Assembly (NCBI GenBank): GCA_964430265.1
Contig: CAYSEI010000001.1
Location: 318,987 to 382,986, forward strand
Direction: 5' to 3'
Source: an uncultured Pseudomonadales bacterium
GTDB lineage: Bacteria > Patescibacteriota > Microgenomatia > UBA1400 > CAYXSR01
Length of the DNA stretch: 64,000 nt
Shown: positions 1-64,000 of the stretch, piece after piece
Numbering within the stretch: position 1 is the first letter of the stretch
How the letters are laid out: every line of letters starts with the position of its first letter
Position numbers and translations under genes: made by a program
The notes under the pieces: model-generated
What the model was told of the DNA's origin: nothing
Databases searched by the model: none
What the model saw: the letters and a program-made list of their open reading frames with translations, nothing else

Positions 1-1096
1 AGTGTAATAAAATTGCTGTTAAAACTGGAATTAATAATTTTTTGTATTTCTTACTATAAAAACTTTTTTTAAGTGATGTTAAATAAAAACGAGAGTAAGA
101 GATCAAACCGGTTACACCTGTAGTTGCTAAAATAAATATTATTGAATTATCAATTCCTGCTCCCGAATGAGAATTGCGCCAATCTTGCTTTATAAAACCG
201 AACTCTTTTTTAACATAACGTAAAGCGTTAAAACCAATACCGAATAATGGTTGTTTTTCAGCAATTATTAATCCGTTCTGAATACTATTAATTCGGGACC
301 AGATAGTAGCTTGCCTGGCAAGCTTAACGCCTTCCGTGTCCGGAGGTTTTGGCAGGATAACTAAAGTAAGGATTGATAAAGTTAATAAAACAAAAATCAT
401 TTTGTAGTTTTTTTTAAGCAAGGCAAACAAAATAACTGCAGTAATATAAGCAACATAACCGCTTCTGGCATAAGTTAAAGCAAGAGCAGAATAAACAATT
501 GTAAAGAAAAAGTATAATAAATAATGGTTTTTTTCAAATAGGTTTAAAACAAGTAGAATTCCAAGAACATATATTATGGAAGTAAAGCCCGGGTCAAACC
601 AAGTACCTACTAGCCTTTTTAAATGTGGATCCCAGCCTAGTGCTTCCATGTAAGTAAAGTCTGGCCAGAAAAAATATTGGATTAAACCTAATACAGCGGA
701 AACAAAAATACTAAAAAAAAGATAATAAAGGAACTTCTTTTTTTTAATATCTCTAAAAACAAAATAAAGCAGACTGTAAAAAGATAAGCGTAGTAAGTAC
801 AAGGATGATACTAGAAGCTGAAATAATCCGTATTTATTGTAATTAACTAGTAAAGAAAAAAATGCTATGGCTAAAAAAGCAAAAAGTTGCTTTCCAAATA
901 AATCTTTTTTCAATATCTTTTTACAACCATTATTTAAAAACCAGACTACTCCAACTAGAAAAACCAGTATATCTTGCGGATAAATGACTAATTCGGGAAT
1001 AGAAGTATTAATACGGACTAGTTGTCCTAAGGGAAAAACAATAAACAAAAAATAAATCAAAAATTTTAGAATAGCTGTCAGATTATTTTTTTTCAT
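1..1096 (-). CDS. Polytopic membrane protein, Wzy/O-antigen-ligase-like (partial, C-terminus outside window)
   Basis: Minus-strand ATG at 1094-1096 overlaps the stop of the next gene in an ATGA arrangement. The ORF runs off the window start. The translation is Phe/Leu-rich with many predicted TM helices (MKKNNLTAILKFLIYFLFIVFPLGQ...). Confidence 0.5.
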   Translation of the reverse strand, partial: MKKNNLTAILKFLIYFLFIVFPLGQLVRINTSIPELVIYPQDILVFLVGVVWFLNNGCKKILKKDLFGKQLFAFLAIAFFSLLVNYNKYGLFQLLVSSLYLLRLSFYSLLYFVFRDIKKKKFLYYLFFSIFVSAVLGLIQYFFWPDFTYMEALGWDPHLKRLVGTWFDPGFTSIIYVLGILLVLNLFEKNHYLLYFFFTIVYSALALTYARSGYVAYITAVILFALLKKNYKMIFVLLTLSILTLVILPKPPDTEGVKLARQATIWSRINSIQNGLIIAEKQPLFGIGFNALRYVKKEFGFIKQDWRNSHSGAGIDNSIIFILATTGVTGLISYSRFYLTSLKKSFYSKKYKKLLIPVLTAILLH

Positions 1097-1827
1097 TTTA
1101 AATACAGTTTCGCTCTTACTAAAAATGAATGCAGACTCATAATCATGTTAAATACGAAACCTCTTATTCCGTCAAGAAATCCCAACTTAATAAAATAATT
1201 ATAGATAAATTTTCCGGTAGGGAATGCAATTATTTGTATAAGCTTGGGTTTAGTCTTTTTTTCAAGAAGTTCTTCAGACCTAATTTTTGAATAAATATTA
1301 ATTTTATTTAAAAACCCACTTATTGTAGAATGAGGATAATGAATTATTGGATTGTTTAATGTTTCTGTTTTGCCCCTGATTTTCCAGACTTCATGTACTT
1401 TATTCACCCATTTTCCTTTGTCTTTTTGAGCTAAACGCAACAATTTAATATTTTTCAATTCACCGTATTTAAGAAACATTCCTAAGAATTTGTCTTTTCT
1501 TTTAATATAGTAACCACTAACTGCATTTTCCTTATTTATACTTTCTTTGATTTCATTTTTTAATTCCTTACTTACCCTTTCATCAGCGTCAATAAATAGA
1601 ACCCAGGTATATTCTGCTTTTTTCAGGGCAAAATTTCTTTGACTGGAAAAATCTTTTAGTTGTTTTTTAATTACTTTTGCGTTTTGTTCTTTGCTAAAAG
1701 CAACTGTATTATCTTGGGAATTGTCATCAATAACCAAAATTTCGTCACACCAGGAAATGCTTTTTAAACATTGCTTTATATTGTTTTCTTCATTTTTTGT
1801 CAAAACAACAGCTGTAATTTTATTCAT
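1093..1827 (-). CDS. Family-2 glycosyltransferase (GT2)
   Basis: N-terminal AVVLTKNEE...IDDNSQD matches the GT-A DxD fold signature. 244 aa. Confidence 0.75.
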   Translation of the reverse strand: MNKITAVVLTKNEENNIKQCLKSISWCDEILVIDDNSQDNTVAFSKEQNAKVIKKQLKDFSSQRNFALKKAEYTWVLFIDADERVSKELKNEIKESINKENAVSGYYIKRKDKFLGMFLKYGELKNIKLLRLAQKDKGKWVNKVHEVWKIRGKTETLNNPIIHYPHSTISGFLNKINIYSKIRSEELLEKKTKPKLIQIIAFPTGKFIYNYFIKLGFLDGIRGFVFNMIMSLHSFLVRAKLYLK

Positions 1828-2551
1828 TGGAAAGAATCTTAATTAACAATAAGAAATAATATAATAAAGCTATTGGATAGCAAAACCATTTTACATGCTT
1901 TTTAATCAAATACCAATTTCCCCTAAGTAAATTTTTCTTTTTAAACCTATTTCGTTTTTCATTTAAATCATGTTCAATAACTGATTGTGAAACTGATTTA
2001 ATTATAAATCCGTGTTTTTTTGCCCTTAAACAAAAATCAACATCTTCGTGGTACAAAAAAAAATTAGGATCAAACAATCCAATTTTTTTAATAACCGATT
2101 TTTTTATTAGCATGCAGCATCCGGAAACATAATCAACATTAAATGTTTCATTTGGCATTTTGTTTTCTTCAATATGATAAGGCCTCCCCAAACAAAAATT
2201 AAATTTTCCGCCGCAGTCATAAACCCAATGATTATTTCTCTTAAATTTTATTATCGGAGATGTAATCCCGATTTCAGTGTGTTTTTCAACCTCATTTATT
2301 AAATTTGTAAGAAAATCATTGTTTATCTTTGTGTCAGGATTTAAAAGAAGAAAATAATCACTTTTCTTTTCAAGTCCTTTTTTAATACCCAAGTTTACAG
2401 CTCTTGAAAATCCAATATTTTTGTCGGAATTATCATGAATATAATAGTTAACCATTAAATCTTTTGGCAAATTGACTTTTTCAAAGGATTCAACTAAGGC
2501 CTCAATCTGATCCTTTTGTTGGTAGTTAACTATGATTAAGGTGAGTTTCAT
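1820..2551 (-). CDS. Family-2 glycosyltransferase (GT2); start moved to internal ATG at 2549-2551
   Basis: MKLTLIIVNYQQKD is a GT2 N-terminus. The ORF-track extension 2552-2611 overlaps a tRNA and is not coding. Confidence 0.7.
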   Translation of the reverse strand: MKLTLIIVNYQQKDQIEALVESFEKVNLPKDLMVNYYIHDNSDKNIGFSRAVNLGIKKGLEKKSDYFLLLNPDTKINNDFLTNLINEVEKHTEIGITSPIIKFKRNNHWVYDCGGKFNFCLGRPYHIEENKMPNETFNVDYVSGCCMLIKKSVIKKIGLFDPNFFLYHEDVDFCLRAKKHGFIIKSVSQSVIEHDLNEKRNRFKKKNLLRGNWYLIKKHVKWFCYPIALLYYFLLLIKILSNE

Positions 2552-2553
2552 TG

Positions 2554-2626
2554 TGGCCGCGTCTGGACTTGAACCAGAGACCTTTCGCATGTGAAGCGAG
2601 TGCTCTACCAACTGAGCTACGCGGCC
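2554..2626 (-). tRNA. tRNA, anticodon CAC (probably tRNA-Val); CCA not encoded
   Basis: Reverse complement reads GGCCGCGTAGCTCAGTTGGTAGAGCACTCGCTTCACATGCGAAAGGTCTCTGGTTCAAGTCCAGACGCGGCCAC. This gives a 7-bp acceptor stem, a 4-bp D stem, a TTCAAGT T-loop and a 5-bp T stem. The anticodon loop is TTCACAT. There is one A-C mismatch at the base of the anticodon stem. Confidence 0.7.
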
Positions 2627-2662
2627 AAGGTCAATTTAAACACAATTCTATCAAAAGATTCC

Positions 2663-2691
2663 TTGCATAACAATCTGTGGAGGCATATAAT
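2663..2691 (+). promoter_or_regulatory. Sigma70-type promoter for lepB (TTGCAT-N17-TATAAT)
   Basis: TTGCAT at 2663-2668 and TATAAT at 2686-2691 with a 17-nt spacer. The ATG is 25 nt downstream. Confidence 0.55.
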
Positions 2692-2715
2692 TAATATATT
2701 AATAAAAAGACAATC

Positions 2716-3270
2716 ATGAGTAAATTTCTAAAGTCTATCGGACTATTTTTTTTGGATTTTATTGAGGTTTTAGTGACCTCATTTGCAATTTTTGTTGTTG
2801 TTTACCTGATTTTTTTTCAACCTCATAAGGTACGTGGTGTGTCAATGATGCCAAACTTTCAGGATAATGAGCATTTATTAACTGATAAAATAACCTATAG
2901 GTTTCGGAAACCTAAGAGGGGTGAAATTGTAATTTTTCGCTCTCCTACCAATGAAGACTATGATTATATAAAAAGGATAATCGGGCTTCCCGGGGAAAAA
3001 ATAAGTTTAGAAAACAATGAGATTTACATAGATAACAAAAAATTAAATGAGCCTTACTTAGATAAAAAAACTGAAGGAGGACAATTCCTTCAAAATGGTG
3101 AAACAATTGCTATACCGGAGAATCAATATTTTATGATAGGTGACAACCGTGATAAATCAAGTGATTCCAGATCATGGGGGTTTGTTCCGAAGGAAAACAT
3201 TATAGGAAAAGCTTGGTTCAGATATTGGCCTCCGCAAAGAGTTGGCTTTGTAAAAAATGCTGAATATTAA
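2716..3270 (+). CDS. lepB: Signal peptidase I
   Basis: N-terminal TM helix. Catalytic Ser region GVSMMPNF, KRIIGLPGE and GDNRDKSSDSR boxes. Confidence 0.85.
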   Translation: MSKFLKSIGLFFLDFIEVLVTSFAIFVVVYLIFFQPHKVRGVSMMPNFQDNEHLLTDKITYRFRKPKRGEIVIFRSPTNEDYDYIKRIIGLPGEKISLENNEIYIDNKKLNEPYLDKKTEGGQFLQNGETIAIPENQYFMIGDNRDKSSDSRSWGFVPKENIIGKAWFRYWPPQRVGFVKNAEY

Positions 3271-3275
3271 ATAGG

Positions 3276-4109
3276 TTAATTAATTTTCATTACCGAATCA
3301 CAAATCTTTTGAAATTGTTCTTCAGTCTCTTGTGGCGAACCTTTAAGAATAATATATACTTTACTTCTTCTTTGAGTACGGACAAGTTTTACTTTAGTTT
3401 TTTTTCCTAAAACAGATTTTAATTTATCTTCAATTTCCTTTGTTTCTTCAAGCATTATATGAGCTGTATTTCTTTTCTCGTCTTCCTTTTGTGTTTTAGA
3501 TTTGATGTGTCTGGCAATTTCTTCAGCTCTTCTAACGGAAGCGTTTTCTTTTAGTACCTGTTTGTATGCTTGAATCATCAATTTTTTATCATGAATGCCC
3601 AATAAGGCTCTAGCATGGCCTTCGGTTATTAGTTCTGATAACAAGCCGTCTTTTAAAGCAGCGGGTAAATTTAACAAGTTCATGGTATTGCTTACATAAG
3701 AGGTACTTTTGCTTACTCGTTCAGAAATGTCTGTTCTTGACAGCCCAAACTCATTTTCCAAACGATCAAAGGCTTTTGCTCTGTCAAGAGGATTAAGATC
3801 TTCTCGCTGAACATTCTCAACCAAAGCCATTTCCAACATGCCTTTTGGAGAGGTTTCTCTAACTATAACCGGTACTTTTTCCAGCCCGGCAAGTTTAGAT
3901 GCACGCCAGCGTCTTTCACCAGCTATAATTTGGTACCCTGCGGGTGTGTGAGCAACAATCAAAGGTTCCAATATACCGTGTTCTTTAAGAGAATCGACCA
4001 GTTCCATAAGTGAATCCGGGGTTATTGCTCCACGTGGTTGAAGAGGGTTCGGCTGCAATTTATCTATTGAAAGATTGATTACTTTTTCTTCTTTATTGTT
4101 ATCAGCCAT
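3276..4109 (-). CDS. parB: ParB/Spo0J-family partition protein (no parA in window)
   Basis: GERRWRASKLAGLEKVPVIV ParB box and an HTH region. 277 aa. Confidence 0.8.
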   Translation of the reverse strand: MADNNKEEKVINLSIDKLQPNPLQPRGAITPDSLMELVDSLKEHGILEPLIVAHTPAGYQIIAGERRWRASKLAGLEKVPVIVRETSPKGMLEMALVENVQREDLNPLDRAKAFDRLENEFGLSRTDISERVSKSTSYVSNTMNLLNLPAALKDGLLSELITEGHARALLGIHDKKLMIQAYKQVLKENASVRRAEEIARHIKSKTQKEDEKRNTAHIMLEETKEIEDKLKSVLGKKTKVKLVRTQRRSKVYIILKGSPQETEEQFQKICDSVMKIN

Positions 4110-4113
4110 CTAA

Positions 4114-4359
4114 TTAATGGACGTAAACAACTTTTTTATTTCGGGCTTTTTTAAAAGCAACTGTTCCGTCTTTTTTTGCAAATAAAGTATGATCTCTGCC
4201 TACTCCTACTCCATCACCAGCATGGAATCGGGTTCCTCTCTGGCGGATAATAATCTGTCCTGTTTTAACCTTTTGACCACCAAAAAGTTTTATTCCTAAT
4301 CGTTTACCGGGTCTAGTTGTTTGTTGACTAACTTTTCCGGTTTGTTTAGTTTTTGCCAT
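4114..4359 (-). CDS. rpmA: 50S ribosomal protein L27
   Basis: [35 protein letters not shown] is the L27 signature. Confidence 0.9.
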
Positions 4360-4690
4360 TTTTACTTGCCTTTTTATTTATCTTTTTTATATCAGTTATT
4401 TTTATTTTACTCATTGGTTGTCTGTGTCCCATTTTTCTGCGGTATCTTGATTTGGAACGGAATTTAACAACATCAATCTTTTTATCTTTAATTTGATCTT
4501 CCAGAGTTGCATGTACAACCCAATCTTTTAGAAAAGGCTTACCAATTTCTATTTTATCATCATCTTTGACCAATAAAACTTGATCAAATAGAATCTTTTT
4601 GCCTTTTCCTTCTGTTAGCTTCTCTACCAGGAAGACATCGTCTACAGCAACTTTGTACTGTTTTCCTCCTGTTTTTATAATTGCATACAT
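4346..4690 (-). CDS. rplU: 50S ribosomal protein L21
   Basis: [25 protein letters not shown] is an L21 N-terminus. It overlaps rpmA by 14 nt. Confidence 0.9.
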
Positions 4691-4736
4691 AATATAATTC
4701 CTTAATCAGTAACGAAATATAATTTTATACCAAATG

Positions 4737-5810
4737 TCAGCTAATTTCAATTACTCTTCTTTTTTTAACCTCTAAAGAAATATTAGCAACAATACCCAGA
4801 CAAAAAAGCATGCTTACAACTGAGCTTCCGCCAGACGACATTAAAGGCAAAGTTACCCCTGTTATTGGTAAAAGTCCTAAATTCATACCGCTGTTAATTA
4901 GAATTTGTAATATAAAAAGAACAAAAACACCAATTGTTATTAAACTGCCAAACCTTGATTTTGCTTGCATGCTTGTTTTTAAAACTTTGAACAATAAAAA
5001 GAAATAACTAAGTAATAAAAGACTAGCACCAAAAAACCCCAGTTCCTCTGCCAAAGAAGCAAAGATAAAGTCGGTATGACGTTCGGGAAGAAAGCGCAGC
5101 TGACTTTGAGTCCCCTCTCCTAGGCCTTTACCCCAAAAACCTCCTGAACCTACCGCTGTCATTGATTGAATCAAGTGATAACCTGAACCAAGCGGATCCT
5201 GTTCAGGATTAAGAAACGCAGTAATTCGGTTCTTCTGATAGTCTTGAAGTAAATTCCAAAAAACTGGCAGGCTTATAACACTGATCAAAAATATACCTAT
5301 TATCCATTTAAAAGACAGACCTTTGGCAAACAATAAAGCAATACCAAGCACTGCTAAAACCAAGGCACTGCCTAAATCAGGCTGTCTTAAAACAAGAAAA
5401 ACTGGGATAAGCAAAAGCAATAAATAAATTAAAATTTGCAAGATTTTCCTGGTTTCTTTTTTAATCAAATAAGCAGAAAAAAACAAAATCAACAATGGTT
5501 TAACAAACTCGGAAGTTTGGATTTGTAAACCACCAATTTGCAACCAACGGCTTGAACCTCTAGTCACTCTGCCAAGTAATAAAGTTAAGACCAACATTAA
5601 AATAGAAATTATGTATAAAACCAAAGAAAAACGTTGGTAAACCTGATAATTTACAAAAAAGCCGGCCAAAAAGAAAACTAATCCAATAAAAACAAAAATT
5701 AGCTGAGAATGAAAATACTCCGGGGTAATACTAAATAAAGTCAAAAGACTTAAAGCAATAATCACAAAGATGGGAATTAGTAAAGAAAAACAAATTCTTT
5801 TTAAGATCAT
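4737..5810 (-). CDS. rodA: SEDS-family peptidoglycan glycosyltransferase (RodA/FtsW family), probably RodA
   Basis: 10-TM protein with QPDLGSALV and GSGGFWGKGLGEGTQSQLRFLPERHTDFIFA SEDS motifs. A second SEDS gene sits in the dcw cluster. Confidence 0.75.
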   Translation of the reverse strand: MILKRICFSLLIPIFVIIALSLLTLFSITPEYFHSQLIFVFIGLVFFLAGFFVNYQVYQRFSLVLYIISILMLVLTLLLGRVTRGSSRWLQIGGLQIQTSEFVKPLLILFFSAYLIKKETRKILQILIYLLLLLIPVFLVLRQPDLGSALVLAVLGIALLFAKGLSFKWIIGIFLISVISLPVFWNLLQDYQKNRITAFLNPEQDPLGSGYHLIQSMTAVGSGGFWGKGLGEGTQSQLRFLPERHTDFIFASLAEELGFFGASLLLLSYFFLLFKVLKTSMQAKSRFGSLITIGVFVLFILQILINSGMNLGLLPITGVTLPLMSSGGSSVVSMLFCLGIVANISLEVKKRRVIEIS

Positions 5811-5824
5811 TTTCGCTTATTTAC

Positions 5825-8701
5825 TTAATTAATAGTCGCCAAAATCTTAACAGGTTCTCCTTTTTTCAGTTCTGATACCATAGTTTCTTGTTTTATTGTG
5901 TCTGTATATACCTCGGGCCATTCTGGCACTTGAACAACTATTTTCTCATCAAGTTTACATCCAGCTTTTTTTCGCGCCCTCTGAATTTGTCTTATAACCT
6001 CTCTTGCCTTTCCTTCGTTTTTCAATTCTGGAGTTAGTTTGGTATCCAAGATAACTTTTAATTCTTCACTTTTTTCCAATTCAATATTTTTAACGTTAAG
6101 CTCTTTTTTTATAAGATTTTTCAATTCATCGTTTAAAAACCCTCTATCCGGTAGAAACAAAGTGGCTTTTGTTAAAGGTTGTCTAACTTTCAACTGCTCT
6201 TTTTTGCGCTGTGAATGTCCTTCTTTAACTATTTTCTGTACTAAATCCATTCTGGTGATTAAATCATTATCCAGATATTCAGAATTGACTTCCGGATAAA
6301 AACTTAAGTGGACTGATTCCGGTTCATTTGCAAATTTAATATTCCTATAAATAGCTTCACTGGTAAAAGGAACAACCGGTGCAATAATTTTTATAAAGTT
6401 CTTTAAAACATAATAAAAAACAATAAAAGGCTCTTTTTCACCGGCAACAAATCTATTTCGTGATCGACGTATATACCAGGTAGACAATTGATTAATAAAA
6501 GGTTGGATTAAACGTACAGCATCAGGAATGCGGTAATTTCTTAAACTTTTTTCAAACTCTTGATGAAAATTGGTAAAATAAGCAAGCATCCAGCGGTCGA
6601 TTACGTTCAGTTCTGACAAATTCAAAGACTCAAGCGTCTTTATATCTTTAGGTTCAATATTATTTTTGTGCAAATATGTTAGGAAGTATCGGTAGGAATT
6701 CCAAAGTATTAGTAAAACTCGTCTAACTTCATCTTCCAATTCCTGACCTTTAGTCATTTGTGCTTTTTGTCCCAGCATGATCGGGCTTGATAAAAAGTAC
6801 AAACGCAAAGCATCTGCACCGTATTTTTTAATTGTTTTTTCCGGGTCCGGATAATTTCCATAAGATTTACTCATCTTACGGCCGTCAGTTCCCGTCATGA
6901 CACCCGTTACAACCACATTCTTAAAACAATGAGAATCCATTAAGGCATTTGAAATTACGTGCATCACATAAAACCATGCCCGGACCTGGCCAGTGTACTC
7001 GGTAATATAGTCAGCAGGAAAAGCATTTTCAAATTGTTCTTTGTTTTCAAAAGGATAATGTCTTTCTGCGTAAGGCATGGATCCTGATTCAATCCAGCAG
7101 TCTAGGACTTCTGGTATCCGAATCATATTACCTTGGCATTTTTCACATTCAAAAACAATTTCGTCAACACCGCTTCTGTGCAGGTCAGTCACTTTTTTAT
7201 CTGTATATTTTTCAATTTCTTCTATTGAACCCAAAACTTTTAATTCACCACATTTGTCACACTGCCAAATCGGCATTACTGTTGCCCAATAACGTGTGCG
7301 TGAAATACACCAGTCCGGCGCTTGTTCAACACCTTCCTTAAATCTACCCCGTTTAAAATGTTCAGGGACCCAGTTAATTTCTTTATTAGTTTCCAATAGC
7401 CTATCTTTTAAAGATTGGACATTAACAAACCAAGACTCCTGTGCTCTGTGTATTAAAGGAGTTTCACAACGGTAACAATAAGGATAACGGTGAGTAATAG
7501 TTTCTTTTTTAAATAATAAATTCCTTTGTTTAAGATTCTCAATTATTTGTGGATCCGCGTCTTTGACATATATGCCTGCCCAGTTTTTCACTTCAGAAAC
7601 AAAATTACCTTCTTTGTCAACTGCAAGCATAATAGTTAAATCCAAATCCCTGCCCATTTCTGTATCAATATCACCAAATCCGGGTGCGGAATGAACTATT
7701 CCGGTTCCCTCATCCATGTTTACCATATCTTCGTATTCATAAACTTTCAAATCATTTTTATTAGGAGGGAAAAAATCAAAGGGTGGCTGATATTCAAGAC
7801 CCAAAAATTCCTTACCCTGAATTTTATCCAAAACCTGATAATCAAGCCCGTCCAAAACATATTCGGCTCTTTCTTTTGCTAAAACATAACTTCCCTGTTT
7901 ATTCTCAATACTAACAACTAAATACAATTTTTCCGGAGCAATTACTAAAGCTCTATTTGAAGGCAGTGTCCAAGGTGTAGTTGTCCAAGCCAACATATAT
8001 ACAGGCTCTTCAGCAGCTAGATTTTTAGGCGGTTTTTTAAGTTTAAATTTAACAGTTATTGCAGGATCCTGCATTTCTACATAGGAGTTGTCCATAGCAA
8101 TCTCAAAATTAGAAATTGGTGTTCCGCAGCGTGTGCAATACAAAGATGTGCGAACACCTTTGTAAATCAGGTTCTTATCATAAAGTTGTTTAAAAACCCA
8201 TATTACCGATTCCATATAATCCAAATCCATTGTCCTGTAGGCATTTTCCATATCAACCCACCTGCCGATGTTATCGATATACCATTCCCATTCCCGGGAA
8301 ATATTCTCAACATAACTCCGACATTCATTAATAAACTTATCAATTCCGTATTCTTCAATATCCTGACGGTTTTTTAAGCCAAGCTTTTCTTCAACCTTGT
8401 TTTCTATAGGTAACCCATGACAGTCCCAGCCCCATACCCTACGTACACGTTTGCCTTTCATTGTGTAATATCTGGGGATCACATCTTTGGCAATGCTGCC
8501 GATTAAATGTCCGTAATGAGGATATCCTGTTACAAACGGAGGTCCGTCATAAAAAGTATAAGGTTCTTTTTCAGAGCGTTGCTCAATTGATTTTTCAAAT
8601 ACTTTATTCTTTTTCCAGAAATTCAAAACTTTCTGTTGTATATCATAAAAATCCGGTCTTGATTTTACTTTTGAGAACTGTTTTTCTTGTTTTTTAGTCA
8701 T
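5825..8701 (-). CDS. ileS: Isoleucyl-tRNA synthetase, type 2 (eukaryote-like)
   Basis: YDGPPFVTGYPHYGHLIGSIAKDVIPRYYTMKGKRVRRVWGWDCHGLPIE matches the eukaryote-type IleRS N-terminus, with HYGH in place of HIGH. KMSKS is present. 958 aa. Confidence 0.85.
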   Translation of the reverse strand: MTKKQEKQFSKVKSRPDFYDIQQKVLNFWKKNKVFEKSIEQRSEKEPYTFYDGPPFVTGYPHYGHLIGSIAKDVIPRYYTMKGKRVRRVWGWDCHGLPIENKVEEKLGLKNRQDIEEYGIDKFINECRSYVENISREWEWYIDNIGRWVDMENAYRTMDLDYMESVIWVFKQLYDKNLIYKGVRTSLYCTRCGTPISNFEIAMDNSYVEMQDPAITVKFKLKKPPKNLAAEEPVYMLAWTTTPWTLPSNRALVIAPEKLYLVVSIENKQGSYVLAKERAEYVLDGLDYQVLDKIQGKEFLGLEYQPPFDFFPPNKNDLKVYEYEDMVNMDEGTGIVHSAPGFGDIDTEMGRDLDLTIMLAVDKEGNFVSEVKNWAGIYVKDADPQIIENLKQRNLLFKKETITHRYPYCYRCETPLIHRAQESWFVNVQSLKDRLLETNKEINWVPEHFKRGRFKEGVEQAPDWCISRTRYWATVMPIWQCDKCGELKVLGSIEEIEKYTDKKVTDLHRSGVDEIVFECEKCQGNMIRIPEVLDCWIESGSMPYAERHYPFENKEQFENAFPADYITEYTGQVRAWFYVMHVISNALMDSHCFKNVVVTGVMTGTDGRKMSKSYGNYPDPEKTIKKYGADALRLYFLSSPIMLGQKAQMTKGQELEDEVRRVLLILWNSYRYFLTYLHKNNIEPKDIKTLESLNLSELNVIDRWMLAYFTNFHQEFEKSLRNYRIPDAVRLIQPFINQLSTWYIRRSRNRFVAGEKEPFIVFYYVLKNFIKIIAPVVPFTSEAIYRNIKFANEPESVHLSFYPEVNSEYLDNDLITRMDLVQKIVKEGHSQRKKEQLKVRQPLTKATLFLPDRGFLNDELKNLIKKELNVKNIELEKSEELKVILDTKLTPELKNEGKAREVIRQIQRARKKAGCKLDEKIVVQVPEWPEVYTDTIKQETMVSELKKGEPVKILATIN

Positions 8702-8805
8702 TTTAAGAAAAAATATAAATTAATAAATGAATCATTAAATCAATAATTTCTAATAATAATTAATTGATTACTAAATTATTAGTATAACTAATTAATTAAT
8801 AGTAT

Positions 8806-8960
8806 AAAAAAACCGCGATTACTGCCAAGGGCGAGTATTTCGCGGTACCACCTTGATTTATACTTAATCCCAGCTTTTACGGGCTTACCCGGAGGGTTCT
8901 ACTTTCAAAAGATTTCTTCCCTCAGCTCCTCGATGATAATCGAATCAAAGCCATTACTTC
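8806..8960 (-). promoter_or_regulatory. T-box riboswitch leader of ileS
   Basis: The minus-strand leader contains the T-box sequence AAUCAAGGUGGUACCGCG. It is followed by the hairpin ACCGCGAAATACTCGCCCTTGGCAGTAATCGCGGT and a U7 tract. The plus strand carries A7 at 8806-8812. Confidence 0.75.
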
Positions 8961-8965
8961 ATATA

Positions 8966-8994
8966 ATAATAGAATTTTGTAAGCAATTTGTCAA
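8966..8994 (-). promoter_or_regulatory. Sigma70-type promoter driving the ileS T-box leader (TTGACA-N17-TATTAT)
   Basis: Reverse complement of 8989-8994 is TTGACA and of 8966-8971 is TATTAT, with a 17-nt spacer. Confidence 0.6.
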
Positions 8995-9003
8995 CCTAAG
9001 ATA

Positions 9004-10140
9004 TTAGTTTTTACCTTTTCTTAGAAATGCGGGGATATCAAACTTTGAATCTTTTGGAGGCAGTCCGTTGTCAACTTCTTTTTCACTTTCGCCATTATCC
9101 TTTTTTTGCTGAACCTTTTGTTTTGTTTGTTTATCCTTTCTAACAGCCGGTCTTGTGCTGGCAATATTTTGCAATCGCCTGCGTGCTTCGTCAAATCCGG
9201 TAGCAATTACTGTTATTTTCATTTGGTCAACTGACTGTTCGTCTATTACTGTTCCGAATATAATATTGGCATCAGTGTCAGCGGCTCCGGTAATAATTTC
9301 AGCAGCTTTATTTATCTCGTTCATGGTAATGTCCCTGCCGCCGGTAATATTAAATAAAATTCCTCGTGCTCCGTCAATAGATACTTCAAGTAAAGGAGAA
9401 TTAATTGCTTTTCTGGCAGCCATTTCCGCTCGATTTTCTCCGGTCCCGGTACCAATCCCCATTAAAGCGCTTCCAGCATTTGCCATTACAGTTTTAACGT
9501 CTGCAAAATCCACATTAATTAAACCTGGAGTGGTAATCAAATCTGCAATACCCTGGACTCCCTGGCCTAAAACGGAATCAGCAACTTTAAAAGCCTCAAC
9601 AAGTGTCATATCCTTGTCAACTACTTCCAAAAGTTTTTGGTTTGGAATGACAATTAAAGTATCAACTTTATCTTTTAGTTCTTCTATACCTTCCTCAGCA
9701 GTAACCATTCTCTTAGTGCCTTCAAAAAGAAAAGGTTTAGTAACAACAGCAACTGTCAAAGCTCCTAATTCATTAGCAATTTCAGCAATAACAGGAGATC
9801 CTCCGGTGCCTGTACCTCCACCCATACCACAGGTAATAAAAACCATATCAGAATCAACGAGATGTTCTTTAATTTTTTCCTTTGATTCTTCAGCCGCATT
9901 ATGTCCGATTTCCGGGTCAGCACCTGAGCCCAGTCCGCGGGTTAATTTTTCACCAATTTGAACTTTGGTTTCTGCTTGGTTATTAAGAAGCGCTTGTGCA
10001 TCAGTGTTGATACTAACAAATTCTACACCTTCAATATTTTGGTTGATAATCATGGAGTTGACGACATTACCGCCTCCCCCACCAACCCCAACGACTCTAA
10101 TATTAGCAAAAGTATTTATATCAGGTTTAACTAAAGCCAT
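9004..10140 (-). CDS. ftsZ: Cell division GTPase FtsZ
   Basis: GVGGGGGN tubulin signature and an NTDAQAL motif. 378 aa. Confidence 0.95.
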
Positions 10141-10149
10141 AATACTATT

Positions 10150-11412
10150 TTAGGGCAGGAATGATTTGATAAGATTAACAATCTTTTTAAAAATACCTTT
10201 TAAGGATAGCTTTCCTAGTATATCATTTAACCCTGAAAATGAAACCCCCATTCCTCCCTCTGTTTGCATTTGCTTTAAACCATAGTAAACCAAACCTTGT
10301 ACAACTGCAAAATCAGGAGTTTTAATTTCTTCAACAAGCCCGCTTAAACCCTGTGGTTGTCCAACCCGGACAGGTAGTGAAAGAACTTTTTTAGCTGATT
10401 TTTTAATTCCGACTGTTTGTGCGCCGCCACCGCTGATTACCACTCCCGCAGGAGTGTTTCCGCCGTAACCTGATTCCTTAAGCTCTTCGCCTACCATTTG
10501 AAATATTTCATCCAAACGGGGACGGATAATACCTTCAACTAAAGTACTCCGGGAAGTTTTGCGATCCTCTTCTTCAATTCCAAGTTTCTTTAAATCAAGC
10601 TCTTCTTTATCAGCGTTTTTGTTTTTGGAAAGGGCAATTTTAACTTTCTCGGAGTCCTCTAAACTAAGACGCATTCCAATAGCAAGATCATTAGTAATAT
10701 TTTTAGCACCAACAGGTAAAACAGCAGAATGTGCAAGAGAACCTTCAATAAAAACGGAAATTGCAGTTGTTCCCCCACCTATATCAACCAGGCATACGCC
10801 CAATTCTTTTTCCGTATCGGTCAGTACTGATTCTGAAGCTGCCAATCCGGTAAAAACCAAAGATTGGACTTCTATTCCAAGCTCCTCAACCGATTTAACA
10901 ATATTTTTCATTGCAGTAGTAGACCCGGTAATAATATGGGTCTCAACTTCAAGCCTAATTCCTGTCATTCCCAAGGGATCTTTAATCCCTGGCTGTGAAT
11001 CAACAAGAAAATCTCTGGGAATAACATGCAAGATTTCTCTGGAAGCAGGTAAGGATACAGCTTTTGCCGCTTCAATTACTCTCTGAATATCTTCAGTAAT
11101 AATTTCTTTTTCCGGTTGAGATACTGCCACTACTCCGGTAGAGTTAAGTGAATCAATGTGGCTGCCGCCGATTGAAATATATGCCTTTAGCAAAGAATAT
11201 CCAGCCATACGTTCAGCTGCTTCAACACTCTGGGTTAGGGCACGAACAACCTCTTCAATATCAACAATCTGGCTTTTGCGAATTCCTTTACTGGGGAAAT
11301 TAGCAACGCCAATAATATTTACTTTTTGGGAATCCTCGGATTTTTTGGCAATAACAGTAGTTATTTTTGAAGATCCAATATCAATAGCGGAAATAATTTG
11401 ATTACTGCTCAT
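10150..11412 (-). CDS. ftsA: Cell division protein FtsA
   Basis: Actin-fold ATPase (IDIGSSKITTVIAK...VDIGGGTT). Its position between ftsQ and ftsZ fits. Confidence 0.9.
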   Translation of the reverse strand: MSSNQIISAIDIGSSKITTVIAKKSEDSQKVNIIGVANFPSKGIRKSQIVDIEEVVRALTQSVEAAERMAGYSLLKAYISIGGSHIDSLNSTGVVAVSQPEKEIITEDIQRVIEAAKAVSLPASREILHVIPRDFLVDSQPGIKDPLGMTGIRLEVETHIITGSTTAMKNIVKSVEELGIEVQSLVFTGLAASESVLTDTEKELGVCLVDIGGGTTAISVFIEGSLAHSAVLPVGAKNITNDLAIGMRLSLEDSEKVKIALSKNKNADKEELDLKKLGIEEEDRKTSRSTLVEGIIRPRLDEIFQMVGEELKESGYGGNTPAGVVISGGGAQTVGIKKSAKKVLSLPVRVGQPQGLSGLVEEIKTPDFAVVQGLVYYGLKQMQTEGGMGVSFSGLNDILGKLSLKGIFKKIVNLIKSFLP

Positions 11413-12151
11413 ATTTTATAGTTGGTTTATCAAAGCGTAGGTCAATAGCTTTAATTGATCTGCCTTCTATTTTACTTTGTCGCAAAATGAATTGTAAAGA
11501 CCCAACTTGTCTAGAAATATCACTTTCCAGGGACATATAAACCATACTCCCTTCAGATAATATCAGCTTTACGCTGGGATACTCAAGTTCAATTTTTTCT
11601 ACATTAACGTATCCATTTTGCAAACTGTCTGCTAGATCAACAATTTTTACCCAATCTTTTTCCAGTTTTTTCCCAATTTTAATATCTAAATCATTATTAA
11701 TATTAAAAGCAGGCAGGTCTTTTGGTTTTTCAATCTGCTGGTCAAAAATAACAGCATCTTTATCAATCAGATACCAGGTTTTTCCGGATACAGAAAACGC
11801 AACCGCACTTTCCCGGGGGTAAAGTTCAACTAATAAAGTTTGCGGCAATTTTTTCTCAATTTTAACTTTGCTAAGCTTGTAAAAATTATCCTCTACTTCT
11901 TCAGCTTCTTTAGCATTTTTAAAAGTAAAAATATTTTTTCCAATAAATTCATTAAGAAAATTTTCCTCTTGTTTATTGCAGGAAGAACCATTTTTTATAC
12001 ATTTAATATTTTTAATCTGAAAAAAATCTGCTTTTAAAAGAAAAACAACAACCAATCCGGTTAAAATAATTCCGGAAAAAGCAGATAAAACCTTTAAAAA
12101 CCTTTTAAAACTACGGACTTTTTTACCGGATAATCTTTTTAATCTGTTCAT
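11402..12151 (-). CDS. ftsQ: Cell division protein FtsQ/DivIB-like
   Basis: N-terminal TM helix followed by a POTRA-like domain. Position murG-ftsQ-ftsA is canonical. Confidence 0.6.
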   Translation of the reverse strand: MNRLKRLSGKKVRSFKRFLKVLSAFSGIILTGLVVVFLLKADFFQIKNIKCIKNGSSCNKQEENFLNEFIGKNIFTFKNAKEAEEVEDNFYKLSKVKIEKKLPQTLLVELYPRESAVAFSVSGKTWYLIDKDAVIFDQQIEKPKDLPAFNINNDLDIKIGKKLEKDWVKIVDLADSLQNGYVNVEKIELEYPSVKLILSEGSMVYMSLESDISRQVGSLQFILRQSKIEGRSIKAIDLRFDKPTIKYEQ

Positions 12152-13242
12152 GAAAGTAAAGACAAAATATCTTGCAACATAACTTCTGTAGCATCAGTTT
12201 TAATAAGTTTTTTTGTATTTTGGGCTTTTTTGCTAAAGCTATTATAATCTTTAAAAACAGAATCAATTGTCTTAACAATTTGATCTAAATCCTTTTGCTC
12301 TAAAATCAAAGCAGCTTTCTTATCAGCAAGTAAGTTGGCGTTTTTATGCTGTTCCTTTCTATTTGCATATGGATAAGGTATTAAAATTGCCGGCTTTTGC
12401 ATATATGCAAGTTCATAAACAGTGTGGGCTCCTGAGCGGCATATAACAAGATCTGCAGAATAATATGCTTTAACAATTTCCTGCGCAAAAAAATATGGAC
12501 CTAGAATATAATTCTGGCTGTTTTCAAGTTTTTCTTTTTTATTTAGGATTCTCTCATAGTCATCGGTTTCTTTATTGTATCCGCACTGATGAATCAAATT
12601 ATACTTAGAAAGTAAATATTCAAGATTCTTTTCAATAGCTTTATTAATTACATGTGCTCCCTGTTTCCCTCCTAAAACCAAAATAGTTTTCTTATCATTA
12701 TCAAATTCGTAAGCTTTAGGTTTTTTTTTAAAAACTCTTCTTAATGGCAAACCAACAACTTTTGTTTTTGAAGAGGAAAAAAAGCTTTCTGAATCCTTCC
12801 AAGTTAAATAAACCCTTTTAACAAATCTACTAACTATTTGGTTAGCAATTCCGGCAGTAACAGTTTGTTCATGAGTTACTGAATCAATGCCTAAAAATCT
12901 CCCCACAATTACTACAGGAAAAGCTAAGTATCCTCCAAATGAAACAATCACTTTGGGCCTTTTTGTTATGAGAATATAAAAAGAATGAAAAAAACCTAAA
13001 ACAACTTTCAAATGCTTAAGCGGATTTAAAGTTTTATAAAATTTACCTGTTTTAAGGTTAACAAAATCAATCCCTGCATTAGTAACTTCTCTGTATTCTG
13101 CACTTAAAGTTTTATCTTTAGACATTGTATACTTATGGCCCAGCCATAAGATACTAAATCCCCTATCCTTTAGTTTTTTTGCCAAAACTAAAGCAGAATT
13201 ATGATGACCGCCGGTAAATATAATCCGTTTATTTTTTTGCAT
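12148..13242 (-). CDS. murG: Lipid II N-acetylglucosaminyltransferase MurG
   Basis: IFTGGHHNSAL N-terminal GT28 motif. GT-B C-terminal domain. Confidence 0.85.
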   Translation of the reverse strand: MQKNKRIIFTGGHHNSALVLAKKLKDRGFSILWLGHKYTMSKDKTLSAEYREVTNAGIDFVNLKTGKFYKTLNPLKHLKVVLGFFHSFYILITKRPKVIVSFGGYLAFPVVIVGRFLGIDSVTHEQTVTAGIANQIVSRFVKRVYLTWKDSESFFSSSKTKVVGLPLRRVFKKKPKAYEFDNDKKTILVLGGKQGAHVINKAIEKNLEYLLSKYNLIHQCGYNKETDDYERILNKKEKLENSQNYILGPYFFAQEIVKAYYSADLVICRSGAHTVYELAYMQKPAILIPYPYANRKEQHKNANLLADKKAALILEQKDLDQIVKTIDSVFKDYNSFSKKAQNTKKLIKTDATEVMLQDILSLLS

Positions 13243-14308
13243 ACTTACTAATATTTAACAATATTCCCACTCCGGTTAAAACACTAATTAACGAAGAACC
13301 TCCGTAAGATATAAAGGGAAGAGGCAACCCTGTTAAAGGAAAAATAACCACCATAGCACCTATATTAATAACAATCTGGATACCCAGCCAGCATCCGATG
13401 GCGCCTGACAAAAGCTTTAAAAATTTATCCTCAACATGTTGAGAAATAGACAAAGCCTTGTAAACAATAAGCATTAAAATACAAATTAAAGCAAAACCGC
13501 CGATAAATCCCATTTCTTCTGCAATAATAGCAAAAATTGAATCAGTAGTCGCCTCAGGCAAATACTGATATTTTTGCCGAGACCGACCCAGTCCCATTCC
13601 GGAGAAACCACCGGACCCAAGAGCAATTAATATTTGTCTTACATGATATGAAGAACCTAGAGGATCACTGGTAGGGTTTAAAAAAGTAAGGAATCTTTGT
13701 TTACGATAATCTGATGAAAAAATCAAACCCATTCCAGCAACTAAGCCTAAAATACCCAAAGCTAGTAAATGTAAAACAGAACCGCCGCTTAAAAAATAGA
13801 CCAAGGTAGCAATTCCAATAATTACTACGGTTGTTCCTAAATCAGGTTGAAGCATAATCAAAAAAGCAATGACAAAAATTAAACTCAGAAAATGACCAAA
13901 ACTGCGCTTTTTCTGAAGCCAATTTGACAAATACAAACTAAAAGTTAGTTTAATTGATTCAGTTGGTTGCAGATTAAAAAAACCAAGATTTATCCAGCGT
14001 CTTGCACCTTTTGTCTGAACACCTATACCCGGGATTAAAGTAATTAAGATCAGAAACATGTTAATTAGAAACAAAGGTACGGAAAGTTTTTTTAGCAGGG
14101 AAATCGGTATAATTGTAAAAAACATTAATGAAGCAAAACCTACTAAAGCCCAAAGGGACTGCATCTTTAAATAATGGTATTTATCACCAAAATCCCTGAC
14201 AGCTTCGGCAACAGATGCATTATAAACCATAACCACGCCGACCAAAGTAGCAATAATTACTAAAGTTAATAAACTCCAATCAATGTGGGAAGCAGATTTA
14301 ACTTGCAT
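13229..14308 (-). CDS. ftsW: SEDS peptidoglycan glycosyltransferase FtsW
   Basis: SEDS motifs QPDLGTTVV and GSGGFSGMGLGRSRQKYQYLPEATTDSIFA. It lies between murD and murG. Confidence 0.85.
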   Translation of the reverse strand: MQVKSASHIDWSLLTLVIIATLVGVVMVYNASVAEAVRDFGDKYHYLKMQSLWALVGFASLMFFTIIPISLLKKLSVPLFLINMFLILITLIPGIGVQTKGARRWINLGFFNLQPTESIKLTFSLYLSNWLQKKRSFGHFLSLIFVIAFLIMLQPDLGTTVVIIGIATLVYFLSGGSVLHLLALGILGLVAGMGLIFSSDYRKQRFLTFLNPTSDPLGSSYHVRQILIALGSGGFSGMGLGRSRQKYQYLPEATTDSIFAIIAEEMGFIGGFALICILMLIVYKALSISQHVEDKFLKLLSGAIGCWLGIQIVINIGAMVVIFPLTGLPLPFISYGGSSLISVLTGVGILLNISKYAKK

Positions 14309-15644
14309 TTTTTAACTCATTAACTACTTTTATAAATTGATTTCCGCGGTCAAACTCATTAACAAACATACCAAAAGATGCACAACCGGGAGACAAAAGA
14401 ACAACATCTCCTTTTTCTGCCTTTTTACTAGCAAATAAAACAGCTTTTTTAAAATTATAAAATTCACCCCAGTCAATATTTTTATTGGTATTTTTGTTGA
14501 TTAAATCCTTCAACTCTTTTGTAGCCGAACCTTTTAAAAGAATAACGCCTTTTACCTGTATACTAATTTCTTTGGCAAACCTGCTGAGGTCAAGGTTTTT
14601 ACTTGCGCCACCAGCAATTAAGATAATAGGTTTATCAATAGCTCTTAAAGCGGCATTTCCGGCTGCCGGAGTAGTTGAAGTTGTATCGTTTATATATTCT
14701 ACACCCTTAATATCCGCAACTTTCTGCAACCGGTGTTTTACAGGATGAAAATTAGCTACAGCTTTTTTAATATTATTCTTTGAAAAGCCTAATATTTCAG
14801 CAGTTTTAACTGCAGCAGCGATATTTTCCCTATTATGTTCTCCTTTTAAATGCCTTTCCCAATTAGAAGAAACAAGATTTCTATTAAACCAAACAACTTT
14901 AGAATTAGTTTCTTTAGCAAATTCTTTCATCTCTTTGAAATCCTTATTCAAAAGTAAAAAATCATCTTGTTTTTGAAACCGGTAAATGACCTTCTTATCC
15001 TTAATATATTTTCTCATTGAAGGATACCGGTTAAGATGATCTTCGTAAATGGTGGTGATTACGGAAATATGCGGGCTAAGTTTAAAGCTTGCAAATCCTT
15101 GAAGCTGCCAAGATGAAAGCTCCATAACAACCAGGGTTTGAGGATCAATATTTTTCAAAAGAGTCAATGCGGATTTCCCAGGTATGTTGCCGCTTAATTC
15201 CACTTGTTTACCGGATTTTTTTAAAATATGATAAAGCAAAGAAGCAGTAGTTGTTTTTCCTCTTGTACCGGTAATTCCAATAACATTTTTCCTGCCAAAA
15301 TACTTTACAAACAAAGCATCGCTCATAAGAATGGGTTTGCCAATTTTTCTGGCGTATTCCAAGTAAGGAGAGCTAATCGGTACTCCGGGATTACGTAAAA
15401 CAAAATCACATGCTTCAATATCTTCTTTTCTATGTTTACCCAGAACAAAACGCAGGTTTAAATCAGCAAGTTTTTCAATTGAGGATTTTAATTCTGCTTC
15501 AGTTTTTAAATCACTAACAACAACATCTGCACCCGCCTCAGCAAAAAAACGTGTATCTTTAACTCCTTTACCCAACAAACCCAAACCAAGAATTAAAACT
15601 TTCTTATTTTTAAAATCATTTTCAAACCTTTGGTATGCATTCAT
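14298..15644 (-). CDS. murD: UDP-N-acetylmuramoylalanine--D-glutamate ligase
   Basis: Mur-ligase P-loop GITGTRGKTTTASLL and an N-terminal Rossmann fold. It sits at the murD position of the dcw cluster. Confidence 0.85.
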   Translation of the reverse strand: MNAYQRFENDFKNKKVLILGLGLLGKGVKDTRFFAEAGADVVVSDLKTEAELKSSIEKLADLNLRFVLGKHRKEDIEACDFVLRNPGVPISSPYLEYARKIGKPILMSDALFVKYFGRKNVIGITGTRGKTTTASLLYHILKKSGKQVELSGNIPGKSALTLLKNIDPQTLVVMELSSWQLQGFASFKLSPHISVITTIYEDHLNRYPSMRKYIKDKKVIYRFQKQDDFLLLNKDFKEMKEFAKETNSKVVWFNRNLVSSNWERHLKGEHNRENIAAAVKTAEILGFSKNNIKKAVANFHPVKHRLQKVADIKGVEYINDTTSTTPAAGNAALRAIDKPIILIAGGASKNLDLSRFAKEISIQVKGVILLKGSATKELKDLINKNTNKNIDWGEFYNFKKAVLFASKKAEKGDVVLLSPGCASFGMFVNEFDRGNQFIKVVNELKNAS

Positions 15645-16402
15645 ATATTGACCTTTTTAAAATCATAACCCATTTTTTTGACTTGCCTAAGAGTATTATA
15701 AAACAAGACAGTAGATTTTTCCTGTTTTTTACTGTTAAGTCCTACATCCTTTTCTTGAGTTAAAATTCTTTTAACTTGTTTGGCAACAGCAAGCCCGGGA
15801 TCAATAAGTTTTACATTACTGCCAAAAAAATCACCAATCTCTTTTTCCACCAATCCAAAATGTGTACAGCCCAAGACAACAGTATCAACTTTATTCCTAA
15901 TATCTCCGGGAATACAATCTTTTAAAGCCTGCTCTACTCCACTCTCGGATTCAATTGCATTTACCAAACCAAGGCAACCCAAATTATATACATTAACATC
16001 TGAAGCATAATCATGAATTAAGCTTTTTAATTTATTGCTTTCTGTTGCTTTGGGACTGGAAAGCACAAGAATACTATTATTGTCCGTAATTGCTGCTGCA
16101 GGTTTTACTGCTGGTTCTATTCCCACAAAAGGAACAGAAAACTTACTGCGCAGACGCTTAATTGCATTAACTGTTAATGTGTTACAAGCAACAACAATTA
16201 ATTTACAATTCTTTTCTATTAAAAATTGAGCATTTTTAAGGGCAATTTTTTTTAAATTGGAAACACTTTTATCTCCATAAGGAAAGTTGTTTTCGTCAGC
16301 AAGGTAAATAATGTTTTCTTTTGGCAAAAGTTTATGTATTGCTTTAAAAATGGAGAGACCGCCAATACCGGAGTCAAAAATTCCAATTGGGTTATTAATC
16401 AT
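15641..16402 (-). CDS. murI: Glutamate racemase; start moved to ATG at 16400-16402
   Basis: IGIFDSGIGGLS, VVACNT and GCTHF are catalytic-Cys motifs. The track start at 16462 is a TTG 55 nt inside mraY. Confidence 0.8.
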   Translation of the reverse strand: MINNPIGIFDSGIGGLSIFKAIHKLLPKENIIYLADENNFPYGDKSVSNLKKIALKNAQFLIEKNCKLIVVACNTLTVNAIKRLRSKFSVPFVGIEPAVKPAAAITDNNSILVLSSPKATESNKLKSLIHDYASDVNVYNLGCLGLVNAIESESGVEQALKDCIPGDIRNKVDTVVLGCTHFGLVEKEIGDFFGSNVKLIDPGLAVAKQVKRILTQEKDVGLNSKKQEKSTVLFYNTLRQVKKMGYDFKKVNI

Positions 16403-16407
16403 AACAA

Positions 16408-17451
16408 TTAAACAAGTGCCAACCAAAACCCAAAAAGCGCTAGCATAATACCTGCTAGCCAAGCCCGCATTACTATTTTGGGTTCTTCCCAGCCTTTATA
16501 TTGCAGCCATAAATGAAAAGGGGCAACGGGGAAAAGCTTTTTTTTCCGCAACTTTTTATAAACAATTTGGGCAAATGAGGAAAAAATCTCGGCAATAAAA
16601 ATACCGCCAATAATTACCAAAGCCATTATTTTGCCCAAAAGCAGGCCGATTACTGCCAGAGTTGCACCGAAGGCTAAAGAGCCTACGTCTCCAAGCCAGA
16701 TACGTGCAGGATAAACATTAAAATACAAAAAAGCAATTAAAGAGCCAATCCATATCGCAATAAAAAAGGATAAGGGGGTATCTAGGATGGAAGCAGAGAG
16801 CATCCAAAAAGCAAATAAGCAGATCATTAATAATCCACTTGCAAGACCGTCCAAACCATCGGTAATATTGACTGCATTAGTAAAAGAAACAATAATAAAA
16901 GCGGCTAAAGGAATATAAAAAATACCTAAATGCAGTACGCCAATAAAAGGGATGTAAAAAATATCAATCCCCAGGTTTTGGTAAAGGAGCAAAGCGATAA
17001 TAATTGCCAGAATCCATTGGATTAAAAACTTATGTCGCATGCGCAACCCGAAAAAACCATTTCTTTGAAAGCCAAAAAACTTCATAATATCGTCATACAA
17101 GCCTAACAAGGCAAAAGACAAAAAAGTAAAAAAGATAATATTAACTTCCTCCATTACCGGATAAACATGGGTTACAAATATGCCAAAATACTTTCCGAGA
17201 GGAAAAAGAATAGCAAATAATATGGAGACAATTAAAACTATCAAAAATCCGCCACCAACAGGAGTTCCTGCTTTATGGGAGTGGAATTTATCAAATATTG
17301 GGGTGGGATTGCCCTGAAAATCCTTTGTTTTCTGTTCTCTGCGTGTCATTCTAAACTTATACAACAGATTTATAAAAGGAACAATACAGATACTGGTGAC
17401 AATAAAAGAGAATATTAATAAGCCTAATAGGATCGCAATTGAACTTCCCAT
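16408..17451 (-). CDS. mraY: Phospho-N-acetylmuramoyl-pentapeptide transferase MraY
   Basis: NAVNITDGLDGLA matches the MraY signature. Polytopic membrane protein. Confidence 0.9.
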   Translation of the reverse strand: MGSSIAILLGLLIFSFIVTSICIVPFINLLYKFRMTRREQKTKDFQGNPTPIFDKFHSHKAGTPVGGGFLIVLIVSILFAILFPLGKYFGIFVTHVYPVMEEVNIIFFTFLSFALLGLYDDIMKFFGFQRNGFFGLRMRHKFLIQWILAIIIALLLYQNLGIDIFYIPFIGVLHLGIFYIPLAAFIIVSFTNAVNITDGLDGLASGLLMICLFAFWMLSASILDTPLSFFIAIWIGSLIAFLYFNVYPARIWLGDVGSLAFGATLAVIGLLLGKIMALVIIGGIFIAEIFSSFAQIVYKKLRKKKLFPVAPFHLWLQYKGWEEPKIVMRAWLAGIMLALFGFWLALV

Positions 17452-17458
17452 AACCCTA

Positions 17459-18649
17459 TTATAGATTTATTCTAATCTTTTTTAAAGCTCTACAGCTTAA
17501 TAGAAAAAGCAATAAGCCGAATGAAATAACAGAAAAAGCAGCAATACTCACGGAATTTGTGGAATAATTATTTAATAAATATCCACCCACTAGAGGACCA
17601 ATTATCTGGGCAAGGCTACCCAAAGATGAAGCAACACCCATTAACGAGCCTTGATAGCGTGAAGCTTCTGTTTTAGAAATTGCACCCATTATTAAAGGCC
17701 GGGTCAAACCTGTTCCCATAGAAAAAAAAGCCATTACAACAGGAAGCTGCCAAAACTTATTAATAAAAGCAGCACTCAGTAATCCAATCATTAAAGATAA
17801 AATACCCAAAAAACGCAGTTTTTCTTCGGAAACAAACTTTAAAAGTTTTTGCAGTAAAAATCCCCGGAAAATAATACTGATTAAACCAATATATGCTAAA
17901 AGCCAGCCGATATTTTGTGCATTAGCCCCAACCTTAGCTTGAGCAAAGAGAGCAAAATTACTGACCCAAATCACATGCGCAAGATTGTAGGTAAAATATT
18001 GCCAAAGAGTACAGGAGGCTTTTGAATCAAACAAAAACTTCTTAAACTCCTTTAATTTAAATATATCTCTAACTTGTAGTTTAAATTCTCTTTGTTTTTC
18101 AATAGTTTCGGGTAGAAAAAACCAGGTAATCAATATAGTAATAAGGGAAATAAAAGCTGCTAAAAAGGAAGGCACTGAATATCCAAATTGTGATAAAAAA
18201 CCGCCTATAGCCGGTCCAACCAAGAATCCCAATCCAAAAGCAACACCACTATATCCAAAAACCTTGCTTCTGTTCTCTTCTGCTGAAATATCGCTTAAAT
18301 AAGCTTGCGCAATAGAAAAGTTGCTTCCTAAAAGTCCGTCTATAATCCGGGAAGTAAAAATCCAAAACAAAGAATTGGAAAATCCCAGTACAAGGAAACT
18401 AATAAAAGTAGACAACTGAGATATAATCAATAATGGTCTTCTGCCGTAACTGTCACTTAGCCTACCCATTATCGGTGCGGAAAAAAACTGAAACAAAGAA
18501 AATGTACTAAGAATTAAACTAACCTTAAATGGTGAAGCACCCAGATTGGTTGCATAGTAAGGTAAAAAAGGTAAAATTAAAGAAAAACCCAGGACTTCTG
18601 TTATTTGAATAACAAAAATAGTAATAAAACGTTTATCGTAAAAGTTCAT
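17459..18649 (-). CDS. MFS transporter
   Basis: 12-TM protein with MFS motifs GRLSDSYGRRP and GPAIGG. Confidence 0.7.
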   Translation of the reverse strand: MNFYDKRFITIFVIQITEVLGFSLILPFLPYYATNLGASPFKVSLILSTFSLFQFFSAPIMGRLSDSYGRRPLLIISQLSTFISFLVLGFSNSLFWIFTSRIIDGLLGSNFSIAQAYLSDISAEENRSKVFGYSGVAFGLGFLVGPAIGGFLSQFGYSVPSFLAAFISLITILITWFFLPETIEKQREFKLQVRDIFKLKEFKKFLFDSKASCTLWQYFTYNLAHVIWVSNFALFAQAKVGANAQNIGWLLAYIGLISIIFRGFLLQKLLKFVSEEKLRFLGILSLMIGLLSAAFINKFWQLPVVMAFFSMGTGLTRPLIMGAISKTEASRYQGSLMGVASSLGSLAQIIGPLVGGYLLNNYSTNSVSIAAFSVISFGLLLFLLSCRALKKIRINL

Positions 18650-18671
18650 TAAAGAGATTTAACTAATTAAA

Positions 18672-19181
18672 TTAATGGGAGATCAAATACTTTTTGGGGT
18701 TATCGCCCAGATCAGTAAATTCATCAGCCTCTTCAAGTAATTCTTTAGAAGTAGTTTTCTTAAATGCAATCACTTCAGTCCTTCTGCCGTGTCCCCTGAC
18801 ATAATCAAGTAAATCAACATAATCTCCGTCTCCGGAAATTAAAACTACAACATCCAAAACCGGTAAAAGTCTGACTACGTCAATTGTTAAACCAACATCC
18901 CAATCACCTTTTTTTTGACCGCTTTTAAAAATCTTAAGCGGTTTTCTGCGGACTTCATATCCAAGATTATCCAATACCTTGTAAAACTCTTTTTCCTCTT
19001 TGGTGTCGCTTTCAACAACATAAGCAAAAGCTCTTACTAATCTGCGATTGGAAACGCCTTTTTTTAGCAATTCTCTAAAATCAACATTATCGTGATACAA
19101 GTTTTGAGCAGAAAAGTATAAATTGGATGCGTCAACAAAAACGCCTACTCTCTGGTCCGGATGTTTAACTGTATATTTCAT
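18672..19181 (-). CDS. NYN/LabA-like (DUF88) nuclease-domain protein
   Basis: VFVDASNLYFSA and LISGDGDYVDLL are typical NYN/LabA acidic motifs. Confidence 0.65.
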   Translation of the reverse strand: MKYTVKHPDQRVGVFVDASNLYFSAQNLYHDNVDFRELLKKGVSNRRLVRAFAYVVESDTKEEKEFYKVLDNLGYEVRRKPLKIFKSGQKKGDWDVGLTIDVVRLLPVLDVVVLISGDGDYVDLLDYVRGHGRRTEVIAFKKTTSKELLEEADEFTDLGDNPKKYLISH

Positions 19182-19200
19182 AAATTAGAGTATAACATAT

Positions 19201-19992
19201 TTAACGATCCTGTTGCAGATTATTTGGAACAGGATTTACTTGTGAGTTGTTAATTTGCTTTCCCTGTGACTGTGGTGTTTGCATATTTTGCATCACTGAA
19301 CTGGGAGTTGCTTCCATTTCTCTTGGATTATTTCCCGGCATACTTTTGTTTGAGGATGGTGTTGCACTTTGATTCTGCATGTTTCCGGAAGGAGTGGAAA
19401 TTTGATTTTCCTCCCTAATTCTTTCTTGTTCAGTTACTCCCTGCTGTTCTCCGGCCTCATTTTGTTCTCTAATTTCCATTCTTTCTCTTATTCTTTGAAC
19501 AGAGGCCTCATGGCTTTTTTCTGAATTTTGGATTGCTTGTCTGATTGCTGATTGAGCTTGACTAGGCACTTGTTCATAAACGCGGGATAAAACCTCCAAA
19601 TGTTTCAATGAGTTTTCACTAAATTTTTCAGTCAGATCATCAGTATTAATACCTTTTTCCTCTGCTTTTTCTAATGCCTGAGGAAATTCTGAAACATACT
19701 TATTATAGCGCTCAACAGCTGAAACCGCTTTTTCATTACCAAGTTTATTTACTTCATCTGCTTTTTCATCTGCATATTCAATTAATTTTTCCAATCTTTT
19801 TTTCGGGTTTCTGGTAATAAGTAAACTCATACTTTCCATAAAATTATCAAGAAAGTAAAAAGTATCTCCTGGCTTAAGTCCAGCAGATATTACTTTTTCC
19901 GGAGTTTGAGCATAAACATTGGAAACTGAAAAAACCGAGATTAAACAAAAAGTAATTGTAGTTAATATTATAAAAGTATTTTTTATTTTCAT
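19201..19992 (-). CDS. Secreted DUF5667-like protein with a Q/N/S/P-rich C-terminal tail
   Basis: Signal peptide. The LKPGDTFYFLDNF...NPKKRLEKLIEYADEKADEV pattern is typical of CPR DUF5667 proteins. The last ~70 aa are low complexity. Confidence 0.5.
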   Translation of the reverse strand: MKIKNTFIILTTITFCLISVFSVSNVYAQTPEKVISAGLKPGDTFYFLDNFMESMSLLITRNPKKRLEKLIEYADEKADEVNKLGNEKAVSAVERYNKYVSEFPQALEKAEEKGINTDDLTEKFSENSLKHLEVLSRVYEQVPSQAQSAIRQAIQNSEKSHEASVQRIRERMEIREQNEAGEQQGVTEQERIREENQISTPSGNMQNQSATPSSNKSMPGNNPREMEATPSSVMQNMQTPQSQGKQINNSQVNPVPNNLQQDR

Positions 19993-20075
19993 TTTTTCCT
20001 CTAGAAATTTTTATATTAATATAAAAAAATTATTATTAAAAACAGTTTAACAACTGCAGTTAAACTAAGCAAATT

Positions 20076-20483
20076 CTATTTTCTCCAGACAATAGCAGAA
20101 ATATTTTTTCCTGATTCAATTAAATTAATTGCTTTTCTTAATTCATATTGGCTGATTCCTTTATGATATGGTTCTTTTTCCGGAATTCTAGCAGTATAAT
20201 ACGATTTTAAAACAGGGAGTGCCCTTTTATCCCCCATCTGGCCTAAAGCCCAGATAGCATAATTTCTTTTAACAAAACCGTTTTTTTCCTCTTGAATTAC
20301 TTTTATTAAAGCTTGGACACAATCACCTTGGTATTTTTCCTTTGCATAATTACATTCTCTTTTTACACCTTTACCAATGTACATACTGGTAATTAGAAAG
20401 ATGGAAATAAAAAATGATATGCAAAGTCCTAGAAGTGAAATTATTAGCCATTTATGATGTTTTAACTCTTCTTTAAGCTTCAT
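20076..20483 (-). CDS. Membrane-anchored HEAT/PBS-lyase-repeat-like protein; start probably ATG at 20483
   Basis: N-terminal TM helix. WALGQMGDKRALPVLK is a HEAT-like repeat. The track start is a GTG two codons upstream. Confidence 0.45.
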   Translation of the reverse strand: MKLKEELKHHKWLIISLLGLCISFFISIFLITSMYIGKGVKRECNYAKEKYQGDCVQALIKVIQEEKNGFVKRNYAIWALGQMGDKRALPVLKSYYTARIPEKEPYHKGISQYELRKAINLIESGKNISAIVWRK

Positions 20484-20603
20484 TAGCACCTTTAAATGGA
20501 TAATCTAATTATCATTATATTTCTTAAAAAGTTTGAAGTAAATACCTAATGAAACAAAAGCTTTTTTACGCTTCATATACGCTATTAAAAATAAAAGTTA
20601 AAA

Positions 20604-21524
20604 TTAAAATTCCACCGGCCAAAAAAAGCTGTTTGCGTTTTGCGGCATACCTGAAGGATTGGATTTATCTACTTTAACAAACCCATAATTCTCTTCCGGT
20701 AAGCTAAATTCCATTTCTGTATCAAATGTTACAAGATTTTCTGTCATCCAGTCTTCCTGTGTAGCAGCTGTAGTACTAACAAGATTTTCACCATTTAAAG
20801 TAACTAATGACAAAGAAATTTGTGCTTCAAAAAACCAATTTCCCTTAGCAGCAGCATTTATGTTTAAAGGTGAACTCACTGTTTCTGATAGTTCAGGCGA
20901 TACAAAATCAACCGGTTCGGATCGGTCAAGATCAATATAATTTAGAAATTCGTCATAAACTTCAAGCAGCTCACTGTCAGGTGGGTAAGCGGAAAGCAAA
21001 TATTTGCCTTGATCCATTTCAATCAAAGTTGAAACACTTCCTCCCATAGCACCTGATGTAACATATTGTGTAGCATTAAACCCGTCAACAACTAATTCAG
21101 TTTCAGATTCTATATTGTCAAAAGTAATCTCCCTTTCGTCTTCTTCAGGAAAATACACAACCGCAATTTTTAATTTCTCCATAGGAATTCCACCAGTATC
21201 GGGTGTATCCTCTGGATCAAAACTGTAAACTGCTGATTCTCCGTTTCTGCTTGTTGCAGGCCTTAATGTCCAATCTTCAGGATAAGCAAACTGGTAATTA
21301 AATGCTCCATCAAAAGCACGTGTCCATCCATCCGGAAGCTCTTGCATATCTTTATCGGGTAAAATTGACTCCTTTGGACTAGGTTTGGCAGTAGGACTGA
21401 CAACTGGAGCGGCAATTTCAGAACCATTTTGGTTTTGCCGGTCAAAATATATAAATGCACCTATTAAACCTGCAACAAAAACAATCCCGATTATAAACCA
21501 AATAATACCTTGTCCTTTTTTCAT
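20604..21524 (-). CDS. Hypothetical membrane-anchored extracytoplasmic protein
   Basis: N-terminal TM helix followed by an acidic, Pro/Thr-rich ectodomain. No recognisable motifs. Confidence 0.5.
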   Translation of the reverse strand: MKKGQGIIWFIIGIVFVAGLIGAFIYFDRQNQNGSEIAAPVVSPTAKPSPKESILPDKDMQELPDGWTRAFDGAFNYQFAYPEDWTLRPATSRNGESAVYSFDPEDTPDTGGIPMEKLKIAVVYFPEEDEREITFDNIESETELVVDGFNATQYVTSGAMGGSVSTLIEMDQGKYLLSAYPPDSELLEVYDEFLNYIDLDRSEPVDFVSPELSETVSSPLNINAAAKGNWFFEAQISLSLVTLNGENLVSTTAATQEDWMTENLVTFDTEMEFSLPEENYGFVKVDKSNPSGMPQNANSFFWPVEF

Positions 21525-21647
21525 ATATCTCCTTTAATCTTTATTATTTTTAACTATATATTATTAATTTTTTTAACTATATATCAATAATATAACTATA
21601 ATAATTAAATAACTTGTTATATTTATGTAAGAATTAAGTAAAAACAC

Positions 21648-22412
21648 TTATACTTTTTTTAAAAGCAAATAGTTGCTATTATTTGCTTTTTTCATTTTTA
21701 CAATCTCACTACTTTTCTTAAAATAACCTAATAGCTTAAATTTATTTGTCTTATTAACAATTTCCATAAATTCTTGGGGGAAAATCAACTTTCTTCTGCT
21801 TTTTTCAACAAATTCTTTTTTCTTGTTGCCGTCAGTGATTTTTATTTCCAGTGTTTCCAAAAGTTCTTGCTTAACTAAATCCAAAATCTCCAGTTTAAAA
21901 GTTGTTTTCACTTTAATGTTGTTTTTTTCTATTGTCCAAATTTGCGGTTTTAAAATAGTTTTTGGTCGCCAATCAAGTGTAGCATTCTCGATAATATACA
22001 GGCCTCCTTTTTTAAGTGCATTTCCGACACAAGTCAAATGTTTATACAAATCCTGATTGCTTTTAAAATCTCCGATTGTACCCATCATAATTAATGCCAG
22101 ATCAACTTTCTTTTTAAAATTAAAATCTGTCATATCAGCACACAAAGTCTTAATCTCTAAGTTTTCATGTTTTGCTTTTTTAGTTAAATATTCAAGCATT
22201 GGTTTACAGATATCCATGCCAATTCCTTGATATCCGCGGTGTACAAACTCCCTTAATTGAAGGCTTGGGCCGCAGCCGATATCCAAAACCCTTTTGACTT
22301 TAACTTCCGAATGCTTGTTTAAAAACTTTTCTAGCAAATCAATTTGTTTTTTAATATCAACAAAACTAAAAGCAATTTCATAATATTTAGGATGAGCATA
22401 TATTTTATTCAT
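21648..22412 (-). CDS. SAM-dependent methyltransferase; start moved to ATG at 22410-22412
   Basis: VLDIGCGPS is a class I methyltransferase motif I. The ATG overlaps the TGA of the upstream gene (ATGA). Confidence 0.6.
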   Translation of the reverse strand: MNKIYAHPKYYEIAFSFVDIKKQIDLLEKFLNKHSEVKVKRVLDIGCGPSLQLREFVHRGYQGIGMDICKPMLEYLTKKAKHENLEIKTLCADMTDFNFKKKVDLALIMMGTIGDFKSNQDLYKHLTCVGNALKKGGLYIIENATLDWRPKTILKPQIWTIEKNNIKVKTTFKLEILDLVKQELLETLEIKITDGNKKKEFVEKSRRKLIFPQEFMEIVNKTNKFKLLGYFKKSSEIVKMKKANNSNYLLLKKV

Positions 22413-23428
22413 AGTCCCCTTTTCCACTTTCTAAATGATTCAAAAGCATAAGTTGGCCAGTATAAAAAATTAATTGGTAAGTCCTGAGCATGAAGATAAT
22501 CAACTCTTTTACCACCAAAACCTTTTTTAAAAAAGGTAACGCCGGAAAAACGGTGGTTTTTTTCTCTGTCTTTAGGTGCTATTCCCCAGAAATTAAAAAA
22601 ATTAAAATCACGTTCTTTTGCTTCCAATATCGCTTCCCAAAGGATTCTTTGTGCACTAGGTACACTACGCATAATATTGGCAGTTGCTGAATAATGATAT
22701 ACAGCTTCCTGGTTATAAAAGATAAACATTGAGATAGCCAAAAGCTTATCTTTATAAATTGCCTTATACAATTTGGCTTGATTATCTTTAACAAAAACCT
22801 TAAATTGCTCTTTCATAAAACTACAGGGGAAAGGTACAAAATCTTGGCGTTTGGCAGTTTTAAGCTGCAGTTTGTATAGCAGGTCAATATCATTAGGGTC
22901 AATACTTTTAACAATTTTGACTCCGTCCCTTTTAGCTTTACGAATTTCATAACGCCGGCTCTTGCGCATATTATTCAAAAGTACTTTTGCTTTCCTGTCC
23001 AGCTTTAGTTGCCACGTATTTTCAGCATGCAAGTGCATAGGTGCGGAAATAAAACCATTATTTTTAAATAACTTTTTATTTGCTTTACTTTCGATTAGCT
23101 GTGGTCTTACGCGGACAAAATTTACTCGTTCTTTTTTACCCAATTTTTTAATTTCATTAACAAAATGTTCAAAATTATTTTTAAAATTTGTTTTAAAAAG
23201 CGGTCCGGCAGGGCATTGTAAGTAATTGCCTCTCTTAGCCTCTTCTTTAATCAATAAGGAGACACCATCTAATTTATTGTCTTTATAATAGCCGATTCTA
23301 AAGATCTTATTATCAATTTTTTTGTGAAATTCTCCCCAGTTCCAGGACTGCAAAAAACTGCCCTGTGGATGATTAAGGATAAAGTCTTCCCATTTTTGTT
23401 TGGAGTTTACTTTTTTTGCTGCCAGCAT
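22409..23428 (-). CDS. FemAB-family peptidoglycan aminoacyltransferase-like protein
   Basis: The N-terminus WEDFILNHPQGSFLQSWNWGEF resembles FemX/FemAB. Tandem GNAT-like architecture. 339 aa. Confidence 0.55.
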   Translation of the reverse strand: MLAAKKVNSKQKWEDFILNHPQGSFLQSWNWGEFHKKIDNKIFRIGYYKDNKLDGVSLLIKEEAKRGNYLQCPAGPLFKTNFKNNFEHFVNEIKKLGKKERVNFVRVRPQLIESKANKKLFKNNGFISAPMHLHAENTWQLKLDRKAKVLLNNMRKSRRYEIRKAKRDGVKIVKSIDPNDIDLLYKLQLKTAKRQDFVPFPCSFMKEQFKVFVKDNQAKLYKAIYKDKLLAISMFIFYNQEAVYHYSATANIMRSVPSAQRILWEAILEAKERDFNFFNFWGIAPKDREKNHRFSGVTFFKKGFGGKRVDYLHAQDLPINFLYWPTYAFESFRKWKRGL

Positions 23429-24648
23429 TTAATTAAATATATTATCTCACTAATTTGTATATTTTTTAATCCCGGATATGTTGGCAGATTAACAATTTCT
23501 CTGCTTGCTTTTTCGGCTCTTGGGCAAGTGCCTTTTTTATAACCAACCTTGTTTAAATTCACATTTTGAGGTGCAATTACCGGTCGATACCAGTTTCCCA
23601 ATAAGATCCCCTTATTTTTTGCTAAATCAATTAGTTCTTCTGGAGAACTGGTTAGATAAGGAAATCGTAAAAGCGTATTATTACTCTTATAAATTCCATT
23701 TTGAAGTTGATTTAAATAACTTTTTACTATTTTTCTTCTTTTTTTGTTCATTTCATCAATTTTATTAAACTGTTTTATTACCAGACTTGCCATTGCATTT
23801 GGAAGCTTTTTTGGAAACATATCAGGTTTCTTTCCAACTTTTTCACATTGACAAACAGGAAAAGAAAGCAGTTTTAATTTTTGTAAAATAAAAAGAATTA
23901 ACTTGCCGAAAGTAAATTTACTTTTAAAAGGTAAATTATAAAGAGGTTTAATTAAGTAAAAAGCTACAGGATGTAAAAGCTGCTGAAATATCCAAAAATC
24001 ATTAGGATAAGCTAATTCTTGCTGATATTTTCTAATTTTTGTTCCGATTTTTTTAATATTTGTGATCGCCATTCCGCCAAAAACTGAGGAGACAACTTTA
24101 TCCCGGCCAAAAGAAAGCATAGCAGCATCGCCAAATGAACCCAATAGTCTTCCCTTATATTTCTGTCCTAAACAATGAGCACAATCCTCTACTAAAAACA
24201 ATTTCTTCTTATCACAGATTTTTCTAATTTCATCAATTGCAGCCGGCTGACCAAAAGTATGCTGGACAATAACAGCTTTTGTTTTAGAAGTTATCTTTTT
24301 TTTAATTTGTTTAGGACTGATATTAAAGCTATTTTTACTAATGTCTGCATAAACAGGGTTTGCTCCTGTCCAAATAACAGCGTTAGGAACTGCAACACAT
24401 GTAAACGGTTGAATAATAACTTCATCACCAGAATTAATTCCCAAAGCTTTTAAAATAACAAAAAGTGCGCTTCTTCCGCTGTTAAAAGATATTGCATATC
24501 CAAATGTAAAGAAATTCTTGATTTTGTTCTCCAGCTTTTGAATACTCTCCCCTTTTTTCCATAAGCTGGGTTTAAAGATCCTTTTGCAAGCCAGACTTAC
24601 ATCTTCTTTACTTGTATTTGGGGATAAAGAAATTAGAATATTATTCAT
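23407..24648 (-). CDS. DegT/DnrJ/EryC1/StrS-family PLP-dependent sugar aminotransferase
   Basis: DEVIIQPFTCVAVPNAV and SFGRDKVVSS (PLP lysine). 413 aa with a C-terminal extension. Confidence 0.7.
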   Translation of the reverse strand: MNNILISLSPNTSKEDVSLACKRIFKPSLWKKGESIQKLENKIKNFFTFGYAISFNSGRSALFVILKALGINSGDEVIIQPFTCVAVPNAVIWTGANPVYADISKNSFNISPKQIKKKITSKTKAVIVQHTFGQPAAIDEIRKICDKKKLFLVEDCAHCLGQKYKGRLLGSFGDAAMLSFGRDKVVSSVFGGMAITNIKKIGTKIRKYQQELAYPNDFWIFQQLLHPVAFYLIKPLYNLPFKSKFTFGKLILFILQKLKLLSFPVCQCEKVGKKPDMFPKKLPNAMASLVIKQFNKIDEMNKKRRKIVKSYLNQLQNGIYKSNNTLLRFPYLTSSPEELIDLAKNKGILLGNWYRPVIAPQNVNLNKVGYKKGTCPRAEKASREIVNLPTYPGLKNIQISEIIYLIKCWQQKK

Positions 24649-26098
24649 TTTTTAAGAGAAATTCTTTAACGCTTTTGTATATCCTGCCTTCAAGAAGGAT
24701 AACAGTATTTGGATTACAATATTTCTTTATCCTATGAATAATCTTTTGGGGATTTGTTATCACTTCTGCTTCAATATATTGTGCAAAATTCTTTTTAGTC
24801 AGAATTACTTTGTCCGCACTACTATTTAATTTCTTATTTATTAATTTATGAGTTTTTTCACTGCTTTTACCCAGCTCAATAATACCCGGCGTCAAGACTA
24901 TTTTTTTATCTTCCGGTCTCTTATTCAAGATTTTCAAGGCTGATAAAAATCCGTCAGGATTGCTGTTGTATGAATCGTCAATTAACTTAACTCCCTGCCT
25001 GCCTTTTTTAATTTGCAGCATATAAGGAGTGTATGGTATTGACTGTAGACTTTTGTTGATTACTTTTTCTTTTATATTCATTTTCCTTGCTAGTTTAAAA
25101 GCAGCATCAATATTAATCTGCTGAAATTCTCCAGCCAAATTAGTTTTATAATTTTTTATAATAGTTTTTCCGTAAGCTACTTTTTCAATATCTTCAATTT
25201 TTTTCATTAACTGTTTGACATAATTATTACTGACATTAAAAAAAGCTAAGCCATTTTTATCAAGTGAATCAATTAGTTCAGATTTAGCTTTTTGAGTATT
25301 TTCTAAACTACCAAAAAGTGACAAGTGCTGTTTATTTATACCGGTGAGAATACCAATATCAGGTTTAAGCCAAGCACAAATACTTTTAATTTCTCCTTTT
25401 TTATAAGCACCGATTTCTGCTACAAAAACTTGATGCTTACTATTTAAATTCGCAAGAATTGTTTTAGATATTCCCAAATTAGTATTCCAATTATGCGGTG
25501 TTTTAAGCACCTGATATTTACTTGACAGGACGTGGGAAACAATTTCTTTAGTAGAAGTTTTTCCGTAGCTACCGGTTATTCCAATTATTTTCAGATTTGA
25601 TCTGTATTTATCTAGTTTGTTTTTAGCTAACATTACAACCAGACATTTAAAAGGTGCAGTTATAAGATTAAATAAAAAAATTAAAAGCGAAACAATTAAG
25701 AAGTTTAATAAATTTAAACAAAGTAAGCTAATCAAAATCATAGCATAAACATCTACATAGTGGGAAATAAAAGAAAATATTTGTTCAAGTATAAAAAAGA
25801 ATAAATGGTAATTTATCACAAGCAAAGCACCCAAAGAAAGTAATATTCTTAAAGTAATTTTGGGATACTTAAAATTATTAAAATAAAAAAAATTAAGCTG
25901 GGATAGAAAAAACCACTTGTTTTGCGGAATCTCAAAATGACTTTTTAAACGGTCAAAACGATATTCCTTGATCTGCCATAAATAAAAATTGTAAAGAGTG
26001 TTGGTAATTAATTTAAAGCTGTTTAGTCCGATAAAAAGGAATATTATTAATTTTCCGAGTTCAATATTTATAAAATAATTATTTACAAAATAATTCAT
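24641..26098 (-). CDS. murF: MurF-like Mur ligase with a polytopic membrane N-terminal region
   Basis: The central P-loop IGITGSYGKTSTKEIV and the C-terminal Mur-ligase domain are present. The first ~170 aa are hydrophobic TM segments instead of the canonical MurF N-domain. Confidence 0.65.
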   Translation of the reverse strand: MNYFVNNYFINIELGKLIIFLFIGLNSFKLITNTLYNFYLWQIKEYRFDRLKSHFEIPQNKWFFLSQLNFFYFNNFKYPKITLRILLSLGALLVINYHLFFFILEQIFSFISHYVDVYAMILISLLCLNLLNFLIVSLLIFLFNLITAPFKCLVVMLAKNKLDKYRSNLKIIGITGSYGKTSTKEIVSHVLSSKYQVLKTPHNWNTNLGISKTILANLNSKHQVFVAEIGAYKKGEIKSICAWLKPDIGILTGINKQHLSLFGSLENTQKAKSELIDSLDKNGLAFFNVSNNYVKQLMKKIEDIEKVAYGKTIIKNYKTNLAGEFQQINIDAAFKLARKMNIKEKVINKSLQSIPYTPYMLQIKKGRQGVKLIDDSYNSNPDGFLSALKILNKRPEDKKIVLTPGIIELGKSSEKTHKLINKKLNSSADKVILTKKNFAQYIEAEVITNPQKIIHRIKKYCNPNTVILLEGRIYKSVKEFLLKNE

Positions 26099-26802
26099 TT
26101 TTTATTTATAAAACTTAAAATATCTTTTTTTATTAAATGAGGATTTTTAACTGGCAATCCGTGTCCCTGTCCGGAAAAAACTTTCAAAACGGAATTGCTT
26201 ATTTTGTCAGCAAATATCCTTCCGTATCTCAAAGGGGTTAACTTATCTTCTCTGCCCCAGATTAGTAAAACCGGAATTTCAATTTTTTCTGCGTCATTTC
26301 TTAGATCAAAATTAATAATAAGCTGCATAGTTTTTTTCATAACTTCAGAAGCCTGGTAATAATCTTTTTCACGCGCCAGTTTATACAACAGCCAGCGAGC
26401 GCTTTTTTTTAAACTAACAAGTAAAGGCAAGCTAAATAAATATCCGCCAATTTTTGCTAGATATTGGAAAATAACTTTTTTCAAACTATTTTCAACAATA
26501 CCCGCACTGTTAACAAGAATTAATTTTTTAACTTTATCCGGGTAAAGAGAACAAAAACTTACAGCAATTCTTCCGCCAAAAGAATGTCCCAGAAGTATAA
26601 CATTATCAATTTTTTGATGTTCAATATAATTGTTTAACCATAAACAATAATCATCCAAAGTCCAAGGTCTTTTTAACTCTTTTTTAAATCCGGGTAGTTG
26701 GGGAATATAAATATTTAAATTATTCTTGTCAAATACTTGTTTAAACTTATCCCAATTTTTAGGTTTGCTTGCCCAGCCGTGTAATACAATTAAATTATTC
26801 AT
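26095..26802 (-). CDS. Alpha/beta-fold hydrolase
   Basis: GHSFGG nucleophile elbow. 235 aa. Confidence 0.65.
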   Translation of the reverse strand: MNNLIVLHGWASKPKNWDKFKQVFDKNNLNIYIPQLPGFKKELKRPWTLDDYCLWLNNYIEHQKIDNVILLGHSFGGRIAVSFCSLYPDKVKKLILVNSAGIVENSLKKVIFQYLAKIGGYLFSLPLLVSLKKSARWLLYKLAREKDYYQASEVMKKTMQLIINFDLRNDAEKIEIPVLLIWGREDKLTPLRYGRIFADKISNSVLKVFSGQGHGLPVKNPHLIKKDILSFINKK

Positions 26803-27785
26803 TCTTTAATTATTCCAACAATTTTATCTGCCAATTTATTACTGTCGTGTCTTAAAAAGCTGCGCTGTAAACTGTCCCCTTTTTTTTTCTTGACAATTTC
26901 ATTTTTCAAAAATGCGCCTCTTATTACCATGAAATCATGATTATCCAAATCATCTTTTACCGGAACACTCTGTTGTTTTTTGTATTTTTCCAAAAAATCT
27001 ACGGGTATTTTTTTCGTGTTAATAAAAATATAATCAGGATATTTATCTAAATATTTTTTAATTTCTTCAACATGTTTTTTTGCTGTAAATCCAGGAGTCT
27101 GGCTGTACCGCGTCATTAAATTAACAATATATACAATCTCTGCCCTGCTATTATTAATGGTTTTTTTTGCCCCATTAATTACCAAATTAGGTAGAATACT
27201 GGTATACAAATCTCCTGGTCCCAAAACAATCAAATCCGCGTTTTCAATTGCTTTTTTAGTTTTTAAATATATCTCTGCTTTTGGTTTAGTTGTCAGATTG
27301 ATAATCTCTTTTCCGCCGCCGAACTTAGGTTCATCAATTTTATGTTCACCTATTAACCTGGTTCCGTCATTATATTCAGCCACTAGATCAATATTTTTTA
27401 AGCTAATTGGTAAAACTTTACCTTGCAGCTGAAAAATCCGGGAAGCAATTGCAATTGCTTTTTGTTCTGAACCGGTCATATCCTGCAATGCAGTTAAAAT
27501 TAAATTGCCAAGATTGTGTCCTTTAAGTCCTTTTCCCTTGCTAAACCTGTATAAAAGCAGTTTTCTTACATACTCCTCTTCACCCTCGTCAGCTAGAGCT
27601 GCAATGCATTGGCGGATATCACCTACAGGTAAAAAACCAAATTCGGAACGCAGTCTTCCGGTTGAACCACCGCTGTCAGCAACAGTAACTACTGCAGTAA
27701 TATTTAGTTTATGCTTTTTTAGACCTTGTAAAAGTACATAGCTGCCTGTTCCGCCACCAATAGTAACAATATTTTTCTTTTTCAT
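26799..27785 (-). CDS. yvcK: YvcK/CofD-like (UPF0052) protein
   Basis: IVTIGGGTGSYVLLQGLK...VVTVADSGGSTGRLR matches the YvcK/gluconeogenesis-factor family. Confidence 0.75.
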   Translation of the reverse strand: MKKKNIVTIGGGTGSYVLLQGLKKHKLNITAVVTVADSGGSTGRLRSEFGFLPVGDIRQCIAALADEGEEEYVRKLLLYRFSKGKGLKGHNLGNLILTALQDMTGSEQKAIAIASRIFQLQGKVLPISLKNIDLVAEYNDGTRLIGEHKIDEPKFGGGKEIINLTTKPKAEIYLKTKKAIENADLIVLGPGDLYTSILPNLVINGAKKTINNSRAEIVYIVNLMTRYSQTPGFTAKKHVEEIKKYLDKYPDYIFINTKKIPVDFLEKYKKQQSVPVKDDLDNHDFMVIRGAFLKNEIVKKKKGDSLQRSFLRHDSNKLADKIVGIIKE

Positions 27786-29101
27786 ACCCGTTTAATATTT
27801 GCTCCCAATCTTAATAATCTACGATCAAGATTTTCATAACCCCTATCTATTTGAGCAATATTGGTAAGAATTGTTTCACCTTCCGCCATCATTGCCGCTA
27901 AAGTCAATGTTGCACCTGCGCGTAAATTAGCAACCCGTGTCTTAATCCCTTTTAATTGCCGCGGTCCAATAATGCGTATACCATGCTTAAATTCTTTTTT
28001 ATCGTCTTCTAAATCAAAATTATAAAAAGATTTTGGGTTTTTAACATCCGGATTATAAAAATCAATTTTTGCACCCATTTTTATCAGCTGTTCTGCATAG
28101 CCAAAACGTGAAGGAAATATAGCTTCAACAATTTCTGATGTTCCTTTTGCTTGGGTCATTAAAGTTCCCCATAAAGGCTGCCAGTCGGTCATAAAACCGG
28201 GATGAGGCTGAGTAACAATATCAGTTGCCTTTAACTGTTTATCAGCATAAAAACGTATTCCGTAGTCACCGATTTCATAATTTCCTCCGGCTTGTTCAAC
28301 CTTTGTTAAAAAAGCCTGTAAATGTTTTGGTATGGCATTTTCCACAATCACGTCACCTTGTGTTCCTAAAGCAGCACATGCATAGGTGACAGCTTCATTT
28401 CTATCAGGAACAACAGAATGAATGGTTGGATGCAAGTTGTCAAGCGCTAACCCTTGTATAGTAATAGTTCTATTTTGCCTATTAATTTTTGCTCCCATCT
28501 TGTTTAAAAACTCGATTAAATCATCCACTTCTGGCTCTTCAGCTGTATTTTTCAAAGTTGTTTTACCTTTTGCACAAACAGCTGCCATAACCAATGTTTC
28601 TGTTCCTGTATGTGTGTTTTTAGGAAAACAATATTCTGTCCCTATCAGCTTGTCTGTTTGAAGAATATAAGCACCGTTTGCAAAATTTACTTCAACGTTC
28701 ATCTGTTTTAAACCATTAAAATGTCTTTGCAAAGGCCGCGAACCAAGTTTATCACCACCCGGGATTGGAAGAACAGCTTTGCCAAATCTGGCTAAGAGCG
28801 GTCCAGCAAACATAGTAGTTGCCCGGGTTTTATCGCTTAGTTCAACAGGCAATTCAAATTTATTTAATTCAGTAGCATTAATAAATAAGGTTCTTTCCCC
28901 GTGCGACCTTACCTTCCCACCTAACGCTTGAATAATATTTCTGGTAATAGCAACTGAACCGATCCGGGAAAAATTTAATAACCGATTTTCACCTTTACAC
29001 AAAAGAGAAGCAATCATTAATTTAAATGAAGCGTTTTTTGCGCCTCCCAAACGAACAACACCTTTTAAAGACGACTTACCTTTAATTACAAACTTTGACA
29101 T
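27782..29101 (-). CDS. murA: UDP-N-acetylglucosamine 1-carboxyvinyltransferase
   Basis: EPSP-synthase fold motifs (LGGAKNA...). The track start is a TTG. The ATG at 29099-29101 overlaps the murB stop by 1 nt. Confidence 0.85.
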   Translation of the reverse strand: MSKFVIKGKSSLKGVVRLGGAKNASFKLMIASLLCKGENRLLNFSRIGSVAITRNIIQALGGKVRSHGERTLFINATELNKFELPVELSDKTRATTMFAGPLLARFGKAVLPIPGGDKLGSRPLQRHFNGLKQMNVEVNFANGAYILQTDKLIGTEYCFPKNTHTGTETLVMAAVCAKGKTTLKNTAEEPEVDDLIEFLNKMGAKINRQNRTITIQGLALDNLHPTIHSVVPDRNEAVTYACAALGTQGDVIVENAIPKHLQAFLTKVEQAGGNYEIGDYGIRFYADKQLKATDIVTQPHPGFMTDWQPLWGTLMTQAKGTSEIVEAIFPSRFGYAEQLIKMGAKIDFYNPDVKNPKSFYNFDLEDDKKEFKHGIRIIGPRQLKGIKTRVANLRAGATLTLAAMMAEGETILTNIAQIDRGYENLDRRLLRLGANIKRV

Positions 29102-29961
29102 CAAAACCTCCCTACTATTTTAATTTCTTTTTCTAATTCAAGAGAAAACTTATTTTTAACTGCTTTTTTTATTAAATTAATCAACTCAATCACGTCTGCG
29201 GCTTTACCTTCACCATTGTTAATTATAAAGTTGGCATGTTCTTCACTCACTTTCACATCTCCGATCTGCTTGCCTTTTAAACCCGTTTTTTCAATTAAGC
29301 GTCCGGCATAATCTCCCTGGGGATTTTTAAAAATACTACCGGCACTTAAACCTGGGGGTTGTTTTTTTCTTGTATGCAAATGTTTTTTAATATTTTTTTG
29401 AATTAGTTTTGGGTCTTTTTTGCTTAGTTTAAATTCTGCTTTTAAAATAATTTCCTTTGTTTTACTAAACCTACTCCTGCGGTAGCCAAATTCGCAGTCT
29501 TTTTTATTCAACCAATAACTTTCTTTATTCTGATCATAAATTTTTACGCGCTTTAAAACATCTTTTATCTCCCTATCTTTAACACCGCAGTTCATAACTA
29601 CTCCACCTCCAACGCTTCCGGGGATGCCGATAGTAAACTCAAGTCCTGACAATGAATTTTGCTTGCAGATTTGTACTAATTCTCCCCAACGGAGTCCGGA
29701 ATCAGCAACAACCAGACGATTATCTATTTGATAATCTTTATTATTCAGTTTGATAACCAATCCTTTCATGCCGTGATCACTAACTAAAAGGTTAGAGCCA
29801 GAGCCAAGGATAAAATAGGGCAGTTCTTTGTGGTCTGCCCAGTTTAAAGCTTCAATAAGTTCTTTTTCATTCTGGACTACACAAAAATAGTCGGCCGGAC
29901 CACCGATTCCAAAAGTAGTAAATTTATTTAGTCTTATATGTTTTTGTATTTTAATACTCAT
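29101..29961 (-). CDS. murB: UDP-N-acetylenolpyruvoylglucosamine reductase
   Basis: FAD-binding FTTFGIGGPADYF and the MurB C-terminal domain. Confidence 0.85.
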   Translation of the reverse strand: MSIKIQKHIRLNKFTTFGIGGPADYFCVVQNEKELIEALNWADHKELPYFILGSGSNLLVSDHGMKGLVIKLNNKDYQIDNRLVVADSGLRWGELVQICKQNSLSGLEFTIGIPGSVGGGVVMNCGVKDREIKDVLKRVKIYDQNKESYWLNKKDCEFGYRRSRFSKTKEIILKAEFKLSKKDPKLIQKNIKKHLHTRKKQPPGLSAGSIFKNPQGDYAGRLIEKTGLKGKQIGDVKVSEEHANFIINNGEGKAADVIELINLIKKAVKNKFSLELEKEIKIVGRF

Positions 29962-31393
29962 GATTATTGCGCAAACATTCTATCATTTCTTTATGCCAGA
30001 GAAAAATATTCCCGGCACCCATGGTTAAAATTAAGCTATTTTTAAAATCTTTTTTACCTAGATAGTGACATAATTCCTTTTTTCCGGGCAAATAAACAGT
30101 CTGTGGATTATTTGCCTTTATTTTTTCGGCCAGCAATTGACCGCTGACTTCCGGGTCCTTTGCTTCCCTGGATGAACTATATATATCAACAATTATTACT
30201 TGATCCGCTGAATTAAAACTTTTACTAAACTCGTTTAAAAACTTTTTAGTGCGTGAATATGTGTGTGGTTGAAAAATGGCAATAATCTCTTTATTCTTTT
30301 CCCATTTTTTTGCAGCCTGCAAAGTTTTTTCAATTTCCATTGGATGATGCGCATAATCATCATATATAACAAGATTATTAAAACGTTTGATCAACTCAAA
30401 GCGCCTTTTAGTTCCTTTAAAACCTTCAATGCCTTTTTTAAGGCTTTGTTTGTCAATATTATTTTCCAGTCCCACTATTAAAGCGGCAGATGCATTAAGA
30501 ACATTAAATTTCCCCGGTACATTAAGTTCAATATTTTTCATTAAAATATTTTTTTCTTTACATTTTAGTGAAAAAATATTTTTTTTATTGATTTGTCGGT
30601 GTTCAATTATTTGAAAGTTACTATTCTCTGAAAATCCGTATGTAATGACATTATTTTTATTAAGTTTTTTTAAGAGCTTTTTGTTATTCTTGTTGTCAGC
30701 ACAAGCTATTATTCTGCCTTTTTCCGGCAGCTTGTCAATAAAGTTTGCAAATGCAGACAAAGTATGATCAAGATTTTTATAAACATCAGGATGATCATAC
30801 TCTATATTGGTCAAAACTATGGTCTCCGGATTTTGGTACATAAAACGCGGAGTCTTATCCTGCGGTGAAGTAAAATACTCGTCTGCCTCGGCAATAAAAT
30901 GTTTGCCGGTTGATGAATATTTACCTGGAAACCCCAGCCCAGGTATCTCCCCTACTCCTATAGCATAGCTGGGATTTAAACCTGCAAATGAAAATAAAGT
31001 ACTGATCATGGCAGTAGTAGTTGTTTTTCCTCCTACACCGCAGACTGAAATACCTTTTTTATGCTCCATTAAGCTTGCTAAAGCCTCGGCATGTGGCATT
31101 ACAGGAATATTACTATTTTTTGCGGCTTGGACTTCAATATTTTCTTCGCCTCTGTGTGCTCCGGTAAAAATGCAAAGCTCTGTATCCATTATTCTTTTTT
31201 TATCAAAACCCGGCTGGCAATCAATGTTTGCTTTGCTTAAAACAGCATCAGTCACAAAAGTTTCTTTAATATCACTACCGCTTAATTTGATTCCAATATC
31301 TTTGCAGCACAAAGCCAATGCAGTCATTCCCACACCTTTTATTCCGGTAAAATGAATTTTTTTATATTCTTTTATATTTTTCATATTTGTCAT
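29951..31393 (-). CDS. murC: UDP-N-acetylmuramate--L-alanine ligase
   Basis: HFTGIKGVGMTALA is a MurC N-terminus. Mur-ligase P-loop GVGGKTTTTAMI. Confidence 0.85.
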   Translation of the reverse strand: MTNMKNIKEYKKIHFTGIKGVGMTALALCCKDIGIKLSGSDIKETFVTDAVLSKANIDCQPGFDKKRIMDTELCIFTGAHRGEENIEVQAAKNSNIPVMPHAEALASLMEHKKGISVCGVGGKTTTTAMISTLFSFAGLNPSYAIGVGEIPGLGFPGKYSSTGKHFIAEADEYFTSPQDKTPRFMYQNPETIVLTNIEYDHPDVYKNLDHTLSAFANFIDKLPEKGRIIACADNKNNKKLLKKLNKNNVITYGFSENSNFQIIEHRQINKKNIFSLKCKEKNILMKNIELNVPGKFNVLNASAALIVGLENNIDKQSLKKGIEGFKGTKRRFELIKRFNNLVIYDDYAHHPMEIEKTLQAAKKWEKNKEIIAIFQPHTYSRTKKFLNEFSKSFNSADQVIIVDIYSSSREAKDPEVSGQLLAEKIKANNPQTVYLPGKKELCHYLGKKDFKNSLILTMGAGNIFLWHKEMIECLRNNHEY

Positions 31394-31452
31394 AATATAT
31401 TCATAATTTTTTTTATTATATTCATAATTTATTTATAATCTTTCCATAATTT

Positions 31453-32187
31453 TCATCTTAAACATGTAACAGTTGCAAACAACCCTTTTTTCTCATCAAA
31501 TTTTTTACTATTACATTTTTTACTCTTATAGTGGGAAAAAAACTGCTGGCTGCAACCTGTACAAATATTAATATCATAAATATCTACAATATTACTTTTT
31601 CTAAGTGAATTAATAATAAAACCAGGCAAATCAACTGCATATTTATCTTTTGTTTTACTTACATATTCATCCCATTCCGGAAGGTTTTTTTGAAAAACAT
31701 CAGCAAATTTATAACAGCACTTTCTAATTCCCGGTCCAATACCTGCTTGAATTGTACTAGCTTTAATCTGAAATTCATTAAGCATCTGTAAAATTGCTTT
31801 TTCAATAATATGCTGCATACAGCCTTTCCAGCCTACATGCAAAAGGGCTAAAACCTGTTTTTCAGGTGAATATAAAATTAATGGAAAACAATCAGCGCTT
31901 TTTAAAAACAAATACTCGTTTTTAATTCCGGTTATTATTCCGTCAGTCTTCTTTAAAAAATGTGTTTGCTTTTTGTTTTTTATCACTTGTACACTGCTTC
32001 CGTGTACTTGCTCCATTTCCCATAATTTTGCTTGTTTGATACCAATTGATTTGCACAACTTCTGCCTGTTTTTATTGACATTTTCTTTATCACCATAAAA
32101 AAAACTGATATTGCCATATTCACGGTTAAAAAATCCGTGAAACAAATTATTATTAATAAGCTTATCTACTTTAAATATTTTTTTCAT
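31453..32187 (-). CDS. pgeF: YfiH/PgeF-family (DUF152) peptidoglycan-editing / purine nucleoside phosphorylase-like protein
   Basis: LHVGWKG and Cys/His motifs of the Cu-oxidase_4 family. Confidence 0.65.
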   Translation of the reverse strand: MKKIFKVDKLINNNLFHGFFNREYGNISFFYGDKENVNKNRQKLCKSIGIKQAKLWEMEQVHGSSVQVIKNKKQTHFLKKTDGIITGIKNEYLFLKSADCFPLILYSPEKQVLALLHVGWKGCMQHIIEKAILQMLNEFQIKASTIQAGIGPGIRKCCYKFADVFQKNLPEWDEYVSKTKDKYAVDLPGFIINSLRKSNIVDIYDINICTGCSQQFFSHYKSKKCNSKKFDEKKGLFATVTCLR

Positions 32188-32192
32188 TCTTA

Positions 32193-32945
32193 TTAATCAT
32201 TTTTATTATTTATTAAGTAATTATTGGCTTTTTGCCATTGTTCATGTGTATTTATACCCTGAAAATATTTTTCTGAATCCAGTTTTAGTGCTGATACTTT
32301 TTGCTTTTGTTCAGCTGCAATTTGAACAGCTTCAGTTAAATAGTATTCTTTGCTTTGCGAGTTTTTTTCGATTTTGGGAAGAATTTTTTGTAAATATTTG
32401 CAGTCAAAACAATAACAGGCAGTATTAATTTCCTTAATCTTTTTTTGCTCTTTTGTTGCATGTTTTTCTTCAATAATTGCTTTTACTGTCCGGTCCCCGT
32501 TGCGGATAATCCTTCCATAACCATACGGATTGTTTTTATGCACAGTCAAAATAGTGACTTTGCTTTTTTCTTTTTTATGAAAATCGATCAAATTCTGCAG
32601 CTTTTCAAAAGGATAAAAAGCAGAATCGTCGCCATTAAGAACCAGCAGGTATTTAACATTGTCGGGTATTAAAGGTATAGCTTGTTTAACTGCATGTGCG
32701 GTTCCCAGTCTTTTTTCCTGAACAGCGTATTCAACCCTTTTCCCAAGATACTTTTTAACTGTATCCGCAGCAAAGCCAATAACTGCAATAATTTTGTTTA
32801 ATTGCAGTTTTTTTAAGGTGTCAATTGTGTAACCAATCATTGGTTTTCCGTTTAAAGGAAACATAACTTTGTTTTTTTCTTTTGCATTAATGCGTGAGCC
32901 TTTTCCGGCCGCTAAAACTACTGCTGCTACTTGTTTATTTTTCAT
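32193..32945 (-). CDS. GlmU N-terminal-like sugar-1-phosphate nucleotidyl (uridylyl) transferase, stand-alone
   Basis: VVLAAGKGSRI and LGTAHAV match the GlmU pyrophosphorylase domain. There is no LbH domain. Confidence 0.65.
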   Translation of the reverse strand: MKNKQVAAVVLAAGKGSRINAKEKNKVMFPLNGKPMIGYTIDTLKKLQLNKIIAVIGFAADTVKKYLGKRVEYAVQEKRLGTAHAVKQAIPLIPDNVKYLLVLNGDDSAFYPFEKLQNLIDFHKKEKSKVTILTVHKNNPYGYGRIIRNGDRTVKAIIEEKHATKEQKKIKEINTACYCFDCKYLQKILPKIEKNSQSKEYYLTEAVQIAAEQKQKVSALKLDSEKYFQGINTHEQWQKANNYLINNKND

Positions 32946-34219
32946 AAATCCACTTTCCTTTTATCAATAATTTTATGTTTGTTTTTAACTACTTTGTATT
33001 TAGTGTTTTCCGGCTTGATAAACCGGCCGTCTTTTAAATCTTTATCCAAAACCATTCCCGGAGAAACAAAACAATCCTGTCCTATTTTAATACCGGGCAT
33101 AGTGCTGGTGTTTACACCAACGCGTGTATTTTTTCCAATAATTGCTCCCATCTTGTTTCTTTTATTTACAATTGGTTTTTCATCAAGTCTGAGGTTGGCT
33201 GTTACAGATCCTGACCCAAAACTCACATTATTATCAATCACAGAATCGCCAATATAGTTGCGGTGAAACCAGCAATTTTTACCAACCCAGCTTCTGGCAA
33301 TTTCAGTATTGCTGCCTACAACTGAACCGGATTCTACGATTGATTCCCGGATCAGAGCATTATTTCCCACTACTGAATTAGGTCCAATATATACAGGACC
33401 TTTAATAACAGCGCCTTCATAGATGCGTACGTTTTCTGCAATATAAACTTTACCGGAGACAATAACGTTTGCGGGTATTTTTGGTTTAATTTCTTTTTTT
33501 AAATAGTTGTCAAAAAAATATTGCATCATATCCAAAACATGTTGCGGGTATTTTAAACACTCCCAGGTTCCTTTGTATTTAACAAAATCAAACTCAACTC
33601 CTGTTTTCATTAAATCATCCATTGCCTTTTCATACAAATCATCTTTCTGAGTTTTACTCTTTTTTAGCTGTTTTAGGATTAATTGGCTGTTTTTGTAATA
33701 ATGAACAACTAAATTTACCAGATTGCTGGGTTGCTTTCCCTTTCCTGGCTTTTCAACAATTTCTATTACCTTATTATTTTTAATTTTTAAATATCCTCCG
33801 GGAAAATATCCATTCATTTCATATCCGGGCACAATTGCTTGGGGATCTTTCTTATTAATTAAATCAAGGATTTTAAGAAAAAGTTTTTTGTCAAAAATAT
33901 CGGCTGAGTTAAGAACCAGAAGAGAATTATTAATATTCTCAGAAGCTTTAATAATTGCATCTCCCATTCCTTTGGGTTTGTCTTGAACAACTGTTTTAAT
34001 GGATAAATTATTAAAATTATTTTTTAAGCTTGAGATTGTTTTGCAATTATTCTTGTTACAAACAATACAGATGTTTTCAAAACCCAATTGCTCAAGTAAA
34101 TCAAGCTGGTAATAAATTAGGGGTTTACCCAAAAAAGGGAAAATACTCTTGTCATAAGACAAAGGCTTGAATCTTTTTCCTATTCCTCCTGCTAAAATCA
34201 AGACTGTAGGTTTAGCCAT
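32942..34219 (-). CDS. Bifunctional-type sugar-1-phosphate nucleotidyltransferase with C-terminal left-handed beta-helix (acetyltransferase)
   Basis: LILAGGIGKRFKP nucleotidyltransferase N-domain. C-terminal hexapeptide repeats (GPVYIGPNSVVGNNALI...). The architecture resembles archaeal/ST0452-type GlmU. Confidence 0.65.
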   Translation of the reverse strand: MAKPTVLILAGGIGKRFKPLSYDKSIFPFLGKPLIYYQLDLLEQLGFENICIVCNKNNCKTISSLKNNFNNLSIKTVVQDKPKGMGDAIIKASENINNSLLVLNSADIFDKKLFLKILDLINKKDPQAIVPGYEMNGYFPGGYLKIKNNKVIEIVEKPGKGKQPSNLVNLVVHYYKNSQLILKQLKKSKTQKDDLYEKAMDDLMKTGVEFDFVKYKGTWECLKYPQHVLDMMQYFFDNYLKKEIKPKIPANVIVSGKVYIAENVRIYEGAVIKGPVYIGPNSVVGNNALIRESIVESGSVVGSNTEIARSWVGKNCWFHRNYIGDSVIDNNVSFGSGSVTANLRLDEKPIVNKRNKMGAIIGKNTRVGVNTSTMPGIKIGQDCFVSPGMVLDKDLKDGRFIKPENTKYKVVKNKHKIIDKRKVDL

Positions 34220-35522
34220 TATTTTTTAAAACTTTTTTAACAGCTTCTAAATCAGACCAGGAATGCTCGGTTCTACCAATACAAAGAGACTCTTCATGTC
34301 CTTTTCCAAGGATAGCAACAATATCATCTTTTTTTGCAATTTGATTAATTGCTATTTCAATAGCTTTCTGCCTGTCATTTTCTTTAATTACTTTGTCTTT
34401 ATTTTTACAGCCTGTTAATATCTGCTGATTGATCTTATTCAAATCTTCTGTGCGCGGATCTTCTGCTGTCAATACAATTTCGTCAGCTATTTTGCAGGCG
34501 ATTTTTCCCATTTCCGGCCGTTTATGCTTATCCCTTAATCCGGCACAGCCAAAAACAACAATTAAATTATTGGGATGATATGTGTTTTTTAAAGTGAGCA
34601 AAGCATTTTCCATTGCATTAGGTGTATGAGCAAAATCAATAAAAATCTTAAAATCCTTATTTGTTTTAACTTCTTGCATCCGGCCTTCTATTCCCTGAAA
34701 ATCCTTGACACCTTTTTTAATTAAATTCTTATCAATACCTAAAGCTTTAGCAATTCCAATAGCAGCCAAAATATTGGAAACATTAAACTTACCAATCAAA
34801 CTGGTTTGAATTTCCTGTTTTTCTTTTGACCCAAATTTGTCTTGGTAAGTATATTCAAAACTTGTAATGGCTTTACCTAGCTGGATATTATCGGCTGTAA
34901 CATTTGCTTTTTGATTCAGGCTGTAGCTAATAATTTCTCCCTTTTTTATTCTTTGTAAGTATTCAAAAGACTTATCATCCTTGTTTAAAATTTTATAATT
35001 AACATTTTTAAACAATTTTGCTTTGGCTTTAAGATATTTTACCCATGTTTTATGGTAATCCAGATGTTCTTTAGTAACATTGGTAATTGCGGCAATATCA
35101 AAACTAACACCAAAAACCCGGTTCTGCGCCAGGCCATGTGAGGTTACTTCCAAAAGCACAAAATCCAACTTGTTATTAACAGACTCTCTTAAAAGACTTT
35201 GCAGTTTCCATGGATTGGGATTGGTAACGTGTAAACCGGTTGCTACTTTTTTATTTCCGATTGAAGCAGAAACTGTTGTAATTAGCCCAACTTTTTTACC
35301 TGCTTTTTTTAGAATATCTGCGATCAAAGTTGCTGTAGTAGTTTTACCGTCAGTTCCGGTAACTCCAATAATTTTTAGTTTACGGCTGGGAAACCGGTAA
35401 ACAAGGGTAGCTAAAAAAGCCAATGGCAGGTGCCAAAAAATATTAACAAGCTTATTGGGCAATATATTTCTAAGCCATCTGACCAAAAAGAAATGTCTAA
35501 GTCCTTTTAAACAAATTTTCAT
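34212..35522 (-). CDS. murE: UDP-MurNAc-L-Ala-D-Glu--diamino acid ligase
   Basis: Mur-ligase P-loop IIGVTGTDGKTTTATLI. It sits at the murE position downstream of ftsI. Confidence 0.8.
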   Translation of the reverse strand: MKICLKGLRHFFLVRWLRNILPNKLVNIFWHLPLAFLATLVYRFPSRKLKIIGVTGTDGKTTTATLIADILKKAGKKVGLITTVSASIGNKKVATGLHVTNPNPWKLQSLLRESVNNKLDFVLLEVTSHGLAQNRVFGVSFDIAAITNVTKEHLDYHKTWVKYLKAKAKLFKNVNYKILNKDDKSFEYLQRIKKGEIISYSLNQKANVTADNIQLGKAITSFEYTYQDKFGSKEKQEIQTSLIGKFNVSNILAAIGIAKALGIDKNLIKKGVKDFQGIEGRMQEVKTNKDFKIFIDFAHTPNAMENALLTLKNTYHPNNLIVVFGCAGLRDKHKRPEMGKIACKIADEIVLTAEDPRTEDLNKINQQILTGCKNKDKVIKENDRQKAIEIAINQIAKKDDIVAILGKGHEESLCIGRTEHSWSDLEAVKKVLKNNG

Positions 35523-35543
35523 AAGATGTATTATAACAAATTA

Positions 35544-37337
35544 TTATCTTGGTTGTATCTTATAATGATGCAAAAGTTTTTGTGCAATCTGAAAAAACAA
35601 AGGTGCAGCGGTTTCCGAACCCCATGGAGATGAACTCGGTTCCCTTAAAGTAACCAGCATAGTAAACTTAGGATTGTAAGCCGGTGCAAAACCGACAAAA
35701 GAAGCAATAGTTTTTTCTTCATCATAATGACCGGAAACAGGTATTTGCGCTGTTCCTGTTTTTCCTGCTACTTGATAATCTTTTAAATTAACCCATTTGG
35801 AATCACCTTTCTCAACTGCAGCTACCATCATTTCTTTTGCTTGCGCTGCGGCTTTTTTACTAATTACTCTTTTTAGCTTACTGGGTTGGATATCAACTGA
35901 TTCTCTGCCATTATCAAATGCGTCAACAACCTGTGGTTCATAAATTATACCGCCGCTAGCAATTGCATTAACAGCATTTATCATTTGCATCCGGGTTACT
36001 GCAATACCCTGGCCAAAGCTTGCTGTAGCTAAATCAATTTTGCTCCACTCTTTTTTCGGACGCATATATGCAGCAACTTCTTCTTGTAAATCTATCCCGG
36101 TTTTTTCTCCCAGGCCAAAATCTTCTAAGTACCTGTACAATCGATCAATTCCCAATTTTTGCCCCACATATACCATCCCTGTATTGTCCGAGTTAACAAT
36201 TACATCCGTCATTGTTGAATTAGGATGATATTCTTCGTTCCATGTTTTAATTTGGTATTTATCAATTTCAACTGGCCCGTCACAAATTGGACATTTTGTT
36301 TCAGGACTTATCAGCTTTTCATTCAAAGCTGATGCCATTACCAGCACTTTAAATATTGATCCTGGTTCATAAGCCTCTGCAATAACAGGATTTTTAAAAA
36401 CACCCTTTTCTGCTTGGTAATATTTATTAGGATCATATCTGGGGATTGAACTCATTGCCAGAACAGCACCGGTTTTTGATTCCATTACTACAACTGAACC
36501 GGATTTAGCACCGTATTTTTCAATACCTTCTTTTAAATATTTAGATACAATGTATTGAACTGAGCGATCTAAATGTAATTTCAAATCCTGTCCGTCAATT
36601 TTTTCTTGTGTATTAAATCCACCCATTAATATAGGTTGGTTGACTGCATCTTTTTCTTCATTAATAATTCCCGGCCTGCCGCGCATTTCAAGATCATAAA
36701 AACCTTCCAAACCAAAATATCCCACAGGCTGACCTTCTTTGTCCTTGCCTAAAAATCCTAATAGATGTGCTGACATTGAAGCTTCCGGATAAAAACGTGA
36801 GCTTTCTTCTTCAAATCCTAGTCCTTTAATATCCATTTTTTCAACTTGGTCTTTTTGTTCGGGAGTAAGTTGATGTTTTAAAGCTGCCCAGACAATATCT
36901 TTTTGTGACAAACGCTCTTCAAGAATTTTTTCAAGCTCTTGAATTCCTTTTTCTTTTAATTCCTCAATTATTTTTTCTTTTTCCAGGTTTAATTTGGCTG
37001 TATCCGAAGAAGAACTAGCTTCCAAATCAATATCTAATTTTTCACTGAAAATTACAGGAGCAATCTTTTCTGCAATTTTGTTTGGACTTTGTTCAATTTT
37101 TTCCAATGAAGCATATAAAAGATAAGAAAGCTTGTTTGCTGATAAAGGAAATCCGTCTTTACTAATTATTTCTCCCCTGGATGCAGGGATTTTCCTCTCC
37201 ACATTATATTGGCCGTATGCAATTTGCGCTAGTTGATCCCTTTTTAATACCTGCCAGTAAAACAAGCGAAAGCTTAATAAGCCGGTAAAAAGCAGAAAAA
37301 AAAGCAAAACTATTCTGATCCGCCATTTTATATCCAT
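35544..37337 (-). CDS. ftsI: Penicillin-binding protein (class B transpeptidase) FtsI/PBP2
   Basis: N-terminal TM helix. SxxK (GSIFKV), SDN and KTGTA transpeptidase motifs. Confidence 0.85.
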   Translation of the reverse strand: MDIKWRIRIVLLFFLLFTGLLSFRLFYWQVLKRDQLAQIAYGQYNVERKIPASRGEIISKDGFPLSANKLSYLLYASLEKIEQSPNKIAEKIAPVIFSEKLDIDLEASSSSDTAKLNLEKEKIIEELKEKGIQELEKILEERLSQKDIVWAALKHQLTPEQKDQVEKMDIKGLGFEEESSRFYPEASMSAHLLGFLGKDKEGQPVGYFGLEGFYDLEMRGRPGIINEEKDAVNQPILMGGFNTQEKIDGQDLKLHLDRSVQYIVSKYLKEGIEKYGAKSGSVVVMESKTGAVLAMSSIPRYDPNKYYQAEKGVFKNPVIAEAYEPGSIFKVLVMASALNEKLISPETKCPICDGPVEIDKYQIKTWNEEYHPNSTMTDVIVNSDNTGMVYVGQKLGIDRLYRYLEDFGLGEKTGIDLQEEVAAYMRPKKEWSKIDLATASFGQGIAVTRMQMINAVNAIASGGIIYEPQVVDAFDNGRESVDIQPSKLKRVISKKAAAQAKEMMVAAVEKGDSKWVNLKDYQVAGKTGTAQIPVSGHYDEEKTIASFVGFAPAYNPKFTMLVTLREPSSSPWGSETAAPLFFQIAQKLLHHYKIQPR

Positions 37338-37338
37338 A

Positions 37339-37656
37339 TTAAGGATTCAAAGCCACAGGGACTTTGGGAGTTAAATTTAATACTTCCGGATTGTCCACAA
37401 ATCCTTTTTTCTTGGCAAGAGCTTCCAAAGAACCTAAGTTTCTTTGGGAGATTAACTTGGTTTTAAGTTTTTTGTTTTCTTCTTCCAGTGTTGCAGATTG
37501 TTTTTCAATTTTTCCCAGTTTTTCTCCCCAACCTGCTAGACGGTTGCATAAATACATTTGACTCAAGCCTAGACATAAAAGAACAAGGATTAAGATTAGA
37601 AAAATGTAGTTTTTCTTTGGTTTATTTAGTTTTTTGTTAATTCTTTTTTTATTCAT
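37339..37656 (-). CDS. ftsL: Cell division protein FtsL-like
   Basis: 105-aa bitopic protein (TM helix plus coiled coil) between rsmH and ftsI. Confidence 0.6.
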   Translation of the reverse strand: MNKKRINKKLNKPKKNYIFLILILVLLCLGLSQMYLCNRLAGWGEKLGKIEKQSATLEEENKKLKTKLISQRNLGSLEALAKKKGFVDNPEVLNLTPKVPVALNP

Positions 37657-38582
37657 ATTTTTTCTGCTGCTCGTAATTTAGCACTTCTGGCGCGGTTGTT
37701 TTTAATAATTTCTTTCCTGTCAGCACGAACCGGTTTCTTTGTTAGTTCTTTTAACTCTTTTTCGTTTCTAAAAAACTGCTTGACGATTCTGTCCTCACCT
37801 TCATGAAAACTGATAACCACTAGTCTGCCTTCTTTTTTTAAAACCTCAACTGCCTGCGGTAAAGCTTTTTTTAAATTCTCAAGTTCTTTGTTTACATATA
37901 TTCTTAAAGCTTGAAATACTTTTGTTGCCGGGTGCAGTCTACCTCTTCTTTTGTGTTCTTGTTTATATACCCCTTTAATCAATTCAGCCAGTTGCCCGGT
38001 AGTTTTAATTGGTTGCTTTTCTCGCTCTCGAACAATAGCTTCAGCAATGGGCAAAGAAAGCTCTTCTCCGCCAAATTTAGCAAAAATTTCATAAAGATCC
38101 TCCTTGTTTAAATTATTAACAATCTCTTGGGCTGATCTACCCTGCTGCGGGTTCATCCGCATGTCCAAATCTGCGTCTTTGTTAAAGGAGAATCCCCGGT
38201 TTTTGGATTCTAGTTGATGGGAGGAGACCCCTAAATCAAAAAGGATTCCGTTGAATGTCTGCACATTCATTTGCTTGCTTTCTTCTTCTACTGCCTGCTT
38301 AAGCTCAGCAAAGTTAGCCTGCTTAATCAAATAAGAATTGGAATTATAGCTTTGGGATAAATGCTTTTTTGAATAAGCAACAGCTTCAGGATCTTGATCA
38401 ATCCCCAAAACCCTTCCTCCTTTATTTAGGATTGCAGTAGTGTGGCCTCCTCCACCAACTGTAGCGTCAAGGTAGTTATGTCCCGGCTTGACGTCTAAAT
38501 ATTGTAATGTCTCTTGTAATAATACTGGTGTGTGATAATCAGATGTTGATTTCAAGTTCTGTAATTCTTTCTGCGATTTCAT
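37653..38582 (-). CDS. rsmH: 16S rRNA (cytosine1402-N4)-methyltransferase RsmH/MraW; start probably ATG at 38580-38582
   Basis: HTPVLLQE and DATVGGGGHT are RsmH motifs. The track start at 38663 is a TTG that would overlap mraZ by 125 nt. Confidence 0.8.
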   Translation of the reverse strand: MKSQKELQNLKSTSDYHTPVLLQETLQYLDVKPGHNYLDATVGGGGHTTAILNKGGRVLGIDQDPEAVAYSKKHLSQSYNSNSYLIKQANFAELKQAVEEESKQMNVQTFNGILFDLGVSSHQLESKNRGFSFNKDADLDMRMNPQQGRSAQEIVNNLNKEDLYEIFAKFGGEELSLPIAEAIVREREKQPIKTTGQLAELIKGVYKQEHKRRGRLHPATKVFQALRIYVNKELENLKKALPQAVEVLKKEGRLVVISFHEGEDRIVKQFFRNEKELKELTKKPVRADRKEIIKNNRARSAKLRAAEKI

Positions 38583-38976
38583 CGCTGTCTTTTTCCAATC
38601 TATCCTGATATTTGTCAAATTTATTTCCATCCCAGATTTCAATTCTTTCCAAGCTTCCGGCAACTATTACTTTTTCACTTAATCCGGCAAAATTACGTAA
38701 AACCTCAGGAATCAAAATTCTTCCTTGGGCATCAAATTCCACTTCAAAAGCTTCATAACTTAAAAGTCTGACAAAAGAACGTGCATCACTGCTAGTTAAC
38801 GGTGTTTGATTAAGCTTGGAAGCAATCTCTTCCCACTTGGCTTTAGGAAATAAAAAGAGACAGCCGTCTAATCCTCTTGTGATTACAGCCGTCTTTGATA
38901 GATTTTTACGAAATTCTTTGGGAACTGCCATTCGGCCTTTAGTTCCTAAAGATCGTTTGTATATTCCAATAAACAT
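38539..38976 (-). CDS. mraZ: Transcriptional regulator MraZ
   Basis: MFIGIYKRSLGTKGRMAVPKEFR aligns with the MraZ N-terminus. Duplicated SpoVT/AbrB-like halves. Confidence 0.85.
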   Translation of the reverse strand: MFIGIYKRSLGTKGRMAVPKEFRKNLSKTAVITRGLDGCLFLFPKAKWEEIASKLNQTPLTSSDARSFVRLLSYEAFEVEFDAQGRILIPEVLRNFAGLSEKVIVAGSLERIEIWDGNKFDKYQDRLEKDSDEIAERITELEINI

Positions 38977-38981
38977 TTATT

Positions 38982-39008
38982 CCCCACTTTTCACCACTAC
39001 CTACCATT
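38982..39008 (-). promoter_or_regulatory. Putative MraZ operator: three TGGNN direct repeats at 10-bp spacing
   Basis: The minus strand reads TGGTAGGTAG TGGTGAAAAG TGGGGAATAA ATG, matching the MraZ DR consensus TGGGN phased by one helical turn. An upstream TTGACA lies at 39029-39034 (minus). Confidence 0.45.
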
Positions 39009-39128
39009 CTTATATATTTACACACGGTTGTCAAGGAGCAATTTAAGAGGAAATTTAGCAATTTCACCACTATGATATTTTTTGTGAAAATAATTAAAGA
39101 TTTTTTTGTTAAAAAGAAACAGAATAAT

Positions 39129-39157
39129 TTGCATGAAACTAAAAAATGGATTAAAAT
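39129..39157 (+). promoter_or_regulatory. Sigma70-type promoter for the plus-strand small-protein operon (TTGCAT-N17-TAAAAT)
   Basis: TTGCAT at 39129-39134 and TAAAAT at 39152-39157. It is divergent from the mraZ promoter. Confidence 0.55.
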
Positions 39158-39189
39158 AGTTTTAAGCTTCTGCCCGGAAAGGTAAACAA

Positions 39190-39420
39190 ATGTCAACATC
39201 TATTGGAGAGATTTTTAAAGAAACTTCAGTTGGTCAAGAATTTTATTTCACTTCAGCTCCCGATTCCCTATTTTTTATTAAAGACATACTTGAACGAGAC
39301 GGAGAAATCATTGGCTACCACATTGGAAGATATGAACAAAGTGGTATGCCAATTTATTTTTTAGGCAGATCAGTTGAATTTAAATGCGGACAAATTGATT
39401 TAATGGAAGAAATTATTTAA
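39190..39420 (+). CDS. Small acidic hypothetical protein A (76 aa)
   Basis: SD AAAGG 7 nt upstream of the ATG. No known motif. Paralogous to the next ORF (shared MS.T..EIF N-terminus and EQS.GM...DG...E.IDEE core). Confidence 0.5.
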   Translation: MSTSIGEIFKETSVGQEFYFTSAPDSLFFIKDILERDGEIIGYHIGRYEQSGMPIYFLGRSVEFKCGQIDLMEEII

Positions 39421-39448
39421 TAAAGTTGCCTATTTAGAAAGGAAATTT

Positions 39449-39685
39449 ATGTCACCAACAGCAAGAGAAATATTTAGCGATGCACTAGGAAAAGACGTTA
39501 AAGAAACAGTTGTTAACAGATGGACTGTTAAAAGTCTTCATTTGTTAGAGGGAGATCCGGAGAATCTAACAATTTTTTTGGTAAGAGAAACTAATGACGG
39601 TGAACAAAGCGTGGGTATGTTAAGAAGAATTGACGGTAATGATGTGTTTCCTGACGGTGTATTTGAAGTTATTGATGAAGAATAA
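39449..39685 (+). CDS. Small acidic hypothetical protein B (78 aa), paralog of A
   Basis: SD AAAGGA 7 nt upstream. Acidic, no TM segment or signal peptide. Confidence 0.5.
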   Translation: MSPTAREIFSDALGKDVKETVVNRWTVKSLHLLEGDPENLTIFLVRETNDGEQSVGMLRRIDGNDVFPDGVFEVIDEE

Positions 39686-39721
39686 TAAACAATTGTACGT
39701 GCAATCTGGGAGGTGTTTTAA

Positions 39722-39904
39722 ATGAATGAAAATATTAGTAACGAAGTTAATGCACAAGAGATATGTGATGAAATAGCTGACAATGTTATTGCCTTTCTTG
39801 GAGGAAAGATTGATAACGAAACCCGGGCAGAACGGGAAGCAGAACTATTAGATAGACTTGGAAAAGTTAGAAGTTTAGAAACTTGCGAACCAATAGATCT
39901 TTAA
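39722..39904 (+). CDS. Small acidic hypothetical protein C (60 aa, two Cys)
   Basis: Strong SD GGGAGGTG 6 nt upstream. Predicted helical and acidic. Confidence 0.5.
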   Translation: MNENISNEVNAQEICDEIADNVIAFLGGKIDNETRAEREAELLDRLGKVRSLETCEPIDL

Positions 39905-39913
39905 TTTATTTTT

Positions 39914-40741
39914 TTACCTAACTAAAATATAAGTAGTTAACATCTCAACTTCAGCTGTTATTGTAGTGTCTTCAGTATCAAATTCAAGCTTTTCCCATTC
40001 TTCTGTTTGATTGTTCCATGCATAAAGCTGTAAATTAGTTGTATCCTCTTTTGTTCTCATGGTTAAATTAGCCTCGTTGATTTCTGTACCACTTGGTGCA
40101 AAAAATGCATAAGGTCCTTCAACAATTTCTTTATCAATATTTCCGGGAAGACCTAAAGGATCAGCTACTATTATTGGTGTGTTAGCAGATACTTCATTTT
40201 GTGGTATCTCTAAGATTGCTTTGCTGTTTCTGGAAGTAAAAACACTGTCTTCATCAGCATATTTGCCGATTGTAAAATCTCCTTTTAAACTGTATTCCTC
40301 TACTCCGCCGGAAAAATGAATAAAATAGCTTCCTGCAGATACTCCAGTATCATATTTTTTTACTCCTTTTGATTGGGAGCAAAAACAAAATTCTTTTGGT
40401 TCTGTTGGGTTACTTGCTTTACTTAAATCAATTCTGCCAATCCCGCCTTGGATAATCGTTCCACCGGCATCATTAGCTGCTTGATATTCGATTTCGTATT
40501 CTGCCATTTGTGCTTGATAATTATTTAAGCTTAAAAAGATTTCTCCTCCGTTTGCTGAAGGGGTTAAACTTAAATATGGTCTTTCCTTTATCGCCTTGGT
40601 ATTGATGTTCTGCACTTGTCTTTTTTCTTCTGGCTGTTCAGTTTCTTCTACAGGCGCATTATTATTTCTAAATAAAAAGAAAGCACCAATACCTAATGCT
40701 AAAAGCAAAGATACAATTATTAAAATTTTATTTTTTTTCAT
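39914..40741 (-). CDS. Secreted/membrane-anchored hypothetical protein; start ATG 40739-40741
   Basis: MKKNKILIIVSLLLALGIGAFFLF is a signal/anchor sequence. SD AAGGAG 5 nt upstream. The track start is an upstream TTG. Confidence 0.55.
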   Translation of the reverse strand: MKKNKILIIVSLLLALGIGAFFLFRNNNAPVEETEQPEEKRQVQNINTKAIKERPYLSLTPSANGGEIFLSLNNYQAQMAEYEIEYQAANDAGGTIIQGGIGRIDLSKASNPTEPKEFCFCSQSKGVKKYDTGVSAGSYFIHFSGGVEEYSLKGDFTIGKYADEDSVFTSRNSKAILEIPQNEVSANTPIIVADPLGLPGNIDKEIVEGPYAFFAPSGTEINEANLTMRTKEDTTNLQLYAWNNQTEEWEKLEFDTEDTTITAEVEMLTTYILVR

Positions 40742-40758
40742 GGGAGCTCCTTTATGTA

Positions 40759-42123
40759 TCAAACTTCTAATTTATTTTGAAAGTAATCTTTTAGTTTAAC
40801 AATTTTAATTCTGTCTTGTTTCATTGTGTCTCTGTCACGGACTGTGACAGCTTGGTCTTCTAAAGTATCAAAATCTATTGTTATACACCAGGGAGTGCCA
40901 ATCTCATCTTGGCTGTAATACCTCTTCCCTATATTACCCCTGTCGTCCCAAGCCACATTATAATCAGTACGAAGATCATTGTATACTTCCCTTGCTTTTT
41001 TAACAAGCTCGGGTTTATTGGAGAGCAAGGGAAACACTGCCATTTTATATGGTGCTAAAACAGGAGGCAGTTTTAAAACAGTTCTTTTATCAATTTCATG
41101 ATAAGCGTTTATTAAAACTGTGGTCAAAGATCTGGTAATACCAAACGTTGGTTCAACTACATGCGGTATAAATTTGTCTCCAGTCTGCGGATCAGTGTAT
41201 CTCAAATCAGTTCCTGATTTTTCCATATGGTTTTTTAAATCAAAATCTGTTCTGTAAGCAACAGCAAACCATTCTTTGAAACCAAAGGGATATTTATATT
41301 CCAGATCTTCAGTCCTTTTTGAATAATGAGATAGTTCATTACTGGTATGCGGACGCCAGCGAAGATTTTCTTTTTTTATCCCTAATTTATATGCAAATTT
41401 TTCAATTTTACTTTTCCAAAATTCAAACCATTTTTCCCATTCTTCTTTTCTAACAAAATATTCAAACTCAGCCAAATCAAATTCAAGTACTCGGAAGGTA
41501 AACTTACCCAAAGTAATTTCGTTTCTAAAAGATTTGCCGATTTGCGCCAAACCAAAAGGAAGCTGTGGCTGCATTGAATCTAATACATTTTTAAATGAGA
41601 TAAACATACCTTGTGCAGTTTCACCGCGCAAATATGCAGTATTCTTTTTGCCTTTTATAATACCCACTTCGGTTTTAAATAATAAGTTGAATGCACGCGG
41701 TTCTGTCCAGTCAAAAGAAGCACACTGCGGACATTTAATTTTGTTTTCATCAATGATTTCTTTTAATTCTTCCGGTGTTTTACCTTCAACCTTAGCATCC
41801 TCTAAGGCATCTTCGATTAAATGGTCTGCCCGAGTCCTTAACCCGCAGTTTTTACAGTCAAGTTGCACGTCGGCAAAACTTTTTGTATGTCCAGAGGCTT
41901 CCCAAACTTTGGGGTTCATTAAAATACTGGTATCCAAACCGTAAATTTCAGGATAATTATGCACAAACTCATCCCACCATAAGTTGGTGATATTTCTTTT
42001 TAGCTCTACACCTAAAGGGCCCAAATCATATGTATTGGCCAGGCCTCCGTATACTTCAGAACCCGGGAAAATAAAACCGCGTCTTTTTGCCAATGAAACT
42101 ACTTTTTTTAATTTATCTGCCAT
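40759..42123 (-). CDS. glyQS: Glycyl-tRNA synthetase (dimeric alpha2 type)
   Basis: Class II aaRS motifs. The N-terminus RRGFIFPGSEVYGGLANTYDLGPLG is typical of GlyQS. Confidence 0.85.
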   Translation of the reverse strand: MADKLKKVVSLAKRRGFIFPGSEVYGGLANTYDLGPLGVELKRNITNLWWDEFVHNYPEIYGLDTSILMNPKVWEASGHTKSFADVQLDCKNCGLRTRADHLIEDALEDAKVEGKTPEELKEIIDENKIKCPQCASFDWTEPRAFNLLFKTEVGIIKGKKNTAYLRGETAQGMFISFKNVLDSMQPQLPFGLAQIGKSFRNEITLGKFTFRVLEFDLAEFEYFVRKEEWEKWFEFWKSKIEKFAYKLGIKKENLRWRPHTSNELSHYSKRTEDLEYKYPFGFKEWFAVAYRTDFDLKNHMEKSGTDLRYTDPQTGDKFIPHVVEPTFGITRSLTTVLINAYHEIDKRTVLKLPPVLAPYKMAVFPLLSNKPELVKKAREVYNDLRTDYNVAWDDRGNIGKRYYSQDEIGTPWCITIDFDTLEDQAVTVRDRDTMKQDRIKIVKLKDYFQNKLEV

Positions 42124-42133
42124 AAGTTATATT

Positions 42134-42685
42134 CTATAGATTTATAGACAGCTTTTTCAAGAGGAAATCTGAGTTGACCCTTTTTTCTATTATTTCTTCA
42201 ATATGATTATTAACCGAGCGTATGTCTTTTTTAACAGGTACTCCAAACCCAAGAATCTCAAGGAGGCGTATTTTAAACTGATGGATCAGTTCAGAAGATT
42301 CTTTTTCCTTTTCCAATTTTTTAAGATAGTTTTTTAAAAGATCAAACACCTGCTGATTTTCCTGTTCATAAGGTGTCAGTTGATCAACAAGCTCACACAT
42401 TTCCCATCCCCAGAAAGTTTTTTTTAATTGCTTAGAAATGTCAGGATAGCTAGTGACTGCATCCGCTTCAGTAAGAATATCAAAGCCGCGCCTGCTTAAT
42501 AAAAAAAGGTTTGCCAAAGTAAAAGGTTCAATATTGCCCCGCTTTCTGGAAGTGACACGGCGCACGCCCTTAGCCAGGCACGTAATTTTACCATAATACT
42601 TGGAATATATAGTAAGCACACGATCTGTTTCCTGATAATCAAAGCGCTTTAAAATAATACCTGGAGTTTTGTAAGTTTTACTCAT
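42134..42685 (-). CDS. recO: DNA repair protein RecO-like (short)
   Basis: N-terminal OB-fold pattern GIILKRFDYQETDRVLTIYS...AKGVRR. recO-glyQS adjacency is conserved. Confidence 0.6.
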   Translation of the reverse strand: MSKTYKTPGIILKRFDYQETDRVLTIYSKYYGKITCLAKGVRRVTSRKRGNIEPFTLANLFLLSRRGFDILTEADAVTSYPDISKQLKKTFWGWEMCELVDQLTPYEQENQQVFDLLKNYLKKLEKEKESSELIHQFKIRLLEILGFGVPVKKDIRSVNNHIEEIIEKRVNSDFLLKKLSINL

Positions 42686-42728
42686 AAACCAAATTAATTA
42701 TATTAAATATATTTAATTAAACGAAGAA

Positions 42729-44636
42729 TTATTTTTCAAATACAACTTCCTGGTCAGTATTGAGTTTAATTTCTTTTTGCTTGCCGTCAAAAATTATCTG
42801 ATGCGGTATTTCTCTTGTTCCCGGTTGTTTCTGCACCAATAATTTGTAGTTATTCTGATTAACAGTATTTTCAGGAAGATAGTATTCAACCACTAACTTG
42901 GCTCTGCCACCATCTCCTCTAAGAGTGAAAAATCCTTCAAACACTTGTTTGTCTAGATCTTGATATGTTTGCGGTTCGGTTTCCGATCCCAAAAATTCAA
43001 TTAATTCACTTCCCTTAGGAACATAAATTCTCACATAATCCCTTAAAATGCCATTTAAGCAGAGACCAGTCTCTCTTTCCAGGTTGCAGTTATCCATTGG
43101 TTCCGGATTGGTATATGTTATTTCCAGTTTCTTTTTTAGTCTGCCGTTATCAAACGAAACTTCCTGTTTAACTTTCTGTTCAACAAAAAAGTTTGATTTA
43201 GCTCCACCAAAATTACTGTTATTAATATGCAGATAATCACCTTCATAGCTGCTAATCCTGCCTGCCGCATTAATCTCTTCAGCCGCTTCCTGTTCGGTTT
43301 CGTCCATATAATACATAAGGAAATGTTTTTCCTGCATGTTTTGTATTGCCAGTTTGAAAAATGCCGGCCAGTGGCTGGTAGGTGCAGTCATGGCTTTTTG
43401 CATGATTGCTTGCATCATTGGGCCTAAAACACCTTTTCTATCCTGTCTTATTCCAGGAATTGGTATGCCAACTAGGTGTTCGAGTTCACAGATTAAATTG
43501 GGGATACCATGACAGCGGTCATCTGGCTCCATGGTAAATTTACCGTACCCCGGAACATCAAGTGGTCCCAATAAGGTAACTAAATCTTTAAGGATTTTAG
43601 TGTCAATAGCAATTATTCCCTGGACTTCCGGTTCTCCAGGAACTTGTTCATAATATTTATTAAATGTATCCATTGACACTTTATAGTCAGGTGAAAGGTT
43701 CATATCCCTTAAATACCAGTTAGGAACAAGTCCTACATTTAAATCTGCACTTAATAAATATCTTTTAATTGGGTCTGGAGCATCTACGTTGCTATTAAAT
43801 TTTTCGTCCAAATGGTATATGTCATTGCTTCCTTCCGCAGTAATTTTGCCCGAGTCAGCTTTTAAAATTGCATAAGCAGTCATAAAACCACCCGTAGCAC
43901 GCAGTTCACCGTCATTTTGGAAAATAACCAAATATTTGCGTTCGTCAGGATATCCCAGCATTTCCGGTAAAGTATGTAATATGGGTTGGAAGTCCTCTAA
44001 ATAGGCTATTGTTTCTTCAAACTGATCTTCAGCCTCCTGTAACCTTTTTCTTATTATTGTTCCTCTAAACTCTTTAGGATATCTATTAGGATCAATTTGC
44101 CCAAATTCTGCTTGTGCTTGGGAAAGTTTTTCAATAGCTTCATCCACATCCGGTGTTATCTTGCCTAAAGTCTCAACAATTTTAACTAATCTTTCTTCAA
44201 CACTGCCTCCAGTAAAAGTTCCTTCTCCCTGAAAGCCCAAAACATCAGCATAAGGATTAATTGCTCCGGTTAACTGAATTCCTGCATCAACACTTAAAAG
44301 ACCAGCCTTAATTGCATGCTTGCCGTCTGTGTAATAGTTTTTAATGTAGGGAACATGTTTTGTCCAGCTTAATGACTGGTAATCTTGTTGAGTTTGTTCA
44401 AGTTCAGTTTTTGTTTTTCTAAGTTCTTCATTTGCTTTCACTAAGTCTTGTGATTTGAATGCAGCATATGCCTGCTGTCCTGCAAGCATTGCTTTTTGCG
44501 CGCTCTGTTTAATTTTATTGACTGATAGAAAAGTGATTACTCCTAAGCTGATTAAAGCAATTAAAAAAACTGCCAGGATGTACCAGCCCTTTTTAATACT
44601 AGCCAATTTTTGTGTGATTGTTTTGAATTTTACCAT
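42729..44636 (-). CDS. Large membrane-anchored extracytoplasmic protein of unknown function (possibly DUF4012-like)
   Basis: N-terminal TM helix, coiled-coil segment and NDGELRATGGFM motif. 635 aa. Confidence 0.5.
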   Translation of the reverse strand: MVKFKTITQKLASIKKGWYILAVFLIALISLGVITFLSVNKIKQSAQKAMLAGQQAYAAFKSQDLVKANEELRKTKTELEQTQQDYQSLSWTKHVPYIKNYYTDGKHAIKAGLLSVDAGIQLTGAINPYADVLGFQGEGTFTGGSVEERLVKIVETLGKITPDVDEAIEKLSQAQAEFGQIDPNRYPKEFRGTIIRKRLQEAEDQFEETIAYLEDFQPILHTLPEMLGYPDERKYLVIFQNDGELRATGGFMTAYAILKADSGKITAEGSNDIYHLDEKFNSNVDAPDPIKRYLLSADLNVGLVPNWYLRDMNLSPDYKVSMDTFNKYYEQVPGEPEVQGIIAIDTKILKDLVTLLGPLDVPGYGKFTMEPDDRCHGIPNLICELEHLVGIPIPGIRQDRKGVLGPMMQAIMQKAMTAPTSHWPAFFKLAIQNMQEKHFLMYYMDETEQEAAEEINAAGRISSYEGDYLHINNSNFGGAKSNFFVEQKVKQEVSFDNGRLKKKLEITYTNPEPMDNCNLERETGLCLNGILRDYVRIYVPKGSELIEFLGSETEPQTYQDLDKQVFEGFFTLRGDGGRAKLVVEYYLPENTVNQNNYKLLVQKQPGTREIPHQIIFDGKQKEIKLNTDQEVVFEK

Positions 44637-45274
44637 TTGCTTATCATTGCCGGTGGAGTTTTAAAAATAATTTTAAGGTCCCACCATAAAGAATAGTTCT
44701 TAGCATATTTATAATCCATTTTAGCACGTTTTACAAAAGGAATTTCATTTCTACCCGATGTCTGCCAGGGACCGGTAATTCCTGGTTTAACTTTTAAAAC
44801 TTCTTCTATCCACTTTTTAGTCTGAGGGTACTTTTTTGTCTGCTCATCAAGTTCTTTTTTAACATACGCCCTTGGCCCTACAATACTCATGTCCCCTTTT
44901 AAAACATTCCATAATTGCGGGAATTCGTCAATAGTTAAATTGCGCAAAAGCTTTCCCAAAGGAGTTATTCTGGGATCGTCTTCAAGTTTCCAGTCACAGG
45001 ACTTAAACTTTTTTAAAAGTTCGGGGTTTGTTTTTAAATATTTATCTGCATTGGGTATCATGGTTCTGAACTTAAAAAGCCAGAATTCTTTACCGTCCTT
45101 GCCGATTCTAAGATGTTTGTAGAAAACCGGACCACCAGTAAGCTTAAGAAGTAAAGGTACCATAATCCAAATAGGAAAAAAAACAATTGCCAGGATAAAA
45201 ACCAAAACAATGTCCATCAATCTTTTTACTGGTTCATAAGGAAGAAAATCCTTAGAGGTATTTTTCTTTGCCAT
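44630..45274 (-). CDS. Monotopic initiating phosphoglycosyltransferase (Bac_transf/PglC-WbaP C-domain family)
   Basis: Re-entrant N-terminal helix, then DEFPQLWNVLKGDMSIVGPRA and PGITGPWQ signatures. Confidence 0.8.
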   Translation of the reverse strand: MAKKNTSKDFLPYEPVKRLMDIVLVFILAIVFFPIWIMVPLLLKLTGGPVFYKHLRIGKDGKEFWLFKFRTMIPNADKYLKTNPELLKKFKSCDWKLEDDPRITPLGKLLRNLTIDEFPQLWNVLKGDMSIVGPRAYVKKELDEQTKKYPQTKKWIEEVLKVKPGITGPWQTSGRNEIPFVKRAKMDYKYAKNYSLWWDLKIIFKTPPAMISKW

Positions 45275-46367
45275 TTTTCTTTAACTTTTTAACAATCTGT
45301 TTAACTTCCTGAGTCCTGTTTTTGGGACAAATTAATAATGCATCTTTGGCATCTACTACTACCATATTCTTAAGACCGATAACCGTTACCAATTGTTTGT
45401 CCGTGTGGATCAAGCAGTCCTGAACTTCTTTACCAATGTATCCGCCATTGTCATCGTTTTGTATAACAACGTTGTTTGCTTCGGATTTGTCGCCTAAATC
45501 ATGCACCACACTCCAATCCCCAACATCACTCCAGCCAAAGTCGCCTGGGACCATTAACATTTTATCAACCTTTTCGGAAATTGCATAATCAATTGATATT
45601 TTTACCACTTCAGAATACTCTTTTTCCAATACTTTTTTTTCTTTATCAGTGCCAATTGCTTTCTGGATATTTTTTATCCTTGCCCCTATTTCTGGTGCAT
45701 AATTCTTGAAAGCATCCAATACTGTTTTTGTTCTCCAAGTATACATGTTTGCATTCCAAAAATATTGCCCGGTGGCTAAAAAAGCTTTGGCTGCAGTTAA
45801 TTTAGGTTTTTCAGTAAATCCTTCAACTTCCAAAACCGGTAAATTACCTACTTTTTTAATTTCATCTTTGGCATGAATATATCCTAGACCTGTATGTGCA
45901 TATGTAGGGTTAATGCCTACGGTTACAATATGTTTATCCTCATAAGCAACTTGTGCAGCAATCTTCAATGTTTTTCTGAACTCTTTAACATCTTGAATCA
46001 TATGGTCAGATGCGAGGTTAACTATTACTGCATCCGGATCTTGATCATGAACATAAGCAGAAGCAACACCCATTGCCATTGCTGTATCCTTTTTATATGG
46101 TTCGGCAATAATGTTTTGTTTGGGAATTGAAGGTGATTCCTTTTTTATTTCATCCACATAAAGCTTGTTGGTGATAATAAAGATTCTTTCCGGAGGAATA
46201 ATACCCTTAACCCGTTTAATCGCTTTCTGATAAAGAGTCTCTTTACCAAATAGATGGATAAATTGCTTGGGAGTTTTTTTGCGTGAACGCGGCCAAAGAC
46301 GTGTGCCACCGCCACCACATAAAACTACCATGTATAAATGATTTAAGTATTCCTTATTGTCAGGCAT
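45252..46367 (-). CDS. manC: Mannose-1-phosphate guanylyltransferase
   Basis: VVLCGGGGTRLWPRSR...PKQF nucleotidyltransferase N-terminus. SD GGAGG before the ATG at 46367. Alternative ATG at 46331. Confidence 0.75.
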   Translation of the reverse strand: MPDNKEYLNHLYMVVLCGGGGTRLWPRSRKKTPKQFIHLFGKETLYQKAIKRVKGIIPPERIFIITNKLYVDEIKKESPSIPKQNIIAEPYKKDTAMAMGVASAYVHDQDPDAVIVNLASDHMIQDVKEFRKTLKIAAQVAYEDKHIVTVGINPTYAHTGLGYIHAKDEIKKVGNLPVLEVEGFTEKPKLTAAKAFLATGQYFWNANMYTWRTKTVLDAFKNYAPEIGARIKNIQKAIGTDKEKKVLEKEYSEVVKISIDYAISEKVDKMLMVPGDFGWSDVGDWSVVHDLGDKSEANNVVIQNDDNGGYIGKEVQDCLIHTDKQLVTVIGLKNMVVVDAKDALLICPKNRTQEVKQIVKKLKKNGKEKYL

Positions 46368-47455
46368 TTATCCTCCACAAATTTTTTAATTTGTTTCTTA
46401 AACTTATTTTTATCAAATTTTTGTGCATTGTCCAAGCAGTCATCTACTTTAAATTCCATACTTTCAAACTCTTTAACAGCCTTTATTATACTTTCTACAG
46501 TTTGTTTTTCAAAAAATATCCCGGTTTTGTTTTCAATAATTGTGTCCAAAGCTCCGCCCTTTTTATAGGCAATAACCGGTCTGCCGGCTGCCTGTGCTTC
46601 TACTGCAGCTATACCAAAATCTTCATTCTGCGGCATTATAAAAGCGCGACATGTTTGATAATAGTGTATTAAAGCCTTGTCTGTCAATTGACCAAGGAAT
46701 TCAATATTTTCATTAGCTTGAGCGTTTAGTTTGTTTTTCATGCTTCCAGTCCCAATAATTTTTAAAGGCAGACCAAGCTGGTTAAAGGCTTTTACAGCTA
46801 AATCTATTCTTTTGTAAGGTTCAAGCCTGCTGATAATTAAGAAGAAATCATCCATTTGTATGTTTTTACGCGGCTTGAATTTATTGGTTTCGACTGGAGG
46901 AAATATAATCTTGGATTTTCGCTTGTAATATTTTTTAATCCTTTTTTTTACTGTATTGGATATAGCAAGATATTCATCCGGTCTTTGTGCTGCAACTAAA
47001 TCCCATTTTTTTAATTTAGGCGCTAGAAATTTAAAAAACTTTTTAGCAAAAAAAGATAAAAACCCAAAACCTGGTTGCTTAAGATATTCTTTATAACCAG
47101 AATACAAATAACGTGTGGGAGTTAAACAATAACAGATATGTAAAGTATCAGGCTTGCTAATAACTGCTTTAGCTTCCGCACTGGTAACAGAAAGCACAAC
47201 ATCATATTTATCAAAAGAAAAAGATTCAAATGCAAAAGGCGTCAGCCAGGGATAAAAACGGTGGCTTTTTTTGGCAAAGGGAAATTTTTGCATAAAGGAA
47301 GTTTTAATATTAAAATCATTTGCCCAGGCAGCAGTTTCCTTATTATACACAGCAGTAAACAATGAAGCCTTAGGCCAGATTTCATGTAATGCTAAAAGCA
47401 CTTTTTCTGCACCGCCGATTTTATTTACTCGGTCATATACCAAAGCTATTTTCAT
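46343..47455 (-). CDS. GT4 (GT-B) glycosyltransferase; start moved to ATG at 47453-47455
   Basis: MKIALVYDRVNKIGGAEKV is a GT4 N-terminus. SD GGAGG 3 nt upstream. The track start is a GTG. Confidence 0.7.
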   Translation of the reverse strand: MKIALVYDRVNKIGGAEKVLLALHEIWPKASLFTAVYNKETAAWANDFNIKTSFMQKFPFAKKSHRFYPWLTPFAFESFSFDKYDVVLSVTSAEAKAVISKPDTLHICYCLTPTRYLYSGYKEYLKQPGFGFLSFFAKKFFKFLAPKLKKWDLVAAQRPDEYLAISNTVKKRIKKYYKRKSKIIFPPVETNKFKPRKNIQMDDFFLIISRLEPYKRIDLAVKAFNQLGLPLKIIGTGSMKNKLNAQANENIEFLGQLTDKALIHYYQTCRAFIMPQNEDFGIAAVEAQAAGRPVIAYKKGGALDTIIENKTGIFFEKQTVESIIKAVKEFESMEFKVDDCLDNAQKFDKNKFKKQIKKFVEDKCLTIRNT

Positions 47456-48569
47456 AAACCTCCATTGTTTTTCTAGCACACTTTTCCCAGCTAAACTTTT
47501 TTGCTCTTTTCTTTCCTTTATTAATTAATCCCTTTTTTAATTCCTTATTACTTAGCAGTTTGTCAATTTTTTCTTCAATGTCATAGATATCCAAAGGATC
47601 AAAATACATAGCTGCATCAGAATAAACTTCTGTAAAACAGCTTGCATCACTGGCAAGAACAGGACATCCAGCAGCCATTGCTTCCAGACCGGGTAGTCCA
47701 AAACCTTCCATTAAGGAAGGAGTTACAAAGGCTTCCGCTTCCTGGTACAAAGCGCTTAACTCATTATCAGCAACAAATCCAGGATGAATAACAAAATCTT
47801 TTGCTTTAAGTTTGATAAGTTTGGTCTCAAGTCTTTTTAAAAACACGTTTCTTGATCCGATAATTAAAAGATTAATCTTTCCTTTTTTTTCATATATTTT
47901 TAAAGCCTTAATTAATCTGTCAATATTTTTATGCGGATATACACTGCCAACATATAGGAGGTAAGGTTTTTGTATATTATGTTTTTCTAGAATTTTGTTT
48001 TTTTCATTCTGATGAATCTTGCTGAAAAACTTACTTTCTACTCCTTCATAAACAACATTAACCTTGCTGGTTTTAAGCTTAGGGTAAAACCGTTCCAGTT
48101 CTTTTTTCACCCATTTACTGGGTACAATTATTTGTTTAGCATTAAATATGGTGGTTTTAAATACCAGTTTATAAATTAAAAACTTAATCCAATAAAAAAG
48201 CAAAAAACGGGTGGTTGTTTTTGGTCCCTTGGATTTGTGTTTAATTAAATCATGAATGGTAACCACAAAATCATTTTTAAAAAATATTGGCACATTAAAA
48301 TGTGGAAAATGTACCAGATCAAAATCCTTTTTGTTTAACAACCTAGGTAAAAGTAATTGTTCCTTAATTGAATAATGCCGACCCTCGGTAATTAAATATT
48401 TAAACTTTGTACCTAACTCTTTTTTAATTTCTTTTAAATCTTTTTTTCTGACAATTAAAGTATATTTAGCAGCGGGAAAATTCTTAAGTAAGTTAGAAAC
48501 ATATCTCCCGATTCCTGCATGCTTTAATCCATACATCCTCGCATCAATTGCTATATTTTTATTATTCAT
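47433..48569 (-). CDS. GT4 (GT-B) glycosyltransferase
   Basis: C-terminal EGFGLPGLEAMAAGCPV is a GT4 motif. Confidence 0.75.
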   Translation of the reverse strand: MNNKNIAIDARMYGLKHAGIGRYVSNLLKNFPAAKYTLIVRKKDLKEIKKELGTKFKYLITEGRHYSIKEQLLLPRLLNKKDFDLVHFPHFNVPIFFKNDFVVTIHDLIKHKSKGPKTTTRFLLFYWIKFLIYKLVFKTTIFNAKQIIVPSKWVKKELERFYPKLKTSKVNVVYEGVESKFFSKIHQNEKNKILEKHNIQKPYLLYVGSVYPHKNIDRLIKALKIYEKKGKINLLIIGSRNVFLKRLETKLIKLKAKDFVIHPGFVADNELSALYQEAEAFVTPSLMEGFGLPGLEAMAAGCPVLASDASCFTEVYSDAAMYFDPLDIYDIEEKIDKLLSNKELKKGLINKGKKRAKKFSWEKCARKTMEVYENSFGI

Positions 48570-48571
48570 TT

Positions 48572-49465
48572 TTATTTGACCTTGTTTATAAACAGCCTGG
48601 TTTTACCTTTAAGTTTAATGCCCAGTAAAACAATATTTGTCAGCCATTGCGGATATTTGTCTTTATAAAACTTGTTGTAGAAAATCTCCATTGCTTTAAT
48701 TGATTCTTGCGCTGCTTTGACCCGGGTTTCTTTTAAAACTTGTAAATCCTTGGTTTCTTTTCTGATACCAGAACTGGCACCTTTGTAATGCAAAGATTCT
48801 ACATGGGGAAAGTATGCTATTTCCCAATCCTTTTGCTTTAATGAATAGCAAAAATCAAGGTCTTCACCATAGAAAAAATATTCTTCACTCCACCAGCCAA
48901 CTTGATCTCCAGCCTCTTTTCTTACCAACATAAAAGCTCCGCAGCAGGAGTCAATATAATGTGTTTCCTGCATGTTTTTATACATTTGATGGTATTGGCC
49001 AAAGATTTTACTTTTGGGGAAAAGCTTTTCCAAGCCTAAAAAATAAGATAGTGCAGCCCAGGGTGTAGGAAAACCACGATGGCAGTCAGGATCAATTTTA
49101 TTATTTCTTAAAACAAGTTTTGGTGTAATTGCTCCCACTTCTTTGTTGTCATCCATGTATTTCAAGAGCATCTCAAATGCGTCTTTTTTAACCAAAACAT
49201 CTGAATTAAGAAAAACAACATAATCACCACAAGATTTTTTAACACCAATATTATTTCCTATTGAAAATCCTAGGTTTTCCTTTAACCTAATCAGTTTAAT
49301 CTTAGGAAAAAATTCTTCAACCATTTCCGGACTTTTATCAGTGGAAGCTGAATCAACCACAATAATTTCAGCTTGTATATTTACTAACGCCTGCTGACAT
49401 TTTTGCAGACATTTTTTTAAAATAACTTTGGTGTTATGATTAAGAACAATTACACTAAGCTTCAT
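48572..49465 (-). CDS. GT2 glycosyltransferase
   Basis: LSVIVLNHN...DSASTD is a GT-A N-terminus. Confidence 0.7.
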   Translation of the reverse strand: MKLSVIVLNHNTKVILKKCLQKCQQALVNIQAEIIVVDSASTDKSPEMVEEFFPKIKLIRLKENLGFSIGNNIGVKKSCGDYVVFLNSDVLVKKDAFEMLLKYMDDNKEVGAITPKLVLRNNKIDPDCHRGFPTPWAALSYFLGLEKLFPKSKIFGQYHQMYKNMQETHYIDSCCGAFMLVRKEAGDQVGWWSEEYFFYGEDLDFCYSLKQKDWEIAYFPHVESLHYKGASSGIRKETKDLQVLKETRVKAAQESIKAMEIFYNKFYKDKYPQWLTNIVLLGIKLKGKTRLFINKVK

Positions 49466-50648
49466 TTTTCTTTTTCATTTCTTGATAAACTTGATCCAAG
49501 TGCTTGGTAATTTGCTTCCAGTTGTACTTTCCCCTAACAAGTTTTTTTCCGGCAATCCCTATTTTATTATTCAGTTTCTTGTCTTTTAAAAGACTAGCTG
49601 TTTTATTAGCAAGTTCATCCTCCGAATCAGCAACAAAAATATTTTCTCCGTCTTTGGCATCAATTCCTTCCACACCCAGTTCTGTAGTAACAACAGGAAC
49701 ACCGCATGCCATGGATTCTAACACCTTGTATTTAGTTCCCCTGCCGTTTCTGATCGGTGCAACCAACACACTGGCTTTTTTAAAAGCATCACGAATATCC
49801 TTGATATCTTCCTTTATTTCAATCCCTTCTTTATGATTGTACTGGTTTATCTTTGCAGTAACATTTCTGCCCACAATTAAAAGCCTGGCATTTTTAACCT
49901 TTTTTTTAATCCTAGGCCAGATATCCTCAATCAGGTTTAAAGCCGCTTCCTTGTTTGGCAGCCATTTAAAATTACCGACAAAAAAAACAGTCGGCTTATC
50001 AATTTTTCTTTTCACTTGATCAAAATACTCCTCATCAATCCCATTGGCAACTACTTCAAGTTTATTTTTATCAACAGATTCTGCCATAATTTCCAGATCA
50101 TCATTGGAAACGGCAGCCAACCGGGTGGCTTTGTACCAGTAAAACTTTTCCCATTTTTTGATTTTCCAGACATCAAATAAAAGAAAAGGTTTCAAAGGCA
50201 GAAATTTAAAATTCTTGACAAATTTGGCATATACCTGGTGTTCAATAGTCTGTTCAACCAAAAGGATTGGAACCTTATCTTGCGGCACTACAGGCATCAA
50301 ATAAAACGTTTCCACATGGATCAAATCAAAATCCTTTTTATTAATCAGCTGTTCAATTTTGTTTCTAGCAGTTTTTGAAAGATATGTACAGACTAAAAAT
50401 GGATAAGGTGTAATTCCTGCCAAAAAAATATTTTTCAGTCCCCAAGTTTTTCTGCGTTTGATTAAAACCACTTCTTCGCAAAATTTTTTGAGCTCAGCTA
50501 AATGTTTTTTCTCTTCTTCTTTTCTGTAATAGCTGACCAAAGTAATTTTATGATTTTTGCTCAATTTTTTTAACAGATTGTAAGTCCGGATTTGGCCGCC
50601 GGAGACCAAAGGAAAAGGCAGATATGGAGTCAACATTAATATTTTCAT
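49455..50648 (-). CDS. GT4 (GT-B) glycosyltransferase
   Basis: MKILMLTPYLPFPLVSGGQIR N-terminus. C-terminal ESMACGVPVV. Confidence 0.75.
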   Translation of the reverse strand: MKILMLTPYLPFPLVSGGQIRTYNLLKKLSKNHKITLVSYYRKEEEKKHLAELKKFCEEVVLIKRRKTWGLKNIFLAGITPYPFLVCTYLSKTARNKIEQLINKKDFDLIHVETFYLMPVVPQDKVPILLVEQTIEHQVYAKFVKNFKFLPLKPFLLFDVWKIKKWEKFYWYKATRLAAVSNDDLEIMAESVDKNKLEVVANGIDEEYFDQVKRKIDKPTVFFVGNFKWLPNKEAALNLIEDIWPRIKKKVKNARLLIVGRNVTAKINQYNHKEGIEIKEDIKDIRDAFKKASVLVAPIRNGRGTKYKVLESMACGVPVVTTELGVEGIDAKDGENIFVADSEDELANKTASLLKDKKLNNKIGIAGKKLVRGKYNWKQITKHLDQVYQEMKKKNEA

Positions 50649-50685
50649 TATTTAAATCTTTCTACAATCTATACTGTTGAATTTA

Positions 50686-52119
50686 TCAATTGTTTGTGGA
50701 TCGCAAATTTATAATCACATAATCCTTTGTTTGTTCTATCACCTGGTATTTACTGATCAAGTCCCTGGCCTCATCATCATAATTTACAGATACATAATAA
50801 TCAGCGCCTTTTTTTATTTTATCCTGGATTTCAAATCCGATTGGCCAGCCCCTTCTTTTTGTCTGGTACAAAAAAGCCGTGTCCCCGTTATATGGAGCAA
50901 TTACTAATGCATCTTCCGGTACTTTTTCCTGTACAGCTTTTCCTGCCTTAACTATTGCGGGGTTGTTAATATTAAAAAATCCTTTGACTTCGTAGAAAGA
51001 AAAAGCCAGTGTAAAAATTAAAAAGATTACAGCAATTAAAGCTTTGTAATATGATATTAAATATCTAGCCAATCCAACTGCCATAACAGTTACTAGCGAA
51101 GGAACAACTATTATTTGGTAATAGTCGTGTCTCACATTTCCTGTGGCAAAAATTGTTATGTATAAAATAAAGCTGAGGAAAAAAAGAATAGGATATCTAT
51201 ATTTCTTTACATGGGTTAATCCTAATCCAAGGAAAAACAAACCATAATAACCTAGAATAAGTTTTCCCAGTCTTTCAGCAAATATCCAGCGGAAAAAAGC
51301 CGGCCGGAAACGGATTCCGTCGCCATTTAAAAGCCAGGTATATGCAGGTATTCCTTCTGGATAATTCTTAATCCAACTACGCCATAATAAAAAAGGAGCT
51401 ACCGCCAATATGGATAAAAATGCTGGCAGTATGTATTTTTTTAAATCCTTTTTATATTCTTTAACAGTTAAATAAACTAATGGCAGATAGAAAAATACTG
51501 CAGTGGGTTTAACTAAAAACGAGGCGGATGTGAAAAAAGTAAAAAGGATTAATAATAAAAGATTGTCTTTTTTCAGATATTGGTAAAAGATGTAGGAAGC
51601 ACTCAGGCTTAAACAAACTAAAAGCGGTTCAGGTAAAATGACCCGAGAATAAAAAATATTAAAAGGTAAAAACATAAACAAAAAAAGTGACCAAAAAGCT
51701 ATTTTTTTGTTCGTGATTTGTTTTAAAAGTAAATATAGAAAAAGACCGGAAGACATTGAACAGAATATGGAAACAAGCCTGCCTGCACCTTCAAAAGTCA
51801 AAGGCAGAAATCTTAATATTTTGTCAGTTAAGAAATGAAAAAAGTTAAACAGAGGAAACTCTACCATCCTATACCCTTCAGGATTAAACTTACCTGACTG
51901 AATATTGGAAATATCAAAATATTTTGGCTTTAAGAGGTTAATCCCTTCTTTTTTAAATCTGTAGCTTACTGCTGCAGTGTCTGTCTGCCTCCAGGAATGC
52001 CAGTCTGCCAAAGGAAAATTAATTCTGTACAAGCGGAATAAAAATCCAAGCAAAAATATTAAAACTAGGATTATTCTGCTTTTGTAGATTTTGTTTAAAA
52101 CTTTATTAAATTCAATCAT
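50686..52119 (-). CDS. GT-C-type polytopic membrane glycosyltransferase (ArnT/PMT_2-like)
   Basis: About 11 TM helices. The early loop WHSWRQTD resembles the GT39/GT83 acidic-loop region. Confidence 0.55.
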   Translation of the reverse strand: MIEFNKVLNKIYKSRIILVLIFLLGFLFRLYRINFPLADWHSWRQTDTAAVSYRFKKEGINLLKPKYFDISNIQSGKFNPEGYRMVEFPLFNFFHFLTDKILRFLPLTFEGAGRLVSIFCSMSSGLFLYLLLKQITNKKIAFWSLFLFMFLPFNIFYSRVILPEPLLVCLSLSASYIFYQYLKKDNLLLLILFTFFTSASFLVKPTAVFFYLPLVYLTVKEYKKDLKKYILPAFLSILAVAPFLLWRSWIKNYPEGIPAYTWLLNGDGIRFRPAFFRWIFAERLGKLILGYYGLFFLGLGLTHVKKYRYPILFFLSFILYITIFATGNVRHDYYQIIVVPSLVTVMAVGLARYLISYYKALIAVIFLIFTLAFSFYEVKGFFNINNPAIVKAGKAVQEKVPEDALVIAPYNGDTAFLYQTKRRGWPIGFEIQDKIKKGADYYVSVNYDDEARDLISKYQVIEQTKDYVIINLRSTNN

Positions 52120-52209
52120 TTATTAATTGTCACAACTTTTTATGTATTTTCTTTATATCTTATATTTTTTTATATATTTTATTTATATAATAACTACTTA
52201 AACTAAATA

Positions 52210-53841
52210 TTAATTTTCTTCCCTTATAAGTTTCTTGGTCAGGCTCATCATCAGACCGGACAAAGCCCAGAAAGTAAAAGCAACTTTTGAAGCTTCAAAA
52301 ACATCAATATACAAAGCATTGATTAACAAGCCCAAAGTTCCGGCCAAAAATCCGATTAATGGAAAAAGATCCCAGTAATCAAGCCTGCTAATGTTTTGTC
52401 TAAGTGCTTTAAAGCCCCGTACCACTATTTTGTAGATAATAAGCATGAAAGTAACCAGTCCAAGCAGTCCGGTCTCTCCTAACATTCTTAAATAGTCGTT
52501 GTCTGTTGATTCTGCATAGGTAAAATCAGTTACTTTATCTTTTGTCAAAGTTGCATATCCAGTTCCCAAAAAAGGATTTTTCAAAAACCTGTTAATTGCT
52601 CTGGGCCACAGCATATCAAACCTGATAGCACCTGATAAACCAAATGTGTAAGCTGTATCTGAATAAGTTCTTTTTTCCGCGCTGGTTGTGGTAACTTTTG
52701 TACCATCTGCACTGATTGTACTCTCCTCTACTTCAATAGGGATATCATTGTATACATCAGGCGGCAGGTCACCTTCTCTCTGTCTTCTTTCTTCTTCTTC
52801 CCTTCTTGCCGTCTCTTCCGGCGTTTCACTTTCTTTTGGCTGTGCAGGCATATCAGTTTTATCAACTAGCAAGCTTTCATCACCTTTTCTTGGTCTTTTA
52901 CTGCCGCCGCCGATCCCAAGTTTTTCTTCTGCATGATAAGCTACATATTTTTTAATCTGGTCAACCTTAAAAAAATGTGCATATCTGCCAGCCAGATCAC
53001 TGAAAAAAAACATCATAAAAAAGCTGACAATTAAAATTCCAATTGTCCAGTAAACGCCTCTCATTTTTTCTACCAAAACCCAAATAAATATACCTAAGGA
53101 TAAAACACCGGCAAGATAAGCTATAAAAGAGGTTCTGGATGAAGTTAATAATAGAACATAAAATGAATTAACAAAAACAAAACCCCAGAAAATCCTTTCT
53201 TTTCTTTGTCTTAATATCATGCCTGCAATTGCAATGGGTAAAGTAAAAACCATGTAGGCTGATAAATCATAATGTCCGGCAAATGTTGAGGAAACACGTG
53301 CATGTTCACGCAAGTATAAAAGTGTTCCTTTGGAAAATTCTCTGTTCATGGTCTGGATTGCGGGCCAGTCAAATATTTTTTGACCAAATCCATAGATGCT
53401 TGCAGCCAACATTGTAATGCCAAGTACACTAATTGCTGCGCGGATCTGTTTTTTTGATCTAGCTGAAGAATAAAAAATGAAAAACAAGGAAAAATACTCA
53501 ATCCTGCGGAAGTAGTGTAAAAATAGTTTACCAATATGAATTGGCTGTAATGGCACGGTTTTGGTAATAAAAAGAGCAGACAAGCAGGATAATAAACCGA
53601 CTAATAAGTATAGGCCAAAGAATTTAGCCAGCTTCCAGTCAATTCTGGCTTTTTTACGGATAAGCTGAATAATAAACAAGAGAAAGGCAAAAGCAACAAT
53701 TAAATCTTCAATTCTCAGTCTAACAATGTATCCGGGCAAAACTTCTGTTAGCGGGAATTTAGGATACAAAGGAATAAATGCCAAAAGAAACAGGCTTAAA
53801 ATATATAAAAAATGGTTATAAATATATTTTAGTATTTTCAT
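52210..53841 (-). CDS. Wzy/O-antigen-ligase-like polytopic membrane protein with a ~95-aa charged low-complexity insert
   Basis: Multi-TM protein with a Wzy_C-like loop. Residues ~300-395 are a K/E/R/P/T-rich segment encoded by a local GC-rich stretch. Confidence 0.55.
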   Translation of the reverse strand: MKILKYIYNHFLYILSLFLLAFIPLYPKFPLTEVLPGYIVRLRIEDLIVAFAFLLFIIQLIRKKARIDWKLAKFFGLYLLVGLLSCLSALFITKTVPLQPIHIGKLFLHYFRRIEYFSLFFIFYSSARSKKQIRAAISVLGITMLAASIYGFGQKIFDWPAIQTMNREFSKGTLLYLREHARVSSTFAGHYDLSAYMVFTLPIAIAGMILRQRKERIFWGFVFVNSFYVLLLTSSRTSFIAYLAGVLSLGIFIWVLVEKMRGVYWTIGILIVSFFMMFFFSDLAGRYAHFFKVDQIKKYVAYHAEEKLGIGGGSKRPRKGDESLLVDKTDMPAQPKESETPEETARREEEERRQREGDLPPDVYNDIPIEVEESTISADGTKVTTTSAEKRTYSDTAYTFGLSGAIRFDMLWPRAINRFLKNPFLGTGYATLTKDKVTDFTYAESTDNDYLRMLGETGLLGLVTFMLIIYKIVVRGFKALRQNISRLDYWDLFPLIGFLAGTLGLLINALYIDVFEASKVAFTFWALSGLMMSLTKKLIREEN

Positions 53842-53938
53842 CTTACTCTTTTATTTTATCTCTTATGTTTATTTATCTATTTGAGTGTATATTGCTTTTT
53901 GCTATTTGTTTTGTATATTTTTATTCGTATAGTGATAT

Positions 53939-54583
53939 TTACTGAAATGCTCGTGTTCTGCCGATTCGGTAATCAAGCTTTTCAACTTCCCTATCCATTA
54001 TTTTTTTTGCGGGTACACCACCGACAACTGTTTTGGCTAGAACATCTTTGGTTACAACTGCTCCGGCGGCAACTACGGCACCCTTCCCTATTTTGACTCC
54101 CGGAAGGATAATTGCCCGCGGGCCAATAAACACATAGTCTTCAATAATTACTTTGTCATTAACAGCTTTAAAATCATCTGCATGAATATTATGCTCTGAA
54201 TTATATATCATTACTTCTGAAGCAATTGATACATGATCCCCTATTTTCAATTTGTCTCTTCCATCTAAAAAGGTGCGGTATCCAATAACTGTATCTTTAC
54301 CAATTTCCACGCCGGAAGGCTTAAAAAAACGTGCTCCAGTATGCATTTTACTGCCTTTTCCTATTTTAACCCCTGCAAGCATAAAGATCGGCTTTCTTAG
54401 GATCCATAAAGGAAACCAGGCCCACCAGTAAAGAAGCATTAATAAAAAATCAATAAATAGATTGTCCAAGCGGTTAAATATTTTTGTCATACCTTTACTT
54501 GAATCCAACTTTTTTCCGTCTTTGTCATAAAAAATGACTTTAGGCGGAATAACTTTGATTTCTATATTATTATTTACCTTCAT
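53939..54583 (-). CDS. Hexapeptide-repeat (LbH) acetyltransferase
   Basis: Repeated [LIV]G..xx hexapeptides ([13 protein letters not shown]..., [19 protein letters not shown]), as in WcaF/NeuD-like O-acetyltransferases. Confidence 0.7.
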
Positions 54584-54585
54584 TA

Positions 54586-54738
54586 TTATTTATCTTTATT
54601 TATTACTGATTTGTTTAATTTTCTAGCTAGATCTTTCAGATCTTCAAGAGAACGTTCATCCAGGTTTTTGTCTTTAATAATTTCTTCAGCTGCTTGTTCT
54701 TCAGTGTTGGGTTTATTATTTATATTATTTTCACACAT
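54586..54738 (-). CDS. Possible small acidic ORF (50 aa), not in ORF track
   Basis: ATG 54736-54738 to TAA 54586-54588, translating to [50 protein letters not shown]. It fills an otherwise empty 210-bp co-directional gap. No clear SD. Confidence 0.25.
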
Positions 54739-54793
54739 TTTATTTGTTTAAATTATATTTCTTGATAATCCTTTAAAATTACTTAATCTGATT

Positions 54794-56041
54794 TTAATTG
54801 TTTTCAGCAATATCTGCTAAATTTTCTAAAACCTCTTTTGCCGACTCTTTCCAGGAAAAGCTTTTTACTCTGTTATACCCCCAATTTATCAGCTTTTTTC
54901 TCTCTGTTTGAGTTAATTTTAACACTTTACGCAAGGATTTATCAATTTCCTCTGTTTTTTCCGGCTCATCTATATATACAGCAGCATCTTTAGCCACCTC
55001 AGGCAGACTGGCAACTTTAGAACAGACAACAGGCGTGCCTAACTGCATTGCCTCAAGAACAGGTATTCCAAAACCCTCCCATAACGAAGGTAAAACAAAA
55101 GCTTTAGCTTTTTTTATTAAGGCTTTTTTCTTTTCTTCTGATAAAAAACCAGTAAAAATTACTTCTTCCTCCAAATTATATTCTTTAACTAGTGCAAATA
55201 TTTCTTTATACAGCCAGCCTTTTTTACCGGCTATCACTAGTTTAAGTTGTTTAAATTCATTTTCTTTTTTTAGATTATTAAAGGCTTTAATCAGTCTTTT
55301 AATGTTTTTGCTCGGCTTAAGTGTGCCTAAATATATTATGTAAGGACTTTTTATATTTATTTCTAGCTGTTCTTGTATATTCTCTATTTTCTTTTCTTTT
55401 TTAAAAGCATCCATATTTCCCGTTTCTTTTGTTGAACTACCATTTTCTTGTTTTTCTTTTGTTTGTATATTTATTGCAGGATAAATAACTTCAACTTTGT
55501 CTTTGTTAATTTTGTATTTATCTAAAATATCTTTTTTACTAAACTCTGAAATTGTAAAAATTTTGTCTGCTTTTTTTGCTGAAAGCTTTGTCCAGTATTT
55601 AAGCTGGAGAAAATCTTTTTTGGTAAATTGTTCTGGCCAGCGTAAAAAGCCCAAATCCATTATTGAAATAGCAAAAGGAATTGGAGAAAACAAAGGGCCG
55701 TAATGTGAAGGCGAAAATAAAACATCAGGCCTGGGCTTTTTTAAATACAGTCTTTTAACCAAGCCTGTCCAGGTCCAAAACTTTTTTGGTCCAAAAACTT
55801 CATACTTCCACCATTCATTTTCTTCAGGCATGTCAGGTAAAGGTTTTTCTTGCAAAAAGATTCTAAACTGAAGATCAGAAAAAATATTTTTGTTTTTTCC
55901 ATCTTTATTATTCTTTTCCTCTTTGTTATTTTTGCTTTGTTTTTTTAACTGATAAATATTTTTAATAATCTGATAGCTAAAAATATTTACCCCTACCCTG
56001 TTTTTAATATTGGCTTCATTTGCATCAATTGCTACAAGCAT
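54794..56041 (-). CDS. GT4 (GT-B) glycosyltransferase with a K/N-rich insert
   Basis: C-terminal EGFGIPVLEAMQLGTPVV GT4 motif. Confidence 0.7.
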   Translation of the reverse strand: MLVAIDANEANIKNRVGVNIFSYQIIKNIYQLKKQSKNNKEEKNNKDGKNKNIFSDLQFRIFLQEKPLPDMPEENEWWKYEVFGPKKFWTWTGLVKRLYLKKPRPDVLFSPSHYGPLFSPIPFAISIMDLGFLRWPEQFTKKDFLQLKYWTKLSAKKADKIFTISEFSKKDILDKYKINKDKVEVIYPAINIQTKEKQENGSSTKETGNMDAFKKEKKIENIQEQLEINIKSPYIIYLGTLKPSKNIKRLIKAFNNLKKENEFKQLKLVIAGKKGWLYKEIFALVKEYNLEEEVIFTGFLSEEKKKALIKKAKAFVLPSLWEGFGIPVLEAMQLGTPVVCSKVASLPEVAKDAAVYIDEPEKTEEIDKSLRKVLKLTQTERKKLINWGYNRVKSFSWKESAKEVLENLADIAENN

Positions 56042-57265
56042 CTATTCCTCCCTGATTTTTGTGAATATAAATACAAGTCCGCTGACAAAAAAGAATACTT
56101 CCGTGCACAGCTTGACCCATGCCGGTGCATAAAATGACCATCTGGGTATTAAAATCAAGTTGGCAATAACAGCAAAGATAAGACCTAATGAATACCAGGA
56201 TAAATACTGTTTAAGCTTTTCTCCGGCAATAACCACACTTGAAGTAACAGAATTAAGAAAAAATAAGATATTTACCAGTGAATATATTTTTAATACATTT
56301 ACAGCAGGCTGGTAACGGCTGCCAAAGAATAATTTTATAATCAAAGGCGCAGAAAAAAATAGTATTAAGGAAACAGGGATACTGACTAAAAGCAGATATT
56401 TAAGGCCTTTTTTATATTCTTTTATCCATTTATGGTTGTTTAAAAGCTTTTTTGTTATATGCGGGAAAAACACCCTGCCGATTGAAGAAGGCAGTAAAAT
56501 AAGTGCTTCAATAAATTGGAAAGCAGAAGTATACATGGCTACATCCTGGTCAGTTTTTATCTGTCCCAGAAGAATAACATCAAGTCTAAAGTAAAAAATT
56601 GAAAGCACAGAAAAAAGAAAATACGGCCAGACACTTTGAATAGCTTTTTTTGCTGAAATTTTTTTTAATGAAGGCATTAACTTGAGGTTGTATTTGTTAA
56701 TAAAAGCAAGATCAATAATTACTATTAGAAAATATGTTATAGGTGGAACCCAGAAAAGGAAAACCAGCGGCGGTTTAACAAACCAGGCAAAAATAGATAA
56801 GAGGAAATATGATAGTGCAGCTAAAACATAGTTGCGAAACATACCTTTAAAGTTTTGCAGACCTAAATATATGTTGTTTAAAGTAACAAAAATTAATCCC
56901 GGAAACATATGCAGTCCGTATATGGCAATTCCTGTTATTTTTCTTGCATCCAAATCCATTAATAATGCAAGCAGTAACATTGCTATATATACTGCAGCAG
57001 CAACTACAAAACGCAAAGCAACACCAAAATTAAAATATTTGTTTACATTTTTCCTTTTTTTAACCACTTTTAAGGTAAGATATTTTTCCAGGCCCAAGTC
57101 AGCAATGGTATAGGCCAATGCAACAAAATACAAAACATAATTAAAAAGACCAAAATCACTTACCGGATAAAACCTTGCTAAAGCAATTAGGAATATAAAT
57201 CCGGAGGCTTTGCGTAAAACTGTTCCTAATGTTATCAAAAAAGAATCTTTTACTAATTTTTTCAT
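56042..57265 (-). CDS. Wzx-type oligosaccharide flippase (MOP superfamily)
   Basis: 12-TM polysaccharide biosynthesis protein pattern. It is adjacent to the GTs and Wzy. Confidence 0.65.
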   Translation of the reverse strand: MKKLVKDSFLITLGTVLRKASGFIFLIALARFYPVSDFGLFNYVLYFVALAYTIADLGLEKYLTLKVVKKRKNVNKYFNFGVALRFVVAAAVYIAMLLLALLMDLDARKITGIAIYGLHMFPGLIFVTLNNIYLGLQNFKGMFRNYVLAALSYFLLSIFAWFVKPPLVFLFWVPPITYFLIVIIDLAFINKYNLKLMPSLKKISAKKAIQSVWPYFLFSVLSIFYFRLDVILLGQIKTDQDVAMYTSAFQFIEALILLPSSIGRVFFPHITKKLLNNHKWIKEYKKGLKYLLLVSIPVSLILFFSAPLIIKLFFGSRYQPAVNVLKIYSLVNILFFLNSVTSSVVIAGEKLKQYLSWYSLGLIFAVIANLILIPRWSFYAPAWVKLCTEVFFFVSGLVFIFTKIREE

Positions 57266-58410
57266 ATTTTTAAGTTCATGTAATTTATAAGCCTTGCTTT
57301 TTTATATATTTCCAAGGTCTTTTTAGCTGTTTTTTCCCAGGAAAACTTTTTTAGTTGCTCTCTGCCTTTTTCTTTTAATTTATTTAATTCATCAGAGGAT
57401 GAAGATATTGCTAATATTTTTTCAATTCCTTTTGTAATTGAATGCGGATTTTTAGGATCAACTTTAATACCTGCATTTCCGCTTACTTCCGGCAGACTGG
57501 AAACATTGGAAACAATTACCGGGCAGTCCATGCTTAAAGCTTCCAAAACAGGCAGTCCAAACCCTTCATATAAAGAAGGAAAAACTGCACAAACTGCTTG
57601 TGAGTACAAAGCTTTTAGTTCTGAAAAACAAACAAATCCGGTGCTAACAATTCTTTTTTGCAGGTTTGCATCATTTAAAAGTTCAGCTGTTTCCTTTTTT
57701 GCCCACATTGGAGTGCCGATTAAAACCAGTTTTATATCCTTATCTTTCAACTGCTTAAATGCTTTTAAAAGATTTTTTAAGTTTTTACGCGGGTTTCTGG
57801 CTGCATCAGAAATTATATATTTGTCTAGTTTTAGTTTTTTAACTATATTAAAATCCGGCTCTGCTTTTTTAAATCCTTCACTTAAAGCACCATAAACTAC
57901 TTCAATCCTGTTGGGTTTAATATCAAATAGATTGATTAAATCTTTTTTTGTGCTTTTGGAGTCAGCAATTATTATTTTGCTTTCTTTTTTAATTAGTGCT
58001 AGTTTTCTTTTAAATACCTGAATTATTTTTTCATCATGCATTTTAGGAAACAAAAAAGGTGCCAGATCATGAACTGTGGTTACTTTAACTGCTTTTGCTT
58101 TTGGCTCTGTCCAGTCGCTGCTGTGAAAAACATCTACTTTGCCAGTAAAAAACTCAATACTGGGCACTCTTAGTTGATTAAAAAGTATTTGGCTTAATGT
58201 AGGCGGAAGCTTGTTAAATTTAGCCACAGAATTTTTATTCTGCACTTTTTTATACATTTTCTGCAGATTTTCATATTTGCGCAAAGAGTTTCCATAAATT
58301 ATGTATTGGTTTTGTTTATCTATCTGAAGCAGATTTTTAACCAGATTACTGCGGAAAACAGCCACACCGCCCTGGTGTACGGTCTGACTGATATCTATTC
58401 CTATTTTCAT
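57262..58410 (-). CDS. GT4 (GT-B) glycosyltransferase
   Basis: EGFGLPVLEALSMDCPVI is a GT4 motif. Confidence 0.75.
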   Translation of the reverse strand: MKIGIDISQTVHQGGVAVFRSNLVKNLLQIDKQNQYIIYGNSLRKYENLQKMYKKVQNKNSVAKFNKLPPTLSQILFNQLRVPSIEFFTGKVDVFHSSDWTEPKAKAVKVTTVHDLAPFLFPKMHDEKIIQVFKRKLALIKKESKIIIADSKSTKKDLINLFDIKPNRIEVVYGALSEGFKKAEPDFNIVKKLKLDKYIISDAARNPRKNLKNLLKAFKQLKDKDIKLVLIGTPMWAKKETAELLNDANLQKRIVSTGFVCFSELKALYSQAVCAVFPSLYEGFGLPVLEALSMDCPVIVSNVSSLPEVSGNAGIKVDPKNPHSITKGIEKILAISSSSDELNKLKEKGREQLKKFSWEKTAKKTLEIYKKARLINYMNLKI

Positions 58411-58414
58411 AAAT

Positions 58415-59800
58415 TCAATTATACCAAGAGGTAAGCCTTCTGACTACCAAAACCTGTTTTTCTTTTTTCATCCACTCCTCTACTGTGACAGAGTTGAAGT
58501 TGACCACGTTCTGGTATTCATAACCCAATTTTTCCAAGCGGGCTTTTTTTTCATGCTCCGGATCTATAATGTTTTCTCCGTAGGTGACAAAATATATTTT
58601 GTTTTTTTTCAAGCTTTTAATACTGGTGGTATAAGTAACATGGTAATATGCCAGCGGTTCAGTAAACTCCTGAAAAGCAAGCACCTGGATGTTCTGGCGC
58701 TGTTTATTTTCATTTAAATACTGAGCTGCTCCTTGCCAGTTTTCCCTAAGATTACCAGGATTATTAAAAAAAACAACAAGGATTAAAAGGTTAAGTATCA
58801 CTAGATATCTGTCCAGCCACTTTTTTTGTTTTCCTGCAAGTTTGGAAACTCCCAGACTCACCATTAAATACACTGCAGGCAGACAGTATAAAAAGCGGAA
58901 GTAAGTAAAAAGAGGCGTTATAAAGCTAATAATAAATCCGGCAATAAGAGGTAAAACTAGCCAGTTTAAAACAAGTAGTGACTTGGCTTTTTTGCTTTTT
59001 AATAATCCAACAATACTTAAAAATGCATAAACTAAAATACTTAAAACTGCGGTAATATACATAAAGATTTTTCTTTTAAATGTTGTTCTTCCCAAAATAA
59101 ATTTGACTGGAAAAAGAAAAACGTTTTTTAAAGTTGGCCTGCCCAGTGCCTGTGCCCAGGTGCTTAATTCCTGAGTGGCAGTCATAGCAAAATTTAACTG
59201 TTTTCTAAATACAGGCAGCCAAAGGGAAAAGATTAAAAGAAAAGGGATTAGAAAGTATATTATTTTTTTGGGCTTTTCTTTTCGTAGGGTTAAATAAATT
59301 AAAACAAGCGGGGAAAAGATTGTTAAATAATGGGTCATAAAGGCTAAAGCAAAAAAAACACCAGAAACTATATATTTTTTATTGTTCTTAAGTTTTAAAA
59401 ATGAATAAAACATTAAAATTACGAAAAAAGCAGCCAAAGAATATGCCCTGGCCTCCTGGGAATAGTAGATGTGCAAAGGCGAGGTTGCCAAAAGCAGAGC
59501 CGGAAGCTTGGCTTTTTTAATTTTTAACAATTTAGCAATCTTGTAGATTAAATATACTGAGGCTATTCCAGAAACTACAGAAATGCTTCTTAAAATAATT
59601 TCTGAGCTGCCAAATAGATTAACAACACTTTTTAAAACAAGGTAATATAGGGGCGGGTTAAAGTCAGTAGGCATAAACTCGCTTATAATCTCTGTGTATG
59701 AATATTGTATTGCTACTTGAGCGCTGATTGCTTCATCAAGCCAAAGAGATTGGTTAATCTTGATTAATCTTAGAAGAAATCCAAATAGCAAAAAGATCAT
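58415..59800 (-). CDS. GT-C-type polytopic membrane glycosyltransferase (ArnT/PMT-like), second copy
   Basis: LWLDEAIS first-loop motif typical of the GT83/GT39 family, followed by multiple TM helices. Confidence 0.55.
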   Translation of the reverse strand: MIFLLFGFLLRLIKINQSLWLDEAISAQVAIQYSYTEIISEFMPTDFNPPLYYLVLKSVVNLFGSSEIILRSISVVSGIASVYLIYKIAKLLKIKKAKLPALLLATSPLHIYYSQEARAYSLAAFFVILMFYSFLKLKNNKKYIVSGVFFALAFMTHYLTIFSPLVLIYLTLRKEKPKKIIYFLIPFLLIFSLWLPVFRKQLNFAMTATQELSTWAQALGRPTLKNVFLFPVKFILGRTTFKRKIFMYITAVLSILVYAFLSIVGLLKSKKAKSLLVLNWLVLPLIAGFIISFITPLFTYFRFLYCLPAVYLMVSLGVSKLAGKQKKWLDRYLVILNLLILVVFFNNPGNLRENWQGAAQYLNENKQRQNIQVLAFQEFTEPLAYYHVTYTTSIKSLKKNKIYFVTYGENIIDPEHEKKARLEKLGYEYQNVVNFNSVTVEEWMKKEKQVLVVRRLTSWYN

Positions 59801-59808
59801 TAAAAATA

Positions 59809-60231
59809 CTATTCCTTAATAAATTGCTCATATATCTGGTATGCAAATTTCTCTAAATCATTCACATCTTCTTTGTAGTCATAAAAAACTCTGTTAAAGT
59901 CAATTTCTTGATATCCATGCACAATAATATTTCTAAAACTACATGCCAAAGCTAGGTTATTAGCAGTTTCTTCTTTGATAAACCCCTTTCTCCCAAGCAA
60001 AATAAATACATTTCTTGCTGTTTCCTGTCTAGGCAGATTATGACTAGCCAAAATATGTGTAGCTATATCTATTGCTGTTTCAACAGCCTGTTGCAAGCGG
60101 AAAGATAATAACTGTTGAGTATCAAGATCTTCAACTAACCCCTCTTCTGTAAAATTCATATCTTTAATCTGTTTAAGATAGTCTTTTAAAATGGCTAGCT
60201 TCTTTTTTAGAAGATCTTTATTTATTTTCAC
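59809..60231 (-). CDS. hepT: HepT-family (DUF86) RNase toxin; start probably GTG at 60229-60231
   Basis: C-terminal FRNIIVHGY matches the Rx4HxY HepT motif. SD AAAGGA 5 nt before the GTG. The track start is a TTG without an SD. Confidence 0.7.
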   Translation of the reverse strand: MKINKDLLKKKLAILKDYLKQIKDMNFTEEGLVEDLDTQQLLSFRLQQAVETAIDIATHILASHNLPRQETARNVFILLGRKGFIKEETANNLALACSFRNIIVHGYQEIDFNRVFYDYKEDVNDLEKFAYQIYEQFIKE

Positions 60232-60649
60232 AGTTGTCCTTTTCAAAAGATTTATCTAAATATTGAGAATAGATATCTCTTAAATGCTGCGTATCATAAT
60301 ATATGTGCATAATTTTTCCTTCGATCGTAGGTCTTAGCTCGGCAGTTTTTGAATAGATGCAATCACCGTTTTTAATGATTTCAAACAAAAATATCGGCGG
60401 GCTTTTATAGTCAATAATTGACAAATCTAATTCATAGGGTATTTTAATTTCTTTTATTAATTTTTTTACAAATTCTCTTTTAGAAAATTCATCCTTTTTA
60501 TTGACAAATATTGCTAGATCAAGATCACTATCTGCAACAGCATATTCTCCTGCTTGCGAACCAAATAAATATACGGCCAACACTTTTTTATTGGATTTAA
60601 ATATTTGATTTAACTGGTTTTGTAATTCTTCTATTAACTGATTTTTCAT
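60218..60649 (-). CDS. mntA: MntA-family minimal nucleotidyltransferase antitoxin
   Basis: LFGSQAGEYAVADSDLDLAIFV matches the GS...DxD nucleotidyltransferase motif. It overlaps hepT by 14-29 nt. Confidence 0.7.
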   Translation of the reverse strand: MKNQLIEELQNQLNQIFKSNKKVLAVYLFGSQAGEYAVADSDLDLAIFVNKKDEFSKREFVKKLIKEIKIPYELDLSIIDYKSPPIFLFEIIKNGDCIYSKTAELRPTIEGKIMHIYYDTQHLRDIYSQYLDKSFEKDNCENK

Positions 60650-60686
60650 AATTTATATTATATTAAATCTTGCCTAAATTTACTAT

Positions 60687-61580
60687 TTAATTAAAAGATT
60701 TTCCGTTTAAAAACTGGGCAATCTTAAATGCCAGCATAACACGCTTTGCTTTTGCTCGGGAATAGTTTTTATTACAAAACATTTCTAAACCTTTTTTGTA
60801 TTTATTTTTAAAAACAACTTTGTTTCTCTTCTGCAGGCTTTCCCCAGCAAGATGTATGATTTTAATTGATGCTACCAAATAGCGCTTAATACCCTTTTTG
60901 TGCAGCTGAAAGGAAAAGTCCATGTCTTCAAAAAAGAAATCAAAACGTTCGTCAAATATTTTTTCTTTTGTAACTACTTTTTTATCAATCAAGGCCTGTT
61001 TTTTGAAAAACAAACAAGCTCCGGGGATCTGCTCAATCTGCTGTGCCCAAATATTTTTGTCAATCTTAGAAAAGATCATGTTTTTAAAAAGAGGCAGTTT
61101 TACAAGTGTTTTTCTAAATATTACAGAGTGCCAGAGCAGGACATTTAAAAAATTAGGGAATTTCATATAGTAGTGGTTCTGGATTTTGTAGTCCGGATGC
61201 AAAAGCATTCCGCTGAAAGCTAAAATATCTAATTTTTCTTTAATAAAAGAATGTAGTTCTTCAAAAAAACCGTGTTTTAATAAAGTGTCTGAATTTAGAA
61301 CTAAGATGTATTTACCTTCACTTTGCTGATATCCTTTGTTTATGCTTTTAGCAAAACCAAGATTTTTATTGTTCTGTATAATTTTAAGATTTTTTCTTTC
61401 CTTGTTTACTTTATTGGATAAATATTTTTGCTTGACAGCATCAACTGTATTGTCCTTAGAAGCATCATCAACAAGAATTACTTCATAGTCGCCTTCTTTC
61501 TCCTGTTCAAAAATGGAGTCAAGACACTGAAGCGTAATTTCTTTGGTATTGTATGTGGGTACTATTATTGATAAGAGCAT
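60687..61580 (-). CDS. GT2 glycosyltransferase
   Basis: LSIIVPTYN...DDASKD is a GT-A N-terminus. Confidence 0.75.
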   Translation of the reverse strand: MLLSIIVPTYNTKEITLQCLDSIFEQEKEGDYEVILVDDASKDNTVDAVKQKYLSNKVNKERKNLKIIQNNKNLGFAKSINKGYQQSEGKYILVLNSDTLLKHGFFEELHSFIKEKLDILAFSGMLLHPDYKIQNHYYMKFPNFLNVLLWHSVIFRKTLVKLPLFKNMIFSKIDKNIWAQQIEQIPGACLFFKKQALIDKKVVTKEKIFDERFDFFFEDMDFSFQLHKKGIKRYLVASIKIIHLAGESLQKRNKVVFKNKYKKGLEMFCNKNYSRAKAKRVMLAFKIAQFLNGKSFN

Positions 61581-61689
61581 TATATGTATTTTAGCAGAAT
61601 GAGGTAAGAGAAGAAAATATCTGTATATAGGTAAACTATAGTCCGAATGGTACTTACACTAGCAGCTATGATTTTGACCAATGTCTTTC

Positions 61690-61723
61690 TTGACTTATTA
61701 TCTGACATCCGATATCATATATC
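61690..61723 (+). promoter_or_regulatory. vapB promoter (TTGACT-N17-TATCAT) overlapping the palindrome GATATcatATATC
   Basis: TTGACT at 61690-61695, TATCAT at 61713-61718. The inverted repeat at 61711-61723 overlaps the -10 element, consistent with autoregulation. Confidence 0.45.
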
Positions 61724-61746
61724 TGATATTAAGTTTACACACTAAA

Positions 61747-62013
61747 ATGAAAGCAACAATAAATATCCGTCCAAGAAGACAAGTTACTTTACCCAAAGAA
61801 ATCCTTGAAGAATTATCCCTTTCTGTCGGAGATAAAATTCAAATAGAAGTAAAAAACAATAAATTAATAGGTAAACCTATTATCGATTATACATTAGATA
61901 ATATTGAAACTATTCAAAACGTCCTCCAAGATGCTGATATTTCTGAAAAAGAACTTCAAGAAAGCGGGAAGAAAATACGCGAAAAACTTGTAAAAGAAAA
62001 ATATGAAAAGTAA
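61747..62013 (+). CDS. vapB: AbrB/MazE-fold antitoxin (VapB-like); start moved to ATG at 61747
   Basis: MKATINIRPRRQVTLPKEILEEL is a SpoVT/AbrB swapped-hairpin motif. The track N-terminus is a hydrophobic read-through of the promoter. Confidence 0.6.
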   Translation: MKATINIRPRRQVTLPKEILEELSLSVGDKIQIEVKNNKLIGKPIIDYTLDNIETIQNVLQDADISEKELQESGKKIREKLVKEKYEK

Positions 62014-62422
62014 TTTTTTTATTGATTCAAATGTTTGGTTTTCTGTTTTTTATTCAAAAGGAAACTGCTATAAATTAATAAAAAAGCTTTTAGAACACAA
62101 CAAAGAAATTGTAGTTTCAAAATTAGTGATTGAGGAGACATTTAGAAATATATATAAAAAAGTTCCTCAGGCACTCCCAGCACTTAATAATTTCTTTTGT
62201 TCTGCTCCGATCACAATATTAGAAAACCCAGAAAAAAAACAATTAAATAGTAATCTGAAATTGGCAGACAAAAAAGACTTGCCTATTATTTTATCTGCAA
62301 TAAATTACAATTGTGATTATTTAGTAACTAGAAATGTAAAAGATTTTAATTTAAAAAACATTAAGAATAAAATAAAAATATTAACACCACAACAAGCTTT
62401 ATCTTTAAGTTTTGAATCATAA
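62003..62422 (+). CDS. vapC: PIN-domain toxin (VapC-like)
   Basis: FFIDSNVWF N-terminal PIN acidic motif. It overlaps vapB by 11 nt. Confidence 0.65.
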   Translation: MKSNFFIDSNVWFSVFYSKGNCYKLIKKLLEHNKEIVVSKLVIEETFRNIYKKVPQALPALNNFFCSAPITILENPEKKQLNSNLKLADKKDLPIILSAINYNCDYLVTRNVKDFNLKNIKNKIKILTPQQALSLSFES

Positions 62423-62471
62423 ATCAACTTTTTCTCTTTTTTACACTTACAAACTTTCAATCTTGTAACAT

Positions 62472-62499
62472 ATATCTATATTTTTGACCGTATAGATAT
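62472..62499 (+). promoter_or_regulatory. 9-bp perfect inverted repeat ATATCTATA-N10-TATAGATAT upstream of the PP-loop gene
   Basis: Seen directly. TTGACC at 62484-62489 sits inside the spacer. A likely operator. Confidence 0.4.
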
Positions 62500-62519
62500 T
62501 TTTCTGTTAGACTAAATTT

Positions 62520-63380
62520 ATGATATTTAAACGCAATAAAATCAAGTTCAAAAATATTCAGCCCGAACAAAGAAAAAAATATCAAAGCTATTCTTTGGAC
62601 AAAAAAATATCTCTTGCAGAAAAAGTAATTAAAAAAGGGTTGAAAAGATTTAAAGCAAATAATTCTGCTGTTGCCTGGACAGGCGGAAAAGACTCTACTC
62701 TGCTTCTCTGGCTTGTAAATAAAGTTTGTGAAGAAGATAGACTTCAGCTGCCAAAAGTTATGTTTGTTGATGAAGGAGATGTGTTTGATGAGATATTAGA
62801 ATTTGTTCATAAAATCAAACAGGAGTGGAAGCTTGATTTTAATACAGCACATAATAAGGATGTATCTTCAAAAGCAAAAAAAATTGGGGACCTTGTAAAG
62901 GTTAAGGATTTAAATGATAGAAATAAAAAGGAGTTAAAAAGGCTTGGATTTGAAAAAAAGGAATTTCCTTACCTGCCTGAATCATTTGTTGGCAACCATT
63001 TAATGAAAACAGTTGCCACCAATATCTGGATTGAAAAAAATGCTATTAAAGCTTTATTTACCGGTGTGCGCTGGGATGAACAAGAAGCAAGAAGTGAAGA
63101 TGATTTTATCCGTAAAATGGATAATCCTACTCATTTCAGAGTTGAGCCAATACTTCATTTTTTTGAAAAAGATGTTTGGGAGGCAACGCATAAAAATAAA
63201 ATCCCCTATATTTCTTTGTATAAAGATGGCTACCGCTCTTTAGGAGCAAAATCAACCACAAAAAAAACAGGAGATAAACCTGCCTGGGAGCAGAATATGG
63301 AAGAAATAAAAGAGAGGGCTGGAAGACAGCAGGATAAAGAAAAGATCATGCAGCGCTTAAGAGAACTTGGATATATGTAA
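62520..63380 (+). CDS. PAPS-reductase-family PP-loop ATP pyrophosphatase-like protein (no catalytic Cys)
   Basis: SAVAWTGGKDSTLLLWLV (PP-loop), VMFVDEGDVF, GVRWDEQEARSED and LYKDGYRSLGA match the PAPS-reductase/CysD fold. The C-terminal ECG(L/I)H Cys is absent. Confidence 0.65.
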   Translation: MIFKRNKIKFKNIQPEQRKKYQSYSLDKKISLAEKVIKKGLKRFKANNSAVAWTGGKDSTLLLWLVNKVCEEDRLQLPKVMFVDEGDVFDEILEFVHKIKQEWKLDFNTAHNKDVSSKAKKIGDLVKVKDLNDRNKKELKRLGFEKKEFPYLPESFVGNHLMKTVATNIWIEKNAIKALFTGVRWDEQEARSEDDFIRKMDNPTHFRVEPILHFFEKDVWEATHKNKIPYISLYKDGYRSLGAKSTTKKTGDKPAWEQNMEEIKERAGRQQDKEKIMQRLRELGYM

Positions 63381-63432
63381 CTTTTTATTCAAAAACTTTT
63401 AAGTAATAAATGATTAATATATACTTATAGTC

Positions 63433-64000
63433 ATGAAAATACTTGTTACAGGAGCAATCGGTTTTATTGGTACACACCTTTGTAAAGAACTTTTAGATAA
63501 AGGCCATGAGGTTATTGGGATTGATATTATTAAAGGTAATGATTTTCATCCGTTAAGAAAGTTTAACTTCTCTTTTATTCCCGAAACTAATAATTTCAAG
63601 TTTTTTGATCTGAATATTTTAAACCAGGATCTTTTAGAAGAAGTAATAAAACAAGAACAGCCCGACTATATTATCCACACTGCAGCCAAAGCTGGTGTAA
63701 GAACAAGCATTAAATACCCGCTTTTGTATACCAAGACAAATGTTTTAGGTTCGCAAATTGTTTTAGATGCAGTAAGAAAATATTCACCAAAAACAAAACT
63801 CATCCTTTTTTCCACTTCATCCGTTTATGGAATCCAGGATAAAGCACCTTTTGAAGGAACAATGGAACCCAATCCCAGATCCCCCTACTCTACCACCAAA
63901 TATATTATGGAAGAGATTGCCAGGCAGTACAACCGGTTTTATAATTTACCAATTATAATTGTCCGGCCTTTTTCTATTTATGGACCATTAGGACGTCTTG
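63433..64000 (+). CDS. NAD-dependent sugar epimerase/dehydratase (partial, continues beyond window)
   Basis: MKILVTGAIGFIGTHLCKEL Rossmann GxxGxxG. The window ends before the YxxxK motif. It carries a ~35-aa insertion after the first beta-alpha unit. Confidence 0.7.
   Translation, partial: MKILVTGAIGFIGTHLCKELLDKGHEVIGIDIIKGNDFHPLRKFNFSFIPETNNFKFFDLNILNQDLLEEVIKQEQPDYIIHTAAKAGVRTSIKYPLLYTKTNVLGSQIVLDAVRKYSPKTKLILFSTSSVYGIQDKAPFEGTMEPNPRSPYSTTKYIMEEIARQYNRFYNLPIIIVRPFSIYGPLGRL

Follow-up and report, generated by a model that had tools for sequence, protein, structure and literature searches.

What kind of element are three small genes that lie on the plus strand, between mraZ and the gene of a secreted protein, in DNA that is otherwise read from the minus strand? 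The genes, designated o1, o2, and o3, are located in a 64-kb stretch of DNA (the window; the whole stretch that was analyzed) from a CPR/Microgenomates-like bacterium. A first-pass annotation of the window had singled them out as a small accessory module, with an immunity or antitoxin set or a small regulator of division offered as possible roles. The reading that we tentatively prefer is that o1-o2-o3 would be a genuine, lineage-restricted operon of unrelated small acidic proteins that occupies a variable accessory slot and possibly encodes conflict-type binders.

Three small acidic proteins are encoded on the plus strand

All three open reading frames were found as the first-pass annotation described them (Table 1), and they constitute the sole convincing plus-strand coding island amid minus-strand genes that extend from ~3.3 to 61.6 kb of the window. 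A Shine-Dalgarno sequence can be read upstream of each gene at the correct spacing. The strong acidity claimed for the products holds for each of them, as does the claimed lack of transmembrane segments: o1 to o3 contain no 19-residue hydrophobic stretch, and their maximum Kyte-Doolittle values are ≤0.6, compared with 2.9 in the neighboring secreted protein, sec282. The in-frame codon-usage scores were 0.38 for o1, 0.53 for o2, and 0.45 for o3, compared with means of 0.29 for real genes and −0.70 for wrong frames, and 0% of the wrong-frame chunks of the genome reached the scores of o1 to o3. The three frames are genuine genes. The composition, GC content, and codon usage of the cassette are native, and the cassette therefore bears no mark of recent transfer. 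The arrangement as read from the sequence supports a compact operon, putatively with a promoter of its own, for three small proteins that are acidic and predicted to be cytosolic. The possibility that o2 and o3 are pieces of one broken gene was considered and rejected; although they are in the same frame, each starts at an ATG of its own behind a separate Shine-Dalgarno sequence, and a relative carries between them a 50-bp insertion, which is not a multiple of 3.

Table 1. Features of the cassette and its borders (positions in the window)
Feature	Position	Strand	Description
mraZ promoter and MraZ operator (context)	38982-39072	-	
MraZ operator	TGG at 39006-04, 38996-94, 38986-84	-	10-nt phase
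mraZ promoter	TTGACA 39034-39029, AAGAAT 39011-39006	-	N17 spacing
Second TTTCACCACTA copy (operator core)	39062-39072	context region on -	
Candidate sigma-70-type promoter	39129-39157	+	TTGCAT 39129-39134, N17, TAAAAT 39152-39157
o1	39190-39420	+	76 aa, pI 4.41, net charge -7; Shine-Dalgarno GGAAAGG 39176-39182
o2	39449-39685	+	78 aa, pI 4.39, net charge -9; Shine-Dalgarno AGAAAGGA 39436-39443
o3	39722-39904	+	60 aa, pI 4.16, net charge -9; Shine-Dalgarno GGGAGGTG 39708-39715
Spacer, o3 stop to convergent sec282 stop	39905-39913		9 nt; terminator on neither strand
sec282	39914-40741	-	275 aa, signal-anchored or secreted; no Pfam match; Kyte-Doolittle maximum 2.92

The orientation of the cassette is also as annotated, divergent from the mraZ promoter and operator on one side and, on the other, convergent on the secreted or anchored protein, with the stop codons of o3 and sec282 separated by the short spacer in Table 1. 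The mraZ promoter and its phased TGG repeats are kept in relatives whose MraZ is only 38 to 63% identical, and the AAAGTGG unit of the window operator agrees with the Mollicutes MraZ box, AAAGTG[T/G], as quoted in PMC8475190. The extra copy of TTTCACCACTA between the mraZ and cassette promoters occurs only in cassette-carrying genomes; it is situated ~57 bp upstream of the −35 hexamer of the cassette and does not overlap it.

A near-consensus promoter had been claimed for the cassette. The two hexamers and their 17-nt spacing are present, but the description as near consensus does not stand, the −35 hexamer agreeing with TTGACA at only 3/6 positions. A promoter scan listed the overlapping TTTGCA-N18-TAAAAT, with 9/12 matches, and six promoter-like sites were found in the region compared with 8.6 expected from shuffled sequence, a number not above the shuffle. 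Both candidate hexamers are unchanged in sister contig L006, where flanking bases and a 20-bp indel differ, and this invariance amid varying nearby bases supports the candidate cassette promoter. At the other end, a scan of the spacer between o3 and sec282 found no terminator on either strand, and RNA folds there were no better than shuffles on both strands. In two relatives with an empty slot (L028 and L037), sec282 is followed by a hairpin plus a T-run.

The interval between sec282 and mraZ is a variable slot

Comparison of gene neighborhoods placed the trio only in the window and in a sister population; in relatives, the corresponding slot is empty or holds unrelated cargo. The gene order recO-glyS-sec282-mraZ-rsmH is kept in ~50 related CPR-like loci in which the cassette is missing, and sec282, with homologues in the same position in L001 to L003 and L007 to L055, is conserved as the final gene of the recO-glyS-sec282 run and bounds the slot on the right. 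o1 to o3 were not found in 49 related metagenome loci and are missing from 31/31 related loci in which mraZ adjoins sec282. The distance from sec282 to mraZ ranges from 149 to 2,091 bp: it is ≤190 bp in 13 loci (150 to 190 bp in many), 285 to 500 bp in 7, and >700 bp in 11. Elsewhere, the slot carries an IS200-like Y1 transposase, GIY-YIG proteins, HAD hydrolases, and small acidic orphans on the opposite strand, and in L033 and L034 it holds a SocA/Panacea antitoxin with a partner. Conserved flanks, presence in some genomes and absence from others, and differing content are what is expected of accessory cargo in a variable intergenic slot. The proposal of an accessory module thus fits the comparative data, both in the relatives that lack the cassette and in those whose slot holds other accessory or mobile cargo. 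No relative outside the sister population carries the cassette, and the clade can thus do without it.

This arrangement, which may be described as an insert of ~0.8 kb in the opposite orientation between the recO-glyS-sec282 run and the mraZ promoter/operator, resembles the ORFan cargo of hypervariable intergenic slots (genomic islets or integration hotspots) in its conserved flanks, in the empty or differing slot of relatives, and in having two closely related carrier populations. It differs from such cargo in its native composition and codon usage and in borders that lack an integrase, transposase, repeat, or tRNA; signs of an insertion mechanism at the cassette borders (target duplication, terminal repeats, or a recombinase) were likewise not found. 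An inverted pair that brackets the cassette (39087-39110 and 39888-39911; 24 nt, 79% complementary) was attributed to chance, given that this AT-rich DNA has 36 pairs of the kind within 1.5 kb and that L006 does not preserve the left arm. Whatever the cassette encodes, this CPR clade has a defined variable slot between sec282 and mraZ, a handy place to seek accessory or defense functions in unculturable organisms.

Homologues are confined to one sister population

In a word-indexed search of 5.8 billion clusters, o1, o2, and o3 matched only themselves and the sister population. o1 was also scored exhaustively (phmmer) against 1.84 billion representatives of 15 billion proteins, and no homologue beyond self and sister was found apart from two matches that were rejected as repeat artifacts. 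One was a eukaryotic P450 with a YDTSVGKKV tandem array, and the other was a protein with tandem FTIAPDSCYVVADVLVDG-type repeats, which we take to be reminiscent of the InlB-B-repeat domain. Searches of o1 to o3 against Pfam, NCBIfam, and PADLOC returned no family match, aside from a subthreshold GvpG signal in o3 (see below), and the claim that the products contain no recognizable motif agrees with their lack of a recognizable family. Searches against PHROGs gave no match with a function; no relatives were detected among PDB sequences, in IMG/VR, or by tblastn against GenBank phages and plasmids; and phmmer against all open reading frames of 52 related loci found nothing. A scan of JGI metagenomes with the o1 alignment and an Rfam search over 38800-40100 were also empty.

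The carriers of the cassette are the window genome and one sister population, in which o2 is present in part. The first-pass annotation had held that a lack of conservation in related genomes would count against the cassette; what emerged lies halfway, with the genes kept in the sister population only and missing from all relatives farther away. Orphan genes abound in CPR genomes, and a trio of them is therefore not in itself surprising.

Paralogy of o1 and o2 and the GvpG signal in o3

The first two products had been described as clear paralogs, a description that the comparisons did not bear out. BLASTP gave no alignment of o1 and o2 at an E value of ≤100, hhalign of the two small families gave a probability of 0.5%, and tblastn of o1 across the window recovered neither o2 nor any other paralogue. 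The similarity that prompted the description can be seen in the residues common to both proteins, an N-terminal M-S-x-[ST]-x-x-E-I-F and an EQS(V)GM patch, and a shuffle test of the global alignment gave only z = 2.3 (p ~0.03). AF2 models of o1 and o2, which are of low confidence, fall into different generic fold classes; both begin with an N-terminal helix followed by a beta-meander. The closest known folds were counted among small beta-barrels (SH3/Tudor/FeoA-like) and NTF2/cystatin/LolA-like alpha+beta domains.

For o3, residues 12 to 46 match the Pfam GvpG model (PF05120) with 23.9 bits, and the same residues of its orthologue in the sister population (P0004) match with 24.4 bits (E ~4e-5 for both). 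Both scores are below the gathering cutoff of 30.6 bits. o3 and P0004 resemble GvpG in that they match the C-terminal half of the model; they differ from it in that the match covers only positions 31 to 65 of 67, a 35-residue helix rich in E, R, and L, and in that the open reading frames read in the 64-kb window include no further evident gvp gene. From its sequence pattern, o3 is probably a helical hairpin. A reading in which o1 and o2 arose by duplication as paralogs and o3 is a gas-vesicle accessory protein of the GvpG family would account for the shared residues, the marginal alignment score, the similar course of the two models, and the agreement of o3 and its relative on the same GvpG residues. 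We regard it as the least probable of the readings considered, given the empty BLASTP and hhalign comparisons, the subthreshold and partial GvpG match, and the lack of gas-vesicle context and of any NCBIfam match for o1 to o3 or for sec282. We instead treat o1, o2, and o3, with the same tentativeness as the preferred reading to which this belongs, as three unrelated proteins that would each represent a new singleton family.

o1 and o3 are constrained, and o2 changes rapidly

Both o1 and o3 are intact in the sister population (on contigs L006 and L004, respectively, which may stem from different strains of one sample). o1 differs from its sister copy by 13 substitutions, with nonsynonymous changes below the neutral expectation (p = 0.03) and a pN equal to that of rsmH and mraZ on the same contig. 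An apparently unusual deficit of synonymous divergence in o1 (Fisher p = 8.5e-6) was rejected; that test had pooled genes from contigs L004 and L006, and the comparison with rsmH and mraZ on its own contig gave p = 0.18. o3 differs by 23 substitutions (pN 0.092, pS 0.27; purifying-selection test, p = 0.009), its orthologue is 85% identical, and its Shine-Dalgarno sequence is kept there as AAGGAGG despite sequence change. These substitution patterns show mild purifying selection on o1 and o3.

The sister assembly breaks within o2, and the rates for this gene rest on one partial second allele, the last 54 codons on L004. Over these codons, the pN of o2 is 0.343, compared with 0.094 for o3 and sec282 on the same contig (p = 4e-12), and pS is indistinguishable. 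The o2 protein thus changes ~3.6 times faster than its neighbors, with a pN/pS of ~0.9, a nearly neutral or diversifying rate as judged from the two alleles. A pN/pS near 1 would fit relaxed constraint equally well. The o2 frame is kept through 35% nucleotide divergence and an in-frame 9-nt indel, and a C-terminal VFPDGVFEV motif is strictly conserved, along with a short conserved core. At 50% divergence, the gene still has an open frame, good codon usage, and an invariant motif, which speaks against simple decay. A Gp25/IraD-like viral fold suggested for o2 (E 0.06 to 0.1) came from a model with a pLDDT of 61 and was not considered meaningful.

Weighing the alternatives

The strongest alternative, which we nonetheless judge unlikely, is that o1 to o3 are taxonomically restricted genes of the ordinary kind with a cellular role unrelated to conflict, for example as small adaptors, chaperone-like proteins, or regulatory partners, that reside in a recombination-prone slot, with o2 under relaxed constraint. 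Native codon usage and GC content, an o1 that changes as slowly as rsmH and mraZ, the lack of adjoining mobile or defense genes in the window, and a pN/pS for o2 that suits relaxation as well as diversification are all compatible with it. It fits less well with genes that the rest of the clade dispenses with, with the transposase, GIY-YIG, and antitoxin-type cargo carried by the slot elsewhere, and with the intact frame, good codons, and invariant motif that o2 retains through its divergence. That the frames are nonfunctional, i.e., chance or decaying frames in inserted DNA that persist in the sister population only for lack of time, we consider highly improbable. Wrong-frame sequence never reaches the codon-usage scores of o1 to o3, the three Shine-Dalgarno sites are well spaced and that of o3 survives sequence change in L004, nonsynonymous changes are in deficit in o1 and o3, and the o2 frame has outlasted substitution and an indel; on the other side stand the mere two populations that carry the cassette, the few substitutions in o1 and o3, a candidate promoter that is statistically unremarkable, and the absent terminator.

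The head-to-head position with mraZ raises the further prospect that the cassette encodes regulators of cell division or of MraZ, such as acidic DNA mimics that titrate MraZ, co-regulated through the divergent control region. The extra TTTCACCACTA box in cassette carriers only would suit such a role, and strong acidity would be compatible with DNA mimicry. Against this, none of the 31 loci with sec282 adjoining mraZ contains the cassette and the slot takes unrelated cargo, so the adjacency to mraZ is positional rather than functional; moreover, the box does not overlap the cassette promoter, and o1 to o3 have no similarity to a known division protein or DNA mimic. We consider this prospect more improbable still, and the division regulator suggested by the first-pass annotation finds no support. 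The cassette adjoins mraZ as a result of insertion into a hotspot rather than through a conserved partnership, and that it converges on the secreted protein is equally incidental. No functional link of o1 to o3 to MraZ or to the secreted neighbor was found among the evidence gathered.

A possible conflict-type role

Within the preferred reading of a lineage-restricted operon in an accessory slot, the products could be small proteins that bind or inhibit a target stoichiometrically in some form of conflict (immunity, antitoxin-like, or anti-defense), with o2 perhaps setting the specificity and o1 and o3 serving as conserved partners, both of which we suggest with low confidence. Small binders that combine fast change with an invariant motif are often involved in molecular conflict, and the fast protein evolution of o2, as seen in its two alleles, is the only positive hint of an immunity or antitoxin role. 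The cassette resembles orphan immunity/antitoxin clusters and anti-defense operons (e.g., anti-CRISPR) in its small (60- to 78-aa) acidic and predicted cytosolic products, its compact operon with a candidate promoter of its own, its single fast-evolving member, and the SocA/Panacea pair that takes its place in the L033 and L034 slot. It differs from them in lacking a cognate toxin, an HTH (Aca-like) regulator, a prophage or mobile context, and a basic partner, as well as any match to PADLOC, to PHROGs with a function, to IMG/VR, or to phages and plasmids.

The individual classes were considered in turn. For type II or tripartite toxin-antitoxin systems, the Pfam, NCBIfam, and PADLOC searches gave no domain, and since o1 to o3 are all acidic, the cassette lacks the basic partner that is typical of toxin-antitoxin pairs. 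For anti-CRISPR or other anti-defense operons, there are no adjoining mobile genes, no phage or plasmid relatives, and no basic or HTH-like open reading frame in the cassette. For polymorphic-toxin immunity clusters, the neighbors are mraZ and sec282, and sec282 is kept with or without the cassette. No toxin, nuclease, defense, or mobile gene adjoins the cassette in the window. The diversification expected of an immunity protein has a counterpart only in the elevated pN and the pN/pS of o2, which come from one partial second allele. The more specific proposal, that the cassette is a three-component small-protein conflict module of CPR bacteria (e.g., for immunity or anti-defense), in which o2 would be a diversifying specificity subunit recognized via a variable beta-sheet surface, with o1 and o3 as conserved partners, and whose location would be a recombination hotspot upstream of mraZ acting as an accessory/defense islet of these tiny genomes, strikes us as improbable.

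The cassette is best read as orphan cargo of an ordinary kind, one member of which evolves unusually fast, and not as a demonstrated new system. If it is only orphan cargo, it adds one more example of lineage-specific small genes in CPR genomes, with little wider consequence; activity for any of o1 to o3, if shown, would define new protein families. In either case, o2 cleanly illustrates, within a single contig, how a small protein can outpace its neighbors while keeping an invariant motif.

A three-gene cassette on the plus strand

The minus strand carries nearly all coding between ~3.3 and 61.6 kb of the window (GC content, 33.5%), as the first-pass annotation had stated for the flanking DNA. 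Three plus-strand ORFs, o1, o2, and o3 (together, the cassette), occupy the slot between mraZ and sec282, a convergent gene for a signal-anchored or secreted protein. The sizes, acidity, and Shine-Dalgarno sites that had been reported for them were all recovered: the sites are purine rich and located 5 to 7 nt 5′ of each ATG, and no transmembrane helix or signal peptide was found in the products (Kyte-Doolittle 19-mer maximum ≤0.6, versus 2.9 for sec282). The GC content of the cassette segment (31 to 36%) is the same as that of its flanks, and its GC skew turns positive, as expected from plus-strand coding. Elsewhere in the window, plus-strand ORFs of at least 100 aa that are unshadowed by a longer minus-strand ORF occur only at 2716-3270 and 61681-63380.

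Features of the cassette and its borders in the window, and cargo of the same slot in related loci
Feature	Position	Strand	Description
mraZ promoter/operator region	38982-39072	-	TTGACA-N17-AAGAAT, TGG repeats
Candidate cassette promoter	TTGCAT 39129-39134; TAAAAT 39152-39157	+	TTGCAT-N17-TAAAAT, sequence pattern
o1 Shine-Dalgarno site	39176-39182	+	GGAAAGG, read from sequence
o1	39190-39420	+	ORF, 76 aa, pI 4.41, net charge -7
o2 Shine-Dalgarno site	39436-39443	+	AGAAAGGA, read from sequence
o2	39449-39685	+	ORF, 78 aa, pI 4.39, net charge -9
o3 Shine-Dalgarno site	39708-39715	+	GGGAGGTG, read from sequence
o3	39722-39904	+	ORF, 60 aa, pI 4.16, net charge -9
sec282	39914-40741	-	275 aa, signal-anchored or secreted, no Pfam match
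IS200-like Y1 transposase	L019 4709-5374		Slot cargo
GIY-YIG nucleases	L025 4972-5262; L048 1338-1721		Slot cargo
SocA/Panacea antitoxin and unknown partner	L033 1718-2652; L034		Slot cargo
HAD hydrolases	L003, L035, L036, L039		Slot cargo
Two dehydrogenase-sized genes	L007, L010		Slot cargo
Small acidic orphan	L032 4795-5016	opposite	Slot cargo, 73 aa, pI 4.6
Small acidic orphan	L027 4861-5208	opposite	Slot cargo, 115 aa, pI 4.9

Coding potential was scored with a codon log-likelihood model whose training set was 45 long ORFs from the window. The in-frame scores per codon were 0.38 (o1), 0.53 (o2), and 0.45 (o3), compared with a mean of 0.29 (standard deviation, 0.12) for 76-codon chunks of real genes and -0.70 for wrong-frame chunks, none of which reached the cassette values; the remaining five frames of each ORF all scored negative. 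The candidate promoter has the hexamers and 17-nt spacer described previously, but the label "near-consensus" did not hold, as its -35 element matches the consensus at three of six positions and promoter-like sites around the cassette are not enriched relative to shuffled sequence. The o3 stop is 9 nt from that of sec282. No terminator was found 3′ of o3, RNA folding of either strand was no better than that of shuffles, and no Rfam family matched the cassette region.

Conservation and divergence in a sister population

The cassette arrangement was also found in sample SRR15425353, on two short Logan contigs that share a sample but possibly represent different strains. L006 carries rsmH, mraZ, the intergenic region with identical promoter hexamers, the first part of o2, and an orthologue of o1 (92% identity). 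On L004 are the final 54 codons of o2, an orthologue of o3 (85%) with its Shine-Dalgarno site retained, and sec282 (83%). Nonsynonymous changes (Nei-Gojobori, window versus sister) fall below the neutral expectation in o1 (pN 0.039, pS 0.129; binomial p=0.03) and o3 (pN 0.092, pS 0.270; p=0.009), and the o1 rates equal those of rsmH (pN 0.034, pS 0.17) and mraZ, all on L006. An apparently low synonymous divergence of o1 was withdrawn because that test had pooled genes across the two contigs. Two insertions are seen in the sister population relative to the window: one of 20 bp immediately 5′ of the cassette -35 element (L006 1540-1560) and one of 50 bp separating o2 from o3 (L004 166-215); thus, the intergenic spacers are indel prone, and the ORFs stay intact. 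It was concluded that o1, o2, and o3 are genuine genes that encode proteins and that their codon usage is native.

The divergence of o2 (pN 0.343, pS 0.386) has a highly significant nonsynonymous excess over o3 and sec282 (the latter with pN 0.094 and pS 0.526; Fisher p=4e-12), with no difference in synonymous rate (p=0.36). Because all three genes are on L004, this result is untouched by strain mixing. Changes, which include a 3-codon indel, are concentrated in codons 22 to 66; the last 12 codons (VFPDGVFEV-x-D-x-E) are invariant, as is a scattered core (W25, H31, EGD34-36, LT40-41, LVRE44-47, and DG50-51). The pN/pS ratio of ~0.9, from a single partial second allele, would be as compatible with relaxed constraint as with a binding surface that is under diversifying selection. 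The sister-population assembly break falls within o2, which could mean that several alleles are present in the sample.

Homology of the cassette proteins

When 5.8 billion clusters were searched with a word index, the sole hits were the proteins of the window itself and the sister orthologues. An exhaustive phmmer search with o1 (1.84 billion sequences representing 15 billion proteins) recovered o1 itself and two matches that were rejected as repeat-driven artefacts. There was no match to o1 or o2 in Pfam, PHROGs, NCBIfam, or PADLOC, and none was obtained in PDB sequence searches, IMG/VR scans, or tblastn against GenBank phages and PLSDB plasmids, in keeping with the earlier remark that no motif was recognizable. 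The three proteins are therefore orphans, representing three families without known relatives.

An E/R/L-rich helix of o3 (residues 12 to 46) scores 23.9 bits against the Pfam GvpG model over its C-terminal half, and the sister orthologue scores 24.4 bits, both below the gathering threshold of 30.6 bits. Since gas-vesicle context was not seen either, o3 was not filed as GvpG. The first-pass description of o1 and o2 as clear paralogs could not be demonstrated: BLASTP did not align them at E≤100, o1 recovered only itself when the window was searched by tblastn, and hhalign of the two-sequence families gave a probability of 0.5%, leaving a free-end global alignment at z=2.3 versus shuffles (p ~0.03).

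A variable slot between conserved borders

The neighborhood was compared with 3 genome and 49 metagenome loci from related CPR-like bacteria, anchored on MraZ and then sec282; the CPR/Microgenomates-like placement derives from gene order and the one informatively labelled genome, a Candidatus Collierbacteria MAG, rather than from marker-gene phylogeny. The co-directional order recO-glyS-sec282-(gap)-mraZ-rsmH is kept in all of these loci, all of which lack relatives of o1, o2, and o3. The cassette is thus shared with the sister population and absent from 52 more distant loci. Where both borders were present (31 loci), the gap measures 190 bp or less in 13, 285 to 500 bp in 7, and over 700 bp in 11; across L001-L003 and L007-L055, it ranges from 149 to 2091 bp. 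In two short-gap loci (L028 and L037), the mraZ promoter comes after a sec282 terminator hairpin. The cassette insert showed neither a target duplication nor a convincing terminal repeat, and no recombinase accompanied it. The conserved flanks, cassette-less relatives, and unrelated cargo indicate that the cassette is a lineage-specific insert (~0.8 kb) within an accessory slot of variable content, consistent with the accessory module proposed initially.

The sec282 protein is kept after glyS and before mraZ in ~50 related loci (23 to 39% identity), with invariant residues that include RPY, EYE-x-x-Y, and GLP...GPY, and is probably an uncharacterised clade-specific envelope protein. After the mraZ promoter come three TGG units phased exactly every 10 nt (39006-04, 38996-94, and 38986-84), including AAAGTGG, a match to the MraZ box of Mollicutes, AAAGTG[T/G], as given in PMC8475190. 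Phased units are kept upstream of mraZ in L001, L002, L015, L021, L028, and L037 (MraZ, 38 to 63% identical) and, in CPR-like bacteria, appear to mark the MraZ operator as a phylogenetic footprint. The operator core, TTTCACCACTA, is repeated exactly at 39062-39072, between the divergent promoters and 73 nt upstream of the first copy; this extra copy occurs only in the window and L006, i.e., only in cassette-bearing genomes.

Interpretation of the cassette

The cassette is very probably a real operon for three small acidic cytosolic proteins, confined to one shallow lineage and carried as accessory cargo, of the same kind as familiar orphan cargo in hypervariable slots. That the ORFs are non-functional is very unlikely, given their codon usage, the retained Shine-Dalgarno site, and the shortage of nonsynonymous changes. 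The most likely mechanism, put forward tentatively, is a conflict-type role, namely immunity, antitoxin-like, or anti-defence; in it, the three proteins would be small stoichiometric binders or inhibitors, and o2 would be the specificity-determining partner. This suggestion draws on the size, charge, and operon form of the cassette, its dispensability across the clade, the company of the slot in other lineages, and the evolutionary rate of o2.

That rate would also suit a likewise possible alternative, in which the three are ordinary restricted genes, their role is not one of conflict, and constraint on o2 is relaxed. Division or MraZ-linked regulators are very unlikely; the one observation in their favor is the extra operator-core copy, and adjacency to mraZ and the secreted protein is positional rather than a conserved partnership, given that the cassette is missing from related loci. 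A paralogous o1/o2 pair accompanied by a GvpG is highly improbable on the alignment and threshold results. The first-pass annotation was therefore mostly correct about the genes themselves, and its paralogy, promoter grade, and division link were not sustained. The importance of the cassette would rise if o2 proved to be under diversifying selection or if binding or inhibitory activity were shown.

Annotation of neighboring and related sequences

The longest rsmH ORF (TTG start, 38663) overlaps the mraZ 3′ end by ~125 nt (38539-38663). The sister rsmH is called from an internal MKS... codon (window ~38582), giving an overlap of ~44 nt, and the true start is probably this internal ATG. Two comparison contigs are labelled "uncultured Pseudomonadales" (L001, CAYNMC010000029.1) and "Candidatus Bathyarchaeia" (L002, DATLAM010000062.1). 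In gene order and protein similarities, both agree with the CPR-like window and the Collierbacteria MAG, which makes mis-binning or mislabelling probable.

Follow-up and report, generated by a model that had tools for sequence, protein, structure and literature searches.

The T gene and its surroundings in the window

Near the downstream end of the window, which is the whole 64-kb stretch of DNA analysed, lies an open reading frame for a protein of an uncharacterised family, labelled here as T. The gene stands between a MazE/PIN toxin-antitoxin pair and the 5′ part of a sugar epimerase gene (Table 1), just as the preliminary description of the locus had placed it. The epimerase frame starts 53 nt after T in the same direction and is likely an operon mate, co-transcribed with it; homologous SDR genes map within 1.5 kb of T in five related loci (e.g. 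at +143 nt in L005 and +8 nt in L033). T itself is located on the edge of a large locus for glycans and the cell envelope.

Table 1. Features at and around the T gene (positions in the window)
Feature	Position	Strand	Basis
MNT/HepT toxin-antitoxin module	59809-60649
MazE-like antitoxin	61681-62013	+	PF04014, E = 5.7e-7
PIN toxin	62003-62422	+	PF13470, E = 1.1e-9
Perfect 9-bp inverted repeat, ATATCTATA-N10-TATAGATAT	62472..62499	.	exact
Weak sigma-70-like match, TTGACC-18-TAGACT, TG-extended	62484..62513	+	9/12 consensus
T gene, 286-aa CysD-like, CysN-independent PP-loop adenylyltransferase (predicted)	62520..63380	+	ORF, ATG start
PP-loop TGGKDST, residues 54-60 (ATP beta/gamma-phosphate, PPi binding motif)	62679..62699	+	read from sequence; invariant in family alignment A1
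RWDEQ motif, R184-Q188	63069..63083	+	invariant in alignment A1; opposite CysD RRDEE
C-terminal tail ERAGRQQDKEKIMQRLRELGYM, residues 265-286	63312..63377	+	in ECGLH position of reductases; matches CysD tail ERQGRVIDRD...KKRQGYF
NAD-dependent sugar epimerase/dehydratase, 5′ part, 189 codons, cut by window end	63433..64000	+	Pfam Epimerase, E = 1.5e-46

The reading frame proved to be real, and its product carries all of the PP-loop core motifs that had been quoted for it, namely WTGGKDST (residues 53-60), VDEGD (83-87), GVRWDEQEARSED (182-194) and DGYRSLGA (236-243). Pfam PAPS_reduct (PF01507) matches residues 50-248 with E = 4.7e-28 (98.8 bits, cut-off 22.5), and the protein adopts an alpha/beta ATP-pyrophosphatase fold in an AF2 model (mean pLDDT 92.4, pTM 0.90) for which Foldseek retrieves FAD synthase/FMNAT, PAPS/APS reductases and CysD, with E values from 1e-13 to 1e-8. 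All 68 columns that are invariant in the family alignment (A1) are present in the window protein, tail positions E265, R266, G268, R269 ... G284 and Y285 among them, and the window gene is a normal, intact member of the T family. The ECGLH motif was sought in the sequence and is absent, as had been noticed before, and C70, the sole cysteine of the protein, is not invariant in the family; T is therefore not a reductase. The lysine-rich character of both the N- and the C-terminal tail was likewise confirmed. Activation or adenylation of a substrate instead of PAPS reduction, as already proposed, would be the expected activity for a member of the PP-loop superfamily that lacks the redox cysteine.

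By both sequence and profile, the best PDB match of T is the FMNAT domain of human FAD synthase, which ranks above CysD in the PDB profile search (E = 3e-20 and 1e-15, respectively), and the alignment of the T profile with 8ROM (E = 3.1e-20) covers only positions 15-101 and 194-238, that is, the N- and C-terminal thirds. In the same type of search, the middle region with H..MKT and R.DE aligns to CysD and not to FAD synthase. Using hhalign, T pairs with E. coli CysD from end to end (residues 30-286 against 13-302, probability 98.2%, E = 6e-14), in an alignment that includes the C-terminal GY[MF] and runs to the final residue of the E. coli protein. The corresponding alignment with CysH is confined to the core (residues 56-249) and ends before the tail, and the NCBIfam CysH scores of T are below the cut-offs (69.1 vs 154 and 58.5 vs 165). 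The scores of T in the CysD models are far below the cut-offs (NF003587, 73.8 vs 195; NF009214, 50.6 vs 413; TIGR02039, 49.5 vs 396.6), and tblastn searches in which CysN and CysC of E. coli were the queries gave no cysN or cysC in the window, where 620 nt are visible downstream of T, nor within 5 kb of T in 86 related loci, in which a single weak GTPase match was obtained farther out (L046). GTP_EFTU is also absent from the common neighbour families of related T loci. On these scores and neighbourhoods, T is not a CysD orthologue.

Upstream of the gene, the preliminary description had seen an operator and a dedicated promoter. The inverted repeat is indeed exact, but repeats of this kind are ordinary in the window: perfect inverted repeats of at least 9 bp with loops of 3-20 nt yield 31 k-mer matches (~18 distinct) at a GC content of 33.5%, as compared to 18 ± 5.7 (maximum 33) in Markov-1 simulations. 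Since the window count falls within the simulated range, finding one such repeat in the given 97-bp spacer is merely mildly unlikely. Copies of the half-site number three against 0.68 expected, two of the three being the repeat itself. As RNA, the repeat would fold with -9.3 kcal/mol (z = -2.6), followed by UUUUU, and lies 50 nt past the PIN stop codon; it may be an operator, a terminator hairpin or a product of chance, and it fits a terminator as well as it fits an operator. The promoter claim comes down to the 9/12 match, of a type that occurs 10 times in the region versus 11.2 expected from shuffles, and with the ATG 7 nt past the end of the -10 hexamer, no room is left for an RBS. Only one close relative, L087, has a spacer that can be compared; it carries TTGACC-N17-TATAAT, and the 9-bp inverted repeat is not present upstream of its T gene. 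Being neither above chance nor found in that relative, the repeat was rejected as evidence of regulation, and the word operator should not count as a sign of dedicated control of T.

The T family and its partner enzymes

The T family comprises highly conserved proteins of ~274 aa. Searches gave more than 2000 homologues, and species-representative genomes, bacterial as well as archaeal, contain at least 562 T loci. Its carriers are sporadically distributed among CPR bacteria, Nitrospirota, Desulfobacterota, Planctomycetota, Spirochaetota and others, as well as Archaea. The best 120 matches are 52-67% identical to the window protein, identity over phyla and both domains of life being 50-67%, and the closest locus in the contigs of species-representative genomes is 60% identical. 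A conserved insert of ~35 aa (residues 113-150) is a feature of the family. No literature on the family or on the gene pair described below was found, and the founding paper on PEP-CTERM, checked for PAPS, sulfate and phosphodiesterase, contains nothing on either.

Related T genes map to glycan or PEP-CTERM exopolysaccharide loci, where their neighbours are glycosyltransferases, flippases, DegT aminotransferases, epimerases, PrsK/PrsR/PrsT and the XrtA-associated ATPase. One locus (L086) has the layout UDP-glucose dehydrogenase, T, PDE and epimerase, archaeal loci show PDE, T, GalE and GT, and the order PrsK>T>PDE>PrsR, with GAF domains on PrsK, is kept in many Nitrospirota loci. These neighbourhoods agree with the first of the two earlier suggestions, an activating enzyme for the glycan locus.

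In 64 of the 86 related loci (74%), a homologue of either AP-superfamily or ASST-like proteins is encoded within 5 kb of T (50 AP-superfamily and 16 ASST-like matches), and the density of such matches is ~8-fold higher within this distance (66 in 652 kb) than further out (5 in 399 kb). The AP partners belong to PF01663 or PF00884. Their nucleophile is a Ser/Thr within an NPP-like motif instead of the formylglycine motif that sulfatases have. Each of the five nearest CPR relatives that were inspected carries PF01663 in its glycan locus, either next to T or within ~3.5 kb of it. Of 44 well-flanked loci, 12, mostly Nitrospirota with PrsK>T>PrsR, have no partner within 5 kb. The two genes can also form a single ORF, as in the AP-domain/T fusions at L051:8540-10813 and L024:6175-8454. 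Among the best 150 cluster representatives of T, ~25 bear an N-terminal extension, and those scanned show a Sulfatase or Phosphodiest domain ahead of the T domain, in some cases together with DUF4214. A close relative (P0212) consists of an EF-Tu-type GTPase fused to the T domain, which resembles a CysN-CysD arrangement. The ERAGRQQDKEKIMQRLRELGYM-type tail is shared by the AP-domain fusions and this GTPase fusion.

In the case of the ASST-like partner, similarity to the solved sulfotransferase 9KF4 is weak (E = 2e-5), and the protein of one locus (L088) has an alanine where 9KF4 has an aligned histidine; because of both this weak similarity and the non-conserved histidine, this partner is not taken as strong evidence for sulfate. 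One locus has the gene order T, ASST-like and ATP sulfurylase (L078), and it is the only related locus in which a search near T detected Sat, CysC being detected in none. No AP-superfamily or ASST-like gene was found in the 64-kb window (62 kb upstream and 620 nt downstream of T) by tblastn or by three custom HMMs (PF01663-, PF00884- and ASST-like) run over all six-frame ORFs, and within this visible stretch the module of T and partner is incomplete. The gene linkage and fusions indicate that T and an AP-superfamily enzyme make up a two-part module across Bacteria and Archaea, often fused, in which an ASST-like beta-propeller takes the place of the latter in some lineages.

A predicted activating step in the decoration of surface glycans

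The preferred reading, to which an about even probability is given, is that T would be a stand-alone CysD relative independent of CysN, an ATP:oxyanion adenylyltransferase acting in surface-glycan modification together with the AP-type partner. This reaction class is predicted from the observed fold and motifs, the absence of the redox cysteine, the CysD-like architecture, the linkage and fusions with the partner, and the glycan/EPS contexts. T would bind ATP through its PP-loop and ER.GR tail, and an oxyanion, either sulfate or a phosphomonoester head group, would attack the alpha-phosphate of ATP with release of PPi, producing an AMP-linked activated compound, that is, APS or an ADP-X donor. 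Finally, the partner would accept this product and pass its activated anionic group to a glycan of the cell surface or to an exopolysaccharide. As the acceptor of the adenylyl group, sulfate is a reasonable candidate at somewhat below an even chance, a phosphomonoester comes next in probability, and something else is the least probable of the three. The synthesis of APS without CysN is thermodynamically uphill, which counts against the preferred reading. So do the missing partner in the window, the 12 well-flanked loci that have none nearby, the weak ASST likeness and the rank of human FAD synthase above CysD. The Ser/Thr nucleophile of the partner, an observation also at odds with it, fits phosphoryl better than sulfuryl transfer. 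Only tentatively can it be proposed that T and its AP partner represent an undescribed route of glycan decoration without CysN or PAPS, where a mini-CysD would make the AMP-linked donor and a Ser/Thr enzyme of the AP fold, and not a classical sulfotransferase or a LicD-type transferase, would transfer the anionic group.

An alternative that is possible, if on the doubtful side, keeps the adenylyl transfer and changes the substrate: through FMNAT-type chemistry on a non-flavin phosphomonoester, T would produce an ADP-linked head group or ADP-sugar, and the AP partner would either install a phosphodiester-linked decoration on the glycan via a covalent phospho-Ser/Thr intermediate or be a phosphomutase feeding T. 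It can be regarded as a sub-variant of the preferred reading in which phosphate replaces sulfate. The top PDB match to the FMNAT domain, the NPP-like motif of the partner, the locus layouts of L086 and Archaea, which look like nucleotide-sugar pathways, and the T insert missing from CysD, a hint at a bulkier substrate than sulfate, are all consistent with this possibility, and AP-superfamily phosphotransferases and mutases using such phospho-intermediates are well known, LtaS, EptA and iPGM among them. However, the middle region and C-terminal tail of T are like those of CysD and not of FMNAT, the GTPase-fused relative resembles CysN-CysD, and AP-superfamily transferases have no known ADP-X donor of such a kind. 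T could also be a housekeeping FAD synthetase (FMN adenylyltransferase) of the eukaryotic type, since the human FAD synthase and the Candida FMNAT are its top PDB matches by sequence, profile and Foldseek. This is very unlikely, given that T occurs sporadically, in accessory glycan/EPS loci beside AP-superfamily enzymes, that the alignment is limited to the terminal thirds and that PAPS reductases and CysD score just as well in Foldseek; furthermore, RibF is the standard bacterial FAD synthetase and normal in many of the phyla that carry T. Improbable, too, is a synthase/hydrolase pair in which T would make, and the PF01663 phosphodiesterase degrade, a small adenylylated signalling nucleotide regulating EPS. 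Second-messenger enzymes often fuse opposing activities, and the Nitrospirota gene order with T and PDE between PrsK and PrsR, together with the GAF domains of PrsK as a possible sensor in that phylum, would suit such a role. PF01663 also includes AtaC, a cytoplasmic c-di-AMP phosphodiesterase (PMC7132281), and human FADS is itself a two-domain enzyme with a second domain joined to its PAPS-reductase-like FMNAT domain (PMC3546728). Against it, the CPR and archaeal pairs are embedded in operons for glycan biosynthesis that contain no regulators, there is no known candidate for the signal molecule, and the ASST-like alternative partner does not fit.

The second of the earlier suggestions, a PP-loop enzyme of defence that would act in nucleic-acid modification like DndC or SspD without its usual partners, here considered with BrxP as a further model, has fared worst and is now considered next to negligible in probability. 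BREX type 4 pairs BrxP, a protein with a PAPS-reductase domain, with PglZ, which like the usual partner of T belongs to the AP superfamily, the toxin-antitoxin modules near T (MazE/PIN and MNT/HepT) would suit a defence island, and PADLOC reports a weak BrxP match to T (E = 2.1e-9, 34 bits). This match is restricted to the PP-loop region (T residues 42-114 against positions 126-200 of a 779-position model), whereas DndC and SspD give no match to T at E <= 0.01, the partner proteins of T match neither PglZ nor any other defence model, and the MazE/PIN pair has no PADLOC match. No Dnd or Ssp partners were seen among the annotated genes of the window, nor any Dnd, Ssp or Brx partners in the annotated related neighbourhoods, where glycan/EPS genes are found instead, and an identity of 50-67% over two domains of life is unlike that of fast-evolving defence genes. 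The DndC/SspD reading was rejected after these scans, and the phrase about missing partners does not hold either, as the T family has a usual partner of its own, the AP-superfamily enzyme, which is not visible in the window.

If the module of T and its partner works as preferred here, it would constitute a new microbial way to furnish surface polysaccharides with charged groups, either sulfate or phospho-head groups. The interest would be greatest in CPR bacteria and DPANN-like archaea: little is understood of their envelopes, and the standard pathway of sulfate activation is usually missing from them. A function would also be at hand for thousands of proteins misleadingly annotated as phosphoadenosine phosphosulfate reductase, and likewise for many fused or adjacent proteins of the type I phosphodiesterase/sulfatase kind, including those encoded between the PEP-CTERM regulators PrsK and PrsR.

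Relationship to known PP-loop enzymes

T shares its PP-loop ATP pyrophosphatase domain with DndC, SspD and BrxP, which act in DNA phosphorothioation and in BREX type 4, but the PADLOC match is confined to the weak partial one with BrxP; its partners are not PglZ, and no defence genes are found nearby. With the CysH PAPS/APS reductases (PDB 1SUR, 2GOY, 2OQ2) it has the Pfam family and the fold in common, whereas these enzymes combine a degenerate PP-loop with the catalytic ECGLH cysteine and T has an intact PP-loop and no such cysteine.

The eukaryotic FMNAT/FAD synthases (Fad1, FLAD1; PDB 8ROM, 8RON, 3FWK, 2WSI) have three motifs in common with T, the PP-loop (human NGGKDC aligning with TGGKDST), GY[RT]SLG and the arginine motif ER.GR, and they are adenylyltransferases and not reductases, as T is predicted to be. 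The second domain of human FAD synthase has hydrolase activity. The contexts differ, flavin metabolism for these enzymes and glycan/EPS loci for T.

CysD (TIGR02039/NF003587; PDB 1ZUN) forms the small subunit of CysDN, a GTP-regulated ATP sulfurylase, and shares with T the fold, the PP-loop, H..MKT, R.DE and the ER.GR...GY[FM] tail, so that TGGKDST and the tail of T are aligned with SIGKDSS and the tail of the E. coli protein. The chemistry predicted for T is also that of CysD, with an oxyanion that would attack the alpha-phosphate of ATP as PPi leaves. On the other hand, CysD has an insert of ~50 aa between PLY and FRTLGC that T lacks, whereas the conserved insert at residues 113-150 of T is absent from CysD, and each protein keeps to its own setting, CysD in sulfur assimilation and T in glycan loci together with an AP-superfamily enzyme.

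A compact CysD-like protein family

Reading of the ORF and its motifs bore out the gene of the preliminary description: protein T (a name used here also for its family) carries a canonical PP-loop within WTGGKDST, together with VDEGD, GVRWDEQEARSED and DGYRSLGA, and ends in ...ERAGRQQDKEKIMQRLRELGYM. Pfam assigns it to PAPS_reduct (E = 4.7e-28), and its AF2 model is confident (pLDDT 92.4). The missing catalytic cysteine was also confirmed, as ECGLH is absent from the 286-aa sequence and the sole cysteine, C70, is not conserved in relatives. T shows an ATP/PPi-binding apparatus in a CysD-like architecture, with no reductase chemistry; judged by its motifs, it would hold all parts needed for ATP binding and PPi release, and none for reduction.

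In profile-profile comparisons, residues 30-286 of T align with 13-302 of E. coli CysD (98.2% probability, E = 6e-14) down to the last residue, including the C-terminal tail ER.GR..D...GY[MF], whereas the alignment with CysH is limited to the core (residues 56-249 of T). Against PDB sequences, the family profile places human FAD synthase first (3e-20), CysD next (1e-15) and APS/PAPS reductases after them, but FAD synthase aligns at the two ends only, whereas with CysD the middle H..MKT / R.DE region aligns too. Foldseek with the AF2 model gave no discrimination among superfamily members. The alignments with these three enzymes, together with the model, point to a compact CysD-like PP-loop adenylyltransferase, in keeping with the earlier prediction, from the PP-loop core and the missing cysteine, that T activates or adenylates a substrate rather than reducing PAPS. 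Orthology to CysD itself was rejected: scores fall under the cut-offs (no NCBIfam equivalog fits, and the best model, a CysD subfamily, gives 73.8 bits vs a cut-off of 195), the two differ in inserts, one of CysD being absent from T and a conserved one being particular to T, and the window holds neither CysN nor CysC, nor does either lie next to T at related loci.

There are 2023 homologues of T at E <= 1e-3, the best 120 of them with 52-67% identity and ~274 aa, and the family is large and unusually conserved, with 562 or more loci in species-representative genomes. Carriers include archaea (Aenigmatarchaeota, Archaeoglobales, Hydrothermarchaeota, Heimdallarchaeota) and bacteria (Nitrospirota, Desulfobacterota, Planctomycetota, Spirochaetota, Patescibacteria, Atribacteria and others), and the source annotation is solely 'phosphoadenosine phosphosulfate reductase (family protein)'. 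All 68 invariant positions of a 31-sequence family alignment are kept in the window protein (68/68), which is an intact member of this widespread, uncharacterised CysD-like family. A shorter sister subfamily (P0164 and ~57 other cluster representatives, 200-250 aa) is devoid of the conserved insert at 113-150, but its PP-loop, PAW.QD motif and ER.GR...GY[FM] tail are retained.

Positions of T, its surroundings in the window and selected related loci
Feature	Position	Strand	Remark
T gene	62520-63380	+	ORF, 286 aa
Canonical PP-loop of T	62679-62699	+	sequence reading
Perfect 9-bp inverted repeat, ATATCTATA-N10-TATAGATAT	62472-62499		exact
Repeat as RNA	62462-62512		hairpin
MazE-like antitoxin and PIN toxin	61681-62422	+	upstream of T
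Sugar epimerase/dehydratase	starts 53 nt downstream of T		cut by window end
HepT ribonuclease	59809-60246	-	toxin-antitoxin pair with MNT
MNT-type nucleotidyltransferase (Polbeta)	60218-60649	-	toxin-antitoxin pair with HepT
634-aa protein among envelope genes	42729-44636	-	sole Pfam match DUF4012
PrsK>T>PDE>PrsR, example	L009:7701-13566
PDE-T fusion	L051:8540-10813		single ORF
PDE-T fusion	L024:6175-8454		single ORF
T>ASST-like>Sat operon	L078:7153-10588

Partner genes and fusions

The neighbourhood analysis proposed in the preliminary description was run on 86 non-redundant related loci with a partner radius of 5 kb. An alkaline-phosphatase (AP)-superfamily homologue lies within this distance of T at 50/86 loci, an ASST-like beta-propeller at 16/86, and either of them at 64/86 (74%), or 32/44 when at least 3 kb is available on both sides. 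Partner matches are dense near T (66 in 652 kb vs 5 in 399 kb further away). Typical arrangements, with PDE for the AP-superfamily phosphodiesterase, are PrsK>T>PDE>PrsR in Nitrospirota, T>XrtA-ATPase>PDE>PrsT in Desulfobacterota, short PDE>T>GalE/GT in archaea, T>ASST-like in Planctomycetota, Spirochaetota and Opitutales, and a PDE adjoining T in CPR. In eight Nitrospirota loci (L009, L036, L041, L044, L052, L058, L072, L079), T and a PF01663 gene stand exactly between PrsK, the PEP-CTERM system histidine kinase (TIGR02916), and PrsR, its sigma-54 response regulator (TIGR02915); several other loci show PrsK>T>PrsR without a PDE. Each of the five closest CPR relatives examined (58-66% identical) has a PF01663 gene adjoining T or no more than ~3.5 kb away, inside the glycan locus that holds T, among glycosyltransferases, flippases, DegT, UDP-glucose dehydrogenase and epimerases.

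The linkage to AP-fold enzymes is tight and repeatedly extends to fusion, in a glycan/EPS context. Two single-ORF fusions (L051 and L024, 757-759 aa) join an N-terminal PF01663 phosphodiesterase domain to a T domain; a B12-binding radical SAM gene comes after both. Among the 150 best representatives of a 50%-identity library, ~25 (P0130, P0134, P0146, P0153, P0161, P0178 and others) are N-terminally extended, and the scanned ones have the form Sulfatase/Phosphodiest(+DUF4214)-T. Partner AP domains carry the NPP-like Ser/Thr nucleophile motif S/T...TG..P..HG, but not C/S-x-P-x-R, the formylglycine motif found in true sulfatases. Another representative, P0212 (437 aa), fuses an EF-Tu-type GTPase domain of ~200 aa to a T-like domain with the C-terminal tail of T and a CysD-like YRSIGCWPFT motif; it has the appearance of a CysN-CysD-like fusion in compact form, bridging the T family and classical ATP sulfurylase. 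No description of T pairing with AP-fold enzymes was found in the literature, and this conserved pairing is, as far as could be found, hitherto undescribed.

In Spirochaetota, Opitutales and some Deltaproteobacteria (L062, L068, L071, L082, L045, L056, L078), T>ASST-like pairs lie close to transporter genes (TRAP or tripartite tricarboxylate) and a D-2-hydroxyacid dehydrogenase instead of EPS genes, a hint that the family has a second setting, perhaps one of catabolism or uptake. Canonical sulfate activation is represented next to T at L078 alone, by an ATP sulfurylase (Sat) gene that seems split in two ORFs (228 and 174 aa) by a frameshift or an assembly error.

The window locus

As described earlier, T sits between a toxin-antitoxin module and an epimerase. 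The remaining window is a bacterial cell-envelope region, nearly all on the minus strand, with Mur ligases, MurA, a PBP transpeptidase, many glycosyltransferases, a flippase, PMT_2 proteins and a Wzy_C protein. Its GC content of 33.5% is suggestive of a CPR/Patescibacteria genome. This block, with its dcw-like Mur ligases, tRNA synthetases and glycan locus, is unusually long and co-directional: all real-looking ORFs of at least 100 aa in 1093-61580 are on the minus strand, the few plus-strand ones in 1.1-61.6 kb being each nested within a larger minus-strand ORF, and coding flips to the plus strand from the MazE gene on (61681-64000). The MNT/HepT pair interrupts the glycan locus, with a PMT_2 glycosyltransferase on one side and a GT2 on the other; counting MazE/PIN as well, two toxin-antitoxin modules lie <3 kb from T.

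The inverted repeat upstream of T, formerly taken for an operator, is exact but not significant. Perfect repeats of at least 9 bp with a 3-20 nt loop are common in this AT-rich window, where 31 k-mer matches (~18 distinct repeats) compare with 18 +/- 5.7 in composition-matched simulations. The promoter of T supposedly embedded in it did not stand either: the match scores 9/12, and the region has no excess of matches this good. Only one close relative has a spacer that can be compared; it shows a good TTGACC-N17-TATAAT, and an inverted repeat of this kind is lacking. Folded as RNA, the window repeat gives an all-A/U hairpin (-9.3 kcal/mol, z = -2.6) with UUUUU after it, 50 nt past the PIN stop codon. 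Intrinsic termination of the toxin-antitoxin operon is therefore no less plausible a role than that of an operator; the terminator scan does not report the hairpin, since it requires 3 or more G-C pairs. The repeat is taken here as real but uninformative.

No AP-superfamily or ASST-like gene occurs in the 62 kb upstream of T, and the gene after it is the epimerase. The AP partner could be encoded past the window end, or this genome could be one of the carriers, a quarter of them, that have no partner close by. Interest attaches mostly to the family-level T/AP module, and less to the window locus itself.

Proposed reaction and its acceptor

A role in defence, for which a DndC/SspD-like or BrxP-like enzyme had been considered, fails, since PADLOC gives only a partial match to the BrxP PP-loop, none to DndC or SspD, and no PglZ-like match among the partner proteins. 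The PrsK>T>PDE>PrsR arrangement and the membership of AtaC in PF01663 (PMC7132281) suggest that T and its partner could be a synthase/hydrolase pair for a signalling nucleotide, but this leaves the CPR and archaeal operons unexplained. Housekeeping FAD synthesis by T is unlikely because its distribution is accessory and glycan-linked.

The earlier reading of T as an activating enzyme of a glycan locus holds, its relatives sitting in glycan/EPS loci. The product of T would be an AMP-linked activated compound, which the AP partner would then use up, most simply by moving the activated anionic group onto a surface glycan. By rough estimate, sulfate is a credible acceptor at somewhat less than even chances, favoured by the CysD likeness, the GTPase-fused relative, the weakly ASST-like partners and the one T>ASST-like>Sat operon; in favour of a phosphomonoester, at about one chance in three, are the partner's Ser/Thr nucleophile, the FAD synthase similarity, the conserved extra insert and locus layouts resembling nucleotide-sugar pathways; something else is somewhat less likely. 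Whichever the acceptor, an oxyanion would attack ATP at the alpha-phosphate with T as catalyst, in parallel with CysD, where sulfate attacks, and with FMNAT, where the attacking group is a phosphomonoester.
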